A stretch of 64,000 nucleotides of DNA, taken from sequence record PZ495249.1. One strand, written 5' to 3'. Source of the stretch: a phage. The position numbers and the translations under genes were made by a program. The notes under the pieces were generated by a model. It searched no databases. It had not been told where the DNA came from and saw only the letters and a list, made by a program, of their open reading frames with translations. Within the stretch, counting starts at the first letter, position 1; each line of letters starts with the position of its first letter. This document shows positions 1 to 64,000 of the stretch, piece by piece.

Positions 1-33
1 TGGGCGCAATGTCTAATAGTTATTTCCTATCAA

Positions 34-219
34 TTAAATATGATTGATAGCCACTACCTGATCAGGCTTAACACGGTTTTTTAGATTGTCAATCAAAATC
101 TCACCGTTATCAATCCCCAGGATCACGCCATTAACCATAAAGCCCCATTGATCACGATAACGCGCTTTTAAGCGCCCTCCGCGCTGTTCTATGGCCTTTT
201 CTATTTGTTCCAATGTCAT
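34..219 (-). CDS. hypothetical early protein (61 aa)
   Basis: track ORF; GGAGG upstream of ATG; part of leftward small-gene array. Confidence 0.55.
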   Translation of the reverse strand: MTLEQIEKAIEQRGGRLKARYRDQWGFMVNGVILGIDNGEILIDNLKNRVKPDQVVAINHI

Positions 220-284
220 TGGATAACCTCCGGTTAAAACTCGTTAGAAAGCGAAAGAGGCGCTATTCTGCGCCCCTTCTCTTA

Positions 285-422
285 TCACTCAATCCAGCCC
301 CGTTTCTCGGTGCGGTCGCGCTTTGTTTTGTTGCGCTTATCCCCTTTGCGGCTGGTATCTTCGTTCCATGCCTTGCGCGGTTTACCGTTACCCATTTTTT
401 CTACGTTGTTGGAACCATTCAT
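285..422 (-). CDS. small Lys/Arg-rich protein (45 aa)
   Basis: hand-called ORF below track cut-off; GAGGG RBS; leader hairpin upstream; frame checked against neighbouring track ORFs. Confidence 0.3.
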   Translation of the reverse strand: MNGSNNVEKMGNGKPRKAWNEDTSRKGDKRNKTKRDRTEKRGWIE

Positions 423-452
423 TTTTAAACCCTCGTTTTATTTTCAATGTTA

Positions 453-469
453 GCGGGAGAAGTTCCCGC
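453..469 (-). promoter_or_regulatory. leader/intercistronic stem-loop GCGGGA-N5-TCCCGC
   Basis: palindrome just upstream of RBS of ORF 285..422. Confidence 0.4.
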
Positions 470-484
470 CGTTGTTGTATCAGC

Positions 485-859
485 TTACGCTACGTTATGA
501 AACTTTGCAACCGCGATCAGTGACCCCGCCAGGTAAAGCCAGTAATTATCCCGCTCGCGGTCAATCGTTGCCTCGCGGCTGGTAGGCTTGAGATAACCCC
601 ACTCAATCAAAAGAGAATCAATCTCATTATAATAGTAAGCGTGGTTAATGTCTGACGGTAAACCCTGCAACCATGAGGCCATCGCTTTTAACACGTTGCC
701 ATTGTAGCGCTGCTGGTTTTCATAATACCAGTATTCAGAATTGAAACGGCGCATCAGTTCTGTAATCTTGCCCTCTTCACTGGTGATTAAGTCCTCTTTA
801 TGATCGTAAAACTCAATTGCTGCCAGGATGTAAGACTTGATTTTTTCTGCTGATTTCAT
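485..859 (-). CDS. hypothetical early protein (124 aa)
   Basis: track ORF; promoter and leader hairpin upstream. Confidence 0.6.
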   Translation of the reverse strand: MKSAEKIKSYILAAIEFYDHKEDLITSEEGKITELMRRFNSEYWYYENQQRYNGNVLKAMASWLQGLPSDINHAYYYNEIDSLLIEWGYLKPTSREATIDRERDNYWLYLAGSLIAVAKFHNVA

Positions 860-882
860 TTTGATAACCTTTTCATTGAGAG

Positions 883-899
883 GGGGAACCGCTCCCCCT
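883..899 (-). promoter_or_regulatory. leader stem-loop GGGGGA-N5-TCCCCC
   Basis: between promoter and start of gene 485..859. Confidence 0.4.
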
Positions 900-907
900 T
901 GAATACT

Positions 908-936
908 AATTTACTTTAAACCGTTTACCGTGTCAA
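908..936 (-). promoter_or_regulatory. sigma70-like promoter TTGACA-N17-TAAATT
   Basis: read on minus strand; upstream of gene 485..859; approximate coordinates. Confidence 0.5.
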
Positions 937-949
937 CCTGTTTTTAAAA

Positions 950-1312
950 TTATTCTTCGCTCTCTTCGGCTTCCAGGTCTGCGATCTCTTCCTCTAAGCT
1001 ATCGCGGCGCTCTTCCAGATCTTCCAGGTCGCTCGTTAACTCCTGATAGGCTGGCACTTCGTCAAGATCCATTGTCCCTTCATAGTCGCTTTTACCGCAA
1101 CGGTACGCCGCCGGATCAAGATTTTTCAGAGCATAGGACGGGCTAAACAATGATCCGCAAACGTCTATGTCTTCGTAGCAGTCATCGAGCATTGCATCAT
1201 ATTCCTCTTCGCTTGCTTCATAAGAGAAGTTGCGGATCTGACGCTCAGTTTCTGCAATATCACGGATCACACTTGCCAGTTCTGCGCGTTTCATTTCGAG
1301 GATAGTAGTCAT
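950..1312 (-). CDS. acidic early protein (120 aa, Glu/Asp-rich C-terminus)
   Basis: track ORF; consensus promoter at about 1380..1408. Confidence 0.6.
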   Translation of the reverse strand: MTTILEMKRAELASVIRDIAETERQIRNFSYEASEEEYDAMLDDCYEDIDVCGSLFSPSYALKNLDPAAYRCGKSDYEGTMDLDEVPAYQELTSDLEDLEERRDSLEEEIADLEAEESEE

Positions 1313-1379
1313 AATATTTTCTCTTCTGTTTAAGCGGGTGCATAATCCTATATTATGCTATTCCCGCCCCTTGATGAAT

Positions 1380-1408
1380 AATTTAATGCTTTTCGGTGAT
1401 GCTGTCAA
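1380..1408 (-). promoter_or_regulatory. sigma70-like promoter TTGACA-N17-TAAATT
   Basis: upstream of gene 950..1312; approximate coordinates. Confidence 0.5.
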
Positions 1409-1421
1409 CTGGTTATTGAAA

Positions 1422-1643
1422 TTATTTTTCTACTACCAATTGATACCAGGATTCAACATTGGTAAACACGATCCGTCCATCGTTACGCTCGGACATAAGC
1501 ATACAAGGCGATAACATACGCTCGGCGGCTTTACATTCAGCATAGACGGCGCTGATCTCACCTGGCTTGCTGTCATCAGCTTGGAAAGTGTCATTGATAA
1601 ACACGTTGCCAGCCACCAGGGAAATAATTGCAAATGTAACCAT
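1422..1643 (-). CDS. small secreted protein, signal-peptide-like N-terminus (73 aa)
   Basis: track ORF 1422..1655 trimmed to internal Met with GAGGT RBS; hydrophobic N-terminus. Confidence 0.5.
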   Translation of the reverse strand: MVTFAIISLVAGNVFINDTFQADDSKPGEISAVYAECKAAERMLSPCMLMSERNDGRIVFTNVESWYQLVVEK

Positions 1644-1644
1644 T

Positions 1645-1839
1645 TTAAACCTCACTATACCATGTTAAAAACTGCTGCTTTTCTGTTTCGGTAATATTGC
1701 GGTCTATACACAATTCACCATCATTGCAAGTGTAATCAAAAGCTAACGAAAGATTTTCAACACTGACAGATTTTTCATCCCACTCTAAAACCTCAGTTAG
1801 TTGGTTGAGTATACGTTGCATTTCGGATAGTGTCAACAT
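1645..1839 (-). CDS. hypothetical early protein (64 aa)
   Basis: track ORF 1645..1884 trimmed to internal Met with GAGGT RBS; longer form would run into the promoter. Confidence 0.5.
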   Translation of the reverse strand: MLTLSEMQRILNQLTEVLEWDEKSVSVENLSLAFDYTCNDGELCIDRNITETEKQQFLTWYSEV

Positions 1840-1883
1840 TTTAACCTCGTTAGATTGTTTGGTTTCTCTCTTCAATGGCTGCA

Positions 1884-1911
1884 TTATCTAACAGCCATTA
1901 CAGAAAGTCAA
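1884..1911 (-). promoter_or_regulatory. sigma70-like promoter TTGACT-N16-GATAAT
   Basis: upstream of gene 1645..1839; approximate coordinates. Confidence 0.45.
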
Positions 1912-2060
1912 CCGATCTCTTCTAATTTTTCTGTTCGCCAGGTATATTTGGTTAGCTTGCTTAACATCGCGCAACCTTCCGCATGAGTTAACGGCGAATC
2001 ATTCATGATCACTTTAACGCCTGTTTTATTGTTGACTACTACAACATTGTACTTTCTCAT
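1908..2060 (-). CDS. small hypothetical protein (50 aa)
   Basis: hand-called ORF; AGGAG 9 nt upstream of ATG; own promoter at about 2097..2124. Confidence 0.3.
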   Translation of the reverse strand: MRKYNVVVVNNKTGVKVIMNDSPLTHAEGCAMLSKLTKYTWRTEKLEEIG

Positions 2061-2096
2061 TGTTCCGGCTCCTGGTTTCTCTTCTCTATAGCGCCC

Positions 2097-2124
2097 ATTA
2101 TAAGGCGCTATAACGAAAAGTCAA
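2097..2124 (-). promoter_or_regulatory. sigma70-like promoter TTGACT-N16-TATAAT
   Basis: upstream of ORF 1908..2060; approximate coordinates. Confidence 0.5.
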
Positions 2125-2126
2125 CT

Positions 2127-2291
2127 TTATTTTTTCAGGCTCAAAGTGCCTTTGTTATCGGCATGAGACAAGCCAGGGAAGATCCAACCGTCTGCGCCTT
2201 TCACTGGTGCTTTAAGCTTCGCGCCTGTATTGGCGCTATTCACTTTACGGGCTACGTTGCGAGCGGCTTCACGGGTAGTCATTGCGATCAT
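2127..2291 (-). CDS. small hypothetical protein (54 aa)
   Basis: track ORF 2127..2348 trimmed to Met preceded by AGAGAGAG RBS; longer form would read through the leader hairpin. Confidence 0.45.
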   Translation of the reverse strand: MIAMTTREAARNVARKVNSANTGAKLKAPVKGADGWIFPGLSHADNKGTLSLKK

Positions 2292-2313
2292 GATGTTTCT
2301 CTCTCTTTGGTGT

Positions 2314-2335
2314 GGCGCGGGAACCATTCCCGCCC
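2314..2335 (-). promoter_or_regulatory. conserved leader stem-loop GGCGCGGGAACCATTCCCGCC
   Basis: between promoter and RBS; same sequence recurs at 3572 and 4492. Confidence 0.5.
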
Positions 2336-2346
2336 CTCTGATAAAC

Positions 2347-2375
2347 AATTTACGCTCTATTTAGTTCACTGTCAA
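2347..2375 (-). promoter_or_regulatory. sigma70-like promoter TTGACA-N17-TAAATT
   Basis: upstream of leader hairpin and gene 2127..2291; approximate coordinates. Confidence 0.5.
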
Positions 2376-2392
2376 GCTAATTTTGCGATAAT

Positions 2393-2506
2393 TTAAAAGC
2401 GGGTTACGATGAAATAGACAAGTGCTATCACCGCCCACGATGGAACCGCCAGGATCAGAGCATTAATAATGCCAGTGGTGAAGCAATTTGCTTTTTTGAT
2501 TAACAT
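2393..2506 (-). CDS. small hydrophobic protein (37 aa)
   Basis: hand-called ORF; single hydrophobic helix; promoter at about 2553..2582. Confidence 0.3.
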   Translation of the reverse strand: MLIKKANCFTTGIINALILAVPSWAVIALVYFIVTRF

Positions 2507-2552
2507 AGTGCATCCTCTTTGGTGTCGGCATCATTGCCGCCCTATGTGATGA

Positions 2553-2582
2553 ATTATGCGCCCCTCCTGGGCGCTTGTCAAT
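2553..2582 (-). promoter_or_regulatory. sigma70-like promoter TTGACA-N18-CATAAT
   Basis: upstream of ORF 2393..2506; approximate coordinates. Confidence 0.45.
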
Positions 2583-2585
2583 CCC

Positions 2586-3134
2586 TTATTTAAAATAATT
2601 TCGTAGGGCTTGCGCTGCCTCTTCCGGTGTCGGATGATACGGCGTGATCGCGTCCTCTTCCAGGACTACCGGATCAAGCTCCGGCTCTTCCTCCGGCGCG
2701 TTCTCTTCCTCCAGGAGTACAGATCCCGCCAGCTTATCGATCTTGCGCTGCGCCTTGTCTGCTTTCACGTCCAGGACTCGCAAGGCGCTACGATAAAGGC
2801 TCTCAGGCATCTTTCCCGCCTCATATGCTTTTGTAAGCGCTGCCACCTTGCCAGGGTACTCTAACAGCGTTTTAAACGCCGGATCTACCATCAGCAGGGG
2901 ATCGCCTTTCGCGTCATCTGCCGGATCTGCCGCCCCTGCAATGTCTGCCTGTCCATTTGGTAGCCAGCCTGGAACCGTGGCGCGGATCGCCGTGTTCCCG
3001 TTGTTACGCGCTACGCGCTGCCCCACTTGCTCGCCACTGTAGCCGCTTGCGTCATCCAGGAGATCAGGCGGGATCACCCTCCAATCATCCTCGTCATGCT
3101 TAACCCACGATTGAATAACATGCTCACGCCCCAT
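2586..3134 (-). CDS. hypothetical early protein (182 aa)
   Basis: track ORF; GAGGGG upstream of ATG. Confidence 0.6.
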   Translation of the reverse strand: MGREHVIQSWVKHDEDDWRVIPPDLLDDASGYSGEQVGQRVARNNGNTAIRATVPGWLPNGQADIAGAADPADDAKGDPLLMVDPAFKTLLEYPGKVAALTKAYEAGKMPESLYRSALRVLDVKADKAQRKIDKLAGSVLLEEENAPEEEPELDPVVLEEDAITPYHPTPEEAAQALRNYFK

Positions 3135-3137
3135 AGG

Positions 3138-3398
3138 TTAACCCCTCGTTACTAACTCACATACACGGTAAAGGCTCCCCGCATCTTTTGAAGGTAGCCA
3201 CCCGATCCGATACTTCCCGATCTCAACCTTCGTAACGTCCTTTACTTCGGCGTTACGGTGATTAAAGATAGTGTAACCGCCCCCACTCCGCTTGTAAACG
3301 TTTTCTTTAAACGTCATTGCATATCGTGCGAGATCATAGGCTGTTGAATCCATAAAGGCGATAACCTCGCCTTTACAGTTTAGAAACAATGGTTTCAT
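3138..3398 (-). CDS. hypothetical early protein (86 aa)
   Basis: track ORF; GGGGGAA upstream of ATG. Confidence 0.55.
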   Translation of the reverse strand: MKPLFLNCKGEVIAFMDSTAYDLARYAMTFKENVYKRSGGGYTIFNHRNAEVKDVTKVEIGKYRIGWLPSKDAGSLYRVCELVTRG

Positions 3399-3405
3399 TA
3401 CGTTA

Positions 3406-3552
3406 TTATTTCCCCCATCTGGTAAACCCCGCGCCCTGATTAGATTTTAACTCACGTTTCAAACGGGCGCAACGGCTCGCGATAGCGAAACGGGAGGGAG
3501 TTACAACGGTTGATCCGGTGTTGGTGTGGATTTTCATTACACGTTGTTTCAT
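3406..3552 (-). CDS. small basic protein (48 aa)
   Basis: hand-called ORF just downstream of promoter and leader hairpin; stop abuts start of next gene. Confidence 0.3.
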   Translation of the reverse strand: MKQRVMKIHTNTGSTVVTPSRFAIASRCARLKRELKSNQGAGFTRWGK

Positions 3553-3571
3553 AATCTTTCACCTTTGAGGA

Positions 3572-3593
3572 GGCGCGGGAACCATTCCCGCCC
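3572..3593 (-). promoter_or_regulatory. conserved leader stem-loop GGCGCGGGAACCATTCCCGCC
   Basis: between promoter 3603..3631 and ORF 3406..3552. Confidence 0.5.
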
Positions 3594-3602
3594 TTTGAGA
3601 TA

Positions 3603-3631
3603 ATATTAGCCCCATTCCTGGGACTTGGCAA
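3603..3631 (-). promoter_or_regulatory. sigma70-like promoter TTGCCA-N17-TAATAT
   Basis: upstream of leader hairpin 3572..3593; approximate coordinates. Confidence 0.45.
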
Positions 3632-3871
3632 CTATCTTACCGTAATTTTTTCACCTTTTACGATAATGTAAGTATGGCCTGAATTACTGTATTGATCGAC
3701 ATAGACACGGCGATCACGCCCCTGGAAATTAATTTTCCATTGAGTAGGTATTTTTGTACCATAGCCGGATCGTGTCTTAGAAAGTCCCGCCGTTTGCCAC
3801 CACAAAGGCGCTTCAATCGTCTCTACTTCCGCTAACAGTGAACCATCTTTTGCAATCAATAAAGTTTCCAT
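3632..3871 (-). CDS. hypothetical early protein (79 aa)
   Basis: track ORF 3632..3934 trimmed to internal Met with GAGAG..AAGAAG RBS; hairpin 3905..3924 lies upstream. Confidence 0.5.
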   Translation of the reverse strand: METLLIAKDGSLLAEVETIEAPLWWQTAGLSKTRSGYGTKIPTQWKINFQGRDRRVYVDQYSNSGHTYIIVKGEKITVR

Positions 3872-3904
3872 CTTCTTACTCTCTTCTGTTGGTGTAGGGG
3901 AATG

Positions 3905-3924
3905 ATAGCCCCTTTCGGGGCTAT
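3905..3924 (-). promoter_or_regulatory. intercistronic hairpin ATAGCCCC-TTTC-GGGGCTAT
   Basis: 8-bp GC-rich stem right after stop of gene 3938..4471; no clear U-run. Confidence 0.4.
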
Positions 3925-3937
3925 GGTCAAGCACTAT

Positions 3938-4471
3938 TTAGACGTTTTCAACAATACTTTTCAAGACGTCTACACCTTCCAGGAGATCACGCGCTGCACT
4001 GATCGCGGCTTCAATTGCATCCTCTTCGCCGCCGTGTTCTTTCCAGATCTCTTCTGCCGTGTCTAAGAGTGATCCTTCATCATCGTAGGAATAATCAAAA
4101 CCGCAACATACTACTTCACCGTCTAACAGGGTATGAGATCCGGCGGTAGCGTCAACCGTGAAATAGTAGTCATTGGCGGTAATGTCACGCGCTAATTGAC
4201 GCTGTAAACTTTCGTAAGCTTCACGGGACGGGTTAGCACGTCCTGCTTTCGCATAGTCTGCCGTGAGTTCTGCCAGCGTATACTGCTGAGGGATAGCATA
4301 TTTAAAGCTATTGCGATCTGCATCAGGGTTAGTAATAGTTACGCCGCCCTCGTGCGTGTCTGTCATTTTCCACTGATCCCCGAACTGGTCAAACGTGTAA
4401 GCACATACAACGTTAACAGTGAAATCAATGTTGTTACGGGAAAAGTTGAAAGTTTCAATGATATCAGACAT
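3938..4471 (-). CDS. hypothetical early protein (177 aa)
   Basis: track ORF; consensus promoter TTGACA-N16-TATAAT and leader hairpin upstream. Confidence 0.6.
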   Translation of the reverse strand: MSDIIETFNFSRNNIDFTVNVVCAYTFDQFGDQWKMTDTHEGGVTITNPDADRNSFKYAIPQQYTLAELTADYAKAGRANPSREAYESLQRQLARDITANDYYFTVDATAGSHTLLDGEVVCCGFDYSYDDEGSLLDTAEEIWKEHGGEEDAIEAAISAARDLLEGVDVLKSIVENV

Positions 4472-4491
4472 TTGGTTATCTCTCTTTAATT

Positions 4492-4512
4492 TGGCGCGGG
4501 AAACATTCCCGC
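4492..4512 (-). promoter_or_regulatory. conserved leader stem-loop GGCGCGGGAAACATTCCCGCC
   Basis: between consensus promoter and RBS of gene 3938..4471; no U-run, so not a terminator. Confidence 0.5.
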
Positions 4513-4525
4513 CGCCTATGAAGTG

Positions 4526-4553
4526 AATTATACGTTACTGGGTGAATCTGTCA
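4526..4553 (-). promoter_or_regulatory. sigma70 consensus promoter TTGACA-N16-TATAAT
   Basis: perfect -35 and -10 hexamers; upstream of leader hairpin and gene 3938..4471. Confidence 0.6.
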
Positions 4554-4562
4554 AGCGTTTAT

Positions 4563-4766
4563 TTACTCAATATCTAAAACTTTTTTCAGGCGGTTGATCT
4601 TCGCTTCGCGTTGCTCATGAGTGATCACGCACATTTCAACCAATGAATCAAGGAAAGCGGATACAATGCAATAGCCGTTAAAATCGTTTTCCTCTTCTTT
4701 CTCACAAAAGCCGTTCACGATCACTTTGATTGATTCAGTCGTCACTACTACATGTAATGTTGCCAT
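4563..4766 (-). CDS. hypothetical early protein (67 aa)
   Basis: track ORF; AGGAAG RBS; promoter at about 4818..4846. Confidence 0.5.
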   Translation of the reverse strand: MATLHVVVTTESIKVIVNGFCEKEEENDFNGYCIVSAFLDSLVEMCVITHEQREAKINRLKKVLDIE

Positions 4767-4817
4767 TTTCTTTTCTTCCTGTTATGCGGTGCGCCTCTCG
4801 CCTCGCCTTGTGTAGTA

Positions 4818-4846
4818 ATATTAGATCGCCGCCCCTATGCTGTCAA
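4818..4846 (-). promoter_or_regulatory. sigma70-like promoter TTGACA-N17-TAATAT
   Basis: upstream of gene 4563..4766; approximate coordinates. Confidence 0.5.
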
Positions 4847-4887
4847 CTACTACCATAAAATTTTTTATATATATTTCCCTGGTGCTT

Positions 4888-5067
4888 GAAAAATAAAAAA
4901 TTTTTTCACCTGGGAGTTCCCACAAAATTTTTTCGATTAGGTGGATCTCGTTTCGGAAATTTTCCTCTTACGTAAAACTCGTTACAAAAATTTTTCGACC
5001 TGGTAAAATCCGTTGGCGGAAAAAATTGAGATCCTAAAACTCAAATCAGCAAAAAATTTTCCTTGCG
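4888..5067. repeat. phased A-tract/T-tract array (AAAA(A)TTTT(T)C about every 30-35 bp, six copies)
   Basis: direct reading of the sequence; candidate intrinsically bent DNA. Confidence 0.5.
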
Positions 5068-5133
5068 CTTTCCTTGGTGTGGTGTATAGTGGTTATCAAG
5101 CCGCCACGGTGGAGGCACAAAGAGGAAATAACC

Positions 5134-5244
5134 ATGAAAGTTTACAGTGTATATGATGACGAAATTTGCAACCATTGCTATCACCCTAAGCGCTTAAAGT
5201 GGTGTTTTATCTGTAAGCAAGAGATGCAAAAACAGGGTAAATAG
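5134..5244 (+). CDS. micro-ORF with CxxC..CxxC zinc-ribbon pattern (36 aa)
   Basis: hand-called ORF; AGAGGA RBS; lone rightward ORF inside the non-coding control region. Confidence 0.3.
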   Translation: MKVYSVYDDEICNHCYHPKRLKWCFICKQEMQKQGK

Positions 5245-5246
5245 TG

Positions 5247-5276
5247 TTGACACGCCCCAGGGAACGGGGCTATAAT
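5247..5276 (+). promoter_or_regulatory. sigma70 consensus promoter TTGACA-N18-TATAAT (rightward)
   Basis: perfect hexamers; no obvious CDS downstream; fires into the repeat region. Confidence 0.5.
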
Positions 5277-5494
5277 CACCACATACAGAAGAGGACACGC
5301 CACCCCACGGCGTAAAGGCGGGGCTAACATACCAGGGCGCTGGTTGCAAGGTGGATCGCCGGTAGCTCGCCTCAAAAAAGTTTTGTAAAGATTGAATAAA
5401 GTGCTTGCGTCCTGGGTTGGTTGTGTTATTATGTATACATGGACAGGGGAACGGGGCTGGCGAGACAATCACCGGAGCTGCCCGTCATTCTGGA

Positions 5495-5595
5495 AATGCG
5501 AATGAGTCTCTTTTCGGTTTGTAGATGAGAATGATTCTCATTCAACTTTATAAACGAGAATGATTATCACTTGCAAATGAGAATGCTTATCATAC
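5495..5595. repeat. four operator-like near-palindromes GAGAATG(A/C)TT(C/A)TCA
   Basis: four spaced copies of an imperfect inverted repeat in about 100 bp. Confidence 0.5.
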
Positions 5596-5613
5596 TCATC
5601 CGGCAAATTTTCG

Positions 5614-5820
5614 AGAATTTTAAATTTTGCTTTTGGAAAAATGCAGATCGAAAAGTTAAAAAACTTTTAATAATTGGGGAATTTTTTGAAAATTTTAAAT
5701 TTTGGTTTTGGATTTTTCTGTGGTAAGATGCAGAAAAGTTTTAAATAATTCAGGGAAATTTTAAATTTTGCTTTTCAATATTTATTGAGCAACCTGGAGA
5801 AAAGTTTTAAATAGTTTGAG
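5614..5820. repeat. three tandem AT-rich direct repeats of about 70 bp
   Basis: GARAATTTTAAATTTTGSTTTTGG plus CAGAAAAGTTTTAAATA recur three times in the same order. Confidence 0.55.
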
Positions 5821-6049
5821 AGTGATTTTCAAAGTTTGTTTCCATATTGTTCGGACTGAGATGGAAATAGATTATCAAGTTATTACAACAACTTACAAGA
5901 TTGCTTAGAGTTTGATTTAAATATGGTGTTAAGAAGTTCAAACTGTGTCTATGAATTTACTGGTATGTTGGAGGTGAGGCTCCGAAATATTGAACCCCAC
6001 ACCCCTTATTCTAAAAACGAAAATTTTTAAAATATCAGATAATATCAGG

Positions 6050-6667
6050 TTAGCCTAACATCGGCAAGAAAAGTCGGTCGCCACTTAGAATTAGTTCTCT
6101 TTGAATTAATCCATAGATGACAAACCCGTGACCACACTTCTTATCCTCAGCATGAATCACATCGTAATAATCCATACCTAACTCCTGGTAGTGATAACCG
6201 TCGAAGTCTAACAGTGCAATTTTCTCACCATCATTAACCCGTTTCCATAAGTCTTTGAATGTATCTGTTTGCACCACTGCACGGGCGTACATTGGGAAGT
6301 ACAGGTTTCGACGGGCAGTGATGTAATCCAGTTTCTTGCCATCCCAGACACTATACAGAGGCTTTCTGCCTTTACCCATAGGGTAGCGTTCTGCTCTCCA
6401 GTTAGCCCAACCTGCTCGCGCCCATGTGTAATACGCTTCGGTTGGATCACCGTTCTCATCTACGTGCTCTTCGTACACTTTACTAAATTGCCAGGCGTTC
6501 TCCATATTCTTGGCTACAATGCCACCATACATAGGTATATCGCGCAGGTAGAACGGGCTAAGCTGCTGTCCGTATCCTTCTTTATCACGGCTGGTAGTGT
6601 TGACCACCTTAAACCCTTCCGGTACTTTGTCCCGCATACCAACCACGATTAGATTATCAAACTTCAT
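6050..6667 (-). CDS. hypothetical protein (205 aa)
   Basis: track ORF 6050..6739 trimmed to internal Met with GGAG-N6-ATG. Confidence 0.6.
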   Translation of the reverse strand: MKFDNLIVVGMRDKVPEGFKVVNTTSRDKEGYGQQLSPFYLRDIPMYGGIVAKNMENAWQFSKVYEEHVDENGDPTEAYYTWARAGWANWRAERYPMGKGRKPLYSVWDGKKLDYITARRNLYFPMYARAVVQTDTFKDLWKRVNDGEKIALLDFDGYHYQELGMDYYDVIHAEDKKCGHGFVIYGLIQRELILSGDRLFLPMLG

Positions 6668-6881
6668 TCTTATCTCCGTAGTTGTCGTGGTAGTATTGGA
6701 TGGCTTCTTCGAGATCCATTCCGCACATACCTGTTTCATTGATACTCACGGTGTATTTATTCTGATACCGTTGGATAACATTCCCTTCCTCGTCATGGCG
6801 AGTCCACCAACCTCCACCTGGGAGGATAGTAACCACATTGTTAAGGATAAAATCAAACATCTGTTCTTTAGTCAGTTTCAT
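6657..6881 (-). CDS. hypothetical protein (74 aa)
   Basis: track ORF 6657..6914 trimmed to Met with GGAGAAA RBS. Confidence 0.45.
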   Translation of the reverse strand: MKLTKEQMFDFILNNVVTILPGGGWWTRHDEEGNVIQRYQNKYTVSINETGMCGMDLEEAIQYYHDNYGDKNEV

Positions 6882-7098
6882 CAGGTTTCTCCGTAATCTC
6901 TTCGATAAAGGCAATCAGTGCTTGCCCTGCTTCATCAGCATTCTTGAGAGAGCGTTCGTAATTACTTGTCACTAAATCACGGCTTGCAGGATCAATCTGT
7001 GTGGGACGTAAATGATCCCACAGTGCCACCTGCCCTTCGTAGACACAGCAATTTTCAATCAGTGCTAATAGTTTCTGTTTTTCTGCTTGCGTAATCAT
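6868..7098 (-). CDS. hypothetical protein (76 aa)
   Basis: track ORF 6868..7143 trimmed to Met with GGAGGA RBS just after hairpin 7107..7134. Confidence 0.45.
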   Translation of the reverse strand: MITQAEKQKLLALIENCCVYEGQVALWDHLRPTQIDPASRDLVTSNYERSLKNADEAGQALIAFIEEITEKPDETD

Positions 7099-7106
7099 AA
7101 TTCCTC

Positions 7107-7134
7107 CACATGAAGAAAGCCCCTTTCGGGGCTT
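7107..7134 (-). terminator. rho-independent terminator
   Basis: AGCCCC-TTTC-GGGGCT stem followed by U-rich run on minus strand; after ATPase gene. Confidence 0.5.
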
Positions 7135-7139
7135 AGTTA

Positions 7140-8264
7140 TCACATAATCAGTGACAGGTTTGCACTTCGCGTTGTGCTTGGTTCCAGTACCACACGGAAG
7201 CTGTCGCCTGGTTCATCGCTGTACACCACCAGTTTACCACCTGCAATCAGGTCTGTCTTCCACTTCGTGGCGTTCAGGTGAATGCGTGGATCACCTTCAT
7301 CATCAATGATGACTGCGGAACATTCTTCGAATGCTTCCTGATTGTCCTGCGTTGCCGGACGCAGATAAACATCGAGGGTTTTGATGCCACTCAGGAATGA
7401 CATTGGATTGAATCCATGCCAGTTGCTAACCCAGTTCACTTCTGCCAGTTTACCGTTCACGGTGATATTGCTGATATCCCACTTGGCTTCGCCGCCCAGG
7501 GAAATACCCATCATATCCAGACACGCTTTGAAGGTCATGTCTTTGTAGAAGTTAAGCTCTTCCACGATGCCTTGAATCACATCGAAGGAGAGTTCCAAAC
7601 TCACATCCCACAGACGCTGGAAGCTTGCCTGATGCTCTTTATCATCGAGATTCTTATCCAGATAATCGAGCATTGTCTCCAGGGAGATCTTATCATAGTT
7701 GAAGCTGTAGAAGATACGGCTCGGACGGTTGATAAAGAACTCGGAGATGAAGCCGCTATTCTTGGTCAGAATAAACAGCTTGTTACCACTGCCTGTACCA
7801 TCCAAAAGCGTTAACAGCGCTTCCTGATCCTGTTTCTTCTCGTACACTTTGTCAAACTCATCGAAGATGACAATTGCTTTCTCTGCAATCTTGCTCATCA
7901 GTTCAATGAAATTGGCATCGCTATACGCTTGCGTTACCATAATAACTGGTAAACCCTCTGCTGCCAGTTTACGGCTAATCACCTTAGCCAGCATGGTTTT
8001 ACCGCTACCCTTTGTGCCGGATAAGAGAACACCTGTGTTCTTGCCCTGCTCCGCACGACGCTTGTAGGTAGAGATGATGTGCGATGCACGTTTCTCTGTT
8101 TCACCATACAGGACGCTTGGTACTCCTGTCAAATCCCCACGACTAAGGAAGTAGTTACCCAGTGGATCACGGCTCACTGTCCAGAAACCAGCAGGGAGAG
8201 TTTCGCTCTTGACACCTGCCTCTTTGTCCACTACTGCGATATCACCATAAATTGTGTATGACAC
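7140..8264 (-). CDS. P-loop ATPase (AAA-like), paralog of 24796..25956
   Basis: Walker A GTKGSGKT and Walker B IVIFDEFD; long blocks conserved with the 24796 gene product. Confidence 0.75.
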   Translation of the reverse strand: MSYTIYGDIAVVDKEAGVKSETLPAGFWTVSRDPLGNYFLSRGDLTGVPSVLYGETEKRASHIISTYKRRAEQGKNTGVLLSGTKGSGKTMLAKVISRKLAAEGLPVIMVTQAYSDANFIELMSKIAEKAIVIFDEFDKVYEKKQDQEALLTLLDGTGSGNKLFILTKNSGFISEFFINRPSRIFYSFNYDKISLETMLDYLDKNLDDKEHQASFQRLWDVSLELSFDVIQGIVEELNFYKDMTFKACLDMMGISLGGEAKWDISNITVNGKLAEVNWVSNWHGFNPMSFLSGIKTLDVYLRPATQDNQEAFEECSAVIIDDEGDPRIHLNATKWKTDLIAGGKLVVYSDEPGDSFRVVLEPSTTRSANLSLIM

Positions 8265-8278
8265 ATAACCCCCTTAAA

Positions 8279-8671
8279 TTATTTTTTAATCAACTGTGCT
8301 GCGTATTCAATCAGCCAAACTTTCGGTGCAATAGAGATGTAAGCCAACTGGAGAAGATTCGCGACAAGCATACTACCACCGACAGCTAAACCTACTACCC
8401 AGAAGATAAATTGTACGAAAGTACCCAACCCTTTTTCATACTGGTTCAGGTTTGGTTTGAATCTGTTACCCATTTTGCACAAGAACACCAGAATAACGAT
8501 ACCAACCACCATCCAAATCGAAACCTTCGCAATGTTCCACATGATAAGTTGATGGATAACTTCTGGAATTTGTTGTTTACCAAACTCCACAACATCGCTG
8601 ACGCTTTGTACTGTCACATCAATCATCTTGACCAGTAACTCACTTGCCTTTGCTTCGAGTGCCTCGTTCAT
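8279..8671 (-). CDS. membrane protein (130 aa)
   Basis: track ORF; AAGGAG RBS; hydrophobic segments. Confidence 0.55.
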   Translation of the reverse strand: MNEALEAKASELLVKMIDVTVQSVSDVVEFGKQQIPEVIHQLIMWNIAKVSIWMVVGIVILVFLCKMGNRFKPNLNQYEKGLGTFVQFIFWVVGLAVGGSMLVANLLQLAYISIAPKVWLIEYAAQLIKK

Positions 8672-8741
8672 GTTTTCTCCTTAGTGGATTAGTTTCTCTC
8701 AACAAGGAACACTTTACAGTGCTCCTCAGTGAAAGTCAACT

Positions 8742-9341
8742 TTATTTGAAGTTGCGCAGTACCAGGTTGGTATTCTGAATAGCGTTGATATCACGCTCAC
8801 TGTTACGAACCAGGAAAATACCGCCACCACTGGTGATCATGTCACGTTTAGCTACGAACACAGAGCGCAGGGACTGATCTTCGTTCAAAGCAACACAGAT
8901 ATCACCAGGTACGATGTTCAGGAATGTGAAGGTTTTATCGGTGTCCTTGCGGTACGTTGGCTGAGCCACACGAACACGCGCTGGTTTGCCGTTGAACAGC
9001 ACACGGATCGCATTACCTTTGATCTGGAACTTAGCTTTCGGTAGAACAGTTTCCAGAATGTTCGGGCGGGTAGAAGGGCTACGCGCTGTGCTAACCAGAC
9101 GGACATATTCACCTTGTTTTGGTTGCTCAACCATCACTTTCGCAGGTGCGGCAACAGGCGTTGCTTTTACGGTGGGTGCTTTCAGCTTAGCCATCTCACC
9201 TTCAACCTTCTCCAGCTTTTCCAGACGCGCATCAGCGAGAACAGACAAGCCGTATGATTTGGTTTCCAGATAATCAATACGTGCTTCCAGTTCAGCAACA
9301 ATCGCATCGTGAGTAGTTTTACGCATCAGACCAAAAATCAT
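8742..9341 (-). CDS. hypothetical protein (199 aa)
   Basis: track ORF; AGGAG RBS. Confidence 0.6.
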   Translation of the reverse strand: MIFGLMRKTTHDAIVAELEARIDYLETKSYGLSVLADARLEKLEKVEGEMAKLKAPTVKATPVAAPAKVMVEQPKQGEYVRLVSTARSPSTRPNILETVLPKAKFQIKGNAIRVLFNGKPARVRVAQPTYRKDTDKTFTFLNIVPGDICVALNEDQSLRSVFVAKRDMITSGGGIFLVRNSERDINAIQNTNLVLRNFK

Positions 9342-9355
9342 ATATTTCTCCTCTT

Positions 9356-9622
9356 TTAAAATTCAACACACTTGTCTAAGTGTTCCAGTTCAACTTCTGC
9401 CAAGGTTAGCATCTTAACTAAACCCTTGTCAATACCTAATTTGATTACTCCGTAATAATCACCAAACAAATCTGTGGGGCAGATCTCATGCTCAGTGACA
9501 ACCACTACCTCGTTACCAGCGACGTACTCACGCCACACCTTACCGCATTTCCACACATGATCTGCTGCATCATCAGAGATCATCTTCTGTTTAACTTTAA
9601 TCAAAACACCCTCGTTGTCCAC
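9356..9622 (-). CDS. hypothetical protein (88 aa), GTG start
   Basis: track ORF; first codon is GTG; overlaps stop of upstream gene. Confidence 0.5.
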   Translation of the reverse strand: MDNEGVLIKVKQKMISDDAADHVWKCGKVWREYVAGNEVVVVTEHEICPTDLFGDYYGVIKLGIDKGLVKMLTLAEVELEHLDKCVEF

Positions 9623-9846
9623 TCTTTACCAGAAGGATAATTACCTCGGCAAATCTTGCCGTCTGAATGCCAGTTTATGCTATCAGGGAACGTATGTCCA
9701 GCAATTTTTTCATGTGGGAGCCATTCTGTTGGCTTCTCATTCCCGTTGATCCACTTGAAACCAGCATCTTCAAGCAGTTCCAGTGCAAAGATCATATCAT
9801 CTTCACAATAAACCGTCATCTTCTGACCTTTAACGAAGTTCATCAC
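9601..9846 (-). CDS. hypothetical protein (81 aa)
   Basis: track ORF in tight array. Confidence 0.5.
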   Translation of the reverse strand: MMNFVKGQKMTVYCEDDMIFALELLEDAGFKWINGNEKPTEWLPHEKIAGHTFPDSINWHSDGKICRGNYPSGKEWTTRVF

Positions 9847-10178
9847 ATATCTCCGTAGCAGACGGTAATATCCATCTCTTTGCAGAGCTTATCCCAGGCT
9901 TGGCTACCGAAGCTGCGACCGCAAATGCAACTATATGCGAAGCAACATGCCGCATGGTACACTAAGGCTTCTGCATCTTCTTCGGCAGAAACTTCTTCTT
10001 GTTTGCCGTAACGCATATCGAACACCACTTTACCATCCTTTTCAAAAACATGCAAGTGGCTCTTAGCCTGGCTGTGGAGATCGGCATAATAAACACCGTT
10101 GGCACGTTTGTGCAACGAAACTTCAATATCGTTGTCAATCAGGTAGGACAGCATTTCTAATACGTTTGGGCTAAACAT
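9843..10178 (-). CDS. hypothetical protein (111 aa)
   Basis: track ORF; start overlaps neighbour stop. Confidence 0.5.
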   Translation of the reverse strand: MFSPNVLEMLSYLIDNDIEVSLHKRANGVYYADLHSQAKSHLHVFEKDGKVVFDMRYGKQEEVSAEEDAEALVYHAACCFAYSCICGRSFGSQAWDKLCKEMDITVCYGDM

Positions 10179-10187
10179 AATTTCTCC

Positions 10188-10595
10188 TTAGTTATACAGA
10201 TTGTTGAAGTATTTAGCAAAGAGTATACGCCCTTCGCGTTCAATGTCAAGACGTTCTGTACGTTTTGCAATATAATGTGGATCAGAGTGGTGGATGATAT
10301 CCTTACTTTGATCGAAAGCATCAATCATACGATCAACGACCCGCAGCCATTCCTTATCTGCCTGTTCAATCTGTTCTTCCGTATGCTCTCCCTGTGGGAC
10401 AGTTGGGAACATCTCACGCAGCAATAAACCAGGGACAGCGCGGAATGGATCATTCGCAATCACTACACGGAACTGGCACAACCCCTGAAAAATGATGGTG
10501 GCGAGAGTAGTATCCAGATCCAACACATCTTCTTTTTCCAGGATCACTTCGGTAATGGTGTCGCCTTTTTCATTCTTCATGTTCTTACTCCTCAT
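10188..10595 (-). CDS. hypothetical protein (135 aa)
   Basis: track ORF. Confidence 0.55.
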   Translation of the reverse strand: MRSKNMKNEKGDTITEVILEKEDVLDLDTTLATIIFQGLCQFRVVIANDPFRAVPGLLLREMFPTVPQGEHTEEQIEQADKEWLRVVDRMIDAFDQSKDIIHHSDPHYIAKRTERLDIEREGRILFAKYFNNLYN

Positions 10596-11055
10596 TTACA
10601 GCTTTCAATTTACGCAGGATGTTTTCCACTTCTGACATAGTTTTAGCTTCTTCAAGCTGGCTTGTCAAGCGAGTAATGATGCCTTTAATTACATCAGGAT
10701 TCGTCTTTGGCTCACGGCGGCGCAGAGCACTCATCTCTTCATAGTGCTTGTTCTCTACTTCCGTCACTTCGTTACGCCAATCCACTTCATCCATTGCGCC
10801 TTTACAGACGCAAGTGAAACCTGTCACATCGTAGTTGCCATAACGTGCAATGTTGGGTTGCAGAGGTAAGCCCTCGTTCCCGCAGTAGGCACACACTGGA
10901 CGACCATAAGTGCTGATCATTTTCGTGGGTTCAGCGTCACACTCACTATTCCAACTGATACGGTAGCTGGAACCATTATCACCATGTGAGGAACCAACAA
11001 AACCACGGCTAAAGCGGTCGTATGAACGTTCATCTGCGTAGTCAGGAATAGCCAT
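10585..11055 (-). CDS. hypothetical Cys-containing protein (156 aa)
   Basis: track ORF. Confidence 0.55.
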   Translation of the reverse strand: MAIPDYADERSYDRFSRGFVGSSHGDNGSSYRISWNSECDAEPTKMISTYGRPVCAYCGNEGLPLQPNIARYGNYDVTGFTCVCKGAMDEVDWRNEVTEVENKHYEEMSALRRREPKTNPDVIKGIITRLTSQLEEAKTMSEVENILRKLKAVNEE

Positions 11056-11068
11056 TTGAATTCTCCTC

Positions 11069-11362
11069 TTAGAATGCCAACACTTTCTTCGTTTCGGTAG
11101 GTGCAGTATCGAACAAGTCGATCACAAAGTCAAGCATTTTTATTAACTCGTTTGTGACATTAAACTCTTTATACGAACGGAGTTGAGTTTTCTCTTCTCC
11201 CACCTGGTGCAACACCTTAATCGGTGCATCCAGACGAATGTTACGATCTTCGTCCTCCTCGAAAGAAGCTAACCATTTCTCGTTAACACCGTGGATAGCA
11301 ATGATGATGCCATACCCTTCGGCTGTTTCTGAGATGTTCTTGGTAGATGCAATGATTTTCAT
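11069..11362 (-). CDS. hypothetical protein (97 aa), first gene of the leftward unit
   Basis: track ORF; AGAGGAG RBS; promoter at about 11392..11419. Confidence 0.55.
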   Translation of the reverse strand: MKIIASTKNISETAEGYGIIIAIHGVNEKWLASFEEDEDRNIRLDAPIKVLHQVGEEKTQLRSYKEFNVTNELIKMLDFVIDLFDTAPTETKKVLAF

Positions 11363-11391
11363 TTATTACTCCTCTTGTTTCAATACCGCCC

Positions 11392-11419
11392 ATCTTACTT
11401 GAAAAATATTTCATGTCAA
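11392..11419 (-). promoter_or_regulatory. leftward promoter TTGACA-N16-TAAGAT
   Basis: divergent pair with rightward promoter; -35 hexamers about 3 nt apart. Confidence 0.5.
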
Positions 11420-11422
11420 GTG

Positions 11423-11450
11423 TTGACTTTCATTTCTGGTTTGATAAGAT
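11423..11450 (+). promoter_or_regulatory. rightward promoter TTGACT-N16-TAAGAT
   Basis: 30 nt upstream of RBS of gene 11481..11969; strand-switch point. Confidence 0.5.
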
Positions 11451-11480
11451 TGTTGCATACAAAACGAGAGGAGACACCTA

Positions 11481-11969
11481 ATGTACAATCTGACCTGGAC
11501 TCAAGCCCAAGAAGCAATGCGTGAAGGTAAACGTGTTAAGAACAGCAACTTCACGGACGAAGAGTTCTTCTATATGGAAGATGGAAAGATCTGGGATGAG
11601 CAGGGCTACCCAATGGCTGGCTGGTATCGTGGCTACGATTGGCAGGAGGCAGGTTGGATGATCCTGGAAGACAACTTCAAACCTTTTGAAGAAGATATCT
11701 CAGAATCTGCCTGGAAAGAAGAAGAGATCCGTCTTACTGGTGCAGAACGCCAGAAGATGAAAGCTGTTATGCTTGGTGAAAACTATTCTGCACTGGAGGA
11801 GAAAGTTCTTGCACTTTACGCAGGGCAAGGTTATGATTTGGAAACTATGGATTGCTACGTTGGTATCACTCCACGATCTCCGACCTTACCTCGTGAAAAG
11901 GAGAACTACAACTTCCGTATCACGAAAGGTCGTGGTCATAACAAATTACAGAAGAGGAAAAAGAAATGA
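11481..11969 (+). CDS. hypothetical protein, N-terminus resembling DUF2829 (Tad2-like) fold
   Basis: track ORF; GAGAGGAG RBS; N-terminal W..A.EAMREGKRV...GW...DW pattern; first gene after rightward promoter. Confidence 0.6.
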   Translation: MYNLTWTQAQEAMREGKRVKNSNFTDEEFFYMEDGKIWDEQGYPMAGWYRGYDWQEAGWMILEDNFKPFEEDISESAWKEEEIRLTGAERQKMKAVMLGENYSALEEKVLALYAGQGYDLETMDCYVGITPRSPTLPREKENYNFRITKGRGHNKLQKRKKK

Positions 11970-12073
11970 TAACATTTCTGTTAGGGTTGGGTATCGGAAC
12001 ACTATTAGGATATATAGCTGTTGTTCTTATCGTTGGAGCAATAGCGGTTTTAATTTTAGATCTATTCAGTTAA
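11966..12073 (+). CDS. small hydrophobic protein (35 aa)
   Basis: hand-called ORF; ATGA start/stop overlap with upstream gene; one predicted helix. Confidence 0.3.
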   Translation: MITFLLGLGIGTLLGYIAVVLIVGAIAVLILDLFS

Positions 12074-12082
12074 GGAGCAGAG

Positions 12083-12256
12083 ATGACTAAATACTACCGG
12101 AACAAACATAACGATCTGATCTACTGGGTCCAGGATGATGTTGTGCTGTGTGACGATGATGATATGTGTGATACCATGCCATCAGCTTTCACTTTAGCCG
12201 AATTTGAGGAAGCACTGCTGGATACTTTTGCGTTTGAAGAAGTGATGGATGTATAA
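12083..12256 (+). CDS. small acidic protein (57 aa)
   Basis: hand-called ORF; AAGGAG RBS. Confidence 0.4.
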   Translation: MTKYYRNKHNDLIYWVQDDVVLCDDDDMCDTMPSAFTLAEFEEALLDTFAFEEVMDV

Positions 12257-12420
12257 TGACTATCTATCAAAATCAGTTTCGTGCTGTCATGCGTAAATAC
12301 GTTGGCAACAAGGGTTACGCCTCTACGGATGGTGGAGTCACTTGGTCTGAAAGCGGTACACCGGAAGAACTGATCAAGAAACTTCCATACTACAAAATTG
12401 TGAATAAAGGAGGAGAGTAA
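12256..12420 (+). CDS. small protein (54 aa)
   Basis: hand-called ORF; TAATG overlap with upstream ORF. Confidence 0.4.
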   Translation: MTIYQNQFRAVMRKYVGNKGYASTDGGVTWSESGTPEELIKKLPYYKIVNKGGE

Positions 12421-12421
12421 A

Positions 12422-12829
12422 ATGAAAAAACAATCTATCTTCAATACTGCTGTGGGTGTCCTCACTATCGCCTTAGCTACGGTTAGTCTTATTGGTTGTG
12501 AACAAGCTGCTGACGTTGCAAGCCGTAACATCGCCACCGCTGGCGATAACTTTGAAGTGTTGCGTTCTATTCACTTCATCAACACCCGTACAGATAAAGA
12601 ACTCATGCGTATCGAAGGTTACTGTGCGAAAGACAACAGTAGCACTGATCGTACACTGATCATCACCTGCCGAGATAAGGCCAACGGTTCCGTGAAGAAG
12701 CACTATATGGGGCTGTCTACCGACACCACCTACTTCATTGAACAAGTGGATGGTGCTCAGGTGAGCGTGGATCACACCCGTGTTATCTTTGCTCCACAAA
12801 CTCTGATCCCAAGTCTGGAAGTACGCTAA
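12422..12829 (+). CDS. lipoprotein (lipobox L-I-G-C)
   Basis: track ORF; signal peptide ending in LIGC; AAGGAGGAG RBS. Confidence 0.65.
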   Translation: MKKQSIFNTAVGVLTIALATVSLIGCEQAADVASRNIATAGDNFEVLRSIHFINTRTDKELMRIEGYCAKDNSSTDRTLIITCRDKANGSVKKHYMGLSTDTTYFIEQVDGAQVSVDHTRVIFAPQTLIPSLEVR

Positions 12830-13176
12830 TGGCTGAACTCACTGTACGTGAAAAGGTGATGAAAGCCGAACTGCAAAACATTGCCTGTGATCTGGGGTTA
12901 GACCACGAGACAGCGGGATTCTTGGACATTGTGAATGCAATCTTTGCATTACAACATCCGTGGATTGATGTTGATGGTATTGACAACATGCCATTTGGTA
13001 ACTGGATTGTCATTATGGCTGATGGTAAACATGGCGTTTGCCAGGTAGTACAAGGTGGTAGCGGTAAGTTTGCAGTGATCAATGGTCACTTCTACTTTGA
13101 CCTGGAACCAGTGGTAGCATACATGCCTATGCCTGAATATATCCCGAAAGGAGGTGTTGAATGTCCTTCTTCTTAG
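12829..13176 (+). CDS. hypothetical protein (115 aa)
   Basis: track ORF; TAATG overlap with upstream gene. Confidence 0.55.
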   Translation: MAELTVREKVMKAELQNIACDLGLDHETAGFLDIVNAIFALQHPWIDVDGIDNMPFGNWIVIMADGKHGVCQVVQGGSGKFAVINGHFYFDLEPVVAYMPMPEYIPKGGVECPSS

Positions 13177-13298
13177 GTATGAACTTGATGTTCATGGTGG
13201 CGTGTAACATTGCCGTTTGGTTGTTCAATAGTCCTGGCTTGGGGCTTGTTTTCTTAGGTTGTCAGGTTGTTTGCTTGTTCTTATCATTCTTGGAGTAG
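13161..13298 (+). CDS. small hydrophobic protein (45 aa)
   Basis: hand-called ORF; GGAGGT RBS; overlaps end of previous gene in another frame. Confidence 0.3.
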   Translation: MSFFLGMNLMFMVACNIAVWLFNSPGLGLVFLGCQVVCLFLSFLE

Positions 13299-13306
13299 GA
13301 GGTTTT

Positions 13307-13738
13307 ATGACAGATATCATTCGCGCTAAATTCGAGGAACTTCACCCGTACAAAGAGGGTAGCAACAAGAGCCTCTACGAATCGCTGTACGCGATCTTCA
13401 AGGAAGGATGGGAAAACGGTAAGTCTTCTCGTGAAAACACGCCAGAGAGCGATACAGGCCGTCGTTATGGCTTCTGCATCCCTGTTATGGAGTTTGAACG
13501 AGGTTGGGGTGCTAAACACGATGGCTACATGGTTGGTTTTACCATCGAAGATATTAAAGCCCGTCAGGAGATTTTTGAAAGAACCAATTCTGACGATTAC
13601 GGCTTGTACTATGCTCGCCCTAATGAATTTACTCCTGTGGAGTTGACAGAAGAGGCAATTGAAGCTTTAATGTTAGCTACCGACAGACACTGTACGATCT
13701 GGTTTGATTATGCAGAACAATTTGCAAAAGGAGAATAA
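13307..13738 (+). CDS. hypothetical protein (143 aa)
   Basis: track ORF 13259..13738 trimmed to Met with AGGAGG RBS. Confidence 0.6.
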   Translation: MTDIIRAKFEELHPYKEGSNKSLYESLYAIFKEGWENGKSSRENTPESDTGRRYGFCIPVMEFERGWGAKHDGYMVGFTIEDIKARQEIFERTNSDDYGLYYARPNEFTPVELTEEAIEALMLATDRHCTIWFDYAEQFAKGE

Positions 13739-13739
13739 C

Positions 13740-14015
13740 ATGCAGAACAACGTCACACCACGCGCTAATATTTCAGATCACATCATCGAAACTGCTGATG
13801 GCAGTTTGTTGTTACTGAAAGATCCTGTTGACTGGAAAGAGGGTGAAACTGTAAGAACAGCATCATCCTCCGTGAAAGGTGTTGACATTCGAGAGTTCTG
13901 TGCTGTATTCTGCAAGGACACAGGCATTCAACAAATTACCTTCGACCAAATGTATCAGATCTGTGAAGTGATGCTGCAAATGGAAGAAGCTGGAAAGGAG
14001 GTATTCCCTAAATGA
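13740..14015 (+). CDS. hypothetical protein (91 aa)
   Basis: track ORF 13704..14015 trimmed to Met with AAAGGAGAA RBS. Confidence 0.55.
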   Translation: MQNNVTPRANISDHIIETADGSLLLLKDPVDWKEGETVRTASSSVKGVDIREFCAVFCKDTGIQQITFDQMYQICEVMLQMEEAGKEVFPK

Positions 14016-14287
14016 GCAAACATCCATACTACCAACTGCTGGCGATGTTACGTAAACAGCGCAACAACATGATCGCAGACTTCCGTCACTTCAAACGGGA
14101 TCGTGTTAACCGTCATTGGATGCCACATAGTGCATTCTCTCATACGGTGACACGCTTCCGTCAGAAGATTAAGGAGATTGACAACCTGATCTTCTACAGT
14201 AAGCTGGCTATCCGTGTATCTCGTGAAACCGGAGTGCAATACCTATACGATCATGAGAACAACCGTATCTACTTTGAACTCCCGTAA
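14012..14287 (+). CDS. hypothetical basic protein (91 aa)
   Basis: track ORF; ATGA overlap. Confidence 0.55.
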   Translation: MSKHPYYQLLAMLRKQRNNMIADFRHFKRDRVNRHWMPHSAFSHTVTRFRQKIKEIDNLIFYSKLAIRVSRETGVQYLYDHENNRIYFELP

Positions 14288-14428
14288 ATAAATGTCACCA
14301 GGGTATTGACTTTCGTTAAAAAGTATGCTACCCTAACCCTGAAAGGTGACGAGCGAAGCGAGTGTGATTTATCTATTCGTTCCTGACACTCGTAGAGTGG
14401 AAGGGACGGATAGCTTAGAGGAGGAAAT

Positions 14429-14695
14429 ATGGATGTAATGACTATGAGATTCATAGTGATCTTCTTGATTATCCTGGTAGGTTTAGTTATTATACCTGCT
14501 GGTTTATGTCTTTGCTGGATGCGTAAGTATGGTGATAATGGTAGATGGTGGATGTTACCTGTATTGTTAGTTTACCTTTACCTATTCTTCAACTATTCTA
14601 ATCTTCTCATGCCTGAGAGATGGACATTGAAGCCAGTGGAAGTGTATCGCTGTGAATGGAAAACTGAATATATACCTAAATACCCTATTGACTAA
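14429..14695 (+). CDS. membrane protein (88 aa)
   Basis: track ORF; GAGGAGGA RBS; two hydrophobic segments. Confidence 0.55.
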   Translation: MDVMTMRFIVIFLIILVGLVIIPAGLCLCWMRKYGDNGRWWMLPVLLVYLYLFFNYSNLLMPERWTLKPVEVYRCEWKTEYIPKYPID

Positions 14696-14714
14696 CTGAT
14701 CAGAGAGGATTACT

Positions 14715-14924
14715 ATGACAATCAGCACAACAAAGTTACCAGCTAACAAGGACAGACCGGATGATCGTCCATACGAAGTTACTGCTTACGATGACATGAT
14801 TCTGATTGAACGTGACAGTAATTTCTTGTATGATTACGAATCTATGGCTCTAACCAAAGAACAAGCCCTGTGTCTCGCTCGATACATCATGGGTAAGTAT
14901 GGAATCAAAAACGAGGAGGTATAA
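14715..14924 (+). CDS. hypothetical protein (69 aa)
   Basis: track ORF; AGAGGA RBS. Confidence 0.5.
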   Translation: MTISTTKLPANKDRPDDRPYEVTAYDDMILIERDSNFLYDYESMALTKEQALCLARYIMGKYGIKNEEV

Positions 14925-14925
14925 C

Positions 14926-15153
14926 ATGCAAATCGAATATCCTGTGTTTCGTCGTAAAGGCGTGAAAGCCAAGTTCAACCTGGATCAGTATGCAGGCTAC
15001 AGTGTGGCTGAATGGGATACTTGTCGTATCCACCTGACGAACGGTAACACCGTTCACACGGCGTGGTCGCCGGAGCACCTGGAACGCGCTATCGAGCGTG
15101 CGGAGAAAGCCGAGATTGAGGCGGAGAACTGCCGTTGGGATCTTGAGGACTGA
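14926..15153 (+). CDS. hypothetical protein (75 aa)
   Basis: track ORF 14899..15153 trimmed to Met with GAGGAGG RBS; terminator follows. Confidence 0.5.
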   Translation: MQIEYPVFRRKGVKAKFNLDQYAGYSVAEWDTCRIHLTNGNTVHTAWSPEHLERAIERAEKAEIEAENCRWDLED

Positions 15154-15158
15154 TAACA

Positions 15159-15183
15159 AAGGGGCGTAAGCCCCTTATTTTAT
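15159..15183 (+). terminator. rho-independent terminator
   Basis: GGGGC-GTAA-GCCCC stem plus T-run. Confidence 0.55.
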
Positions 15184-15193
15184 AGGAGATGTT

Positions 15194-15634
15194 ATGAACC
15201 TGATTGAACTGTTAGGGGGAATTAAATTCCCATCAGATGTTAAATTTGTCAGCCAAGATGAAGATGGTGTGATAAATATGTACCACTCAGATCCTGAGCA
15301 ACGATCTGTCGAGCAATACTGGACATGTAAATTCTTCCTGCAATACTTAGAAGGTGAAGACGGTGAAGATCTCTATCTGCCATTGGCAGATGACTTCCGT
15401 ACTGCACTTCTGACTGTTGTTGATGGTAAAGTGGCAGGTCTTGCTTATGGTTGTGTGAATGCCCCTCCCAAACCAAAAGCTGAGTTCAAAATTCTCTTGT
15501 GTCAGGAAGATTTTGATTATATGATGGATGGCATGGAGGTTGCTGAACTCACGGTAGGCATTGTCAACCAGATCCTGAAAGAGCAGGGTGTAGATATTGT
15601 CTTTGCAGTAGAAGACAGTTCTGACGAAGAATAA
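15194..15634 (+). CDS. acidic hypothetical protein (146 aa)
   Basis: track ORF; TAGGAG RBS. Confidence 0.6.
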   Translation: MNLIELLGGIKFPSDVKFVSQDEDGVINMYHSDPEQRSVEQYWTCKFFLQYLEGEDGEDLYLPLADDFRTALLTVVDGKVAGLAYGCVNAPPKPKAEFKILLCQEDFDYMMDGMEVAELTVGIVNQILKEQGVDIVFAVEDSSDEE

Positions 15635-15651
15635 TTGATAAAGGAGATCCC

Positions 15652-16722
15652 ATGAAAGTAGGCTTAATTTTCGGTAAATTTGCACCACTGACAGCAGGAC
15701 ATGTCAACTTCATCCGTATGGCAGTAGAGTCGGGCATTGATCGTCTGTATTTGTTCCTGTCTTTCGACCAGAAGTTCAACGACACTCAAACTCCGTGGAT
15801 GCAGAAGCGCCTTGGCCTCACACAACGTTTGTGGGATCTCAAGTCTCTTATCGAAGACTCTGGACTCACTCGCAAAGTGATCGTAGACTACGTGGACGAG
15901 TCCAACATTCCTGGCTACCCAGAAGGTGGTAAGGCGTATGCTGAGTTGATTCGTGCTAAGATCCCCGAAGGAGAGGTGTTGACACACGCATTCTCTTCTG
16001 AGCCGGAGTATACTGCCTACTTCTCTGAGTATTTCCCAGAGGTGGAGCATGTTGTGCTGGATGCAGAGCGCAGCGGAGTAGATATTTCTGCTACACGCAT
16101 CCGTACCAACCTGCGGGACAACTTCGAGTATCTTTCCGAGCAAGCTAAACCTCGCTTTGTCAAGCGTGTGGCTATTATCGGTGTAGAAAGCACTGGTAAA
16201 TCCACGATGACCGAGCGTTTAGCTCACCACTACGCAACAACGTCTACGCCTGAGATCGGGCGGGACATTTGCGAAGAGTTATTCTGTGGTAGTGAATTCC
16301 TAATGGATCGTGAAGCGTATCTCAAAGTTGCTATGGCACACCGTATGGAAGAATATATGCACTCCAACGAGGCACACGTTGTCCACATCTCGGACACCAC
16401 CAACTTGATCACGCACTTCTCCGGTATTTGTTCAGGCAAACTGTATCTGAACGACCATATGTTCAGGGCTTTATCTCGTGAAGAAGCTAACACCTTCTAT
16501 GACCTGGTGTTGTTCCTGTCTCCAGAAGTCGAGTGGGTAGAAGATCCTCTGCGACTGCAAAATACGCCACGGAAACGACTTGACACACATAATTTCCTTG
16601 ATATGATGGTGACTGAACATTATGTCGGTCGTGTTCCTGTTGTTCACATCACGGGTACGGACTATGAAGATCGTATCAACCAGGCTATTAAAGCCATTGA
16701 TAAACTTTTAGCGGAGGGTTGA
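15652..16722 (+). CDS. nadR: NadR-like bifunctional NMN adenylyltransferase / ribosylnicotinamide kinase (no HTH domain)
   Basis: N-terminal nucleotidyltransferase motif GKFAPLTAGH; C-terminal P-loop GVESTGKST; AAAGGAG RBS. Confidence 0.8.
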   Translation: MKVGLIFGKFAPLTAGHVNFIRMAVESGIDRLYLFLSFDQKFNDTQTPWMQKRLGLTQRLWDLKSLIEDSGLTRKVIVDYVDESNIPGYPEGGKAYAELIRAKIPEGEVLTHAFSSEPEYTAYFSEYFPEVEHVVLDAERSGVDISATRIRTNLRDNFEYLSEQAKPRFVKRVAIIGVESTGKSTMTERLAHHYATTSTPEIGRDICEELFCGSEFLMDREAYLKVAMAHRMEEYMHSNEAHVVHISDTTNLITHFSGICSGKLYLNDHMFRALSREEANTFYDLVLFLSPEVEWVEDPLRLQNTPRKRLDTHNFLDMMVTEHYVGRVPVVHITGTDYEDRINQAIKAIDKLLAEG

Positions 16723-16724
16723 CA

Positions 16725-16898
16725 ATGTTTGGAAAACGTCTTAAAGTGTTGGCTACAGAACGAGCAGTACCAAAGCTGGAACTGCGTGAATATGAAATCG
16801 TGGTGCGCCACGGCAAAGAATGGATTGTTGACGGGTACGGCGGGTTTGTTCCGGTTAAAGAACTCCACCTTGCTAAGGTGACATTCGAAAGACTCTAA
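16725..16898 (+). CDS. small protein (57 aa)
   Basis: hand-called ORF filling the gap between nadR-like and the next gene. Confidence 0.4.
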   Translation: MFGKRLKVLATERAVPKLELREYEIVVRHGKEWIVDGYGGFVPVKELHLAKVTFERL

Positions 16899-16907
16899 GG
16901 AGGGTTT

Positions 16908-17093
16908 ATGAAAGTTGGAGATGTGTTGCGTTGTACTTACTCCGTGGACAGTGATTTCACGGTAGGAAATCTCTATGAGATCGTGTCTTTTGATAAGGAT
17001 GGTGATCCTATTTTGAGGGATAACGACGATTACACTGGCGGTATCGGTGTTGTCATGAATGGCACTCGTTGGCGTTTCGAGGAGGTTGAATGA
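16908..17093 (+). CDS. small protein (61 aa), tandem paralog A
   Basis: track ORF; shares MK.GD.(L/V)RCT..(S/D)D....G.LY pattern with next gene. Confidence 0.5.
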   Translation: MKVGDVLRCTYSVDSDFTVGNLYEIVSFDKDGDPILRDNDDYTGGIGVVMNGTRWRFEEVE

Positions 17094-17281
17094 AAATCGG
17101 TGATCGTGTAAGATGTACTCGCAGCGATGACTCTGAATTGTATTCGGTGGATACTCTCTATGTGATAGAAGGATTTGGATACGGTGGAATGTTGCTACGT
17201 GATGATAAGGGTGGTCTGGATCGCATTCCTATCCCGATGAAAGGTGCATTCTGGGATTTCGAACCAGTTTTAGAAAACTAA
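17090..17281 (+). CDS. small protein (63 aa), tandem paralog B
   Basis: track ORF; ATGA overlap with paralog A. Confidence 0.5.
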   Translation: MKIGDRVRCTRSDDSELYSVDTLYVIEGFGYGGMLLRDDKGGLDRIPIPMKGAFWDFEPVLEN

Positions 17282-17305
17282 TTTAATCCTAAAGAGGAGA
17301 TGAAC

Positions 17306-17998
17306 ATGAACTTATACGTTAAATCCACCTGGACTGACTTCTACGGCTGGAAACCTTTGGAATATCTTTGGTTGGTTATCTGTACTGCCAGTATCGGTGC
17401 GATCTCTATTGCGATGAACAGTACGCTGGTTGAGTTTATCTCCTCAGTAACAGGGATTGTAGGTGCAATCCTTGTGGCAAAGGGTAAAATTTCAAGCTAC
17501 TGGTGGGGTGTCATTGCTACGGCACTCTACGCATGGATCTCATACAAATACCAACTCTTCGGTGAAGCGATCATGTACACACTCGTGTTCCTCCCGATGC
17601 AGTTCTGGGGTGCAGTGGTGTGGAGTCGAAAGCTGAATGTAAGTGGAGATCGTGCAGATGTTATCAAGAACTACCTGACGACAAAGCAACGCATTTGGGT
17701 GAGCGTCGGTACGCTGGCAGCAATTGGGCTTTATGCCTTGTTCGTAGCCGAACTGAAAGGTAGTATGCCTGGTTTGGATTCTGCAACTGCAATCCTGTCC
17801 ATTCTGGCTACCACACTTATGATGTACCGTTATGCTGAGCAATGGTATGTTTGGGTGTTGGTTAACATCGTGGCAGTGGTCATGTGGATTCAGGCTACAC
17901 TACACCATGAAGGTGGTGGCGCAGCAGTGCTGGCAATGTGGGTAGCATTCCTGCTTAACTCTCTGTTTGGAGTGTACCAATGGCGCAAGCAAAGTTAG
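17306..17998 (+). CDS. pnuC: PnuC-family nicotinamide riboside transporter
   Basis: multi-helix membrane protein with PnuC-like W/Y-rich pattern; AGAGGAG RBS (alternative ATG at 17300). Confidence 0.8.
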   Translation: MNLYVKSTWTDFYGWKPLEYLWLVICTASIGAISIAMNSTLVEFISSVTGIVGAILVAKGKISSYWWGVIATALYAWISYKYQLFGEAIMYTLVFLPMQFWGAVVWSRKLNVSGDRADVIKNYLTTKQRIWVSVGTLAAIGLYALFVAELKGSMPGLDSATAILSILATTLMMYRYAEQWYVWVLVNIVAVVMWIQATLHHEGGGAAVLAMWVAFLLNSLFGVYQWRKQS

Positions 17999-18137
17999 TG
18001 AAATACTCCCTGTACGGGAGAATGGGTTGGGACAGTGAGCCAGTTTGTCTGCACACAAATCTTAGCGCGGTACAAGTGGCTCTTAAAATAGAACATTACC
18101 TCGCCACCTGGCGACATGTTGAAGTGAGGAGAGAATT

Positions 18138-18494
18138 ATGAGTTATCAAGAAGCATTAGAAGCAACAGGTGCGGAAGTGCTGGACTACCAGGAATTTGGT
18201 AGCTATCAGGGCGAATGGTTGGCTCTTGTACGAGTTAATGGTGTTCTCGGTGTAGCTGAGGGTTCCTACGGCTCCTGCTCTGGTTGTGACTCGTTTGAGG
18301 CAGAATTTGGTTGGGGTGATCGTGATGCTGACGACTACCAGGAGCGACTCGCTGATTTCGGCAATGGTTATCTTCCGGCTTGGTCGTTCAATGAATTAAT
18401 CTCTCGCCTGGAGTACCAGGTGGAGGAGTATTCATGGGGTGATTACGAAGAAATGTTGGAGAAAGTTAAGGCTTGGAAAGAAGCCTACGAGTAA
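18138..18494 (+). CDS. acidic hypothetical protein (118 aa)
   Basis: track ORF; GAGGAGAG RBS; strongly Asp/Glu-rich. Confidence 0.6.
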   Translation: MSYQEALEATGAEVLDYQEFGSYQGEWLALVRVNGVLGVAEGSYGSCSGCDSFEAEFGWGDRDADDYQERLADFGNGYLPAWSFNELISRLEYQVEEYSWGDYEEMLEKVKAWKEAYE

Positions 18495-18503
18495 GGAGGG
18501 ACA

Positions 18504-18881
18504 GTGAAAACAACGATTGAAGTTGATTTAAAATGGTATACAATGCGTCAGAATAACTCTGGTGGTTACTTCATCCGTAATGATGAAGTGAGAGACACGG
18601 TTATCATCCAAGCAACATCACCAGAGGATGCACAGAGTCGTGCTGATCGTATAACCTGTGGAAATGACTCATACTGTGAATGCTGCGGTGAACGTTGGTA
18701 CACTTGGTTTAGCTCAACAGATGGTGAAGAAGTACCAAGTTTGTACGGTACACCAATCGACGAATTAGATCGTGAATCTTTCCGTTATGATGCAGTGTTG
18801 TACTACTTTGACGGAACCAAGCGTTTCTATAAGTTTGGTACTGGGTTCGTACCTTACGAACAACTGGAGGATGATGAATGA
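18504..18881 (+). CDS. hypothetical Cys-containing protein (125 aa), GTG start
   Basis: track ORF; AAGGAGGG 4-5 nt before GTG. Confidence 0.55.
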   Translation: MKTTIEVDLKWYTMRQNNSGGYFIRNDEVRDTVIIQATSPEDAQSRADRITCGNDSYCECCGERWYTWFSSTDGEEVPSLYGTPIDELDRESFRYDAVLYYFDGTKRFYKFGTGFVPYEQLEDDE

Positions 18882-19240
18882 TTAAGTGGCTATTGGTGAT
18901 CGCGCTGTTTTTATCTGCTGGCGCGAATGCGCGGGAAGGATTCAAAGTGGTTGCCAATGGCACTAAATTCTTTACCTGGTATGGTGGTGTAGCTTTATAC
19001 CAAGATGAAGGTAAGGACATTCGTTGTAAGCTGGACAAGAGTACAAAATCAGTGGATCAGTGGGGCGATGCCTTTAAAGCCACTGGCTTTTATTGTGGGA
19101 AGGATCTCTTCATCCTTGTCAAAGAATACATGGACATAGACCGCCAACTCTTCATCACTCTCAATCCTGCGAAATTTGAAGAAAGGAAAACCTACAAAGT
19201 AGATTTGTTCCTGGAGTACAAAGAGGACGAGAAGAAATGA
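18878..19240 (+). CDS. secreted protein with signal peptide (120 aa)
   Basis: track ORF; N-terminus MIKWLLVIALFLSAGANA. Confidence 0.6.
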   Translation: MIKWLLVIALFLSAGANAREGFKVVANGTKFFTWYGGVALYQDEGKDIRCKLDKSTKSVDQWGDAFKATGFYCGKDLFILVKEYMDIDRQLFITLNPAKFEERKTYKVDLFLEYKEDEKK

Positions 19241-19614
19241 AAGTTTTAAATTTTTACCACCTTGGCAAGGTGATTCCAGAGGGAGCGACATACATTGGAC
19301 GTGCAATGCCCCACTTCGGGCTTAAAGCCTCCAAGTTTGCCAACCCTTTTAAGCTACAAGATGGAGAGCCAAGAGGCTCAACAATTCAGCGATACAAAGA
19401 ATGGTTGTGGGAACAGATACGTTCTGGTAAGATTACCCTTGAGGATTTACTGGAATTGGAAGGTCAAAACCTTGTTTGCTTCTGTGCTCCTCAAGCTTGT
19501 CACGGAGATGTGTTGGTTGCAGCCGTACAATGGGCGAGAAGAGAATGGGACAAACGTCACCCGCCATTTAAAGATGACTATTGGGTTTGGGAGGAAAATT
19601 ATGGTAACAGTTAA
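19237..19614 (+). CDS. hypothetical protein (125 aa) with CxC..CHGDVL motif
   Basis: track ORF; ATGA overlap. Confidence 0.6.
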   Translation: MKVLNFYHLGKVIPEGATYIGRAMPHFGLKASKFANPFKLQDGEPRGSTIQRYKEWLWEQIRSGKITLEDLLELEGQNLVCFCAPQACHGDVLVAAVQWARREWDKRHPPFKDDYWVWEENYGNS

Positions 19615-19831
19615 AGTGTTTGCCTATAAAGATGATTTGGGGATTGACTGCGAAGATTTCGTGGTTAATGATGGCATACTCTTTCCATTGGGAGAATCCA
19701 AGGATGAAGAAGATCGGAAAGCAACGGCTATCCGTTGTGTGAAAGGTCACTTTTACGGCTTAAATGCCGATCAGAACATGGACAAGAAAGCAGTCCTGAT
19801 TGCAACCTATACCTTCGAGGAGGAAGTATGA
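19601..19831 (+). CDS. hypothetical protein (76 aa)
   Basis: track ORF 19295..19831 trimmed to Met 103 with GGAGGAAAA RBS. Confidence 0.5.
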   Translation: MVTVKVFAYKDDLGIDCEDFVVNDGILFPLGESKDEEDRKATAIRCVKGHFYGLNADQNMDKKAVLIATYTFEEEV

Positions 19832-20202
19832 ATCAAACAACACAAGATATTGATATCTTCAAACTAACCATGCTGGCAGATCGTCCAGCCACCATTTACC
19901 ATGATCTGGATAAGAACGATACCTTCATCTACATCGGTGCAGAACGTTTCACAATTCCGCATGGTTCAATGGCACTCTCCCGACCAGGAGATCACCCACT
20001 GAAAGAAAAATTCAGAGGCTTCGGTTTCGCACAGGATGTTAAACTGGATGGTTGGATCAAAGTGTTCCAGATGGATGAACACTACCTGGTGATGTTCGCC
20101 ACAGAGAAGTTCACGGAGCAACCAGGGGAACCTGATGCAGTGAATGATATCATCCTGCTCAAAGCAGGTAACGCACTGGATGACGTTAAAGCCCTAAGCT
20201 AA
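19828..20202 (+). CDS. hypothetical protein (124 aa)
   Basis: track ORF 19735..20202 trimmed to Met with GGAGGAAG RBS. Confidence 0.55.
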   Translation: MNQTTQDIDIFKLTMLADRPATIYHDLDKNDTFIYIGAERFTIPHGSMALSRPGDHPLKEKFRGFGFAQDVKLDGWIKVFQMDEHYLVMFATEKFTEQPGEPDAVNDIILLKAGNALDDVKALS

Positions 20203-20211
20203 GGAGGCAAG

Positions 20212-20721
20212 ATGTTTTTTGATGTTTTCTCACCTTTGGTTGAATCTTCAAGCCAAGCGGTTATTTACCCTGAGTGGGATGAACGTGAAGAGTGGATTGA
20301 AAACCACGATTACGATCCGACAAATGTAAACTGGTGTAGCCTGGATGTTCATAACTTCAAACGTGATACAGGCATCTTAAAATATTACGCTTTCTACACG
20401 GTGGATAACATCTACGAATACTTTGTGTTCCGTAGTTTGATTATCCATCTGAACAAACTTGGTGGTCTGGAGGGTAAAGGTAGTTTCACTTTAGGCCACT
20501 ACATCCCCTTTAAGAAAGGGGGCGTTCACTTCCCCAGTAATTGGATCATTCAAACTCAACGTGAGAACTCTCACGCTGGAGATAAATTGCCGGAGAAAAA
20601 AGAAAAATGGACATGGGAAGAGCAGAAAGATTATATCTTCAAGCACTTACCAGAAGATTTGAACGGTGAGTATGCAGAAATCACTATAAAACGTATGTTG
20701 CAAGTGATGGACTTTTACTGA
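20212..20721 (+). CDS. hypothetical protein with possible HNH-like (His-Me finger) motif
   Basis: track ORF; AAGGAGG RBS; GHYIPFKKGG...N....REN pattern. Confidence 0.55.
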   Translation: MFFDVFSPLVESSSQAVIYPEWDEREEWIENHDYDPTNVNWCSLDVHNFKRDTGILKYYAFYTVDNIYEYFVFRSLIIHLNKLGGLEGKGSFTLGHYIPFKKGGVHFPSNWIIQTQRENSHAGDKLPEKKEKWTWEEQKDYIFKHLPEDLNGEYAEITIKRMLQVMDFY

Positions 20722-20730
20722 GGAGGAACA

Positions 20731-21192
20731 ATGAGTAAACGTTTTGGACGAAACCAAAAACGCAAAATGCGTGAAGCTCTGGCTGCACAGCAAGAACAAT
20801 TAAATAAATTGCAGAGAGATCTTGACAACAGTCGTAATGAGAATAGAATGGAGCGCGAATGTCTTGAAATGACATGCGAACTCCTGGGAGAATATTTCCC
20901 AACCCTCATGCCTAAAACCAAAGATGTAAATTACCTTCCAGTACAATTAGCTCGTACATCTGGTGAAGATATCTACAATATGATGGCGACTATTCACACC
21001 TTACGAGGTATTGAGTATCGTGCTGACCTCGACAGATTACGAGATACTATGTATATCCGTGTCTCTACACCGGAAGGTGGTACTGTGGCATATAACTGGC
21101 AGTTTAGAAATCTGCCCTCACACATCATGGAGCGAGTATTGGAACGAGATCTGATTCCCATGTTAGTGAATGAAATTAAGAGAGGAATGTAA
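20731..21192 (+). CDS. coiled-coil protein (153 aa)
   Basis: track ORF; GAGGAGG RBS. Confidence 0.6.
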   Translation: MSKRFGRNQKRKMREALAAQQEQLNKLQRDLDNSRNENRMERECLEMTCELLGEYFPTLMPKTKDVNYLPVQLARTSGEDIYNMMATIHTLRGIEYRADLDRLRDTMYIRVSTPEGGTVAYNWQFRNLPSHIMERVLERDLIPMLVNEIKRGM

Positions 21193-23006
21193 TGGCTAAA
21201 AGCGAACTAAGTTTTACACCGACTGACGAACAATTTGCAATTGAAGGTGCGTTCAAAGAGAACCGATTCACCACCATTCAAGCTAAATCTGGATCTGGTA
21301 AAACTTCCACATTGTATATGCTGGCAAATGGTACGGATGATAAGATCCTGTATCTGGCATTTAACAAAAGCATGGCAGAAGAAGCCCGTCGCAAGATGCC
21401 GGATAATGTAGAATGCAGAACATTGCATTCCATATGCTACCAGCAACTGGATCAGTCTCTGCGTCACAAGCTGACACGTCCAGAAGGTGCATACGTTAAC
21501 GTGGCAGGAACGGGTAACGAGATTGCCAAGAAGTTCAAAATCAATAACTTGATTGATAAAAATGGGAAAACTCTGCTCACTCGTGCAATGATTGGTTTGA
21601 TGATCAAGCAAACTGTGGGTAAGTTTGAATTCTCCGACGATGCTCACCTGGGGCGTAAACACTTCCCTACTGTGCATCTGGCAGATATTAAACGCAAAAA
21701 CATCAATGAAAACAAACTGATTTCAGAGGTGGTTACGTATGCTAAACAGCTTTGGCGTGAACGTATTGATCCTAAGTCAGAAACAATCATGACTCACGAC
21801 ACCTATGTGAAACTGTTTGAATTGTCGGGTAAAGACTTGGGATACGATATCATCTTTGGTGATGAGTTCCAGGACGTTAACCCTGCGTTCCTGTCCATCC
21901 TGCGTAATGCCAAGGCAGCTAAACGCATTGTGGTGGTAGGGGATGAATTCCAGAGTATCTATCAGTTCCGTGGTAGTCAGAACATGATGAAAGAAACCTC
22001 CACCTACGGTGTAGAACTTCCTCTGACAGCATGTTTTCGATTCGGTCCGAAAGTGGCAACTATCGCCAACATGATCCTGGAAGATAAAGAACCGCTGGCT
22101 CACCCGCTGGTAGGTAAAGGTTATGATACAACGGTAGGCAGTTATGTCTCTGATATGGTGGATTACACCAAGCCGTATACAATCATCTTCCGTAAAAACC
22201 TGACACTGCTGATGGAAGCAATGGATCGTATCGCTGATGGTGAGGAGATTATCATCAACGTTGACACCAAAGACTTTATCTCAATGGTGGATAGCGTGAA
22301 CGCTCTGCGTCGTGGTGATATTGAGAAGGTGAAACACGAAACAGTGTTACCATATGCAAACTGGGATGAGTTTGTAGAGTGCGCTGAGAGCGATCCTGAC
22401 GCGAAACGACTGCTTAACGTAGTTGTGAGTGGGAAAGCGAATACAATCGCTCACACCCTGCGTACACATCGAAATTCACCTACTGCGAAGGTGACGCTCA
22501 CTACGGCTCACAAGTCAAAAGGTCTGGAGTGGGATCAGGTAGTTGTTGCTAACGACTTCCCTTCCAACTATGATAAGAAAACAGGGGAATGGGTGGGTTT
22601 GGAAGAAGCAGAGCGTAACCTGTTGTACGTAGCCCACACTCGTTGTATCAAATGCTTACAGTGGAACAGCACTGTTCAAGAGATTATTGATATCAGGGGT
22701 GTAGCGCAGGAGAAAACTGCGCCCCCAAAGGAGAAGCCGCTTAAAGGCGGCATCCCCATCGAAAATGTTCGCTTAGGCGTGTTTGGTGCTGGCTGTACGA
22801 CAGCCAGTGATATCAAGTGCTTCGTAGCAGATAGCTTCGATGGTAACGATAACCACCTCCAGGCTTACGAAAGTTGGCTTGAAGATGGTGACGGTGAATT
22901 CCTGGGAGAGATTGATTTGATGCCGGACTTGTCCCGTAGCAATGACCTCTTAGGACGCATCGAAAGAAAGATAGCAATGGAAAACTATGACGGAGATACC
23001 TGTTAA
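21192..23006 (+). CDS. UvrD/PcrA-like superfamily 1 DNA helicase
   Basis: Walker A AKSGSGKT; Walker B FGDEFQD; helicase C-terminal motifs; 604 aa. Confidence 0.8.
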   Translation: MAKSELSFTPTDEQFAIEGAFKENRFTTIQAKSGSGKTSTLYMLANGTDDKILYLAFNKSMAEEARRKMPDNVECRTLHSICYQQLDQSLRHKLTRPEGAYVNVAGTGNEIAKKFKINNLIDKNGKTLLTRAMIGLMIKQTVGKFEFSDDAHLGRKHFPTVHLADIKRKNINENKLISEVVTYAKQLWRERIDPKSETIMTHDTYVKLFELSGKDLGYDIIFGDEFQDVNPAFLSILRNAKAAKRIVVVGDEFQSIYQFRGSQNMMKETSTYGVELPLTACFRFGPKVATIANMILEDKEPLAHPLVGKGYDTTVGSYVSDMVDYTKPYTIIFRKNLTLLMEAMDRIADGEEIIINVDTKDFISMVDSVNALRRGDIEKVKHETVLPYANWDEFVECAESDPDAKRLLNVVVSGKANTIAHTLRTHRNSPTAKVTLTTAHKSKGLEWDQVVVANDFPSNYDKKTGEWVGLEEAERNLLYVAHTRCIKCLQWNSTVQEIIDIRGVAQEKTAPPKEKPLKGGIPIENVRLGVFGAGCTTASDIKCFVADSFDGNDNHLQAYESWLEDGDGEFLGEIDLMPDLSRSNDLLGRIERKIAMENYDGDTC

Positions 23007-23194
23007 TGGACGGAAGTTCAATTCTGCACAAAGTATTAACCTGGCTTGAACAAGAAGTAGAAAAAGGCTTGCATGATCCCTCAGTGGATGCTAAAGTAGA
23101 GTCACTTTTGAAACTTGGCTGGACAAAGACCAAAGAACAACTCATCGAACTCGTTGAGAAGTGGGATGGCACTGAGGACAGTTTGAAGAAATAA
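23006..23194 (+). CDS. hypothetical protein (62 aa)
   Basis: track ORF; terminator immediately downstream. Confidence 0.5.
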   Translation: MDGSSILHKVLTWLEQEVEKGLHDPSVDAKVESLLKLGWTKTKEQLIELVEKWDGTEDSLKK

Positions 23195-23197
23195 TAC

Positions 23198-23219
23198 ATG
23201 CCCCTTCGGGGGCATTTTA
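23198..23219 (+). terminator. rho-independent terminator
   Basis: ATGCCCC-TTCG-GGGGCAT stem plus TTTT. Confidence 0.55.
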
Positions 23220-23232
23220 CAGGAGATAACTT

Positions 23233-23445
23233 ATGTGTGAGAATGACACTATTGCTTTTGGAATGAATGCAGCAGAAATCGTGTTGACAATTTTTGCATT
23301 TGGTTCTATCATTGCCTTAGCTGTTGTGATGATTGCCTATCTTAACGGACATATTTTTGCCGATGCTGAAACTAAAGCAACCAGAGGTACTCTCACAAGA
23401 GAACAGATCTCAGAACTGCATAGCCACATGATACGCAAAGAATAA
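23233..23445 (+). CDS. small membrane protein (70 aa)
   Basis: track ORF; AGGAGA RBS; one hydrophobic helix. Confidence 0.5.
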   Translation: MCENDTIAFGMNAAEIVLTIFAFGSIIALAVVMIAYLNGHIFADAETKATRGTLTREQISELHSHMIRKE

Positions 23446-23460
23446 TTAAAGGAGAAAAGA

Positions 23461-23895
23461 ATGAGCATTGTAACTCAAATGAAAGCAGATCGTATTCTGG
23501 CACGTACCACAGATAAAGGTGCGTTCGCCCTGTTAACCAATATCATCGGTGAGTTTGATCTCGCTCGTACTCAGAAAGCGAATCTGGGTAAATCCGAAGA
23601 CGATATCATGATCAATATCGTAAAAGTCGGGATTGCTCACACCAAAGAAGAGATTGCTTCTCTGAAAGCTGTATCTGCTTCCCAGGCACGTATCGAACGT
23701 GCAGAGCGCGATGTTATCGTACTGGAGCGCTATCTGCCGGAAATGCTGTCTGAGGAAGACCTGCGTTTCATTGCAGAAGAATTTGCTCTATCTGGTAAGA
23801 AAATGCCCGATATGATGAAACACCTGCGTACTGATTTCCCTAACCAGTACGATGGTAAACTGGCTTCCACTATCGCTAAGGAGATCTTGGGATGA
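23461..23895 (+). CDS. GatB/YqeY-domain protein
   Basis: track ORF; AAAGGAGAAAAG RBS; YqeY-like helical pattern (..LERYLPEMLSEEDL..). Confidence 0.65.
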   Translation: MSIVTQMKADRILARTTDKGAFALLTNIIGEFDLARTQKANLGKSEDDIMINIVKVGIAHTKEEIASLKAVSASQARIERAERDVIVLERYLPEMLSEEDLRFIAEEFALSGKKMPDMMKHLRTDFPNQYDGKLASTIAKEILG

Positions 23896-24728
23896 ATATT
23901 TTAAAAATTGCTTTTGATGACAAGCAGCTTGATAAAGAAAAACTGCAAAACGTCTTAGATGCTATTCAAACTGATCACATTTTCTGGGAGAATGCTGATG
24001 AATTTATTCTCTTTTCAAGAGACGGGGAATTCACATGGCTTGAAAAAAGCGGAGATACCATTTCTCTTGGTGGTGGTGCAAATCTACCTGGTGGAGTTGA
24101 GGTGGTTGATTTTGATGTGTGGTACAAAGAGGCTATGAAAACACTTGGAGAAGAAACAATTACCGATAAGAAAGAAGATAAAATTATCGGTATTCCAGAA
24201 GGGTTTATCTATCACGATGGTAAATCTGTCGTAGGTGACAAAGATCGCAAAGTGAAGATCGTAGTTCGCGAGGGGGATGTATTAGATGGTAGGGTGGGAG
24301 AATTCCGTTGGAATCATTACGGCAATGACCGAGATATTGTAGGTTATAGATTCTTGGATGACAAGCCAACACCTGTACGTAACCCTCGTCCACGCTATCG
24401 TAAACGTACTCGTCAGAAGCCAACCGTGGCTAAAACTATCGTCCGTGTACTTTACACCACGCAGCAAGTGTACACGTTTAAAAACGTGCGCAGTGTGCAG
24501 GTGATCGATGGTACGGTGTACATCCAACATGAGCGGGAAGTCACCGAAGGTATTAAAGAGAGCATCGAAACTGAGATCGATGAAAAACTGCTGATGGCTG
24601 TAGTGATCCACGATGTGGGTAATCGCTCAAGCTTCCTGCGTAACATTGACGGCTCCTGGGATTACCAGGCAGAAGATGGTACGGTGATCAATGGCGGTAA
24701 ACAACTCGGTCGAATTTTTAAAAAATAA
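23892..24728 (+). CDS. hypothetical protein (278 aa)
   Basis: track ORF; ATGA overlap. Confidence 0.6.
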   Translation: MNILKIAFDDKQLDKEKLQNVLDAIQTDHIFWENADEFILFSRDGEFTWLEKSGDTISLGGGANLPGGVEVVDFDVWYKEAMKTLGEETITDKKEDKIIGIPEGFIYHDGKSVVGDKDRKVKIVVREGDVLDGRVGEFRWNHYGNDRDIVGYRFLDDKPTPVRNPRPRYRKRTRQKPTVAKTIVRVLYTTQQVYTFKNVRSVQVIDGTVYIQHEREVTEGIKESIETEIDEKLLMAVVIHDVGNRSSFLRNIDGSWDYQAEDGTVINGGKQLGRIFKK

Positions 24729-24795
24729 GAGTTGATTTTCACAGGGGAGGTTGATATACTTCCCCTACACTTTAAAGAGAAAGAAGGAGAAATAC

Positions 24796-25956
24796 ATGTT
24801 CACACAATTCGGTAGCCAAATCTTCCTGCGTCAGAAATCCGGTGTTGATATCGACGTAATTCCAGCGGGTACTTATGGTATCGGCGTTACAATGGAAGGT
24901 GCGTTTTATCTGTACCCTAAAAACGATATGGAAGTGCCAGCCGTAACCTACGGCGACACAGATGACAAGTCCGAACGTATCATCAAGACGTTCCTGAGCC
25001 GTGATGGTAAGAACACTGGTGTTCTCCTGGAAGGTACTAAAGGCAGTGGTAAAACCCTGCAAGCGAAAATGCTGTCAGTGGCACTGCGTAAACAGGGCAT
25101 CCCTACCATCTCCATCGGTAGCCCGTTCAACGGTGAAGCGTTCATCAACTTCATGTCGAAAATCAAACAGCCGATCATGGTGATGGTGGATGAATTCGAT
25201 AAGCTTTATGCTGAGAAAGAACACCAGGACGGTCTGCTTACTCTGCTGGATGGTGTCGGTGGTTACAACAAACTGTTCGTTCTGACCAAAAACGATGGTT
25301 ATGTTTCTGAATTCCTGCGCAACCGACCAAGCCGTATCTTCTATAGCTTTAGCTATAAGAAACTGCCTAAGTCTACGCTGGATGATTACCTGGATAAAAA
25401 CCTGGTAAACAAAGCGTTCGTTGCAGACTTCGAAACTCTGTACAACCTGTCAGCAGATCTGAACTTCGACGTAATTCAGTCGCTGGTAGAAGAACTGAAC
25501 CGTTACCCTGACGATAAGTTCTCTGATGCGCTGAACCTGATGGGTATTTCGATCAACGAAGGTAGCCGTTCTGCCAAAGAGATTAAAACTCTGAAAGTGA
25601 ATGGTGTAGATCGTCTGCAAGATGTCCGTGGATTCGATCTGTCTGGAATGTCAGCACAGTCCCTGTTCCAGGGCGCTAAGTTCCAGATCAACGTAGACCA
25701 CAAAGAAGGTACTGAACGTCTGCCTAACATGAAAGGTGTTGTTACCCTTGACCAGCAGGACGCTGACGGCGATTGGTACTATGATTGCGACAAGATCTTC
25801 ATCAGCTACGATGAGAAGAGCATTAAGAGCATGGGCGGAGATGGTTATCACTTCGTGTTCGCTCAGGGCGATAACGTCATTGAGATTGAGGTGAAACAGA
25901 AAGAAACCCTCAACTACATGGATTACGCCTTCTCAGGCGCAGGTTACAACTACTAA
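24796..25956 (+). CDS. P-loop ATPase (AAA-like), paralog of 7140..8264
   Basis: track ORF 24751..25956 trimmed to Met with AAGGAGAAA RBS; Walker A GTKGSGKT; Walker B VMVDEFD. Confidence 0.75.
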   Translation: MFTQFGSQIFLRQKSGVDIDVIPAGTYGIGVTMEGAFYLYPKNDMEVPAVTYGDTDDKSERIIKTFLSRDGKNTGVLLEGTKGSGKTLQAKMLSVALRKQGIPTISIGSPFNGEAFINFMSKIKQPIMVMVDEFDKLYAEKEHQDGLLTLLDGVGGYNKLFVLTKNDGYVSEFLRNRPSRIFYSFSYKKLPKSTLDDYLDKNLVNKAFVADFETLYNLSADLNFDVIQSLVEELNRYPDDKFSDALNLMGISINEGSRSAKEIKTLKVNGVDRLQDVRGFDLSGMSAQSLFQGAKFQINVDHKEGTERLPNMKGVVTLDQQDADGDWYYDCDKIFISYDEKSIKSMGGDGYHFVFAQGDNVIEIEVKQKETLNYMDYAFSGAGYNY

Positions 25957-25960
25957 TTGA

Positions 25961-25986
25961 AAGGGGCGAAAGCCCCTTTCTTGTTT
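25961..25986 (+). terminator. rho-independent terminator
   Basis: GGGGC-GAAA-GCCCC stem plus TTTCTTGTTT; after ATPase gene. Confidence 0.6.
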
Positions 25987-25995
25987 GGAGGATTT

Positions 25996-26187
25996 ATGGC
26001 TCAGTTTTATTTCTATAAAGATCAGATCGATAGTGCAAAGGGGTTCGTAGAAAAGAGTGATCGAGATACTCGTGAAATGCTCGGTACTCTGGTGGAAATC
26101 CTACAAAGAAAAGAGTTGCTTTCTGATAGAGACATTGCTAATATTGTTGGCATTGAACCGTATGAGTTAGAACGCGCACCTTTCTAA
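25996..26187 (+). CDS. hypothetical protein (63 aa)
   Basis: track ORF 25957..26187 trimmed to Met with GGAGGA RBS; longer form would include the terminator hairpin. Confidence 0.5.
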   Translation: MAQFYFYKDQIDSAKGFVEKSDRDTREMLGTLVEILQRKELLSDRDIANIVGIEPYELERAPF

Positions 26188-26197
26188 GGAGGAAACA

Positions 26198-26803
26198 ATG
26201 AAACATAAGCTGATCGTCAACCTGCCACGCACCAACGGTGAACCTCTTGGTGTTCCAGTGGAGAAGGTGTGGAAAGCGCACTTTCATCTCACCCTGGCAG
26301 ATGTAAATAGTGAACAACTCATGGAGGCAGCAAAATTGATTGGTGCAAAATGTACCACAATCGATCTGCACCGTGATACTCAGTCACAGCGTGACCGTAT
26401 GCTCACTAAATACCAGGCGGGTATTGAGACAGATCTTATGTTGGATTGTGTAGCAAAACTCGAAGACGCTGGATTCAAGGTGGTACGCTATAAACTGGAA
26501 CGGATGTTCCGACATATTGCGTGTGTGATGTTTATGGATCTCAGTAAAGAGCATTACGGGGAAGTTCATATCAAAACTCCCGCCAGTACGCCGGAAATTG
26601 ACACTGGCTTCTTCCGTATCTCTTCCAATGCCGAAGAGGTTGATTATCGCTTCTATAATGCCCGTTTGTATTCCGCAGAAGATAAGTTGCGTTTCAATGA
26701 GGCGTATGGTATGCTTCTGTTAAATGGAATCGAAATGAAGAGCTATCACGTAGAACAAGTGATAGTAGATAGTAACTTAAACCTTGACGCATGGTGGGCT
26801 TAA
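26198..26803 (+). CDS. hypothetical protein (201 aa), possible 2H-phosphoesterase-like H-x-T-x motif
   Basis: track ORF; AAGGAGGAAA RBS; single HLTL motif only. Confidence 0.6.
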   Translation: MKHKLIVNLPRTNGEPLGVPVEKVWKAHFHLTLADVNSEQLMEAAKLIGAKCTTIDLHRDTQSQRDRMLTKYQAGIETDLMLDCVAKLEDAGFKVVRYKLERMFRHIACVMFMDLSKEHYGEVHIKTPASTPEIDTGFFRISSNAEEVDYRFYNARLYSAEDKLRFNEAYGMLLLNGIEMKSYHVEQVIVDSNLNLDAWWA

Positions 26804-26804
26804 T

Positions 26805-27464
26805 ATGACAATCAAACACATCTCTTTTGACGTATGGAATACCCTGATCACTGCTAATCCTCGTTATGCTTACGAGCGTACAGAAATTATTTCTTACTTT
26901 GGCGGAGTAGCTCCAGAAGAGGCAGATGCTGCCTATGCACACGTCAAACGTGTGTTGGATATGAATGCTGAACACATGTTGTGTGGTGATCAATATCACG
27001 CATGGTGGGCGTTGGGTAGACACTTGGGTGTAGATCGAAAATCAGCAGAGCAGATGAAAAAGTATTCTGAGATGGCTTTCCTGGTGAATCCACCACACCT
27101 GAGTATGGATTTGGTTGACCAACTGATTAATCTGGCGATGGATTATGAGTTGAGCATTAAGAGCAATACCAACTTCATTCCTGGATATATTCTGGCACAG
27201 GCTGTCGGTTTTGATCGTATGCCCTTCTGGGCTTTCATGCACTTTTCTGATAACTGGGAAATGTGTAAACCTGATAAACGCTTCTTTGACCAGACAGTTC
27301 TTCGATCTTACAATCGCCAGCTTCAACCTGACGAAGTGTTGCACATCGGAGATAGTGAAATTTTTGATGGGAAATGTGTTGACGCAGGATTTAATTTCTG
27401 TCACATTAAGAACCCACAAGACCTGTTAGAGAAACTGCAAAAAGGAGAAATCATCAATGCGTAA
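26805..27464 (+). CDS. HAD-superfamily hydrolase-like protein
   Basis: track ORF 26784..27464 trimmed to ATG; motif I ISFDVWNTLI (atypical second position), motif III KPDKR, motif IV GDSEIFDG. Confidence 0.65.
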   Translation: MTIKHISFDVWNTLITANPRYAYERTEIISYFGGVAPEEADAAYAHVKRVLDMNAEHMLCGDQYHAWWALGRHLGVDRKSAEQMKKYSEMAFLVNPPHLSMDLVDQLINLAMDYELSIKSNTNFIPGYILAQAVGFDRMPFWAFMHFSDNWEMCKPDKRFFDQTVLRSYNRQLQPDEVLHIGDSEIFDGKCVDAGFNFCHIKNPQDLLEKLQKGEIINA

Positions 27465-28290
27465 CCAGAAACAACACTTCGCCCATGTCTTTAGCGACCT
27501 GACTGTTGCTTGTTTTAATACTGCCGACTACTCACGTCTGAAATTCGGTAGTAATCAAGCTGCGAAGCGTATGGGACGTAAACTGGCAGAGAGCTTCTAT
27601 GAAGCCCACAAACTGCGTCTGTTGAACGAACAGTTCGTGGTGATACCTTCGCCTTACAACTACGTTAAAAACGCAGCTACGGTGTTGTCAGAGCATTTTG
27701 TAGACCATCTCAACTATCTGATGAACCGTATGGGTGGTGCTTACCCAATTGAGTGGGATATCATCCATCGTAAGGTAAGTTACATTAATGATTACGGCTT
27801 CCTGAGTAAGGAAGATCGTAAGGCTCTGATCGATGGCGACACGTTCTCCATCAATAAAGACTTTTGGGGCAACAAGAATCTGATCTTCATTGATGACGTG
27901 AATATCACAGGAACCCATGAGGATAAGCTGATTGAGATCCTGGATGCAGAGAATGTAACTAACGACACATTTTTCCTGTACTTTGCCAAGTATAACGGCA
28001 ATGAGGCAAACACCGAAGCGGCGCTGAATTTCAGCGACATTAACAGTGTCTCTGCATTTGTGCAGATGATCAAGGATGAACCAGATGCCAAGTGTTTGGT
28101 ACGTCCAATCAAATATCTGATGAGCCAGAGTGAGATCACATTTAAGGTGGCACTCAGCCAGCTTCCGCTATCTTATGTTGAAGCACTCTACTTCGGCTGC
28201 CTGGCGGAAGGTTACAACAGCATTGAGAAATATGAAGAGAACTTTGAGTTCTTGGAACACTTCTTTGAAAGTAACATCTTGAACAAGTAA
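27457..28290 (+). CDS. type I phosphoribosyltransferase-fold protein
   Basis: PRPP-binding-loop-like LIFIDDVNITGTHEDKL; AAGGAGAAA RBS. Confidence 0.65.
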   Translation: MRNQKQHFAHVFSDLTVACFNTADYSRLKFGSNQAAKRMGRKLAESFYEAHKLRLLNEQFVVIPSPYNYVKNAATVLSEHFVDHLNYLMNRMGGAYPIEWDIIHRKVSYINDYGFLSKEDRKALIDGDTFSINKDFWGNKNLIFIDDVNITGTHEDKLIEILDAENVTNDTFFLYFAKYNGNEANTEAALNFSDINSVSAFVQMIKDEPDAKCLVRPIKYLMSQSEITFKVALSQLPLSYVEALYFGCLAEGYNSIEKYEENFEFLEHFFESNILNK

Positions 28291-28299
28291 GGAGAGAGA

Positions 28300-28857
28300 A
28301 TGCTAAGAGAGATTAAAGAAATATGGGCTTCTGATGCAGGACGTATTGCAGTATCTGCTGATGGTACATACGAAGTGATATTTAAACACATCACCAGGGT
28401 AGATGATGAGGGAGGGGTGTTTGCTCTGGTTGAAAGCAACATGCGTGATGGTGGTATCTTCAGTGATTTTGCTATTATTGGTGGGCGTCAGAAAATGTTT
28501 TGGAAATGCGAATATGCCAAGGAGTTAGACTATCCCGAAATGACACTGGATATATCCGCAGCAGTACATGCCAGTCGTTATGTTAATCAACCTCGTGGTG
28601 TATTTGAGGTAATGGCTTATCTCACTTCCGAAACCGGAGAATGTGCAGATTGGCTGGTAAACCCTGATCGTCAGAAAGAAGATCTCTTGGGAGAGTGTGC
28701 TGACGTTATTATCTGCGCATTGGACCTTGCACTGATGCACAAGAAGTCAACCAGTGGTCTTGATGGTCAGGAACTGGCAGACGAAGTGATCAGTCATCTC
28801 AATGATCTGCTGAAAGTTAAAGCTGAGAAATGGTTGGATAAACATGCAGCAGATTGA
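28300..28857 (+). CDS. hypothetical protein, possibly MazG-like helical NTP pyrophosphohydrolase
   Basis: track ORF; AAGGAGAGAGA RBS; ECADVIICALDLALMH helix. Confidence 0.55.
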   Translation: MLREIKEIWASDAGRIAVSADGTYEVIFKHITRVDDEGGVFALVESNMRDGGIFSDFAIIGGRQKMFWKCEYAKELDYPEMTLDISAAVHASRYVNQPRGVFEVMAYLTSETGECADWLVNPDRQKEDLLGECADVIICALDLALMHKKSTSGLDGQELADEVISHLNDLLKVKAEKWLDKHAAD

Positions 28858-29332
28858 ACCTATTCAATACCGAGAAGGAGATCTTCTTGTCGCAGCTTCG
28901 GAAGGTGAAGTAGATGCGATTGCGCACTGCTGCAACTGCTGGAACACAATGAGGAGCGGCATTGCTCCCAAGATTAAGGCTAAATGGCCTGATGTGTACG
29001 CCGCAGATTGTGCAACTATTAAAGGCGACAAGTACAAACTTGGTGGCTACAGTAAAGCTGTAGTTGAGGATGGTTTCCTGACTGTCTACAACCTGTACGG
29101 ACAGTACGGGGATAGTAAACGAGATCAAGGCATTCGTGACCTGAATTACAATGCCATCTACGATGCACTGGATGCGATGGGAGCAGACCTGGTAGCCAAT
29201 GGTGCAAGACGTGTGGGTTTACCCCTGATCGGTTGTGGCTTGGCTGGAGGTAAGTGGTCTGTCGTTGAGGCCATGATCAAAGAAACTCTGACGCTGAGAG
29301 GCTTAGAGGTAATTGTTTATCAATTGAAGTAA
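28844..29332 (+). CDS. macro-domain (ADP-ribose-binding/processing) protein
   Basis: GDLL...VDAIAHCCNC and GLPLIGCGLAGG motifs typical of macro domains. Confidence 0.7.
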   Translation: MQQIEPIQYREGDLLVAASEGEVDAIAHCCNCWNTMRSGIAPKIKAKWPDVYAADCATIKGDKYKLGGYSKAVVEDGFLTVYNLYGQYGDSKRDQGIRDLNYNAIYDALDAMGADLVANGARRVGLPLIGCGLAGGKWSVVEAMIKETLTLRGLEVIVYQLK

Positions 29333-29342
29333 GGAGAAAATT

Positions 29343-29546
29343 ATGGAGTTTATTGTAGGATTGTTATTTCTGGTGGTCATATTCCTGATTTGCCTGATCC
29401 CAACGTGGTTGCTGATGTTGGCATATAACTACATTGTTGTGCTCGTTGGTCATCCTAACTGGGAAATCCCTGTCACGCTGTTGAGTGTGGTATGTGTCGC
29501 ATTCATTCTGACAGTGATCCGTGGAATATTCCGAGGTCGAAAATGA
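29343..29546 (+). CDS. small membrane protein (67 aa)
   Basis: track ORF; AAGGAGAAAA RBS; two hydrophobic helices. Confidence 0.5.
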   Translation: MEFIVGLLFLVVIFLICLIPTWLLMLAYNYIVVLVGHPNWEIPVTLLSVVCVAFILTVIRGIFRGRK

Positions 29547-29758
29547 AAAGAATTTTGTTGACTCTGGCTCTCGTCCTCGGTACTATGGGGACAGCTAACG
29601 CCGATGAGGTGAGAGTGAATCAGGTTTACGATGGTTGGGATGCTGTGAATAAGATCTTCATCATGCAGGATGATCAGAACCACAAGTTCTGTTACATCGT
29701 AAGCAATTCGAGCGGTTCAGTTGGTATGTACTGTTTCGATAAAGAAAGTTCAAAATAA
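29543..29758 (+). CDS. small secreted protein with signal peptide (71 aa)
   Basis: track ORF 29492..29758 trimmed to Met with GAGGT RBS; MKRILLTLALVLGTMGTANA. Confidence 0.5.
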   Translation: MKRILLTLALVLGTMGTANADEVRVNQVYDGWDAVNKIFIMQDDQNHKFCYIVSNSSGSVGMYCFDKESSK

Positions 29759-29839
29759 CGCTTGACTCTGTGCGAAAAGAGAGTAAAGTATAAGTTATCA
29801 AGAGGGAGATAGGCTCCCTCTTCAAAAGAGGAGAAAAAC

Positions 29840-30820
29840 ATGACTCATTTCGGATTCCCACTGCTGGATATCGCAGTGCTGGTTGGTGTACTGGTACTGT
29901 CAATCGTAGTGGACTTCTTCGGTCATAAGGAGAATAAAGAGATTGGTATTAAAAGTGCGCTGGCATGGTCAGCATTCTGGATTGCCCTGGCGTTTGCGTA
30001 CTACGGTTTTATTTGGGTAGAGTACGGTAAAGAATTTGCTTCCCTCTTCCTAAGCGGGTATGTATTAGAGAAGTCCTTGTCGGTGGATAACCTGATGGTG
30101 TTCATGGCAATCTTTGCAAGTTTCGGTATCAAATCGACACACTTGCAGCATAAGATTCTGCTTTGGGGTATCGCAGGTGCAATCGTCTTCCGTGGTATCT
30201 TTGTAGCAGCAGGTACTGCACTGTTCAACCTTCACTGGTCTGTACAAGTGTTGTTCGGTTTGATTGTCGCATGGTCTGCAATGGCTATCATCAAAGGCGG
30301 TGAGGATGAAGAAGATGTGGATTACTCCAAACACTGGGCTACCCGTTTGGTTGGTAAGATCCTTCCGGTTCATCCGGCTCTTGATGGCGAGAAGTTCATC
30401 ACGATCAAAAACAATATCAAATACGCAACTCCAGCCCTGCTGTGTGTGTTCGTGGTAGAGTTTACTGACGTAATCTTCTCCTTCGACTCTGTACCTGCGG
30501 TGATCGGTGTGACACAAGAACCTCTGCTGGTTTACTCTGCGATGCTGTTCGCAATCCTGGGTTTACGTGCTTTGTTCTTCGTGCTGAGTGTTGCAGTTAA
30601 GTATCTGGTTCACCTGGAGAAAGCAGTGGCGGTGGTCCTGGTGTTTGTTGGTGCTAAACTGATTTACCACCCGTTCGGTGAAACGTTACATGCTAAGTGG
30701 GCGTTCCTGCCACACGATATCTCAGCCAACGTTAGTCTGTATATCGTACTGGGTACTTTGGCACTGGGTGTTCTGGCAAGCCTGGTCTTCCCTGAAAAAG
30801 AAGACGAAGCAACAGCTTAA
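29840..30820 (+). CDS. terC: TerC-family integral membrane protein
   Basis: LEKSLSVDNLMVF and FSFDSVPAVIGVT...AILGLRALFF motifs; about 9 helices; terminator downstream. Confidence 0.85.
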   Translation: MTHFGFPLLDIAVLVGVLVLSIVVDFFGHKENKEIGIKSALAWSAFWIALAFAYYGFIWVEYGKEFASLFLSGYVLEKSLSVDNLMVFMAIFASFGIKSTHLQHKILLWGIAGAIVFRGIFVAAGTALFNLHWSVQVLFGLIVAWSAMAIIKGGEDEEDVDYSKHWATRLVGKILPVHPALDGEKFITIKNNIKYATPALLCVFVVEFTDVIFSFDSVPAVIGVTQEPLLVYSAMLFAILGLRALFFVLSVAVKYLVHLEKAVAVVLVFVGAKLIYHPFGETLHAKWAFLPHDISANVSLYIVLGTLALGVLASLVFPEKEDEATA

Positions 30821-30825
30821 TCAAA

Positions 30826-30850
30826 AGAGCCTCCTTCGGGAGGCTTTTGT
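30826..30850 (+). terminator. rho-independent terminator
   Basis: GCCTCC-TTCG-GGAGGC stem plus TTTT; after terC. Confidence 0.6.
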
Positions 30851-30864
30851 ATAAGGAGAGAGAA

Positions 30865-31062
30865 GTGAAAATCTTAAAAGTGATCTGGATCGTGTTTGAA
30901 AATATTTGTTACGCAATCGGATTTTTATTTTTGTTCACGGTGTTGACAATGGTACTTAACGGAGGTACTATTGAAATCATGAAAGACGGGAAGCAAACAT
31001 ATTGCTACTCGACCGATAAAACTAAATGTGAAATTTCAAGCGAGGAGAACAAACATGACTAA
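30865..31062 (+). CDS. small membrane protein (65 aa), GTG start
   Basis: track ORF 30847..31062 trimmed to GTG preceded by AAGGAGAGAGAA. Confidence 0.45.
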   Translation: MKILKVIWIVFENICYAIGFLFLFTVLTMVLNGGTIEIMKDGKQTYCYSTDKTKCEISSEENKHD

Positions 31063-31618
31063 TATGAAACTGGTACTGGGTGCTGTGATCGTTCTGGGTG
31101 CAAGTATGCTGGCAGGTTGTGATGACGATGTTCCAAAACAAACTCAATACGTCCCTGCTCCTCAGCAGCAGATGGTGGATGAGCAATACGTTAACCAACC
31201 AGCGCCTCAAGTTGTTCAGGCGGCTCCTGCTCCGGTTATCGTTCAAAGCGGCGGTCATGATTCGGGTGTTGGTGATTTTGCCACTGGTATGATCCTGGGT
31301 CACATGATGAGCGGTGGTGGTAACGGTGGTGGTTATAGCAATAACTCCAGCCGTACCACGATCATCAATAACAACACCGTAGCACAGCCTCGTAGTGGTA
31401 GTAGCTATTCCAGCAAGACCACTCGTTATTATAACAACAGCGGTAAGCAGGTGTATCAAACGCAGTCCCGTCCGACTATGAGCACTAACAGCGCATACTC
31501 GGCTAAGAAATCCTACTCCAGCCCAATGAGTAGCTATAGTAAACCATCTCGTAGTTATAGCAGCAGCAAGAGCTTCTCCTCAAGTCGTAGCAGCTTTAGC
31601 TCAAGTCGTCGTCGCTAA
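31055..31618 (+). CDS. lipoprotein with Ser/Tyr-rich C-terminal tail
   Basis: track ORF 31028..31618 trimmed to Met with GAGGAGA RBS; lipobox LAGC. Confidence 0.65.
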   Translation: MTNMKLVLGAVIVLGASMLAGCDDDVPKQTQYVPAPQQQMVDEQYVNQPAPQVVQAAPAPVIVQSGGHDSGVGDFATGMILGHMMSGGGNGGGYSNNSSRTTIINNNTVAQPRSGSSYSSKTTRYYNNSGKQVYQTQSRPTMSTNSAYSAKKSYSSPMSSYSKPSRSYSSSKSFSSSRSSFSSSRRR

Positions 31619-31630
31619 TAAGGAGGCAAT

Positions 31631-31870
31631 ATGTTTAAGAATGCAAAGAAAGGTGATATCGCAGTAATGGTTGACACAGACTTCTCGGCACACGGGGATA
31701 AAGATCAACTGGAAATCGTCCTGGTTGACGAAGACGGTATCTACGTCTACGATCCGAATGACCGACTGCTGTTTCAGCACGAAAGTGGCGTTGAATTCAG
31801 CTTCCTTATTGATTTTGATGGCACATTAGCAGGACGTGAGCCAGCAATTAAAGAAATCATTCCGCAGTAA
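31631..31870 (+). CDS. hypothetical protein (79 aa)
   Basis: track ORF; AAGGAGG RBS. Confidence 0.55.
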   Translation: MFKNAKKGDIAVMVDTDFSAHGDKDQLEIVLVDEDGIYVYDPNDRLLFQHESGVEFSFLIDFDGTLAGREPAIKEIIPQ

Positions 31871-31939
31871 GGTTGACTTTTGCTTAGAGGGATAATAAAG
31901 TCCCTCTCGTCAAGAGAAACCAATAACAAAGGAGAGAAC

Positions 31940-32503
31940 ATGCAACTTATCGTAAATAATGTGTACCACCTGACCGGAGAAGGTTTCGCGGAGAGTGTTC
32001 TGGAAGATAACAGCAATCTTTTCAGACTTGTTCGCATTGAAAACAACGGTGATTGGGTGTTTAAGGGTGTAACAACAGGAACTACTCAATTCTCTGGTGC
32101 TGATATGGTGAAAACTGGTGAAGCCGTTATTACGCCAATGTACCCAGTTCTTCAAACAGAAAAACCAAAACGTGCCAAACGTAAAAAGGGTGAACGAAAC
32201 AAAGCCCCAACTGTAAATAAAGCGACAATTACTTTCACAAGTGGAGAGCAGTATACAGTGAAAGACTTTATTTCCATCGAAGTAACTGCTGAGAAGGTTG
32301 TCTTTATCATGGAAGATAACTGGAAAGATACTGTAAACTACCGTCAAGCAATCACCGTACCTAATGATGATGTTGCGCGTGTCAAAGTCCGTGGTGTTAA
32401 CCATCAATTTGAACTGGATATGTCACTCACCAACTTGGGGACTGTGATCCTCGAAGCTGAGGGTGCAGAAATGTACACATCCTCCATTAACATGACTGTA
32501 TAA
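31940..32503 (+). CDS. hypothetical protein (187 aa)
   Basis: track ORF 31880..32503 trimmed to Met with AAAGGAGAGAA RBS. Confidence 0.6.
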   Translation: MQLIVNNVYHLTGEGFAESVLEDNSNLFRLVRIENNGDWVFKGVTTGTTQFSGADMVKTGEAVITPMYPVLQTEKPKRAKRKKGERNKAPTVNKATITFTSGEQYTVKDFISIEVTAEKVVFIMEDNWKDTVNYRQAITVPNDDVARVKVRGVNHQFELDMSLTNLGTVILEAEGAEMYTSSINMTV

Positions 32504-32513
32504 GGAGAAAGAA

Positions 32514-33617
32514 ATGTCTAAGAGTCCATTCCTGAATGCCGTGAAAGGCAATAAGCATGGTGCAAGTGTTCTGACCACTGTTGATGACAAACGCTCTGCA
32601 CTGGCTCCAAGTGTGCTGGAAGCAAGCCCTGTGTTTGCTCCGGCAGTTGTTAAACCTGTACCTGCTCTTCCTGCAATGAGCCGCAAGGAGATTGATGGAG
32701 TGGGCGCTGAGGCAGGACTAACTCTGCGTAGCCTCAACAGCGAAGTGCTGAAACACCAACGTGGTAATCAAGGCGGGGAGATGAATGAACGCCTCACTGC
32801 CCTGATTAAACAGGCTAAACAGCTTGATCCTTCTTCAATCAAGCAGTCAAAAGGCGTTGGTAAATTCATCAAGAAGATCATGGGGCTGAAAGAAGATCTG
32901 TTTGCTGAGTACGACAACGTTAACAACCGTATTGATGTTCTGGTGAAAGAACTGGAAGGTGATGTACGTAAAGAGGAAGATTCACTTGTCTATCTGGAAA
33001 AACTGAAATCCGCTATTGCTCAGTACGCCATGAGCCTTAACCGTGATGTGGAACTCCTGACGGACACCTACGCAAAAGAGGAAGCACGTTTCTTGAATAC
33101 ACCAGAGGAACAAGTGGAAACTCGTACCGAGATCCGTGATACCCTGGATATTCTGGAGATTCGTATTGCTGACCTTAAAGCACTGCGTCTGCTGTGTGTT
33201 CAGATGGGACCACGAGTGAACAGTATGATCAAGGTTAGCGAGATGCTTATGCGATCTGCTCGTAACATAGTGAACAACGTTATTCCGGCTTACTCTGCAA
33301 ACTTCTCAATGTATATTGAGAGCTTACGCCAGGCAGAAGCTGGTAAAACTCAGGCTAATGTGTTGGATGAATTCAACACTGCAATTCAAATGGGGAGCGA
33401 TTTGGCTGCACAAAACATTATCAATGCTACGGCTCTGTCTAACCGTCAGATTCTGGACATTGAAACCCTGCGTAAAGATCAGGAAAACCTGGTTAAAATG
33501 CTGGAAGAAACCAACCGCATCAATACCGAGGCTCGCGCCGCTCGTATTGATTACATCAACGAGGTTCAATCCCTGGAAGATGGGATGATCCAAAAAGTCA
33601 AATCTGGCTTAGTGTAA
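32514..33617 (+). CDS. TelA-like (toxic anion resistance family) helical protein
   Basis: track ORF; AAGGAGAAAGA RBS; all-helical 367 aa; C-terminal ILDIETLRKDQENL..EETNRIN pattern recalled from TelA/YaaN proteins. Confidence 0.6.
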   Translation: MSKSPFLNAVKGNKHGASVLTTVDDKRSALAPSVLEASPVFAPAVVKPVPALPAMSRKEIDGVGAEAGLTLRSLNSEVLKHQRGNQGGEMNERLTALIKQAKQLDPSSIKQSKGVGKFIKKIMGLKEDLFAEYDNVNNRIDVLVKELEGDVRKEEDSLVYLEKLKSAIAQYAMSLNRDVELLTDTYAKEEARFLNTPEEQVETRTEIRDTLDILEIRIADLKALRLLCVQMGPRVNSMIKVSEMLMRSARNIVNNVIPAYSANFSMYIESLRQAEAGKTQANVLDEFNTAIQMGSDLAAQNIINATALSNRQILDIETLRKDQENLVKMLEETNRINTEARAARIDYINEVQSLEDGMIQKVKSGLV

Positions 33618-33626
33618 GGAGAAAAC

Positions 33627-33833
33627 ATGCGAATTCGTATTTATAAACTGGAAGATGGGTATGTAGCTGTTCGTTATGATGATGAAGAGCAGTTTGCAGG
33701 GAACAGTGATCATATTTTATCTTTCCCTAATCTGGAGCCTGTGTTGGCTGTTGGTCGTGAACTCTATGGTTATGACCAGTGTTCAGCAGAACGCTTTGAT
33801 GAACTTGAGTTGGTCAAGGAGTTTGAGGTATGA
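33627..33833 (+). CDS. hypothetical protein (68 aa)
   Basis: track ORF; AAGGAGAAAAC RBS. Confidence 0.5.
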   Translation: MRIRIYKLEDGYVAVRYDDEEQFAGNSDHILSFPNLEPVLAVGRELYGYDQCSAERFDELELVKEFEV

Positions 33834-34069
33834 AGATTGCTCTCGTAATTGCCGATTGCGGTGATGGTAGCGCCACTATTCGTTTCTTCAAAGATGTTGA
33901 CTTTGCGGAGAAGATCGCTTACCATGATTACTTCTGTGAAGAGTTAGCAATGAGCGAAGGTGGAACAATCATCGAAGTGCCTGATGACTTCAAACCACCC
34001 GCTGGTTGGTCAGATCAAGACTATCGTGAAGAAGTAGAACGTGCAGGGTTGGATTTAGACGATGAGTGA
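33830..34069 (+). CDS. acidic hypothetical protein (79 aa)
   Basis: track ORF; ATGA overlap. Confidence 0.5.
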   Translation: MKIALVIADCGDGSATIRFFKDVDFAEKIAYHDYFCEELAMSEGGTIIEVPDDFKPPAGWSDQDYREEVERAGLDLDDE

Positions 34070-34268
34070 TAAAATTGTCTTGACACGCGAAGAGTTGAAG
34101 ACTATCATTGAAGACGCATTCATAGATGGTTGGAAGCAAGGGCAAGAATCGGATTGGTACGATGCAGAAGACTTTTTGCACTACCACGCCAATCCAGATG
34201 GTTCTGAGGAAGAAACTCAGTCTGAAACAACCATCGCAATCAAAAACTTAATGGAGGAAAAATTATGA
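34062..34268 (+). CDS. hypothetical protein (68 aa)
   Basis: track ORF; overlaps neighbours. Confidence 0.5.
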   Translation: MSDKIVLTREELKTIIEDAFIDGWKQGQESDWYDAEDFLHYHANPDGSEEETQSETTIAIKNLMEEKL

Positions 34269-35059
34269 GCGAGAAAATTAGTCTGGTGAAACGTCAGGAA
34301 CAACTGGTAATCAGCCTGAAAAAGAAAAAGATTGCACAGATCGTACTGCGCGTTGCATCTGCACTGGATATCTCCGGTAGTATGCACAGCCTATATCGTA
34401 ACGGGACTGTTAGCGATTTCGTTGGTAAACTCCTGCCGTTCGGTATGCAGTTTGACGATAACCAGCAGATCGATATGTGGGCGTTCAACAACTACTCTTC
34501 TGAACTGCCGCCAGCTACCGCTGACGTGTACGATGACTATGTAGGTAAATGTATGCGTAACGTATCCATCAATGGTGGCACGAGCTACGCACCAGTTATC
34601 CAGGCGATCTACGACGAATACTTTGGCTCTACGCCAATGAAAACTGTATCTCGTGAAGTTGAGGTACAAGAGCAGCGTCCGGTGAGCGGTTTCTTTGCCA
34701 AACTGACAGGTAAAACTGAAACCGTTACTGTCAAGAAAACGATCACAGAACAAGTACCAGATACCTCTGCGCCTGTGGATACCACACCTGCAATGGTGTT
34801 CTTCCAGACTGATGGTGAGAACAATGACGAATCCGCAGTACGCGCTGTACTGAACCGTAACAAAGGTAAACCTATCTACTGGTTCATGGTTGGTGTTGGT
34901 AATGCTCGCTTTAGCTTCCTGAAAGCTCTGGCAAATGAATACGATAACGTAGCTTTCATCGGCATTGATGACCTGGATCTGTCTGACGAGCAACTCTATG
35001 ACAAACTGCTGTCTGATGAGTTTGGTCAGTGGGTTGAGAAAGTAGGTGCAAAAAACTAA
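34265..35059 (+). CDS. von Willebrand factor A domain protein (TerY-like)
   Basis: MIDAS motif LDISGSM; vWA fold pattern; directly upstream of TerD. Confidence 0.75.
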   Translation: MSEKISLVKRQEQLVISLKKKKIAQIVLRVASALDISGSMHSLYRNGTVSDFVGKLLPFGMQFDDNQQIDMWAFNNYSSELPPATADVYDDYVGKCMRNVSINGGTSYAPVIQAIYDEYFGSTPMKTVSREVEVQEQRPVSGFFAKLTGKTETVTVKKTITEQVPDTSAPVDTTPAMVFFQTDGENNDESAVRAVLNRNKGKPIYWFMVGVGNARFSFLKALANEYDNVAFIGIDDLDLSDEQLYDKLLSDEFGQWVEKVGAKN

Positions 35060-35164
35060 AAATAGTTGTTGACTTACCCGAAGAAATACGTAGAATAGAT
35101 TACATCAAAGGGGAAGAGCGGTTCTTCCCCCCAGTAAATGAAAACAGAAAGAAGGAGAACATAC

Positions 35165-35767
35165 ATGTCTGAGAAAATTTCCCTGAAAAAAGGTTCCACC
35201 GAAAAGATCTCCCTGAAAAAGATCGCACCTCTGCTGAAAGAGATTCGTCTGGAATTCTCCTGGAAATCATCCACTAAACTGGATCTGGACGTAAGCGCAC
35301 TGGTGTGCCGTCATAATGCCTCTGGTAATCCAGAAATGCTGTCTGCCCGTCACCTGGTTTGCTATGCAAACAAAGTTGATCCAGAGCGTTCAACCTTCGC
35401 TGGCGAAGATGTTCGTGATGGTACTGGCAACCTGGAGCAGATCGATGTTACTCTGAGTAAAATCTCCCAGAATGCAGATGAAATTGCATTCGTGATCACC
35501 ATCGACGATGAAACTGGTCAGAAGCGCCTCGGTCATGCCTCCGAAGGTATGCTGAAAATCTTCGACGCAGAACGTAACGTCGAGATCCTGGACTTTGACT
35601 TCCTTGCACCGGAAGTTGCTGGTAACACCATCTGTCACGTAGCTTCGCTGGTTCGCGAAGATGGCGAATGGAAACTGAAAGCCTACGGTGTTGGTAAAGC
35701 AGGTATGGATATCTGTGATGTGGTGGTAGCATTCGGTGGTGACGTCAACTGGTTTGACTGCCCGTAA
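35165..35767 (+). CDS. terD: TerD-domain protein
   Basis: track ORF 35138..35767 trimmed to Met with AGAAGGAGAA RBS; TerD pattern ISLKKG..LDLDVSAL..GEDVRDGTG..EWKLKAYGVG. Confidence 0.8.
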   Translation: MSEKISLKKGSTEKISLKKIAPLLKEIRLEFSWKSSTKLDLDVSALVCRHNASGNPEMLSARHLVCYANKVDPERSTFAGEDVRDGTGNLEQIDVTLSKISQNADEIAFVITIDDETGQKRLGHASEGMLKIFDAERNVEILDFDFLAPEVAGNTICHVASLVREDGEWKLKAYGVGKAGMDICDVVVAFGGDVNWFDCP

Positions 35768-35782
35768 GGATTAATCTGCCAC

Positions 35783-35800
35783 GGAGGGCGCAAGCCCTCC
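35783..35800 (+). terminator. GC-rich hairpin (weak terminator or RNA-processing site)
   Basis: GGAGGGC-GCAA-GCCCTCC stem without T-run; after terD. Confidence 0.35.
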
Positions 35801-35828
35801 CCACTGAAACTTAAAGAAGGAGAATAAA

Positions 35829-36482
35829 ATGAGTGCATTAGAGAAACTGCGTAGCCTGTTCGAAGAAGATTTTGTTATTGATGTGGACTACAACGCAGCT
35901 AAGAGCCGCAAAGCTACAGCTTTATTTCAAGATGTAAGGGATATGGGTATTCATTTCACCGTCTGCGAGAATTTTGAAGATACTTGGATGGGTAAAACTG
36001 GTTTCACAATTGATAACTGGAACTATATGGGTATCAAAGACGGTGACACCGAGATCGATGACTGCGACTGGAGTGATCGTGATCCTCTCGAAGTAGAAGA
36101 GTTTGAAGAGATGGTTAGTGCAGCAATATCGGAATTCCAGTATCTGCAAAGTTTACCATCTTCAACCACTCTTGCAGTAGGTGTAAATACTGCTCCAGTG
36201 GCAATCGTGTTGGGTGATAATCTGGTAGTTAGCGGTGGTGTAGTTGTCGTCAACTATAAAAACGGTAGTTCTTACCACCTGGAACATGACGGTAAAGCTA
36301 CTCTGATCGTCGCAGACAAGGTGGTAGTCACAGAGCGTACTTTCCTGAAAGATGGTCAACCAGCCTACGAGCGTGTGACTGTCAAACTGGAATCTCTGGA
36401 TAATATTCAGAGCGACACCCTCAAGCTCACCGTCCTTGAAGATGGCGCTAAAGTGGACTTCACCACCACTTTCACACTGTAA
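35829..36482 (+). CDS. hypothetical protein (217 aa)
   Basis: track ORF; AGAAGGAGAA RBS; terminator downstream. Confidence 0.6.
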   Translation: MSALEKLRSLFEEDFVIDVDYNAAKSRKATALFQDVRDMGIHFTVCENFEDTWMGKTGFTIDNWNYMGIKDGDTEIDDCDWSDRDPLEVEEFEEMVSAAISEFQYLQSLPSSTTLAVGVNTAPVAIVLGDNLVVSGGVVVVNYKNGSSYHLEHDGKATLIVADKVVVTERTFLKDGQPAYERVTVKLESLDNIQSDTLKLTVLEDGAKVDFTTTFTL

Positions 36483-36488
36483 CATGAG

Positions 36489-36512
36489 AGGGGCGAAAGC
36501 CCCTTTCTCTTG
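36489..36512 (+). terminator. rho-independent terminator
   Basis: AGGGGC-GAAA-GCCCCT stem plus T-rich tail. Confidence 0.55.
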
Positions 36513-36569
36513 CAAAATCCTCCCTCCTGTGATAGAATAATAGTTCGTAAAACAAAAAGGAGGCAAAAT

Positions 36570-37094
36570 TTGCTGATACGAAACTTTGTAACAATTGCGT
36601 TACTATCATTAACTGCTTTTACATTTACACCTGTAATCGGCGTTGCCGAAGCTGCAAACGTAAAGACCGCTAAAGTAGTCCACAAGTGTACAAAGCGAGA
36701 TACGAAAGAAAATCTTTTAGCTTGTGCAATGTACGCAGAGAGCCGTAACCAAGGAAAGAAAGGAATGGCTGCTGTCGGTAATGTTGTTCTGAATCGTGTT
36801 AACGATCCTCAGTTCCCTAAGACCGTCAAAGGTGTTCTCTTCCAACCAGGACAATTCTCATACACGTATAAAGGCGCATTTAATGTCGTCGAAAAGGACA
36901 GATGGCAGGAGGCAAAGCATATTGCTGATCGCTTAATCTACCTTGATAAGAACTTCCCCGAAGCTCGTGATGCAACAGATGTAACGAAAGGGGCTAAGTA
37001 TTTCAAAAAGAAGAATATCCGTACCCATTGGGAGAAGGATATGATCTTGGTGTACCGTTACAAGGAACATCAATTCTATATACCTAAGAGCTAA
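36570..37094 (+). CDS. SleB/CwlJ-family cell-wall hydrolase with N-terminal signal anchor (endolysin candidate), TTG start
   Basis: track ORF 36510..37094 trimmed to TTG 6 nt after AAGGAGG; CAMYAESRNQG...GNVVLNRV...FQPGQFS hydrolase motifs. Confidence 0.7.
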   Translation: MLIRNFVTIALLSLTAFTFTPVIGVAEAANVKTAKVVHKCTKRDTKENLLACAMYAESRNQGKKGMAAVGNVVLNRVNDPQFPKTVKGVLFQPGQFSYTYKGAFNVVEKDRWQEAKHIADRLIYLDKNFPEARDATDVTKGAKYFKKKNIRTHWEKDMILVYRYKEHQFYIPKS

Positions 37095-37103
37095 GGAGAA
37101 AAT

Positions 37104-37385
37104 ATGCAGGATAGACATGTAGTGGTGGCGAGTTATTTGATGATTGGACTCACTGAGGAGGATGCTCTGTACATCCGTAAACACCTCGAAAGTTATGGTC
37201 AGATGTTCGTGGAGGAAGATGAGAACCCAAACGTGTTTCACGTAGAGGTTATTCACGACTCTATCTATCCTTGCATAGCTCTCAAGGTTGATGCAGAGGT
37301 GTGGGAACGTTTTTCACGATCTCACGACATGGTAGAACTCAGTGCTACGATGGCACAGAATAACATCTTGGGAGCAGTACATTGA
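37104..37385 (+). CDS. hypothetical protein (93 aa)
   Basis: track ORF; AAGGAGAAAA RBS. Confidence 0.55.
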   Translation: MQDRHVVVASYLMIGLTEEDALYIRKHLESYGQMFVEEDENPNVFHVEVIHDSIYPCIALKVDAEVWERFSRSHDMVELSATMAQNNILGAVH

Positions 37386-37609
37386 TGGCAGATATCATCG
37401 AAGTTAATTTTCGTACTAAGAAACGTATTGAGAAGTACACAATCCTGAAAAATGTTTGCGTTGTGTGTTTCAACAGTGTAATCTATGACTCTCGTCGGGA
37501 AGATAACTCCCCGTATATTGAACTTGAAAAGAACAAAGGCAATTGTATCTGTAAAGATTGTGCCGTAGCCATTAAGGAGGTTGTTGATGCAAACGAATGG
37601 GACAAATGA
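37382..37609 (+). CDS. Cys-rich small protein (75 aa)
   Basis: track ORF; CVVC...CICKDC pattern. Confidence 0.5.
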   Translation: MMADIIEVNFRTKKRIEKYTILKNVCVVCFNSVIYDSRREDNSPYIELEKNKGNCICKDCAVAIKEVVDANEWDK

Positions 37610-37784
37610 TGTAGAGGTGTTTGATGACCTGACTCAGGTGACAGACGAGAAGCTCTTGAAGCTGCGCGATGTGGCTGGTGATCATCTCCAGGAGACTTTC
37701 ACAGAGTACATGGCTGCACGAGATCGCTCTATTGCCATTCAGTTGGAGCTACAGAATCGTGGCATTGTGAAGCCTAAAGATTAA
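37587..37784 (+). CDS. hypothetical protein (65 aa)
   Basis: track ORF 37581..37784 trimmed to Met after AAGGAGG. Confidence 0.45.
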   Translation: MQTNGTNDVEVFDDLTQVTDEKLLKLRDVAGDHLQETFTEYMAARDRSIAIQLELQNRGIVKPKD

Positions 37785-37846
37785 TAGGCAATACCGATTG
37801 GACATTTCCACTGATCGGTGCTAAATTAACATTACAGGAGGGAGAA

Positions 37847-38410
37847 ATGATCTTCCACATTACTCCCTATCTTTCTGGTGATATCGGCAAAGGCATCAAC
37901 GATACCATCCGTGAACTGCCGGAAGATAGTTGGATTTGCTTGAGGGATATCGACACGATGTTCCTACTACCAGAACAACCGATGTGGCTTGAAACCCTCG
38001 TCCGTTCTAACCCAGAGTATGATGTTATTGGTGCATCATGCAACCGCTTGGGATCTACTTACCAATTGTTCGGTAACGAAATAAGTGACGATTCAGACAT
38101 ACGCAATCACATAGAAATTGCGAAAGCAGCCCGAACAGCCTGGGGCAATAGCATTGAAGATGTTCCTCTGGGAGTACCACTTGCAGGATTCTTCTTATTA
38201 TTCAGGAAGAGTTTGTGGCAAGAAATTCCATTCGAAGAAAGATCTATTCAATTCGATTTAATCTTCTCTAATACTCTACACGCAGCAGGAAAGCGATTAG
38301 GAATCATGCGAGGAATGTATCTGTTCCATACTTATCGTCTTGGAGCAATCGATCCACGTAGAGCCATTTCGCATCTCATTCACTGCCAGGATATGGAGAA
38401 GGTAATATGA
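37847..38410 (+). CDS. hypothetical protein (187 aa), possible sugar-nucleotide transferase
   Basis: track ORF; CAGGAGGGAGAA RBS; heads a three-gene block with two glycosyltransferase-like paralogs. Confidence 0.55.
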   Translation: MIFHITPYLSGDIGKGINDTIRELPEDSWICLRDIDTMFLLPEQPMWLETLVRSNPEYDVIGASCNRLGSTYQLFGNEISDDSDIRNHIEIAKAARTAWGNSIEDVPLGVPLAGFFLLFRKSLWQEIPFEERSIQFDLIFSNTLHAAGKRLGIMRGMYLFHTYRLGAIDPRRAISHLIHCQDMEKVI

Positions 38411-38436
38411 TTGATAATTTAAGGAGGATGTTAAAC

Positions 38437-39405
38437 ATGCTTGTTCATAAGCCCCGCTTATATTGTGATAACAAGTTAGGGAGTGGGTGCGACTATCACC
38501 GAGTGGTGATGCCTTTTGCTGATAATAAATTCAAACCAAAAGAGAATGTATTGGTGTTCAACCGTATTTATTCTCGTGGTGCAGAAGAGGTTCGCCGTCT
38601 GAAAGAGCGTGGTGTTAAAGTGGTAGTAGATTTAGATGACTTCTATGAACTTAACCCTGAGCATTACCTGGCAAGCGTGTTCACAAGTCACACACAGAAC
38701 ATCATTGACATGGTGAAATTAGCAGATATTGTTATCGTCACCACTGAATATCTGGCTTACAAGGTAAGGCCACTGAATAGAAATGTGGTGGTTATCCGTA
38801 ACGCACTGCCTTTCGACACTGGTCAGTTTACCCTGAGTGAAGATAAAGAGTCAGACACTCCGCTGATATGGGCGGGTGGTGCAAGTCACTATCCTGATCT
38901 ATCTCTTGTCTCGAACAGTTTTGATGATGATTTGTTAACAATTGCCGGATATGAAGAGCACAAGTCTGCTCCTGCTGGTAGTCATCAGCAATTGACAACT
39001 GCCGAGTGGAGAAAAGTCAGACGTAAGCTACCAAATGCACAATACAAACCAGCAGTACATCATTTAGGCGAGTATATGTCGGTGTACGATGGTCATGCCG
39101 TAGCTATTGCTCCCTTGGTTGATAACGACTTCAATGCTTGTAAAAGCAACTTGAAGATCCTGGAGGCAGGAGCTAAGGGACTACCTATCATTTGTTCTAA
39201 GGTGTTACCATATTATAATCCGGTGGATGCTAACGTGGTGTTTTATGCTGAATCCCGCGCAGAATGGCACTACGAGGTGGTGAAACTTCTTCGTAATCCA
39301 AACTACGCAGAGGATCGTGGTTTAATGCTTGCAGAACACGTCAGAACACATTACAATCTTGATGATGCAAATGAATTGCGCCGACAAGTGATCGAAAGTT
39401 TATAA
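38437..39405 (+). CDS. putative GT-B-type glycosyltransferase, paralog 1
   Basis: track ORF 38407..39405 trimmed to Met after AAGGAGG; C-terminal KSNLKILEAGAKGLPIICS motif. Confidence 0.6.
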   Translation: MLVHKPRLYCDNKLGSGCDYHRVVMPFADNKFKPKENVLVFNRIYSRGAEEVRRLKERGVKVVVDLDDFYELNPEHYLASVFTSHTQNIIDMVKLADIVIVTTEYLAYKVRPLNRNVVVIRNALPFDTGQFTLSEDKESDTPLIWAGGASHYPDLSLVSNSFDDDLLTIAGYEEHKSAPAGSHQQLTTAEWRKVRRKLPNAQYKPAVHHLGEYMSVYDGHAVAIAPLVDNDFNACKSNLKILEAGAKGLPIICSKVLPYYNPVDANVVFYAESRAEWHYEVVKLLRNPNYAEDRGLMLAEHVRTHYNLDDANELRRQVIESL

Positions 39406-39413
39406 GGAGTTCT

Positions 39414-40358
39414 ATGCCTAACATTGTGCTTGACACACGCGACGGACATAATTATAGTGTCTGTGATTTCCATAGAATTATCCTTCCATACAAACGAGCG
39501 CTCACCATTAACCCACAACACAATATCTTCGTGTTCAATGGTGTGCCTACTCGTGGGAAGTCAGGATTCCTGGCTCTCAAACAACTTGGTTTCAAAATGG
39601 TTATGGATCTTGATGACTCTCTACATATTCCAGAAGGACATATGCTTGAGGACTTGTTTGATACCCGTATCCGTGATGACCTCAAGTGGTTTTTGGAACG
39701 GAGTGATTTGGTAACAACAACTACTCCTGCTCTCCAGAAAGAACTCTCAGAATATAATGACAACGTGCATATTGTGCCGAATGGTTTGCCTTTCGATGAA
39801 TGGCAATTCACCATAACAAAGGATCGTTATTCTAAGAGTCCACTGGTGTGGGCTGGCAGTGAAACCCATAAACATGACTTGGCAATCCTACCGCCCCTCG
39901 GTAAGATGCTAACACTCTGCGGATTCCGTAGAGACAAAGAAGAGCTAAGTAGCTTGCAATGGATATTGATACGAGAAGATATTCAACCTGATTGTATCTA
40001 TGAAGGTGTCCGACCATACGCCACTTACATGGAATCGTATGACGGTCATCAGGTGAGCATTGCTCCACTTGTGGATAATCCTTTTAATAATGCAAAAAGC
40101 AATCTCAAGATTCTTGAGGCTGGAGCCAAAGGCTTACCGCTGATTTGTTCTCCTCGTGAGAATTATTTCACCGAAGAGTTTAAGGATCTGGTTTACTTTG
40201 CCGATTCATTATCCGAATGGAAAGATCTGGTAGAATACTTAGTAGAGTCTCCAGATATTTGTGTTGAAAAGGGAATGGCCTTAGCCAAATATGTACGTGC
40301 TCAATACAGTATTGACGCATTAAACGAGACTCGTAGATTACTTATTGAGAGGTTGTAA
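39414..40358 (+). CDS. putative GT-B-type glycosyltransferase, paralog 2
   Basis: track ORF; AAGGAG RBS; same C-terminal motif (KSNLKILEAGAKGLPLICS) and overall colinearity with paralog 1. Confidence 0.6.
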   Translation: MPNIVLDTRDGHNYSVCDFHRIILPYKRALTINPQHNIFVFNGVPTRGKSGFLALKQLGFKMVMDLDDSLHIPEGHMLEDLFDTRIRDDLKWFLERSDLVTTTTPALQKELSEYNDNVHIVPNGLPFDEWQFTITKDRYSKSPLVWAGSETHKHDLAILPPLGKMLTLCGFRRDKEELSSLQWILIREDIQPDCIYEGVRPYATYMESYDGHQVSIAPLVDNPFNNAKSNLKILEAGAKGLPLICSPRENYFTEEFKDLVYFADSLSEWKDLVEYLVESPDICVEKGMALAKYVRAQYSIDALNETRRLLIERL

Positions 40359-40627
40359 TGAACACATTCGATTTTGAATATAACTTGCCGTCCGGCACTC
40401 CTGTAATTGTCGAAGTAGATTTCTTCTACGAAGAACCAAATCCATTGTCTCGTGAAAGTGATTGGGACTTCTACGGTGGACTCATCATTGATGATGTTCG
40501 TGTCTATGATGGAATGGAAGAAATATCCAACGTAAGTATTACAGGTGCAGAAATAGCTTTCCAATTTAAGAAATACAAGGAAGACTTGGAACTTAATTAT
40601 GTAATGGAGAGCAACGAATATTTTTAA
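40358..40627 (+). CDS. hypothetical protein (89 aa)
   Basis: track ORF; overlaps stop of upstream gene. Confidence 0.55.
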   Translation: MNTFDFEYNLPSGTPVIVEVDFFYEEPNPLSRESDWDFYGGLIIDDVRVYDGMEEISNVSITGAEIAFQFKKYKEDLELNYVMESNEYF

Positions 40628-40639
40628 CAGGAGAAACCA

Positions 40640-42409
40640 GTGACACATGTTGTAAATAAGTACGGCTTTAATATTGATTTGAGTCGAGAAGGTCACACTG
40701 GTTGTCCACGTTGTATGAAGAATGGTAGAGATCGTTCACAGAATAACTTGATGGTATATGGGTTAGATAGTGGCGGTGAGCACAAAGGAGCACACTGCTT
40801 CTCATGCGAATTTACCATTCCGAGTCAAGAATGGTTGGATGAACACGGTGAAGAAATTGAAGAGGAGGATATCTTGGGAAGCGAGTTCAACCCACAAATT
40901 CATGATAAACTGAAAGAACAAACCGGAACAAACCCACGAGGCTATCGTGGAATCCGAGAAGATATTTCAAAACCCCTGGGTGTACGTTATGGTTATGATG
41001 CTGAAACAGGCAATGTGACAGACACATATTATCCAACCACTAAGAGCTATCAGATCGCAGGTTATAAACACCGCATTGATCCGAAAGACTTTACGCAACC
41101 CGTAGGGGAAACAGGTAAAGAATGTGACCTGTTCGGTGAGTTTAAATATCGAAACCACAGTGGTACAATCGTCATCGTAGGTGGTGAGCATGACATGCTT
41201 GCAGCTACACAGATGCTGATGGATCATAACAAAGGTGGTAAATACCCTGTGCCAGCCGTTGTCTCTGGTACATGCGGTGAGAGTTCCCTGCACAAGCAAC
41301 TGCAATCACGCTACAAGTTCCTTGATCAGTTCAAGAAAATCATTCTCTGCATGGACAATGATGATGCTGGTAGAGCAGCAGTAGAGAAGTGTGTTAAGAT
41401 TCTACCTCGCAACAAAGTGTACGTGATGGACTTAACTGAGGTTAAAGATCCTAATCAGGCACTTGAAGAAGGGAAGGTTGATCACTTCATTGACCGATTC
41501 TTTAAAGCGAAGATGTACACCCCTGCTGGTGTATACGCATCAAACGTCCTGTACGAGGCTGCATTGGAATGTTTGGAGGCTAAGGTCATAACCCTACCGC
41601 CATTCATGCGACAGGCTGCTAACATGCTTGGAGGCGGTTTGGTGGAGGAAGAGATTACTGTTATTCTGGCTAAAACCAGTATCGGTAAAACTCTCCTGGT
41701 GAATGAGATCACCAAACACATTATCATGGCGCACCCAGAGCATACTCTTGGCGTTCTTTCCTTGGAGGCAACGTACAAGAAGTATTCTCGTAACTTGCTG
41801 TCATCTTTCCTGCACATTCCTCTGCACCGTAAAACGGCAGAAGAGAAACAGGAGATCCTGAAAGCGAATGAGGAGAGAATTCGTAACTTCTACGAGCACG
41901 AAGACGGCACTCCACGTTTCTACGTGTGTGATGACCGAGGAGCTAACGTAGACGTTATCAAGGAAAAGGTTCTGGAGATGATCATCTACTTCGGAGTGAC
42001 AATCCTTGTTATCGACCCTTATTCTGACTTGCTTTCTGGTATGGATGTTTCCGCGCAGGAAGAACTCGCAACTTGGCTGAAACGTATTATGAAAGAGTAC
42101 GGTATCACTATTATCGTAATCTCTCACGTTAAGAAGTCTTCCAATAACAGCAATGAACACATTGTGGAAGATGATGCAATGGGTAGTAGCTTCCTGGCTA
42201 AAGGTGCTGGTATCACCATCGCACTGGAACGTGACAAACAAGCAGAAGATCCAATGGAACGAAACCGTACATATTGCTACATCCTCAAGAACCGTGAGTT
42301 CTCTGAGACAGGTGCAGCAGGTAGTTTCTTCTATGAAATCAAGACTGCTACCCTTCATGATTACGATCAGTACATGAACAAACTGCCTGTACCCGAAGGT
42401 AGTTATTAA
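40640..42409 (+). CDS. bifunctional DNA primase/helicase (T7 gp4-like), GTG start
   Basis: N-terminal Cys4 zinc ribbon; TOPRIM-like acidic motifs (MDNDDAG); C-terminal P-loop KTSIGKT. Confidence 0.85.
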   Translation: MTHVVNKYGFNIDLSREGHTGCPRCMKNGRDRSQNNLMVYGLDSGGEHKGAHCFSCEFTIPSQEWLDEHGEEIEEEDILGSEFNPQIHDKLKEQTGTNPRGYRGIREDISKPLGVRYGYDAETGNVTDTYYPTTKSYQIAGYKHRIDPKDFTQPVGETGKECDLFGEFKYRNHSGTIVIVGGEHDMLAATQMLMDHNKGGKYPVPAVVSGTCGESSLHKQLQSRYKFLDQFKKIILCMDNDDAGRAAVEKCVKILPRNKVYVMDLTEVKDPNQALEEGKVDHFIDRFFKAKMYTPAGVYASNVLYEAALECLEAKVITLPPFMRQAANMLGGGLVEEEITVILAKTSIGKTLLVNEITKHIIMAHPEHTLGVLSLEATYKKYSRNLLSSFLHIPLHRKTAEEKQEILKANEERIRNFYEHEDGTPRFYVCDDRGANVDVIKEKVLEMIIYFGVTILVIDPYSDLLSGMDVSAQEELATWLKRIMKEYGITIIVISHVKKSSNNSNEHIVEDDAMGSSFLAKGAGITIALERDKQAEDPMERNRTYCYILKNREFSETGAAGSFFYEIKTATLHDYDQYMNKLPVPEGSY

Positions 42410-42412
42410 TAA

Positions 42413-42432
42413 AAGGGGCGCAAGCCCCTTGA
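42413..42432 (+). terminator. hairpin, weak terminator
   Basis: GGGGC-GCAA-GCCCC stem with short T-run; after primase-helicase. Confidence 0.4.
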
Positions 42433-42448
42433 CTTAGAGGAGAGAATT

Positions 42449-42766
42449 ATGATACAGTTAAAAGGTTCCGTAACGACAGTCGAGAGAATGGATGTAGAAG
42501 TTACCCCGCAGGAACTATCCAAACACACAATAAAGAACTTCACCCCTTACGAAATAACCCGCATGGCTTATGCAAGTTGGCTTGCTGGCAAGGGTATGGG
42601 GACAGATGTTCAACTCAAACAAAATTCCCTTGGTGCATATTATTTTCAAGAGTATGAAAATAATGGGAGCCATTATTCAGGTTATTACGAAGTGAGTAAT
42701 GCATACAAGGAAGGTGACGAAGTTATTTGGGAGCAATTCCATCAGCTACTTAATACATTAAAATAA
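42449..42766 (+). CDS. hypothetical protein (105 aa)
   Basis: track ORF between primase-helicase and polymerase. Confidence 0.55.
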   Translation: MIQLKGSVTTVERMDVEVTPQELSKHTIKNFTPYEITRMAYASWLAGKGMGTDVQLKQNSLGAYYFQEYENNGSHYSGYYEVSNAYKEGDEVIWEQFHQLLNTLK

Positions 42767-42778
42767 TTAGGAGGGAAA

Positions 42779-45364
42779 ATGGGAGCATTTACTTTCGACA
42801 TTGAAAGTAACAACTTGCTTAATGATGAGAGTGTGGATTACCTGTCAAGTCCTTATCGACTGAAAGACAGTTTCGAGATGCACTGTATTGTATGCGAGAG
42901 TCATGACACCGGAGAGATTATTGCTTTCCACGATGGAGACAAGTATCACTTCGATGGTCGTCCTTACGTAGAGACTGACGGGAAATACACTTACAGCCTG
43001 TTAGAATACGAACATCAGGATTACACCCATTTTCCAATGAGCGCATTCCGAGACTTCGTTAAAGGCACTGGTGTATTTGCCAACAAACCTCAGTACAAGA
43101 TTACGAAAGTAGTTGGTCATAACATTATCAACTTTGACTTGTTAGCCATTAAACTCTACTTTAAAATGAATTACAGCGTGAAATACAATACTTGGGATAA
43201 TCAGGATGTAGAAATCTGTGATACCATGATCCTGAGTAAAGTGCTGAACCCTGACCGTTTCGGTGGTCATAGCCTGGCGGAATTATCCAGCAAGGCAGGT
43301 GGTGATGTTAAGCTTGACTTCCGTAAAGATATTCCGGTTGAAGATCGATTCAAAACGTTTGCAGCAGACATGCTCTATTACTGTATTTACGATAACAAAT
43401 CGAACACCGCCGTATATAAATATCTGATGGAAGAATGGGGAGACTACGATAAATGGGCGGAACCATTTATTCTTGAACAACGTATTGCTGATATTATCAC
43501 TCGTCAGGAACACCGTGGCTTCGCTTTCAATATGAAACAAGCCGAAGAGAATATAAAAGATCTTGATTCTAAGATGGAAGCGTGTAGACTTGAGGCTGAA
43601 CCTATTCTTCCTCCGAAACCTGCAACGAAAGGTTATCTGAAAGACTTCATTCCGCCTAAACTCCAGTTTAAGAAGAATGGTGATCCAACGAGTAACATTA
43701 CGAAGTTTGCAGCTAAGCATGGTGGTGAACTGGTTGAACGTGAAGATGGATGGTGGTTGATCGCCTTGGATAAGGAAATGAAACTTCCTATCTCCAGTGA
43801 AGAGCCAATCTGTGAACCTACTGTTCCGGCTACACTGAACGACACGACACACATCAAGAACTGGCTGGTAGGATTAGGCTGGAGTCCTTCTGAGTACAAA
43901 GATAAAGACATTACGTTGAAGTCTGGTACTAAGATTAAAAAGGACGAGGCGCAGATGGAGAAAGCGATTCGCGATTACGTGGATCAAACTTTAGCATCAA
44001 ACTTCTGTCAAGATCGTTGTGACCACCTTGAATGTACGCCTGAAACTCTTGAGTGGAAGCTGCGTGACCGTATTGCTAAGGCAAAAGGTAAAGGTGTGAA
44101 GGTATTGACTAACCCATCATTCACCAAGGGGCAGGAGAAAGAGATTTGTCCTAACTTGGCTGAACTGGGTGAGAAGTTCCCGTATGCTACCCAGATCGTG
44201 GAATACCTGACGTACAAACACCGTCGAAACTCTATTCTCGGTGGTGGTGCAGATTGGGAAGATGATGAAGAGGATCAGGAATACAACAAAGGTTATCTTG
44301 CAGCAGTAAGGGCAGACGGGCGTATTCCAACGCCAGCGGCAACGTGTGACGCTGCTACTTCTCGTATGAAACACCGTCTTGTTGCTAACATTCCTCGTGT
44401 AACCTCTCTATACGGTTTCCAGATGCGTAACATGTTTGGTGTAGAGGTTCCGGCATACTTCCAGATTGGTTATGACTTTGACTCACTTGAGGCGAAGATT
44501 GAATCACATTACTGCTGGAGATATGAAGCAGAGCCGCATGAATATTGTAACGCTCTTCTGTTAGAAAAGCCGCACGATGTTCACTCAATGATGGCACGAC
44601 GCATTACAGAAACTATCGGACGTAAGTTTGAACGTGCTCCGGCTAAATCTGTTAAGTATGGTATCACATACGGCGCTCAGGCTGCGAAGGTGGCTAAGAC
44701 AATCGGTAGTGATATGCACACAGGCCAGATGGTTTATGATGCATTCTGGGAAGCTGCAAAGCCTCTCGCATTACTGAAAGAACGTCTGCATGACTTCTGG
44801 GTTAAAACAGGTAAGAAATACATTCTCGGTATCGACGGACGTAAAGTGCCTACCCGTTCTGCTCACGCTATCCTGAACTCACTTTTCCAGAGTGGCGGGG
44901 TAATCTGTGCGAAACGTGCAATGGTGATTTACGACGACCTGATCGAAGAAGAAGGGCTGGCAGTTGACTTCTTTGTTGACGATTGGAAAAACAAATCCTT
45001 CGTGCAGCAAATGATCGCTTACCACGATGAAGCACAACTTGAGGTTACTCGTGACCTGGTTGAGTTCAAATGGTTCTCCAAAGAATCTCTGGGCTGGATT
45101 CAAGTTGAGGATGAGAAAGAGCAGGAACGAATCGACAAAGAATGTATGGCTAAAGTAAATGCGTGGAAAGCTGAGGAAGAAACTCGTACTGGTAAGATCT
45201 GGGCTAACGTACACGAATCTCCGAAAGGTGGTTGGTTTACTGGCTACAGTCGTGCAGGTGAACTGGCATCCATCGCAGTTAAGAAAGCAGGTGAATTCTA
45301 TGGCCTGAACGTAGAACTGACAGCAGGTTATGACTTAGGTAATTCCTGGGCGTCCTGTCACTGA
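42779..45364 (+). CDS. family A DNA polymerase with 3-prime to 5-prime exonuclease domain
   Basis: Exo motif FDIESNNL; polymerase motif B-like KSVKYGITYGAQ; HDEAQ motif C; 861 aa. Confidence 0.85.
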   Translation: MGAFTFDIESNNLLNDESVDYLSSPYRLKDSFEMHCIVCESHDTGEIIAFHDGDKYHFDGRPYVETDGKYTYSLLEYEHQDYTHFPMSAFRDFVKGTGVFANKPQYKITKVVGHNIINFDLLAIKLYFKMNYSVKYNTWDNQDVEICDTMILSKVLNPDRFGGHSLAELSSKAGGDVKLDFRKDIPVEDRFKTFAADMLYYCIYDNKSNTAVYKYLMEEWGDYDKWAEPFILEQRIADIITRQEHRGFAFNMKQAEENIKDLDSKMEACRLEAEPILPPKPATKGYLKDFIPPKLQFKKNGDPTSNITKFAAKHGGELVEREDGWWLIALDKEMKLPISSEEPICEPTVPATLNDTTHIKNWLVGLGWSPSEYKDKDITLKSGTKIKKDEAQMEKAIRDYVDQTLASNFCQDRCDHLECTPETLEWKLRDRIAKAKGKGVKVLTNPSFTKGQEKEICPNLAELGEKFPYATQIVEYLTYKHRRNSILGGGADWEDDEEDQEYNKGYLAAVRADGRIPTPAATCDAATSRMKHRLVANIPRVTSLYGFQMRNMFGVEVPAYFQIGYDFDSLEAKIESHYCWRYEAEPHEYCNALLLEKPHDVHSMMARRITETIGRKFERAPAKSVKYGITYGAQAAKVAKTIGSDMHTGQMVYDAFWEAAKPLALLKERLHDFWVKTGKKYILGIDGRKVPTRSAHAILNSLFQSGGVICAKRAMVIYDDLIEEEGLAVDFFVDDWKNKSFVQQMIAYHDEAQLEVTRDLVEFKWFSKESLGWIQVEDEKEQERIDKECMAKVNAWKAEEETRTGKIWANVHESPKGGWFTGYSRAGELASIAVKKAGEFYGLNVELTAGYDLGNSWASCH

Positions 45365-45368
45365 TAAA

Positions 45369-45390
45369 CAGGGGCGAAAGCCCCTTATTA
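45369..45390 (+). terminator. rho-independent terminator
   Basis: GGGGC-GAAA-GCCCC stem plus TTATTA; after DNA polymerase. Confidence 0.5.
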
Positions 45391-45402
45391 GAGGAGAAAA
45401 CA

Positions 45403-45633
45403 ATGAAATTAGTATTCCAAACAGACGACATTTTCATGTTCACAAAGGATATGGGAACATATACAGGTGGACAGATTATCATCCTGGGAGATAAAAACGG
45501 ATCATCATTTAATATCTTAGGTGACATTCGTAAGGATGGGGAAGAAAAACCTGTGACTGTAACAGGTTCAGAGAGTTGGTTAGAAACTTTATACCAAACT
45601 GGTGTTATCAAATTTATTGGGGAGAAAAAATGA
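45403..45633 (+). CDS. small protein (76 aa), tandem paralog A
   Basis: track ORF; GAGGAGAAAA RBS; C-terminal G.(I/V)K(F/L)(I/L)GE.K shared with next gene. Confidence 0.5.
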   Translation: MKLVFQTDDIFMFTKDMGTYTGGQIIILGDKNGSSFNILGDIRKDGEEKPVTVTGSESWLETLYQTGVIKFIGEKK

Positions 45634-45872
45634 AACTTGTAGAAACAGTAATCACTACCGTAGAATTTGAAGTAGGGGATGTAGTTATGTTCCTGGATGA
45701 AGTTGGCTTTTATAAATTGGGAGATGTAATTGTTCTCCGTAAAGATTCCGAGCCAGAGAGATTCAAAGCTGAGGGTGCAGGGTTTATTGCTGGAGAAGCT
45801 AATGTAACACAGAAATGGCTGCATGATCTTCTGAAAGAAGGTCGAGTGAAACTGTTAGGGGAGTTAAAATAA
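45630..45872 (+). CDS. small protein (80 aa), tandem paralog B
   Basis: track ORF 45576..45872 trimmed to Met after GGGGAGAAAAA. Confidence 0.5.
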   Translation: MKLVETVITTVEFEVGDVVMFLDEVGFYKLGDVIVLRKDSEPERFKAEGAGFIAGEANVTQKWLHDLLKEGRVKLLGELK

Positions 45873-46510
45873 TGGCATTATTCATGACCGTAGATAATCA
45901 AAAGCAAGCAGCATCAGAACTTCTTTCTAAATTGAAGATGGTAGATCCGTTTGCTATGATCGCAGGTGGTGCTCCTCGTGACTGGTACTTTAACACCGTT
46001 GCCAAGGACTTGGACGTATATCTCCGTCTTCCTAACCACAATACCATTGGATTGGTAACTTCCTTGGCTGCAATGGTGGGGATTAAAGATTTCTACCCTA
46101 TCGACAAGATTAAGGAATCAACCTACGCAGAATTACCTAACCTGAAATGGGTGTTTGAAGGTCGTTACAACGGTGTTCAAGTTAATCTGATGGTTATGGA
46201 GAAGGGTGTACGCGAAGAAATTATCAAAGATTTCGACGTGGCTATCTGTCGGGCATGGTTTGATGGGATCGAGTGTCATTACAATGAAGAATTTCAATTC
46301 TGTGTGAAGACTCGTGTTTGCCTGGTTCATGAGAACTACACTGGTAAAGAAGCCCACCTGCGTAAGATGGCTAAACGTTTCCCACAATTCATGTTCTATA
46401 AGAAAGTGGAGATCCCAGAAGAACCGGACGTGAGCTTTGACGCACCTCCAAGCCACGCTAAGGCTGCACCGCTTCCTCGTAAGCTGCCTGATTTCTGTGA
46501 TGAAATTTAA
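45872..46510 (+). CDS. Pol-beta-superfamily nucleotidyltransferase (CCA-adding-enzyme head-domain-like)
   Basis: IAGGAPRDWYF...DLDVYL matches the GG..RD...DxD nucleotidyltransferase signature. Confidence 0.6.
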   Translation: MALFMTVDNQKQAASELLSKLKMVDPFAMIAGGAPRDWYFNTVAKDLDVYLRLPNHNTIGLVTSLAAMVGIKDFYPIDKIKESTYAELPNLKWVFEGRYNGVQVNLMVMEKGVREEIIKDFDVAICRAWFDGIECHYNEEFQFCVKTRVCLVHENYTGKEAHLRKMAKRFPQFMFYKKVEIPEEPDVSFDAPPSHAKAAPLPRKLPDFCDEI

Positions 46511-46561
46511 TAAATAAGGGGTTGACAAGCCCCTCCATTTTATGTTAAGATGAGGACTTGA

Positions 46562-46960
46562 ATGACAGATTCACGCGCTAAAATAACAGTCGAGACTTCT
46601 TACAGTCGTGAGATGAACAGTCTCGTTCTCGTTGAGAAAGAAGCACTTCCGCAAGACAATTCGTTCTTCATACAACTCCTGAGTATCACTGGCGGTGCAG
46701 TACGTTTAAGTGTACGTATCGACGATTCTCAGTTCTCAGAACAAACTGTCACCCGTAAAGAATTTACCCTGTTGCAAGACACACTCCGAAATATCTTAGA
46801 TACTCCAGGCAAAGCCGGAATCATTAATCTTGGTGGAAACAAGATTCAACTTCTGCATTTTGAAAATGGTGAAATCGGTGTGGGTATTGGGAAAGGTAAA
46901 TATCTGTTAGAACCAACAGATGCAATTCTATTAAGAGAATTCTGTGTCAAAGTAATGTAA
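46562..46960 (+). CDS. hypothetical protein (132 aa)
   Basis: track ORF. Confidence 0.55.
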   Translation: MTDSRAKITVETSYSREMNSLVLVEKEALPQDNSFFIQLLSITGGAVRLSVRIDDSQFSEQTVTRKEFTLLQDTLRNILDTPGKAGIINLGGNKIQLLHFENGEIGVGIGKGKYLLEPTDAILLREFCVKVM

Positions 46961-46977
46961 TCCAAAGAGGAGAATAT

Positions 46978-47886
46978 ATGCCAGTAATTAATTCCGAAAT
47001 CGACCGCAAGACTAAACAAGAAGCATTCTGGGCTGAGGGTATTGTAGAATACGTTAAGCTGGATAAGTTTGCAGAGATGAAAGTCTCTTACATTAAAGTC
47101 GCTGGTCAGCCGGATAAGAAAATTGAGTCCACTCACAAAGCTTCCATTCTTCTGAAAGAGAAAGGTGCTGGTAAGGATGATCCAGGTGTTTGGATCGGTC
47201 TGGGTGATGTTAAGCTGCATCCAGAGCATGAAAATCTGCAAGTCAAGAAAGACGACCAGTGGGTGACTATCGAACGTGGTGTTGAAATTACACTGGACGT
47301 TAAGCCTAATGAATGGCAGGGTAAAACTTATTACCAATCATCCAAAGGTAAGATCTTCGTTGTATCTACCGAAGGTGTTCAAGCTGCTGCTCCGAAAGCA
47401 GGAAAAGGTGGTGATAGCACTCCAGCTAAACAACCGTTCAAGAAACGCGATACCGTAGGTATTGAAACTGGTCACGCTGTTAACGGTGCTCTTGAGCTAA
47501 TCCGTGGTGGTGTGAAAGGTGATGCCTTTGAACTCGCAGGTGTAGTACAGTCTGCCACTGTAACGCTGAAAGCAGAAGTTGCTAAGGCTCGTGGTGTGGA
47601 TATCACTGATTACGATCTGGGTGCTTCTGTCGGTCATGCTATCCTGAATGCTTGCCGTGATCACTCTCGCGATGATGTGACCATTGACGAACTGATTGAA
47701 GCTGCTCGCGATGTGCTGGCGCTATCTGATAAGGTGGCTGCTGCAATCCGTGGTGATGCTCCTGTTGCTGAATCCAAACCAGCCGCAGAGAAGCCAAAGA
47801 CAACTCGTAAGCCAAAAGAGGCGGTAAAAGCTCCTGAGCCAGAGCCAGAACCTCCAATGGACTTCGACGACGATATTCCTTTCTAA
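46978..47886 (+). CDS. ssDNA-binding-protein-like replisome protein with E. coli SSB-type C-terminal tip
   Basis: C-terminus ...PEPEPEPPMDFDDDIPF identical to the E. coli SSB tail tip; adjacent to polymerase and primase-helicase. Confidence 0.65.
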   Translation: MPVINSEIDRKTKQEAFWAEGIVEYVKLDKFAEMKVSYIKVAGQPDKKIESTHKASILLKEKGAGKDDPGVWIGLGDVKLHPEHENLQVKKDDQWVTIERGVEITLDVKPNEWQGKTYYQSSKGKIFVVSTEGVQAAAPKAGKGGDSTPAKQPFKKRDTVGIETGHAVNGALELIRGGVKGDAFELAGVVQSATVTLKAEVAKARGVDITDYDLGASVGHAILNACRDHSRDDVTIDELIEAARDVLALSDKVAAAIRGDAPVAESKPAAEKPKTTRKPKEAVKAPEPEPEPPMDFDDDIPF

Positions 47887-47890
47887 GGAT

Positions 47891-47928
47891 AAAAATAAAG
47901 GGAGCCTCTTTCGAGGTTCCCTTTTTTA
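47891..47928. terminator. bidirectional terminator at convergence of middle and late blocks
   Basis: 9-bp stem flanked by A-run on one side and T6 on the other; between convergent genes ending at 47886 and 47929. Confidence 0.6.
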
Positions 47929-49080
47929 TTACACAGCATTTACGGATAAGTAGGAGCTATCAGAAGCAACCACCGTACCTTGATATGTGGCAGTACATCC
48001 TATCCTGCACCCGCCATCGCCTACTCCAGTAATAAGACCATTACTATCAACCGTAGCCACTGTAGGATCTGTTGTGGTATAAGTGATAACCATATCTGAT
48101 AACGACGCTGCACCATCTGGTGTTATCGTTGCCACAAGTTGTTGTGTAGTCCCTACACTCATTGCACTCAAGCTTTCAGTGTACACGCTTAATGTAGATG
48201 CATAGCCTCCAGAACTATCAGAGAGCGTTGTTCCAACATTGTTTTTAGCTGTTAAACTTGCATCGAAACCACCTTCACTAACAAACGACATTAGCCCATT
48301 AGTATCAATGGTCATAATAGAAGTATTACTTGAAGCATAAACTTTATCTGTTATTGGTGCTCCGGTTGGAGTAACAGAGTATGTTAATTGTTTCGTGCCT
48401 CCCACTATTGCAATACCGATGGAATCTGTGGTAATGCTTGTGGCTGTCGGTACTATACTGGTCATGATAGTTAGATCGTCTATTTTACCACGCAGCATTA
48501 GCGCGTTATCTGTAGTCCCAGCAATACAGAAGGGATTAGCAGTATTTCCCCCGAAACCCTTAGAAATAGTTAAAACAGATCCGAGAAAGACATTATCTTT
48601 CTTCACATACAAGCTACTCCCTGACTTCGTTATTGTCAGTCGAAACCAAGTATTAACTGGTAGTGCAGCAGTCCCAAAACGAAATCTTTGGACTTCCCCT
48701 GTCGTGCTGTAGCCATCTATACTAACGGATGCGAATACTTGATACGTATTGTTTAAGGTTATCCACCAACTACCAGAACCAGCATTGTTATTCAAGTTAC
48801 CGCATAGAATAGCTTGAGAGGTGTTATCTAAATATAACCATGTGTCTATAAGTAGGTCGGTAGTAGTCCCAACCACAAGACCAGTAGGTAGGCCACCAGA
48901 CGGGTTTGTAACGGTTATTTTACTATTAGATGTTCCACTAAATATGAGCGAACCTTTCCCTGATGCCGAATCTGTAGACTCGGCAACACCTGCACCCAAG
49001 GTAACTACACCGAATTCTTGCAAGCGTTTAACGATGTAGTTTACGTAAGGCTTTCCTCCGGCGAGTAACACTTCAAGCAT
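47929..49080 (-). CDS. tail fibre/adhesin-like protein with Ig-like (Big_2-type) C-terminal domain
   Basis: TTDPTVATVDSNGLITGVGDGG Ig-like motif; Thr/Ser/Gly-rich; first gene of late leftward block. Confidence 0.65.
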   Translation of the reverse strand: MLEVLLAGGKPYVNYIVKRLQEFGVVTLGAGVAESTDSASGKGSLIFSGTSNSKITVTNPSGGLPTGLVVGTTTDLLIDTWLYLDNTSQAILCGNLNNNAGSGSWWITLNNTYQVFASVSIDGYSTTGEVQRFRFGTAALPVNTWFRLTITKSGSSLYVKKDNVFLGSVLTISKGFGGNTANPFCIAGTTDNALMLRGKIDDLTIMTSIVPTATSITTDSIGIAIVGGTKQLTYSVTPTGAPITDKVYASSNTSIMTIDTNGLMSFVSEGGFDASLTAKNNVGTTLSDSSGGYASTLSVYTESLSAMSVGTTQQLVATITPDGAASLSDMVITYTTTDPTVATVDSNGLITGVGDGGCRIGCTATYQGTVVASDSSYLSVNAV

Positions 49081-49089
49081 AAGTTCACC

Positions 49090-49758
49090 TTAACTAATAA
49101 ATGTATTAGGTACAGCAGGTAGATTCTGCTTACTTGTCGCCTCGTATGTTGCTTTCAAGACAGTCAGATAATTTTGTACCACAACACCCCATTGCTTCAT
49201 AGCTTCATCAATTAGGCCAAGGGTATCTGTTTTATTTAGTGGATTTGACACACCTTCTTTCAGATTGATCAGATAAGTATCGGTGGCAGTTCCGCTGGTA
49301 GCAGACGTTTTGATAATATTTAATAGTGCCATACCATCTGCTGTCATTTGCAGGGTGTAATTTTGACCTGCGTATGTAACAGTGATACCTGTGAAACCAT
49401 CTTGAATAAAGATGTTATACAAGTTAGCTGCTTGACCTTGTTTTCTTTGTGCAAGATCTGCTGCGGCTTCTTGTTCATCAAAATCACGTACAACATAAGT
49501 ACGGTAGAATTTACCATCTGCCCCTTGCACTGGAGTGACTTCTGTAATAACATCACCATCAGGAATAGGTGAATCGAAAATCACAGCATAACCAAACTCT
49601 TCAAGAATGTAATCTCGGCAAGGGTATGGATAACTGATGTTAGTGTTAGAAGCACGAATAGCAGGGAAATAAATAGGCCAAGAAAGATCAGCCATATTAA
49701 TTAACGGGGTGTAATCATAAACCAAAGTAAAATCTTCGATTGAAGTAGTTTCTTCCAT
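49090..49758 (-). CDS. hypothetical structural-module protein (222 aa)
   Basis: track ORF; GGAGGA RBS; between two fibre genes. Confidence 0.55.
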   Translation of the reverse strand: MEETTSIEDFTLVYDYTPLINMADLSWPIYFPAIRASNTNISYPYPCRDYILEEFGYAVIFDSPIPDGDVITEVTPVQGADGKFYRTYVVRDFDEQEAAADLAQRKQGQAANLYNIFIQDGFTGITVTYAGQNYTLQMTADGMALLNIIKTSATSGTATDTYLINLKEGVSNPLNKTDTLGLIDEAMKQWGVVVQNYLTVLKATYEATSKQNLPAVPNTFIS

Positions 49759-49770
49759 CGTATTCCTCCG

Positions 49771-49799
49771 AATAAAAGAAGAGGGGATTTCTCCCCTCT
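49771..49799 (-). terminator. rho-independent terminator
   Basis: AGAGGGGA-TTTC-TCCCCTCT hairpin plus U-run on minus strand; after collagen-like fibre gene. Confidence 0.55.
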
Positions 49800-49803
49800 G
49801 TTA

Positions 49804-52296
49804 TTAAGCGTAACCACCTGGTTTGAAACCAAGTAGGCTCGTTCCGTCCCATAACAGACTAACTGTGCAACGTCCAGTGGTGTAGGTTGGAGCCGTTCCA
49901 TCTGTCCAGTTGATTGTGTTAGTCCATGACACTGAACCTGTATTACCAGTGAAGATAACAACAATGGTCATCGCTCTACCCGCTGGTAGGTTAGTAATCG
50001 TTAGGGTTTTGCTTGATGCCAGAGAGACAGTAAACACTTGTCCCTGACTTGCGTCAAGTGTAGCAGTTGCAGTAGATACAGCCAAATCGTAACGATTTAG
50101 ACGAGTCCACACACCACCGCTTTGCATGTAATATCCATCTGTGGTAGGGGCTTTCGCCAGTGTTTCTACCCAAGCTGTATCTTTACGTGCATAAACTTTC
50201 CCATCAGCAGGAGCATCTGAGATTCCTGGAGAAGGAATCGTAAACGCTGTCCAACCACCGTCTTTACGAGCGTACATAGAGCCATCGCTTGGTGCGTCAT
50301 AGACGTTACCACCACCCATGTAACCCATAGAAGCCCAGTTAAGGCTGCTGGTTTTCTGGAAGAACTGTAGTGTTAAGGAGTTTAGGAAGTAGTCGCCTAC
50401 ACGTCCGTCAGCAGGTCCAGGGTTACGCTGCAATACGATCCACAGTGTACCTTGATCACCCTTATCACCTTTCACACCCTGCGCACCTTGCGGTCCCGCT
50501 GGTCCCTGGATATTACCTGCGTTCTGGTATGATCCATTTCCTGAGCTATCTACGTTCCAAACCCAGAAGTTGCCATCAATCAGATAACCTTCACCGATGG
50601 TTCCAGTTGCAGGAAGATCTGCGGTTGAATCAAGTTCACCAAGGATCTTAACCCCTGGTCCCATAGGACCTGGAATACCCTGAATACCTTGTTCCCCTTG
50701 AATACCCTGCTCACCCTGGATACCTTGTGGACCGCTGTTCACGCCCATATCGATCCAAGCTGTACCGCTCCAGATGTATGAACGCTGGTGAATGTAGTAC
50801 ATGTCACCTTGAATGTTACCAGTGGTAGGTAGGTCTGAGGTGTTACTTAGTTCACCCTTCGCATGAATAGAATTACCAGTGGCTCCTGTTGCACCTTGTT
50901 CCCCTTGGATGCCACGAAGAACACCCATATCCACCCAACCTTCACTCTTGTCAAAGTTTAGCGTATAGATGTAAAGATTGCCAGTGTCTTCTAAGCTATA
51001 TGCGCTACCGTATGGAGGCTTAACTGGAAGATCGCTTGCAGATGGTACTTGACCTTTAGCGGTGATTGAGATACCTTGTAGAACACCAGCGTTGAGCCAT
51101 TCACCAGTTCCTGCAACAGGATCTATTGCTACCCAAATATAGATGTATTTATCAGGACCGACTAAGTAAGCTGTACCATAATTAACATCTTCCGGCGGAG
51201 GTAATTGACTTTCGTTATCTACTTCACCTACGATGTTAAGACCTGTACCAGGAACACCTTGGATACCAGGTACACCTTGCTCGCCTTGGATACCTTGTTC
51301 ACCTCTATCTCCTTTATCTCCCTTCAGAGATGCAAGGAAATCGGCTTCGGAACCAAAGTTACCAGCATTAATCCAGATTTGGTAAGCGGAGTCCCCGTCT
51401 TTACCATCTGCACCGTTTGTACCAGCATTACCTTTGTCTCCCTTATCCCCTTTGTCGCCTTTCGGACCGACAATAGCTCCCATGTCCACCCACGCAGTAC
51501 CGTTAGATACGTAGAGGTAGGTTCCATAGCTCCATGCCTGAGATACGTTAGCTGGAGATGGTAGTGGCAGTAGTCCAGGATCAGAGATAGCACCCTGATA
51601 ATCAAATCCGTTAGCGTTTACACCAGGATCACCTTTCTGTCCTTGTGGACTTGGATCACCTTTATCGCCCTTGATGGATTGAACGAAGTCAAGCTCTGTA
51701 CCTGTGTTACCAACGTCTAACCAACTTTGATACGCAGATTTACCTTCCGGTCCCACTTGACCAACAGGCGACCATTGGATACTATCCCATACCCACATTT
51801 GCTCTTGAACAATATATGCATCACCAGGAGAGTTTCCTGTCATAGGTAGGTCGGATACAGAATCAAAGCTTCCTTTGATTACAAGACCACTACCTGTATC
51901 TCCTTTCAGAGAATCAAGCCATTCTTGTTCAGTACCGACGAAGCCATTATCTACCGCAATATCATATGCAGATTTACCAGCTTCTGGAATTTGTGTAGCG
52001 AGGTCGTCGATCTCTTGTTGAATAGTTGTGAACTTGGCATTGATAATAGCAATATCGTCAGCTTTACCAACGTTAACCCAAGTGTTAACACCGATGCCAC
52101 CTGTAGAACCAGGGGTAGAGTTTGCTGGAACGACTTTCGGTAAAGCGCCCTTCCATTGATAGTAGTTACCGTCTGTATCGTACAGTAATACTTCTCTTGC
52201 ATTTGTTAATGTAAAGCCAGCTACAAAGCTTCTACGCTTTCTGTAGGTAGCTTCGACCATATCAGCAATAGCGCTATTAGGTCTTGTTAGAATCAT
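49804..52296 (-). CDS. tail fibre protein with collagen-like Gly-X-Y repeats
   Basis: several Gly-X-Y runs (e.g. GPQGIQGEQGIQGEQGIQGIPGPMGPG, GPKGDKGDKGDKGNAGTNGADGKDG); 830 aa; GAGGAG RBS. Confidence 0.8.
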   Translation of the reverse strand: MILTRPNSAIADMVEATYRKRRSFVAGFTLTNAREVLLYDTDGNYYQWKGALPKVVPANSTPGSTGGIGVNTWVNVGKADDIAIINAKFTTIQQEIDDLATQIPEAGKSAYDIAVDNGFVGTEQEWLDSLKGDTGSGLVIKGSFDSVSDLPMTGNSPGDAYIVQEQMWVWDSIQWSPVGQVGPEGKSAYQSWLDVGNTGTELDFVQSIKGDKGDPSPQGQKGDPGVNANGFDYQGAISDPGLLPLPSPANVSQAWSYGTYLYVSNGTAWVDMGAIVGPKGDKGDKGDKGNAGTNGADGKDGDSAYQIWINAGNFGSEADFLASLKGDKGDRGEQGIQGEQGVPGIQGVPGTGLNIVGEVDNESQLPPPEDVNYGTAYLVGPDKYIYIWVAIDPVAGTGEWLNAGVLQGISITAKGQVPSASDLPVKPPYGSAYSLEDTGNLYIYTLNFDKSEGWVDMGVLRGIQGEQGATGATGNSIHAKGELSNTSDLPTTGNIQGDMYYIHQRSYIWSGTAWIDMGVNSGPQGIQGEQGIQGEQGIQGIPGPMGPGVKILGELDSTADLPATGTIGEGYLIDGNFWVWNVDSSGNGSYQNAGNIQGPAGPQGAQGVKGDKGDQGTLWIVLQRNPGPADGRVGDYFLNSLTLQFFQKTSSLNWASMGYMGGGNVYDAPSDGSMYARKDGGWTAFTIPSPGISDAPADGKVYARKDTAWVETLAKAPTTDGYYMQSGGVWTRLNRYDLAVSTATATLDASQGQVFTVSLASSKTLTITNLPAGRAMTIVVIFTGNTGSVSWTNTINWTDGTAPTYTTGRCTVSLLWDGTSLLGFKPGGYA

Positions 52297-52329
52297 TTAT
52301 TACTCCTCGTTCGATTATTAAACGGTAGC

Positions 52330-52360
52330 ATAGAAATTAAAGAGGGGATTTCTCCCCTCT
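52330..52360 (-). terminator. rho-independent terminator (same hairpin as 49780..49799)
   Basis: identical AGAGGGGATTTCTCCCCTCT hairpin; after tailspike gene. Confidence 0.55.
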
Positions 52361-52362
52361 AT

Positions 52363-55300
52363 TTACGTCGTTGGTACATCGTTTGGAGTTGGACGAATTA
52401 CCGCAGTGTTACCCACTGAAACATTACTTGCGTCGTTAGGAACAGTTTTAATTCTAATTCCAGCCGCAGTAGCTGTTTGAATAGGATCGGCAATATCAAT
52501 CTTGACAGGGTTTGTCCACAGGTCATTATCTTGATATGGTGCGCGGGTAATTACAGTATCGAGATCTGCACCACCTGCACCTGCCCCAGGAATACGGATA
52601 CGTGTTCCGGCTGATAATGGGTAATGGTATAACCAAGAAGCGTTTGTCGCCGTTCCATTTGGTACTAAGTTCTGAGCCAGTGATTTATCGCCAACAGTTG
52701 TTGCACGAATTCCGAATGCTGCAATATCTGGGATATATGCACCACTTGTCGTAACAAGGAAGAACGTGTTATCTGCTTTAACGATCATGTCACCTTTATC
52801 AAACTCTTTCCCAGTTGGGAAGTGCAGACCATCAATGTTTCTGCTTGGGTTAGCTTCCAGGTAATAAACCTTTCCGGTAGAACCAAGAAGAGCACCAATT
52901 CCGCCAGCGATGTTGGTATACATGTTGGCTTCAACGTTACAGTTGACACGGTGAATGTCAGAGTAACGGCAACGGCTCCATGCTGGACGACCACTAACCA
53001 TTGTGTTACCATTTGGGTAGCAGTTTACGTTAACCATTTCAAGAACAGATTTCTCGCGACGGAAGAATCCATCGTAGAATGTACCTGGTCCTGACTCTGG
53101 TTGACCAACACACTCGAAGCTGTTACAAGTGATGTTTGACATTGACAGCCAAGAAGCAATACCGAATAGCTGTAGTGCAGCACAACGGATGTTCTCGAAG
53201 CTCACACGGTTTTCAAATCCTGGTCCTGCTGAAACACCTGCGAACACACGCCCTGTGCGGGTATGAACGTTCTTAACAGAGTAGTTGAAGCAAGGGTTTG
53301 AAGGTCTACCTTGTGGTGGCTGAACTGGTTGTCCATCCGGTCCCAATACTGGGTTAGTACCCCACTCCAAGTAAATCAGACGGATATTACTTGCTGGAGT
53401 GTTAGCATCAGTTTTAGGTTCACCGTAAACACCGTCAATCGTGAAGTCTTTGCTTCCGTACATTACCACTGCACCTGTTGCTAAACCAGTACCTGTCGAA
53501 ACAGTCTGATCAGGATCACCGTGGATGTTCTCAATAGTAATGTTACGTCCAACTTCTACGTGAACAATTTGACGACAACGTTTTGCAAACACGTTGCGGA
53601 TTGTGATATTCTTACAGTATTGACTGTCTGGGATATCGTAACCATATGGTCCCTGTCCTGCCACACCGATACCGATACCCCAGTTGGAGTTAGCGATAGG
53701 AGCGTTTGTACCGTCAATGTTAGACAGATAGATGTTCTCGATCACACAACCATCATCATAGTGTTTACTGATAACGTTAAGTTCGATAGCATCACCTTGC
53801 ATATCCATGAAGGTAAGGTTGCGGAATACACCACGAGTTACAGGCTCACCAGTACCTTGTTGAAGAATACCGTATAAACCGTTTTTGAAGGTACAGTTGT
53901 CAATCTCGAATGTACCCGTGATTGGGTTGCCCTGGAATACCAGGCTACCAACTTGTCCTGCGCGTGGCGCACCGTCCCACAGGCAGTCGTAGATACGAAC
54001 TGCACCACCCCAATACATAACGCGAGCGTTACGGAAGGTTACACCTTCTAAGGTAGCATTTTGTAAACGATAGTCACGTTGACCACGGAATACACCACCT
54101 TTCAGCGTGATACCAGTGATATCAAAGCTGCTTGTAGTGAAAGTCATGTCACACCCGTAGGCGTTCAACACTTTCCCTTTGCTGTTAGCAGTTGCTGTCA
54201 GAGCCGCCTGGAAAGCTGCTTCTGGTGTGGTGTATTTTGAATTGTTCGCAAACTCAGACAAGTAAACAACGTCGAACAGATCGTTGAATACACCACCGTG
54301 TGGTGTTAGAAGCGCTTCTGTGTTCGTCAGAACCCAAGTGGTAGGGCTAACCCCTCCGCTGCTTTCTAAAGTGTCTGTAGCTGAAATTGTCTTAGGTAGA
54401 GTACCAGCCCAACGATAACGACCTGAACCCATACCGATAGTTTGGTTCTTGATAGTTAAAGTAGCTGCGTTACCGAAGCTCGTTGGCAGGTGAACAAATT
54501 GTCCACGTTCAACAGCCAGTGCAGCAAGGTCAACTGTACCACCTGAGTAAGTTAACACACCTGTTGCAGAAAGGCTACCGAAGTTACCGCTAATACCTAC
54601 TGGTAGAGTGTACGCTGCTTGGGTTGTAGGATCGTAAAGAGCCTTAATCCCTGTTAGAGACTGCCCTGTTTGTGCTAAACCAACTTCTGCATCTTTCAGA
54701 CCGAACTTACGTGCCACAATCTGTGTTGGAACTTTACTCATCTGAGTCGTCAGATCAGAAGTAGTAGTTTCCAGTGCAGTAACACGGTTTGCCAGGTTAG
54801 GATCGTTATCTGCGGCAGCTACAATTTTACCAATGTACGCAAACAGTTTGTTAGGTAGTCCAGTAGCAGGATCTAAACCAAGAGGTTCAGAAAGAATGAT
54901 CTTGCTGTCCTGAATAGTATACGCATCACCAACAATCTGCACAACCCCGTTGATAGTTACGATAGCACTATCAAACACGTATGGAGGGCTGATAACTTTC
55001 TCATAACCTGTTGCGCCAGTGTACAACCAAGGGTATACTTCGTTAGCAAGCTGTTCAGTTTTCATAGCCCAGAGAACCCAGTTATTATCTCCTACTGGAG
55101 TCCCTTGCATAGGGATTGGGTTAGCGGTTGTCGCTGTTGGAGCGTAGTAATACCCACTCAGAATCCCATTCTGGAAGAAACGGAGTTGGTTAAATACTGT
55201 TTCATTAGTACCTGCCGCCCAAGCGACAGGGCTTTTGAAATAGAAGTTATCAAGCAACGCTTTACGCAGCGTAGGAATTAAACCTGTTTCAGTTTCAACC

Positions 55301-55407
55301 GTAGCTGTCGCAGCACCGTTAATAACATCGTGCAACTGGTTAGAAGAGAAAATAACCAGGTCAACACCCTGATCGAGTGTTGTAGCAGGATATGTTGGAA
55401 ATGCCAT
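52363..55407 (-). CDS. tailspike / receptor-binding protein with parallel beta-helix-like repeats (candidate depolymerase)
   Basis: 1014 aa; repeated N.T..N pattern (NCTFKNG, NITIRNV, NITIENI) typical of pectate-lyase-like beta-helices. Confidence 0.7.
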   Translation of the reverse strand: MAFPTYPATTLDQGVDLVIFSSNQLHDVINGAATATVETETGLIPTLRKALLDNFYFKSPVAWAAGTNETVFNQLRFFQNGILSGYYYAPTATTANPIPMQGTPVGDNNWVLWAMKTEQLANEVYPWLYTGATGYEKVISPPYVFDSAIVTINGVVQIVGDAYTIQDSKIILSEPLGLDPATGLPNKLFAYIGKIVAAADNDPNLANRVTALETTTSDLTTQMSKVPTQIVARKFGLKDAEVGLAQTGQSLTGIKALYDPTTQAAYTLPVGISGNFGSLSATGVLTYSGGTVDLAALAVERGQFVHLPTSFGNAATLTIKNQTIGMGSGRYRWAGTLPKTISATDTLESSGGVSPTTWVLTNTEALLTPHGGVFNDLFDVVYLSEFANNSKYTTPEAAFQAALTATANSKGKVLNAYGCDMTFTTSSFDITGITLKGGVFRGQRDYRLQNATLEGVTFRNARVMYWGGAVRIYDCLWDGAPRAGQVGSLVFQGNPITGTFEIDNCTFKNGLYGILQQGTGEPVTRGVFRNLTFMDMQGDAIELNVISKHYDDGCVIENIYLSNIDGTNAPIANSNWGIGIGVAGQGPYGYDIPDSQYCKNITIRNVFAKRCRQIVHVEVGRNITIENIHGDPDQTVSTGTGLATGAVVMYGSKDFTIDGVYGEPKTDANTPASNIRLIYLEWGTNPVLGPDGQPVQPPQGRPSNPCFNYSVKNVHTRTGRVFAGVSAGPGFENRVSFENIRCAALQLFGIASWLSMSNITCNSFECVGQPESGPGTFYDGFFRREKSVLEMVNVNCYPNGNTMVSGRPAWSRCRYSDIHRVNCNVEANMYTNIAGGIGALLGSTGKVYYLEANPSRNIDGLHFPTGKEFDKGDMIVKADNTFFLVTTSGAYIPDIAAFGIRATTVGDKSLAQNLVPNGTATNASWLYHYPLSAGTRIRIPGAGAGGADLDTVITRAPYQDNDLWTNPVKIDIADPIQTATAAGIRIKTVPNDASNVSVGNTAVIRPTPNDVPTT

Positions 55408-55748
55408 TAATTTTTGTCCTTACTTTGTGTGCGTTTAGTTATTTCCTCTAACATCATCTGGATAGTCGCATTCTTGAGATCCATAATCTTTTCGATTTTC
55501 TGTTCAAGAGCGGTATTGTTTGCCATCAGAGTAGAGTTTATCTGGTTCAGCATCTGAGCAAGTTCGGCTTTCGTTGCGTAAGTTGATTCGACAAAGACGA
55601 GTTTCTTTTCTAATTCTCGATACTTGTCTTCAACTTCTTCTAAATCCGATGACATGTCATCAACTTTCTGTTTGAAGAAGAACCAGATAACACCAATTAA
55701 AGGGAGTATCGTTTCCTTTGCGATATCCCATAGTTCGGTAATTTGCAT
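55407..55748 (-). CDS. hypothetical protein with N-terminal hydrophobic helix (113 aa)
   Basis: track ORF; AAGGAG RBS; ATGA-type overlap with tailspike start. Confidence 0.5.
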   Translation of the reverse strand: MQITELWDIAKETILPLIGVIWFFFKQKVDDMSSDLEEVEDKYRELEKKLVFVESTYATKAELAQMLNQINSTLMANNTALEQKIEKIMDLKNATIQMMLEEITKRTQSKDKN

Positions 55749-55757
55749 GTGATCTCC

Positions 55758-56303
55758 TTATTTGGTTGGCAGGATAGGCCATTCAATATTAGTTGGATAG
55801 CCCTCTTGCGAAGTCACACGGCTTAGATATACCAAGTAACGTTGCAATTCTTTTAAGTAGGCAGCTTCTTCGTCAGTCATCATATCCAACTCTTTAGCCG
55901 CCTGTAACGGAGCCATAAGTTGAGAGACTTCGTTTTGTAATGTATCTGCTTTACTTTTTGCATTTGCAATCAGTTCTTCACGAGTTGGTATACGATCTTT
56001 TATTTTCCCTGTTCGAAGATCAAACACCTTGTTTTTGAAATCATCAATGACACCATCTAAATCAATATCGGCAATGCAAGCATTGATAGGCCACAAGCCA
56101 GATACATCCTTGGAGACGGATGTAATTACCCCAGACTGTTTATCGAAAACAATTTTCAGCTTATCATTATCAAACAAACGCTGGCATTCGTACCAATCTA
56201 CACCTTCTTGACTTTTCAGAAAAATGACGTTTAAAGTTTTCTGTAACTCCAGCTTGTCTTTATCTTCTGGGTTGTAAATTTTAAAATTTGTTAAAATAGT
56301 CAT
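55758..56303 (-). CDS. tail fibre assembly chaperone-like protein
   Basis: track ORF 55758..56327 trimmed to Met overlapping fibre stop (TAATG); Tfa-like C-terminus; sits immediately downstream of a fibre gene. Confidence 0.6.
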   Translation of the reverse strand: MTILTNFKIYNPEDKDKLELQKTLNVIFLKSQEGVDWYECQRLFDNDKLKIVFDKQSGVITSVSKDVSGLWPINACIADIDLDGVIDDFKNKVFDLRTGKIKDRIPTREELIANAKSKADTLQNEVSQLMAPLQAAKELDMMTDEEAAYLKELQRYLVYLSRVTSQEGYPTNIEWPILPTK

Positions 56304-57358
56304 TATAATTGTCCCACCGTGTACCAATTTCCGTTAACATTCTTCTGGACAGGTTTGAAATATAATGTATCCCCGCCAGGGTTTTCACCCTCGAAGTAAT
56401 AACCCATTACAAAACCGCCACCATCTGCTAAGACAGCCTGATTGTGTTTAATAATCTTCGTGTACGTCGCGCCTAAGCGGATATCTATAACACAGTTAGC
56501 AAGAGTCCAGTTCCAGTTGTTAGAGATCTGCCCTTGCAGGTAGTCCTGTACGTTAGTAATACGGTTGTTAACTGCACCAATCTGAGAGTTGATGTAGTTA
56601 GTTAGGTTGGTATTAACGTTGTTGATGTTGTTTTGCAACGTCGTCTGTAACGTGTTTAAACGTGAGTTTAAATAGTCTAAACGAACAAGCGCATTCTGGT
56701 TCACTGTATCCTGTGCATCGTTTGTACGAGGACTTGTCAGGGTAACATAACCACCATCCCACATAGTAACAACAGCAGTTTGAGCACCGTTTGCAGGGTT
56801 AATACGTGCCATTGATAAATAACCACCACCCGCATAAGTGGATGAGAAGTTACCATTAGTCTGACCAGCGAAATTCTGAAAGAAGATCGTTGCAGCATCT
56901 GTTGTGCTTGTACCACAGACATAAATATCACCGCCCCAAATACCACCATTACCATCTCGCTTAACTAATACGTTAGGAGTGACAACATTACTTGTAGCAT
57001 CTGAGATATTCGCTGATAAGTGGTTGTGACTGTTATCTACCACCTGAATTGAAAGAGTAACCTCTTTGTTACCATTCCAAGTTACAGAACCCGTGGCATC
57101 ACCAGCCATTGTAATCTTAGTACCAACAAGCGGAAGATAGGTGTTTGGTAACGTTGGCATGAAGTCATCTACGATGTAGTGAATCCATAATCCAAGGTTA
57201 TTCAGCAGCCAGTTTAATTCTTCGCAAGTCATAATTTGACCGAAGTCCATACCCACTGTGCGGATAGTTTCTTTCGGTCTAATCTTGTTTGTGTTCCCTG
57301 TCCCTGGAAGCGTTACTGTTTGTGTCGCCCAATCAGGGTAGTATGTTGGCTTAGCCAT
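56303..57358 (-). CDS. tail fibre protein (351 aa)
   Basis: Asn-rich coiled segment NNINNVNTNLTNYINSQIGAVNNRITNVQ; AAGGAG RBS; followed by chaperone gene. Confidence 0.6.
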   Translation of the reverse strand: MAKPTYYPDWATQTVTLPGTGNTNKIRPKETIRTVGMDFGQIMTCEELNWLLNNLGLWIHYIVDDFMPTLPNTYLPLVGTKITMAGDATGSVTWNGNKEVTLSIQVVDNSHNHLSANISDATSNVVTPNVLVKRDGNGGIWGGDIYVCGTSTTDAATIFFQNFAGQTNGNFSSTYAGGGYLSMARINPANGAQTAVVTMWDGGYVTLTSPRTNDAQDTVNQNALVRLDYLNSRLNTLQTTLQNNINNVNTNLTNYINSQIGAVNNRITNVQDYLQGQISNNWNWTLANCVIDIRLGATYTKIIKHNQAVLADGGGFVMGYYFEGENPGGDTLYFKPVQKNVNGNWYTVGQL

Positions 57359-57367
57359 TTAAACTCC

Positions 57368-57997
57368 TTACTCTATTTGCGCTATTAGCATACACATGCG
57401 TCCAGTTTCTTCTCCGGTAGATTCCATGTATAGGGAACCCAGGCCACCAATCCCATGAGGGGGCTTAGTCGCGTAATAGGAAGTGAAACCGAAAGCCGAT
57501 CCAGACTTCGCTCCTAAACGGTAGCTACTTAAAATTGGGAAAACGTTAAGCAGTTGCGCAATAGCCTGATCAGATTGCAGACACAAGTTATAAAAGAATA
57601 CGTCGAAGGTTTTGTTTAACCCAACGTATGTGTTAATCGTAGATCTATCTGTACCTGTGAAACGAGCGAAAATATCAATAATGTCGCCTCGTGTACCAGA
57701 GGATGCAACACGATATGCCCTGATTTTTAAAATCGTTCTATACTCTTCATCGTCAGAACCATTTCGTTCGATCCCCATTTCTTCACCGATGATATCGAGA
57801 TATTCACCTGTAGCAGTGGAGATCAAACGGTGTTTAGCAAGATAGATCATTGCCTGATCTATCTTTTGCTTTTCACTTGAAATGACGTAAAGGAGCTTGA
57901 CAATGTTTTCAGAAGATTTAAAATCTTCAATCAGGAGGTTTTTAACATCTTCATTGATATTATCCCAAGTCGTTACATGGTCAACACTCACTGCCAT
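57368..57997 (-). CDS. baseplate protein (P2 gpI-like position)
   Basis: track ORF; called from position next to the gpJ-like gene, in P2-like J-I-H-G order. Confidence 0.5.
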   Translation of the reverse strand: MAVSVDHVTTWDNINEDVKNLLIEDFKSSENIVKLLYVISSEKQKIDQAMIYLAKHRLISTATGEYLDIIGEEMGIERNGSDDEEYRTILKIRAYRVASSGTRGDIIDIFARFTGTDRSTINTYVGLNKTFDVFFYNLCLQSDQAIAQLLNVFPILSSYRLGAKSGSAFGFTSYYATKPPHGIGGLGSLYMESTGEETGRMCMLIAQIE

Positions 57998-57999
57998 TT

Positions 58000-59487
58000 T
58001 TAGACTCCGTATTCGTATGAAATGTTTTCAAGGTCGAATGATGGTACAACGTTGTACGCAGGAACGATATCGCTCTCAGTGTATTTACTGTCATCCTCAG
58101 TATTAAGTTTAACATAAACACGCAGAGAAGTCAAGCGTCCAAACGCCAGAGCGGAATAAATTACCCCTTTAATCTGGTCGTTAGTAACAGTTGAACCTAA
58201 TTCGAAGTAAGCTTGCAGGTCAGAGAGAGCCTTGACAATGTTTTCTCTTTCTGTCGTACTTAGAGTAGAACCGTTAGCACTCTGATAAACCAGTTTCAGA
58301 GAGTAAACTTGGCTATCACCTGGAGAGAAACGAATAATCTCTTGACCACCGTCTTCCGTTGTGATAGTAATAGCTGTAGTCCCATAAGTCAGGGTGTTGA
58401 TTGGCTTAGTGTCATAAATAACTTTAGCCACTTCCTCAGCGTTACCACCGAATACGATAGTTTGGAAAGTAAAGGCTGGTGCATATGTCTGATCGTGCAG
58501 TGTCGGGTTATCATAAATCTTAACCTTAGTTACACCGTCAGTTAACAGCAGAGCTTTGACAATCGCAGCACGAGTAGCAGCATTTGCTTCATCAAGGTTG
58601 TCATTGAAACGTGAACGGAATTCCGCATCGGTTTCAACATCACGACCTGGGGAGAATGCATAGAAGTTACCAGTGTCTAAGTAACCCGCAAATGTTGAAG
58701 AGATACCAGTGATACTCTCCACGCCAACAGGGTTATATCCAGCCTCTGCACCAACGACAGGAATTTCACTCCACTTAATTCCGATAGGAATGGAAGCGTA
58801 GAATTTCATTGGAGTAACAAGCCCAACGGGATTAACGTTATCTGAGGTATTAAAACCTACGTATACGTTGCTTGAATCGTTCCATACAAGGTTTCTATCC
58901 GTGATAGATACGTTTGCCTTAATGAAATTCATTAAGTCTGTAATGAACGTTGTAGAGTTCGGATTTAGCGTTTTACTGTTCAGACCACCATCACTTGCGT
59001 TCTGCATGTAGAATGTAATAGCGTTTACACCAGATCCTGTTGCGTTAGCCTTGGAAATAGTGTATGCTCCAATCTTAGCATTAAGCATGGTAGGAGTGCT
59101 GACGTAATATGTCAAGTCGTTATCTGCATTGAAATAGGTTTCTGTGCCTAATTCATAAGTCCAAGCAGCTTTGTTGTTTGTCTTAACGTAAGCATAACCA
59201 CTACCAGCAGATGCACCTTGGCGGTAGAAACCACGTTTAGAGAAAATCTCGTCGAGGTAAATACCTTCTGCGCCATCTAAGGTTTGCGTGTTATAGACAC
59301 CCTGCATACCTTCCCACAATGTGTAGTCGGTGTATGCAACAATGCGGAACAACTGCCCGAAAACCGTATCTTCGGAAGTTGCAGTGTCTGCCCCGAAAGT
59401 GTTTTTCAGGGAAGTCATGTAGTTATTCAGAATGTCATCGAATGTCGGGATTACAAATCCCGCATCTGTTAGGCCATAATCTGCCAT
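58000..59487 (-). CDS. baseplate wedge protein (gpJ-like)
   Basis: 495 aa; AAGGAGGA RBS; position between spike/wedge genes and fibre genes. Confidence 0.55.
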   Translation of the reverse strand: MADYGLTDAGFVIPTFDDILNNYMTSLKNTFGADTATSEDTVFGQLFRIVAYTDYTLWEGMQGVYNTQTLDGAEGIYLDEIFSKRGFYRQGASAGSGYAYVKTNNKAAWTYELGTETYFNADNDLTYYVSTPTMLNAKIGAYTISKANATGSGVNAITFYMQNASDGGLNSKTLNPNSTTFITDLMNFIKANVSITDRNLVWNDSSNVYVGFNTSDNVNPVGLVTPMKFYASIPIGIKWSEIPVVGAEAGYNPVGVESITGISSTFAGYLDTGNFYAFSPGRDVETDAEFRSRFNDNLDEANAATRAAIVKALLLTDGVTKVKIYDNPTLHDQTYAPAFTFQTIVFGGNAEEVAKVIYDTKPINTLTYGTTAITITTEDGGQEIIRFSPGDSQVYSLKLVYQSANGSTLSTTERENIVKALSDLQAYFELGSTVTNDQIKGVIYSALAFGRLTSLRVYVKLNTEDDSKYTESDIVPAYNVVPSFDLENISYEYGV

Positions 59488-59735
59488 TAATCTTCCTCCT
59501 TCTTATCAGGGGCAGGTGTTCTGCCCCAACGTAGATCGATCAGATTCTTCATTAAGCGTGAAGGTGTGATCATGAAAACGAAAGCCCAACCCATCCACTC
59601 AGGGATCTCTTTTTCGATCCCTAAGAAGATGAACATTCCTGTCATGGTAAGCATTCCGACTGCGTTCCACACTTTGGTAGAACTAACTTTGCTGTTTGGA
59701 TAAGTACAAAACATTCCGATTAAAAATTTCTTCAT
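59487..59735 (-). CDS. small membrane-like protein (82 aa)
   Basis: track ORF; ATGA overlap; hydrophobic segments. Confidence 0.45.
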   Translation of the reverse strand: MKKFLIGMFCTYPNSKVSSTKVWNAVGMLTMTGMFIFLGIEKEIPEWMGWAFVFMITPSRLMKNLIDLRWGRTPAPDKKEED

Positions 59736-62566
59736 TGGTTTTTTCTCAAGTCAATGCCAATATCTGGTAGGCTTGACTGCGGATTCAGTTCACGGTAAAG
59801 TGCATACAGACCGAAGCCACGTAGCAATTCACCTGCGTGGAAACCGAAGAACATGCCGTTGTCCGTATTGGCGCGAGGTGCAACACTCCAGCTTCCGTTC
59901 ATTGGATGATTAGGAGTCAGAATGATGTAATTTTCTTGGATCAGTTCGAAGCAACGATCAGCCACAATACCGATGTTAGGAATTTGATTTTCCAGACCAG
60001 CAAGACCAACATAAGAACATCCAGCCATCCACAACGCTGACATGTGACTTGTGAAGTCATCAATAGGTGCAAGCACTGTTCCATCTGGGTTAAAGATGGT
60101 TGGTGTACGTCCATCATTATGATCCTGGAACCATTTCAGGTAATCAACCCAGTTCTTAACAACTGTCAGTAGTTTAGGTGGAATAGGCTCGTTACGAGCT
60201 TTTAGTTCGTGCAGACAACGTGCAGCACAATAGAATGCGCGAGCTTCGTATCCATCCCAAGCTTTCTCGTTCCAGTGTTTCATTGTGAACTCATTGGTGT
60301 CACCGTATTTCTTAGCATCCCAACGATCCCATACGAATGCTTGAGCCATAGGACCAGGCATTACAGGATTGAATGTTGTGTAGAACCATTGTTGAGCGTC
60401 ATAAAGGAAGTTGATACTTTCATTCAGACGTGTATAATCAATGTTCTGACCTTTGAAGCAATACAGAGTAGGGTACTGGTATCCTGGGTATGGAAGTCCA
60501 CGCCATCCATCAAACAAAGCCGTATTAGGGTCACTGATGTTGGAGAACGGGATAATACCAGGTGTGTAGTACAAACTGTTTAGCTTATAGTCGATGATTA
60601 CACAATCACCAAGTTTGGCATTGTACGGATTGCTTCCCTGTACCGTGATACGGAAATACATGGTATAATCATCACCACTCGTAGAGGAGTAGGTGGTAGG
60701 TACGTCATTAACGCAATACCAATCAATTTTACCATTTACACCGTTCACTGGATCTGTATCCAGCACCAGGTTGATTTGATCTACATGGCTTAAATCAATA
60801 ACAGATGGTTTAGGATCTGTCTCTGGGTGGTTAGGCTGATAAGCACTTAATTTGAAGCTTGCTGGAGTTAGGTTTAATGTAGACCATGCACCACCAGTTT
60901 TCGGAACCATAGCCCACCATCTCCATCCGGCAGCATCTGTAATCGTGATATTAAAATCATCGTTGTAAGATCTGTACGATAGAGACTTTAAGTTTGTTGT
61001 CTCAGCATCAAGTAACCAGAAACCGATAGTGATACCACCATCGCCATCCATTGTTGCACTGCAAATCTGATCACTAATTCCTGATAGAATGTTAGTAGTA
61101 TACTGGAATTGTACCACAGTATTATCACCCCAGTCAACAACAATTCGTGGATCTGCAATAATATATTGACCACCACCAGGAGGAGTTGAACGGACGAAGT
61201 TATATAGCGGAATATCCATTGACTGAATCGCTGTTGTACCTAATGGCAAACCACAACGATACTCAACTAAATCATTCTCAGTTTTTGATTTACTCAGTGA
61301 TAATTCAGGGCGGAACAGCAGACCATTACCTGCATCATCTACACCGGAGAATTGAACACGGAGTTTAGAATTCTGATCTACACGGAACCAGATTGCTTGT
61401 TGTTCCAGTGTAGTTTGTGCAGCCACATTCTGACGAATTGTGATATAACCCTTTGAGTCACGTCCATATACCGGAGTAGCATCTGAGGGGTATGTGTAAT
61501 CATAACTGATACCGTCAGTAAATGGAATAGCTGCCATTGTTGATTTACGGAAGAATTTATCAAAACGGTCAATATCTGAATAGTCGATACATACCATTAA
61601 TGAAGACTGCCAGCAAAGCCAGTATTTTCTTTCTCCAGTAATTTTATACATGATGTAGTTAACATCGCACCACCATGTCTCAGCATCCGAGGCATTGTCT
61701 GCGAAGTCAAGAGAAATAGGAACGTTCACAGGACGGTTATGCCACATTTCATTACGTCCCATTAAATATCCACCTTTATCCACCGGATTGCAAGTTGCGT
61801 AATTGAACTTGTGGTTTCCATTTAATGTTGTGTTCTTTAACTGAACTGTTCCATATTCGGCAACAGAATACCCTTCTTGGATAATATTTCCGTCCCAATC
61901 CACTTTACGTCCCAGGCGGTCGATAATCCAATCCACATCATATTGCTGTCCCTTAGCATCCCAGTTTGTTGATCCGTCAGCGTTAGCAGCATATACTGTT
62001 GCGTTAACAGAATTCCAACCTAAGTTACCGTCGAAAGCGAACCATGCTTTGTCCAGATATTCACCCCAATGCGGAGCACCGTGAGGAATAACAGTACGCC
62101 CGTTTGTCCATGTCATCATGCTTCCTTTGAAGCCACCATGAGTAGGATATCCGTCATCGGTTAACGGGTAGTGTGCCAGGCGCGGTTCTTTCCCGTTAAT
62201 GATCCAGTTAGGACGATATTTAGCCGGAGGATCAGGAATAGGTTGACCACCGAAGAAGTGATCAATATAGGCTTGCCAGTATTTCTTAGCAGAGTCTAAA
62301 TATTTCTTATCCCCCGTAGCAAGATATGCATAGGCACATCCAAGAATCAGCACTGATTGACCTTCGGTAGTAGCGTCACCATTTGGCTGACCTTCTTGAC
62401 CTGTCCAGTTAATAAAGTGTCTGTTGTTCGCTAATACGAATTGTGGGTTGAATACGTAGTGTTGAACTGTAGGATCAATAGTCAAACCCGTATTACGATC
62501 AAGGAACTGAATATGTCCCTCAATCAATTGAAAAGCATTGTCAATATTGTGCTGTGTTCTTGACAT
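59732..62566 (-). CDS. large baseplate-associated structural protein (944 aa)
   Basis: track ORF; AGGAG RBS; Trp/Tyr/Asn-rich; embedded in baseplate cluster. Confidence 0.65.
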   Translation of the reverse strand: MSRTQHNIDNAFQLIEGHIQFLDRNTGLTIDPTVQHYVFNPQFVLANNRHFINWTGQEGQPNGDATTEGQSVLILGCAYAYLATGDKKYLDSAKKYWQAYIDHFFGGQPIPDPPAKYRPNWIINGKEPRLAHYPLTDDGYPTHGGFKGSMMTWTNGRTVIPHGAPHWGEYLDKAWFAFDGNLGWNSVNATVYAANADGSTNWDAKGQQYDVDWIIDRLGRKVDWDGNIIQEGYSVAEYGTVQLKNTTLNGNHKFNYATCNPVDKGGYLMGRNEMWHNRPVNVPISLDFADNASDAETWWCDVNYIMYKITGERKYWLCWQSSLMVCIDYSDIDRFDKFFRKSTMAAIPFTDGISYDYTYPSDATPVYGRDSKGYITIRQNVAAQTTLEQQAIWFRVDQNSKLRVQFSGVDDAGNGLLFRPELSLSKSKTENDLVEYRCGLPLGTTAIQSMDIPLYNFVRSTPPGGGQYIIADPRIVVDWGDNTVVQFQYTTNILSGISDQICSATMDGDGGITIGFWLLDAETTNLKSLSYRSYNDDFNITITDAAGWRWWAMVPKTGGAWSTLNLTPASFKLSAYQPNHPETDPKPSVIDLSHVDQINLVLDTDPVNGVNGKIDWYCVNDVPTTYSSTSGDDYTMYFRITVQGSNPYNAKLGDCVIIDYKLNSLYYTPGIIPFSNISDPNTALFDGWRGLPYPGYQYPTLYCFKGQNIDYTRLNESINFLYDAQQWFYTTFNPVMPGPMAQAFVWDRWDAKKYGDTNEFTMKHWNEKAWDGYEARAFYCAARCLHELKARNEPIPPKLLTVVKNWVDYLKWFQDHNDGRTPTIFNPDGTVLAPIDDFTSHMSALWMAGCSYVGLAGLENQIPNIGIVADRCFELIQENYIILTPNHPMNGSWSVAPRANTDNGMFFGFHAGELLRGFGLYALYRELNPQSSLPDIGIDLRKNQ

Positions 62567-63039
62567 TAAATAACTCCTGCTGTCGCTAACTTACCTGTCC
62601 AGGTAGCGCCGTTGTCATAGCTGGTGAACTCGAAAGTGTCAACAGCCCCTTGTGCATAACTCAACACCGGATCACGTCCATAGCTCCACTTGACAGAAGG
62701 AGGCCATGATACTAAATTAGCACCACTGCCTTGTTTCAATGCCAATACAAACGTCTGAACCACGTTCGTAGTTACAGGAATGTTTGTGAAGCTGATTGTA
62801 CATGTTGAGGATGATAGTGTGGCAGTGAAATAGTCTGCCGTGTTTAAGTCTAAAGATAAAGCACTACCTACTGTTCCTCTTACAGAGAGGCGGTTACGCA
62901 CCACCCCTCCTCCGGCAAGAAGAACTTTCAAGGCAGTTTTCTTAGTGATACCCGCTTGGTCAGTAATGAAGAAATCATTATCTCCTACTGACGTTGTTTG
63001 GGAAAGATCACTAACCTTGATTGTTGTTAGATCTGCCAT
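62566..63039 (-). CDS. virion structural protein (157 aa)
   Basis: track ORF; ATGA overlap with downstream gene. Confidence 0.55.
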   Translation of the reverse strand: MADLTTIKVSDLSQTTSVGDNDFFITDQAGITKKTALKVLLAGGGVVRNRLSVRGTVGSALSLDLNTADYFTATLSSSTCTISFTNIPVTTNVVQTFVLALKQGSGANLVSWPPSVKWSYGRDPVLSYAQGAVDTFEFTSYDNGATWTGKLATAGVI

Positions 63040-63667
63040 TTATACTGTTAACTCCCATAGTTGCAGTAATACCGAAGCCATTATCATTCGCCAATGCTTT
63101 ACCACCCTCGTTGACCATGATTTTCTCAACGAGTCCTTCTTCAACCCATTCATTCCACCAGGTAGAATATGTTCCTCTTGGTAGCCCAACAAAGTTGATG
63201 AAGCGGTATAGACGGTTAGAAGAATCGACAATTTCGAATGCTTCACAAGTGATCGAAGCGTTATCATCCCCAGATTCAGGATAAATAAATTCTTCGGAAG
63301 GTTGTGTGTTAAATACTGAGGTAACAGTATCTGCACCAACTGTAACAGTGACATTCATAGAGTAATATCTTTCATCACGATCAAAGTAGGACGTGTATGA
63401 ATTGATATTGTCTACGTAAATGTTGTTAGCAATTTCAGCCAGGAAGATTCTGTCCACAACTTCTTTCTTCTTAGCCACACCTACAATTTCTTGGAGATAT
63501 GGTACACCGAATTGAGAATTTAGGAACCACTCTCCACGATATGTTTTAAGAGTGATACCTAAAGTTTGAGCAGCAATTTCCGTCTTCGTTGTCGTTAGTG
63601 TAAGATCCCCGTTCGCAAGAACGAGGTCATTATTACTACCTAACTTTAGATCAAATGGAATACCCAT
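63011..63667 (-). CDS. putative baseplate protein (218 aa)
   Basis: track ORF; GGAG RBS; N-terminal DL.L..NGDL.L....EI.AQTL.I.L.T..GEWF pattern. Confidence 0.55.
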   Translation of the reverse strand: MGIPFDLKLGSNNDLVLANGDLTLTTTKTEIAAQTLGITLKTYRGEWFLNSQFGVPYLQEIVGVAKKKEVVDRIFLAEIANNIYVDNINSYTSYFDRDERYYSMNVTVTVGADTVTSVFNTQPSEEFIYPESGDDNASITCEAFEIVDSSNRLYRFINFVGLPRGTYSTWWNEWVEEGLVEKIMVNEGGKALANDNGFGITATMGVNSINGRSNNNQG

Positions 63668-63669
63668 TA

Positions 63670-64000
63670 TTATTCTCCAGTAGGTGGATCAGATTCACGA
63701 GAACTATTACCGCTCTGAACGTTACGGACTGTGTGGGTGTGGTTATGGAATCCAATACCGTTACCATCAGTCATCTTACCGCTTTCGTCGATAATTAAGC
63801 CGTTAATGTTTACTACGCCACCTTTCCATGTTAACTTACCGCCAGAGATGGTTAATGTTCCTGTACCATCCGTGATAGTTATTCCAGAAGGTGTCATATC
63901 CATTTTCATGCCTTGGCTATTGTAAATGGAAATAGTACCTGTCGGGTCGAATGAGGCGTATGTATTTTTATTGTTTGAGATAACCACTTTATCGGAGTCA
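63670..64000 (-). CDS. baseplate central spike-like protein, 5-prime end outside window
   Basis: reading frame open to window edge (track start is GTG at 63987); C-terminal GIGFHNHTHTV His-rich motif as in gpV-type spike tips. Confidence 0.5.
   Translation of the reverse strand, partial: DSDKVVISNNKNTYASFDPTGTISIYNSQGMKMDMTPSGITITDGTGTLTISGGKLTWKGGVVNINGLIIDESGKMTDGNGIGFHNHTHTVRNVQSGNSSRESDPPTGE

Follow-up and report, generated by a model that had tools for sequence, protein, structure and literature searches.

A modular phage tailspike of the colanidase family, with a beta-helix head probably directed against colanic acid

Colanic acid is an Rcs-induced exopolysaccharide and forms the slime layer of Enterobacteriaceae. 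Three phage depolymerases of one family, NST1 CAE, Phi92 gp150 and Dep108.1, have been validated. The purified NST1 enzyme (ADI49571.1 / HM214492) cleaves colanic acid to repeat units and releases no monosaccharides (PMC9143390). Phi92 gp150, whose structure has been deposited (PDB 6E0V/6E0W; five chains in two entries), hydrolyses the colanic acid backbone at the Glc-Fuc linkage, according to Xu et al. 2025 as cited in PMC13450770. Dep108.1, from phage KPPK108.1, is a depolymerase of K108, a colanic-acid-like capsule (PMC11652154). A 'colanidase-like' class is also listed among the Klebsiella depolymerases in DepoCatalog, the main text of which does not state the substrates of this class. In Stephanstirmvirinae phages, a conserved fibre with colanidase activity has been described (PMC10844046). 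About 60 published phage genomes already carry the label 'colanic acid degradation' on orthologues of the protein considered here; the Phapecoctavirus labels are assignments by homology. On the bacterial side, the last gene of the E. coli colanic-acid cluster encodes WcaM (b2043).

We analysed a stretch of 64,000 nucleotides of phage DNA (sequence record PZ495249.1), referred to below as the window. The preliminary description had placed a 1014-aa open reading frame at 52363-55407, and the ORF list contains it exactly there, on the minus strand and with an ATG start. The gene upstream ends in a stop codon that shares one base with this ATG (TAATG), and AAGGA sits 9 nt 5' of the ATG. A terminator-like hairpin begins 2 nt past the stop codon; the number of terminator-like sites found across the region by the consensus scan was not above shuffle expectation, and the hairpin is a candidate only. 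A promoter scan near the gene likewise gave no enrichment over shuffles. The features of the locus are as follows.

52363..55407, minus strand: tailspike coding sequence (ORF list; ATG start, 1014 aa plus stop codon)
55048..55407, minus strand: baseplate-anchoring N-terminal domain of the PhiTE gp241-N type, PF26208 (aa 1-120; PHROG 4549, Foldseek, relatives)
54808..55047, minus strand: small beta domain after the anchor (aa 121-200; all-beta in the model; PHROG 2710 at aa 122-223)
54703..54801, minus strand: long alpha-helix (aa 203-235; N-terminal model, pLDDT about 90)
54310..54702, minus strand: tandem neck domains of the CBA120 TSP / G7C gp63.1 type, PF18668 Tail_spike_N (aa 236-366)
54148..54300, minus strand: helical cap before the beta-helix (aa 370-420; helices 374-379, 383-387 and 395-408 in both models)
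53008..54147, minus strand: right-handed parallel beta-helix, the predicted catalytic body, Pfam WcaM family PF27800 (aa 421-800; AlphaFold2, Foldseek, motif enrichment)
53428..53910, minus strand: conserved core common to bacterial WcaM, presumed active site, with the NWGIGIG motif (aa 500-660)
52438..53007, minus strand: C-terminal domain after the helix, as in Phi92 gp150 and NST1 CAE (aa 801-990)
52366..52437, minus strand: low-confidence C-terminal tail, probably disordered (aa 991-1014; pLDDT <50 at model residues 623-645)
52341..52360, minus strand: candidate terminator-like hairpin with an 8-bp stem, a GAAA loop and a T-rich tail (read from the sequence and the consensus scan)

The centre of the protein had been said to carry the periodic pattern of a beta-helix. 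This periodicity is real, exceeding chance when aa 421-800 were compared with shuffles of the same residues. The rung motif [ILVF]x[ILVF]x[NDG] was observed 14 times in this region, compared to 5.9 ± 2.1 times after shuffling, and only 2 of 2000 shuffles reached 14. The form [ILVF]x[ILVF]xN[ILVFC] occurred five times (0.5 expected; 0/2000 shuffles), and the literal N.T..N three times (0.15 expected; 2/2000 shuffles). The strictest literal form, [ILV]x[ILV]xN, was by itself not significant in the same region (3 vs 1.1; 197/2000 shuffles). Since the score for Pfam Beta_helix (PF13229) fell below the gathering threshold (11.5 vs 25.9 bits), it was a predicted structure and a fold search, and not the HMM, that confirmed the beta-helix.

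AlphaFold2 predictions were carried out for the monomer. The model of aa 370-1014 (pLDDT 87.7, pTM 0.86) showed short stacked strands that form a right-handed parallel beta-helix, the fold that the preliminary description had anticipated. When this model was searched with Foldseek, the best match by far was the solved colanidase tailspike Phi92 gp150 (6e0v_A: E 8.7e-36, TM 0.78/0.83), which bears out the reading of the protein as a beta-helix tailspike. The next match reached only E 2e-5; those after 6e0v_A were the Sf6, HK620 and Pam1 tailspikes. The C-terminal domain (aa 801-990) was included in the superposition on 6e0v_A, and the alignments reach aa 1000 with 6e0v and aa 986 with NST1. The head thus consists of a beta-helix and a C-terminal domain that are superposable on the gp150 structure. 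The protein would be expected to form a homotrimer.

At the level of sequence, aa 185-995 matched PHROG 6117 'colanic acid degradation' with E 1e-266, and the head is homologous along its whole length to validated members of the colanidase / WcaM-type depolymerases. Identity of the head was 48% to the NST1 colanic acid-degrading protein HM214492 (620 aa, E 2e-171), 34.7% to Phi92 gp150 (550 aa; sequence match to 6e0v, E 2.5e-82) and 28% to Klebsiella Dep108.1 (E 2e-52), in which the motifs are kept. Seven polar residues (Q517, D539, E542, N544, Q613, H616 and E618) showed no variation across the 69 sequences compared, NST1, gp150 and WcaM among them, and all seven are also retained by Dep108.1. 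Their conservation suggests a catalytic role.

Outside the head, the validated relatives differ from the window protein. NST1 CAE, in which all the motifs of the window head are conserved, has 790 aa, and its N-terminus is unrelated. In P0088, P0093 and P0100, which are closely related to it, the N-terminal domain is of the T7-tail-fibre type, and several of these relatives sit on contigs of ~41-43 kb. Phi92 gp150 has the same fold, comes from the same phage subfamily and shares 68.5% identity over its N-terminal ~250 aa, but it is shorter (804 aa) and lacks the CBA120-type neck (no PF18668 in P0012). Dep108.1 is a podovirus spike of 590 aa with the K108 capsule as its substrate.

The relationships within the family were examined with a neighbour-joining tree built on the 161-column core and rooted on WcaM. 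In this tree, the clade descending from the most recent common ancestor of NST1 and gp150 contained the window protein. The mutual identity of NST1 and gp150 is only 30%, and each of them is closer to the window protein. The window protein may therefore lie within a clade bounded by two validated colanidases, a placement that is only modestly supported because the tree was constructed without bootstrap.

The part preceding the head resembles that of a baseplate-attached spike. PHROG 4549 (tail fibre) matched aa 8-115, and a Foldseek search with the N-terminal model hit two chains of the extended baseplate of PhiTE, 9cuy_h and 9cuy_i (38% identity, E 6e-10). PF26208 (Phage_phiTE_241_N) is recorded on P0001, the nearest relative found, and the protein shares the baseplate anchor of this type; the names PF26208 and PF27800 were taken solely from precomputed hits. 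At the sequence level, the small beta domain weakly resembles HRP29 Gp44 (8es4_G) and a tail fibre gp9. In the neck, PF18668 was matched with E 1.8e-8 (34.7 bits, against a cut-off of 25), and sequence matches in the PDB were obtained to 4qnl, 4oj5, 9d84, 5w6f and 5w6h (E 1e-29 to 3e-22). The modelled neck superposes on 9d84_A with an rmsd of 1.2 Å over 139 columns (Foldseek). The anchor is 48% identical to that of a syntenic Klebsiella phage protein; homology between the two stops at aa 231, and their heads are unrelated. The helix at aa 203-235 is probably a trimeric coiled-coil stalk and probably also the joint at which heads get exchanged.

No protein identical in sequence to the window protein was found by look-up, the nearest being P0001 (96% identical). 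Over the head alone, identity was 98% to P0001 and 88-89% to P0002-P0004; the head sequence is therefore well conserved among its closest relatives. A full-length orthologue, phAPEC8 gp088 (YP_007348546.1; 1017 vs 1014 aa), is 84% identical at the aa level and ~77% at the nt level. Its three-part domain set and its place in the tail-fibre module are those of the window protein, from which it differs at ~16% of residues. The gene order in the window (two baseplate genes, a fibre, an assembly protein, a 113-aa protein, the tailspike and a collagen-like fibre) agrees with that of phAPEC8 gp093-gp087, of contig L004 and of Klebsiella phage phi1_175008. The backbone of the window is not that of a Phapecoctavirus, as INPHARED records each cover at most ~54% of the stretches tested.

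The conserved core links the tailspike to WcaM. BLASTP of the core against E. coli K-12 WcaM gave 38% identity over 160 residues (E 2e-25), and the two proteins both carry QGDAIE.NV, NWGIGIG.AG and CRQ..HVE.G. The NCBIfam model for WcaM (TIGR04004) matched the core with E 7.5e-26, but the score of 90.8 bits lay under the equivalog cut-off of 794.6; hence the window protein is a homologue of WcaM and not WcaM proper. WcaM is bacterial and, at 464 aa, has neither the C-terminal domain nor the anchor and neck of the phage protein. When the literature was searched, no relevant account of WcaM as a hydrolase or a beta-helix turned up.

Taking these results together, we infer that the most likely function of the gene is that of a virion-borne tailspike acting as an endo-glycosidase on colanic acid, with a probability of about 0.8. 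As part of this explanation, the virion would be that of a roughly 150-kb Stephanstirmvirinae-type myovirus. The preliminary description had proposed a polysaccharide depolymerase, which the three validated enzymes of the family support, and had suggested O-antigen or capsule as the substrate. The expected substrate can now be refined to colanic acid, an exopolysaccharide, or to a capsule nearly identical with it, with hydrolysis as the expected chemistry; O-antigen drops out. Both activity and substrate would carry over to the window protein from the literature on colanic-acid hydrolysis by its relatives. In the proposed mechanism, the N-terminal ~120 residues would dock the spike on the baseplate, and the small beta domain, the long helix and the two CBA120/G7C-type neck domains would serve as its stalk. 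[quoted passage not shown] The polymer would be bound along the helix and its backbone hydrolysed to repeat-unit oligosaccharides, probably by the invariant carboxylates D539, E542 and E618. Tunnelling through the slime layer in this way would give the phage access to its cell-surface receptors.

Fold, family and hydrolysis might all hold for a different substrate, a K108-like capsule or another enterobacterial exopolysaccharide of a non-E. coli host, which we regard as possible but unlikely. Dep108.1, of the same family, cuts the K108 capsule, and the 'colanidase-like' class of DepoCatalog consists of Klebsiella depolymerases. The validated colanidases are only 35-48% identical to the head; over the range of the validated enzymes as a whole (28-48%), the specificity of a tailspike can change. 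The replication module of the window is closest to those of Klebsiella phages (~82% identical), and the host may therefore not be E. coli. The GC content of the window is about 44%, against 39% in the Phapecoctavirus phages AV125 and AV126 (PMC10844046). Against this, the head is 88-89% identical to the heads of Phapecoctavirus, many such phages having been isolated on E. coli K-12 MG1655, and the two colanidases between which the protein is nested have diverged further from each other than either has from it. Moreover, the related Klebsiella phage has an unrelated head in the same slot, so the Klebsiella-adapted lineage does not use the window head. This slot also permits a doubtful but specific scenario, in which a phage with a Klebsiella-like backbone swapped its capsule-specific head for the colanidase head of an E. 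coli phage, which has perhaps drifted in specificity; the drift may have been towards a K108-like capsule or towards a modified or acetylated form of colanic acid made by a different enterobacterial host. If true, the swap would be a natural cross-genus exchange at the helix of aa 203-235, coupled to a change of substrate.

It is very improbable that the spike merely binds a receptor and has lost catalysis. Non-enzymatic beta-helix spikes are known, and the activity of the window protein is itself extrapolated from relatives. However, the NWGIGIG motif is intact, as is each of the seven invariant polar residues, and the head shows the close identity to P0001 and to P0002-P0004 given above.

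Polysaccharide lyase or epimerase chemistry in place of hydrolysis, to which we give a similarly slight chance, could be read from the PL6 alginate lyases, RbmB and AlgE epimerases among the distant Foldseek matches, and from the glucuronic acid present in the side chain of colanic acid (PMC9143390). These fold matches had query-normalised TM values of 0.17-0.30, with 0.17-0.25 for the polysaccharide lyases, and identities of 9-12%, which is generic beta-helix similarity, and Pfam detected no lyase family in the window protein; this chemistry was rejected. Moreover, the cleavage cited for gp150 is at the Glc-Fuc linkage, where beta-elimination is impossible because no uronic acid is involved. 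An O-antigen-specific tailspike was also rejected: Sf6, HK620 and CBA120 match only at the level of the generic fold (TM about 0.3), and the neck matches do not support such a reading, the necks being modular adaptors and not determinants of specificity.

A tailspike endo-glycosidase acting on colanic acid would be an ordinary and well-understood tail part, since colanidase tailspikes are already annotated, solved and biochemically tested in the subfamily. The weight of the finding for basic science is small, and its practical value modest. It adds a further variant, intermediate in distance between two characterised enzymes, to the enzyme class with which plasmid preparations and fermentation broths are freed of colanic acid and which also serves for the production of colanic-acid oligosaccharides. 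The clean boundary between anchor and head helps tailspike engineering. Finally, the core shared with WcaM provides a testable hypothesis on the function of a long-uncharacterised bacterial gene.

The tailspike gene lies exactly where the preliminary description had placed it: the ORF list gave 52363..55407 (-), with an ATG start and a product of 1014 aa. The ATG overlaps the stop of the gene upstream, which codes for a 113-aa protein, by one base (TAATG), and AAGGA is found 9 nt 5' of it. A hairpin 3' of the tailspike stop, between this gene and that of a collagen-like fibre, may act as an attenuator of read-through inside the fibre operon.

52341-52360, minus strand: terminator-like hairpin with an 8-bp stem, AGAGGGGA-GAAA-TCCCCTCT, then T-rich TTAATTT

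The periodic pattern described earlier for the protein was borne out by counting. The motif hydrophobic-x-hydrophobic-x-Asn/Asp/Gly occurred 14 times, compared with 5.9 ± 2.1 in shuffled sequences (at least 14 in 2 of 2000 shuffles), and clustered in aa 421-800. In the same region, [ILVF]x[ILVF]xN[ILVFC] occurred 5 times, against 0.5 expected by shuffling; none of 2000 shuffles reached 5.

The score of the generic Pfam Beta_helix model on the tailspike was below threshold, and structure prediction was therefore used. The head (aa 370-1014), aligned with 66 homologues, yielded an AlphaFold2 model of short, stacked strands (mean pLDDT 87.7, pTM 0.86). When this model was compared with the PDB using Foldseek, the best match was 6E0V (E 8.7e-36, TM 0.78/0.83), the 'apo crystal structure of the colanidase tailspike protein gp150 of phage Phi92'. 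The next matches were far weaker (Sf6, HK620 and Pam1 tailspikes, PL6 lyases and AlgE epimerases; E ~1e-5, TM ~0.3). The predicted structure thus contains the beta-helix that had been proposed.

PHROG 6117, 'colanic acid degradation', matched aa 185-995 of the tailspike (E 1e-266). A full-length orthologue was present in 63 phage records, mostly Phapecoctavirus (~77% nt, 84% aa identity), where it is usually labelled 'colanic acid-degrading protein'. As these labels were assigned by homology, we searched for biochemically tested members of this compact family (76 clusters at 50% identity, from 1.84 billion representatives). Purified NST1 CAE (HM214492), 48% identical to the window head over aa 371-986 (E 2e-171), cuts colanic acid into repeat units without monosaccharide release (PMC9143390). 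Phi92 gp150, identified among the homologues by 1425 bits against the 6e0v chain, is 34.7% identical to the head, and reportedly cleaves colanic acid by hydrolysis of the Glc-Fuc linkage in its backbone (Xu et al. 2025, cited in PMC13450770). A third tested member, Klebsiella Dep108.1, is 28% identical to the head (E 2e-52) and depolymerises the K108 capsule, described as colanic-acid-like (PMC11652154). When a neighbour-joining tree of a 161-column core was rooted with WcaM, the last common ancestor of NST1 and gp150 took in the window protein. Since it falls inside this clade, and NST1 CAE and gp150 are a mere 30% identical to each other, the window protein is bracketed by enzymes acting on the same substrate.

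The tailspike is an orthologue of a kind for which annotation, a solved structure and biochemical characterisation already exist, and the earlier proposal of a polysaccharide depolymerase appears correct. A baseplate-anchored spike hydrolysing colanic acid is the most likely account (probability about 0.8). That the same type of enzyme has shifted its substrate, for example to a K108-like capsule, is improbable. A spike that only binds, with no catalysis, is very unlikely. Lyase chemistry instead of hydrolysis is just as unlikely, because the reported cleavage site lacks a uronic acid and no lyase family was detected in the tailspike.

The NCBIfam WcaM family was detected in aa 500-660 (E 7.5e-26), far under the equivalog cut-off. 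E. coli K-12 WcaM, whose gene closes the colanic-acid cluster, is 38% identical to the tailspike core over 160 aa (window 53428-53910), with the motifs QGDAIE.NV, NWGIGIG.AG and CRQ..HVE.G in common. Q517, D539, E542, N544, Q613, H616 and E618 were invariant in 69 of 69 sequences (phage heads, NST1, gp150 and WcaM). From conservation alone, we infer that D539, E542 and E618 may be the catalytic carboxylates. In K-12, the only annotation of wcaM (L002:4503-5897) is 'putative colanic acid biosynthesis protein', and the literature searched contained nothing on WcaM as a colanic-acid glycosidase. Since WcaM has the phage colanidases' invariant polar residues and their motifs (the Pfam family of both is named 'WcaM'), the comparison suggests that it may itself be such a glycosidase.

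A second model, of aa 1-430, had a pLDDT of 84.7 and a pTM of 0.47; the latter is expected, as the domains are arranged like beads on a string.

aa 1 to ~120: baseplate-anchor-like domain, resembling the PhiTE extended baseplate chains 9cuy_h and 9cuy_i (38% identity)
aa 121-200: small beta domain
aa 203-235: single long helix
aa 236-366: tandem neck domains of the CBA120 TSP1/3/4, G7C gp63.1 and Shigella phage B2 Gp48 type

In agreement with the 9cuy match, Pfam Phage_phiTE_241_N is recorded on the closest, 96%-identical protein. In public data the colanidase head is modular, being fused to P22-type head-binding or T7-type fibre N-termini, CBA120-type necks or a Phi92-type anchor; the anchor is likewise joined to many other heads. 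The same-slot protein of Klebsiella phage phi1_175008 (L006:13475-16393) has aa 3-231 alone in common with the tailspike (48%), followed by an unrelated head. Because this homology stops at aa 231, the head-exchange joint was placed in the long helix. A 4.73-Mb E. coli chromosomal contig also codes for a colanidase-type head, of 809 aa, which presumably belongs to a prophage.

All neighbours of the tailspike gene are on the same strand, and their order matches phAPEC8: baseplate wedge, baseplate protein, tail fibre, fibre assembly protein, 113-aa protein, tailspike, collagen-like fibre. Stephanstirmvirinae are described with several fibre/spike sets, a conserved colanidase among them (PMC10844046).

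59732-62566, minus strand: 944-aa ORF with no Pfam match, at the position of phAPEC8 gp095
55407-55748, minus strand: 113-aa protein directly upstream of the tailspike, 'lipoprotein' in PHROG 15210 and phage records
49804-52296, minus strand: 830-aa collagen-repeat fibre downstream of the tailspike, with a Tail_spike_N neck (aa 11-77) and a Fibritin_C-like segment
47929-49758, minus strand: 222-aa and 383-aa ORFs beyond the collagen-like fibre, the latter with Big_2 and a sub-threshold Laminin_G_3

phAPEC8 gp095 is annotated 'putative endo-N-acetylneuraminidase', and its positional counterpart, the 944-aa ORF, may be a second enzymatic spike. Despite its label, the 113-aa protein has no cysteine, so no lipobox is possible; its sequence suggests a hydrophobic helix at the N-terminus and a coiled coil after it. 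It also weakly matches Rz-like spanins. The 830-aa fibre (674 aa in phAPEC8 gp087) starts straight with its neck and lacks a baseplate anchor; it may dock on another fibre protein, as happens in the branched assemblies of CBA120 and G7C. The stretch 47929-49758 is a variable end of the fibre module: phAPEC8 has one 891-aa tail protein there, and on the metagenomic contig L004 two genes, of 216 and 494 aa, occupy the site.

That 154-kb contig, which encodes the 96%-identical protein, has the same gene order as the window. The window's tail region matched Phapecoctavirus at ~75% nt over 46% of 24 kb, and its replication region matched Klebsiella phages at ~82% over ~54%; its GC content is ~44%, compared with ~39% reported for Phapecoctavirus. 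The phage probably belongs to Stephanstirmvirinae as a species or genus not yet described. Its genome is a mosaic, the replication and metabolism genes (15001-40000) being nearest to Klebsiella phi1_175008, KP2025 and KP13-26 (~82% nt) and the tail module (40000-64000) to E. coli Phapecoctavirus (~75-77% nt). A Phapecoctavirus-type tailspike gene is also present in records, OP562383.1 and OR584014.1 among them, whose names refer to phages of Acinetobacter, Pseudomonas and Campylobacter; it is ~77% identical to that of the window, as are the E. coli phage genes. The host labels of these two and of a Campylobacter record look doubtful.

As a colanic-acid hydrolase, the spike, probably trimeric, would be fixed to the baseplate and would bind colanic acid along the length of its beta-helix, hydrolysing the backbone to repeat-unit oligosaccharides. 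The slime layer would thereby be stripped, and the other fibres would gain access to surface receptors.

Follow-up and report, generated by a model that had tools for sequence, protein, structure and literature searches.

A putative central baseplate spike gene of the phi92 type at the edge of a 64-kb sequence from an uncultured phage

The sequence analyzed here, referred to as the window, is a stretch of 64,000 nucleotides of phage DNA (sequence record PZ495249.1), and the feature under study occupies its last positions (63670-64000), both strands of which were read. On the minus strand, an open reading frame (ORF) enters from the window edge, being open to base 64000, and terminates at a TAA stop codon (63672..63670). 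Translation of 63999..63670 (minus strand) yields 109 codons without a stop, followed by TAA, and the visible 109-residue peptide is DSDKVVISNNKNTYASFDPTGTISIYNSQGMKMDMTPSGITITDGTGTLTISGGKLTWKGGVVNINGLIIDESGKMTDGNGIGFHNHTHTVRNVQSGNSSRESDPPTGE. Its C-terminal end (...TDGNGIGFHNHTHTVRNVQSGNSSRESDPPTGE) comprises the residues GIGFHNHTHTV...PTGE, in which the motif GIGFHNHTHTV is encoded at 63727-63759 (minus strand), with histidine codons at 63745-63747, 63739-63741, and 63733-63735 of the same strand. Both the frame open to 64000 and the motif near the C-terminus had been described in a first-pass annotation made from the letters alone, and both are confirmed on the minus strand, the strand having been left unstated there. 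The earliest start-like codon inside the open frame is GTG 63987, from which the mechanical ORF list derives a 105-aa ORF (63670..63987). Plus-strand ORFs that overlap 63670-64000 (47 and 64 aa) are unsupported and were set aside as antisense artefacts.

Immediately downstream on the same strand is a gene for a 218-aa protein (63011..63667, minus strand), whose ATG is located 2 nt after the TAA stop codon. This protein matches chain L of PDB entry 21vq, 'Phi92_gp139' (E = 3.5e-108), and in PHROGs it belongs to phrog_120, baseplate wedge subunit (E = 2.2e-18). A Pfam scan of the protein gave no match even at E ≤ 0.1, whereas a precomputed domain table lists PF10934 (Sheath_initiator); the PDB search settles its identity as the phi92 gp139 orthologue, a sheath initiator. 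Further downstream, in one operon with the gene at the window edge, are baseplate wedge genes (57368..59487, minus strand) that encode a 495-aa orthologue of phi92 gp145 and a 209-aa orthologue of phi92 gp146. Their matches to 21vq chains have E-values of 3.5e-287 and 5.5e-123, respectively, and the Pfam domain Baseplate_J is present. A promoter and terminator scan of 55000-64000 remained at background level.

Other genes lie between the sheath initiator and the wedge genes. A 157-aa protein (62566-63039, minus strand), whose gene shares 29 nt with the end of the sheath-initiator gene, is assigned to the 'tail fiber protein' family phrog_9017 (E = 3e-56) and is the positional equivalent of phi92 gp140, a fibre-like candidate that was reported to resemble a head-spike protein (PMC13450770). 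It is followed by a conserved 944-aa 'tail protein' (59732-62566, minus strand; phrog_2871, E = 0), for which Pfam and PDB searches gave neither a Pfam domain nor a solved homologue. In the phi92 study, 'fiber II' stands without a protein assignment and gp141/gp142 are never mentioned (PMC13450770); the 944-aa protein might be a candidate for a phi92-type 'fiber II'. The gene for the 944-aa tail protein and the wedge gene flank one for an 82-aa predicted membrane protein (59487-59735, minus strand; phrog_1322, E = 8e-26), and the placement of a membrane protein within a virion-structural operon is unusual.

With regard to the gene at the window edge, a PDB search with the 109-residue fragment identified phi92 'gene product 138' (3PQH, 3PQI, and the cryo-EM baseplate 21vq; E = 2.4e-39). 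Fragment residues 1-108 align to residues 138-246 of the 247-residue phi92 chain, i.e., up to its penultimate residue, and 68 of the 109 aligned columns (62%) are identical. This phi92 protein was reportedly crystallised by Browning et al. in 2012 (Structure 20:326; 3PQI, 3PQH) as a 'membrane-piercing', iron-loaded central spike. In addition, the fragment contains the Pfam beta-helical trimerization domain PF21930 over the full profile (1-75/75; E = 9e-26; score 90.1 bits, cut-off 27). Chance can be dismissed as the source of either match. The protein had been called spike-like in the first-pass annotation, a description that its identity to the phi92 membrane-piercing protein and its PF21930 domain bear out. 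Judged from these sequence matches, the window fragment represents the final, C-terminal 45% of a protein orthologous to phi92 gene product 138.

A structure prediction, which had been proposed for the full protein as a check on that description, was made with AlphaFold for the fragment as a monomer from its single sequence. The model is all-beta with 9 strands (pLDDT 67), and because a monomer cannot represent an intertwined trimer it corroborates the assignment only weakly. In a Foldseek comparison with the PDB, significant matches of the model were limited to 3PQI/3PQH, 'bacteriophage phi92 membrane-piercing protein' (E = 3e-10), a match that is partly sequence-driven (TM 0.52, rmsd 12 Å). 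An exhaustive HMMER search of representatives with the fragment gave 13 matches at E ≤ 1e-3, several of which are long repetitive beta-helix proteins and not spikes. In a word-indexed protein search, the 109-aa fragment gave no match; the relatives did appear in the exhaustive HMMER and PDB searches. In PHROGs, no family was found for the fragment, whereas all neighbouring genes were assigned to one.

To trace the upstream part of the gene, public assemblies were searched for exact copies of the 218-aa protein encoded downstream. Six metagenomic contigs retrieved in this way (153-155 kb in the longest ones) share 96.8-99.5% nucleotide identity with the final 2-7.5 kb of the window; they come from JGI metagenomes 3300048913-28 and from two Logan SRA assemblies. 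The spike gene is complete in all six as a 244-aa ORF that starts with MDALNFVT, and upstream of the window edge it runs on for a further 135 codons, to an ATG that follows aaggtaaata. The window therefore contains the 3′ part of the gene (63670..64000, minus strand; 109 codons plus TAA), with the first ~135 codons beyond its edge, as had been supposed when the N-terminal part was placed outside the window. It had also been considered that an in-frame stop just beyond the window might leave a 105-aa protein without a spike fold, and the complete ORF in six of six contigs all but rules this out. In five of the contigs the last 109 spike residues are identical to those in the window, the 4 differences among 331 nt all being synonymous. 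The N-terminal 135 residues attributed to the window's genome are those of near-identical, not identical, contigs.

The full-length 244-aa protein from the contigs contains the N-terminal OB-fold domain PF18352 (E = 2.8e-10; score 40.5 bits, cut-off 26.1) in addition to PF21930. It matches 3PQI/21vq with E = 5e-123, residues 1-243 aligning to residues 1-244 of the chain, and its identity to the phi92 spike is 76% overall and 87% over the N-terminal 135 residues. In the contigs, the gene order upstream is tape measure, Dit-like tube initiator, Pam3_gp18-like plug, E217_GP41-like hub (PF22759), and spike, so the spike gene sits between the hub, seen in the contigs, and the sheath initiator, seen in the window. 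This order agrees with the phi92 baseplate gene order given in the cryo-EM paper (PMC13450770, 2026).

Within the window, the intertwined beta-helical trimerization domain (PF21930) is assigned to 63757..63987 (minus strand), which corresponds to fragment residues 5-81 and to residues 140-216 of the 244 aa. It is followed by the putative apex (tip) domain, residues 217-244 (IGFHNHTHTVRNVQSGNSSRESDPPTGE; 63673..63756, minus strand), which aligns residue by residue with the phi92 tip and whose boundaries were set where the Pfam beta-helix match ends. The apex carries the HxH motif H222-T223-H224 (63733..63741, minus strand; codons CAC ACC CAC), the two histidines of which are the predicted Fe ligands. 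The first histidine of HNHTH, H220 (63745..63747, minus strand), is lineage-specific and lies outside the conserved cage.

Conservation of these histidines was assessed in an alignment of 12 spikes. Since several of the 13 matches found with the fragment are not spikes, the alignment was completed with tblastn matches from the phage collection. It is comprised of the window-type full-length protein, to which the identities range from 22% to 81%, phAPEC8 gp100, the protein of phage 92CQ, four cluster representatives from the exhaustive HMMER search, those of Klebsiella phage KP13-16 and Vibrio phage PS17B-2, rV5 ORF45, that of Cronobacter phage EspYZU15, and P2 gpV. Eight columns are invariant, H222 and H224 among them. 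In the H220 column, H occurs only in phi92/phAPEC8-like sequences and in P2, the other relatives having N, E, D, or other residues. P2 gpV has a matching H-x-H-x-H string (H195, H197, and H199), and H222/H224 align with its H197/H199. It was reported that H197 and H199 of three P2 gpV chains form an octahedral cage around an Fe ion, and no cage role is described for H195 (bioRxiv 10.1101/2023.02.25.529910). The Fe-ligand assignment made here is based on the P2 numbering of that paper (bioRxiv 10.1101/2023.02.25.529910) and on the alignment, not on phi92 residue numbers.

The functional motif is most probably H222-T-H224, and metal binding is suggested by the alignment. Of the His-rich apex with a metal-binding HxH tip described in the first-pass annotation, the HxH part holds, H222 and H224 being invariant in the 12 spikes, and 'His-rich' overstates the tip because conservation across the family is limited to the last two of the three histidines and does not include H220. 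That spikes down to 22% identity keep only the last two histidines of HNHTH agrees with the published view of the HxH cage as the one universal sequence feature of apex-bearing spikes. It is highly unlikely that the extra H220 and the apparently faster-evolving beta-helix and apex (62% identity, against 87% for the OB domain) reflect a second metal site or a tip adaptation specific to the host envelope; if they did, the tip would be more than a passive iron-stiffened drill bit.

Among known spikes, that of phi92 combines an OB-fold with a beta-helix and with an apex in which Fe is held by three HxH motifs (bioRxiv 10.1101/2023.02.25.529910; PMC13450770). The protein described here resembles it in length (244 aa versus 245 aa), in the OB-fold/beta-helix/apex architecture, in the H-x-H-x-H string, and in having a hub gene upstream and a gp139-like sheath initiator gene downstream. 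On the other hand, its beta-helix and apex are more diverged than its N-terminal OB domain, one residue is deleted from the beta-helix (TD-GTG here, TDAGGG in phi92), and the tip motif is HNHTHT in place of HTHTHP. The 'baseplate spike' gp100 of the Phapecoctavirus phAPEC8 is 81% identical, also 244 aa long, and encoded at an equivalent operon position; being without a solved structure, it is a relative at the annotation level only.

The spikes of P2 (gpV) and R2-pyocin (3QR7/3AQJ and 4S36/4S37) share the OB-fold, the triple beta-helix, and an apex in which three HxH motifs enclose an Fe ion, and the HxH columns align. However, P2 gpV is shorter (211 aa) and only ~22% identical in a forced alignment. 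No P2 gpV chain was found among the PDB matches at E ≤ 1 with either the fragment or the full-length protein as query, and no gpV-type Pfam domain was found in the 244-aa protein at E ≤ 0.01. The relation to P2 gpV is one of analogous or very distantly homologous architecture, not of family membership. The tip had been likened at first sight to the HxH tips of gpV-type spikes; the shared HxH tip and design bear this out, but the sequence family is the phi92 type (PF18352 plus PF21930), not gpV.

The T4 gp5-gp5.4 and T6SS VgrG-PAAR assemblies likewise provide a membrane-piercing beta-helical needle with a metal-stabilised cone. A gp5/VgrG-type spike, which would carry an enzymatic (lysozyme) domain and need a separate PAAR cap, has in its favour this general beta-helical architecture and weak Foldseek matches to VgrG/CIS spikes (3wit and 7b5h, E > 0.1). 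In those systems, however, a separate PAAR protein with Zn bound via Cys/His forms the cone, whereas a His/Fe cone within one chain is predicted here. The spike also lacks the lysozyme domain that T4 gp5 carries, the 244-aa protein being without any lysozyme, PAAR, or other enzymatic Pfam domain, and its own HxH apex is of the kind treated in the literature as an alternative to a PAAR cap (bioRxiv 10.1101/2023.02.25.529910). Such a spike is extremely improbable at this locus.

There is also scarcely any probability that the segment belongs to a tail fibre or tailspike rather than a central spike. HxH iron sites keep trimeric beta-structure in register in such proteins as well (bioRxiv 10.1101/2023.02.25.529910), several genes of this kind are located nearby in the window, and the beta-helix repeats weakly match long repetitive proteins. 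Against this are the end-to-end orthology to the trimeric central spike of the phi92 baseplate, the length of 244 aa with an OB-fold N-domain, which suits a spike, and the location between the hub and the sheath initiator, which is the central-spike position. A short stand-alone protein of 105 aa, unrelated to spikes and starting at GTG 63987, would be consistent with the appearance of 63670..63987 in the ORF list with a GTG start, but it deserves practically no credence: the frame upstream of this codon is open to the window edge, the four preceding residues (DSDK) still align with DSEK of phi92, 135 more codons lead to an ATG in six contigs that are 97-99.5% identical, and the GTG encodes V140, with which the Pfam beta-helix domain begins.

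The central-spike reading is based on observed homology, domain content, conservation of the HxH pair, and synteny. The segment almost certainly codes for the beta-helix and apex at the C-terminal end of a central baseplate spike, that of a contractile-tailed phage akin to phi92 and phAPEC8, with the trimeric state, the iron, and the piercing role predicted by analogy with the solved homologues. Briefly, three 244-aa chains would assemble into a needle, as their homology to solved spikes suggests; phi92 protein 138 has been resolved as a trimeric central spike in the baseplate (PMC13450770). The N-terminal OB-fold domains would dock on the trimeric baseplate hub that closes the tail-tube end, and the middle parts of the three chains would wind around one another as a triple-stranded beta-helix. 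The last ~28 residues would knot into a sharp cone, in which six histidines (H222 and H224 of each chain) are predicted to cage one Fe octahedrally on the threefold axis. Upon sheath contraction, the tube may drive the rigid spike tip through the host outer membrane, after which the spike would dissociate and open a channel for the tape-measure protein and DNA. Spike dissociation has been observed in contracted phi92 (PMC13450770). It was also reported that the P2 apex and histidine cage are not required for infection under laboratory conditions (bioRxiv 10.1101/2023.02.25.529910), which makes it debatable how important the iron tip is for function.

The spike gene is an ordinary, well-characterised structural gene that adds one more member to a known family, in a phage that is uncultured. 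Its assignment gives a structure-backed name to a gene cut by the window edge and matters little beyond annotation, while marking the window as the baseplate/tail-fibre region of a phi92/phAPEC8-like myophage that is uncultured. The phage collection searched lacks the window's own genome; closest by nucleotide sequence are Phapecoctavirus members such as phAPEC8, with ~74-75% identity over only 44% of the window's last 25 kb. Together with the 81% identity to phAPEC8 gp100, these values assign the window to an uncultured relative within the phi92/phAPEC8 group, Stephanstirmvirinae-like at the subfamily level. Among the non-fibre tail proteins searched against solved structures, none matched the phi92 endosialidase gp143, so the host-recognition set may differ from that of phi92.

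Some other features of the window were also recorded. No tRNA genes or Rfam matches were found in the 64 kb. Two large receptor-binding proteins are encoded at 49804-55407 (minus strand), both with a Tail_spike_N (TSP1/Gp66) adaptor domain; one has 1014 aa, and the other, of 830 aa, also contains collagen-like repeats and ends in a fibritin-C-like part. Among the non-structural genes is one for a TelA-like (toxic anion resistance) protein (32514-33617, plus strand; Pfam E = 2.8e-33). In addition, two AAA+ ATPases (7140-8264, minus strand, and 24751-25956, plus strand) have a weak resemblance to nSTAND3, a STAND NTPase N-domain, with E-values of 5e-7 and 2e-5 that are near or below the Pfam cut-off.
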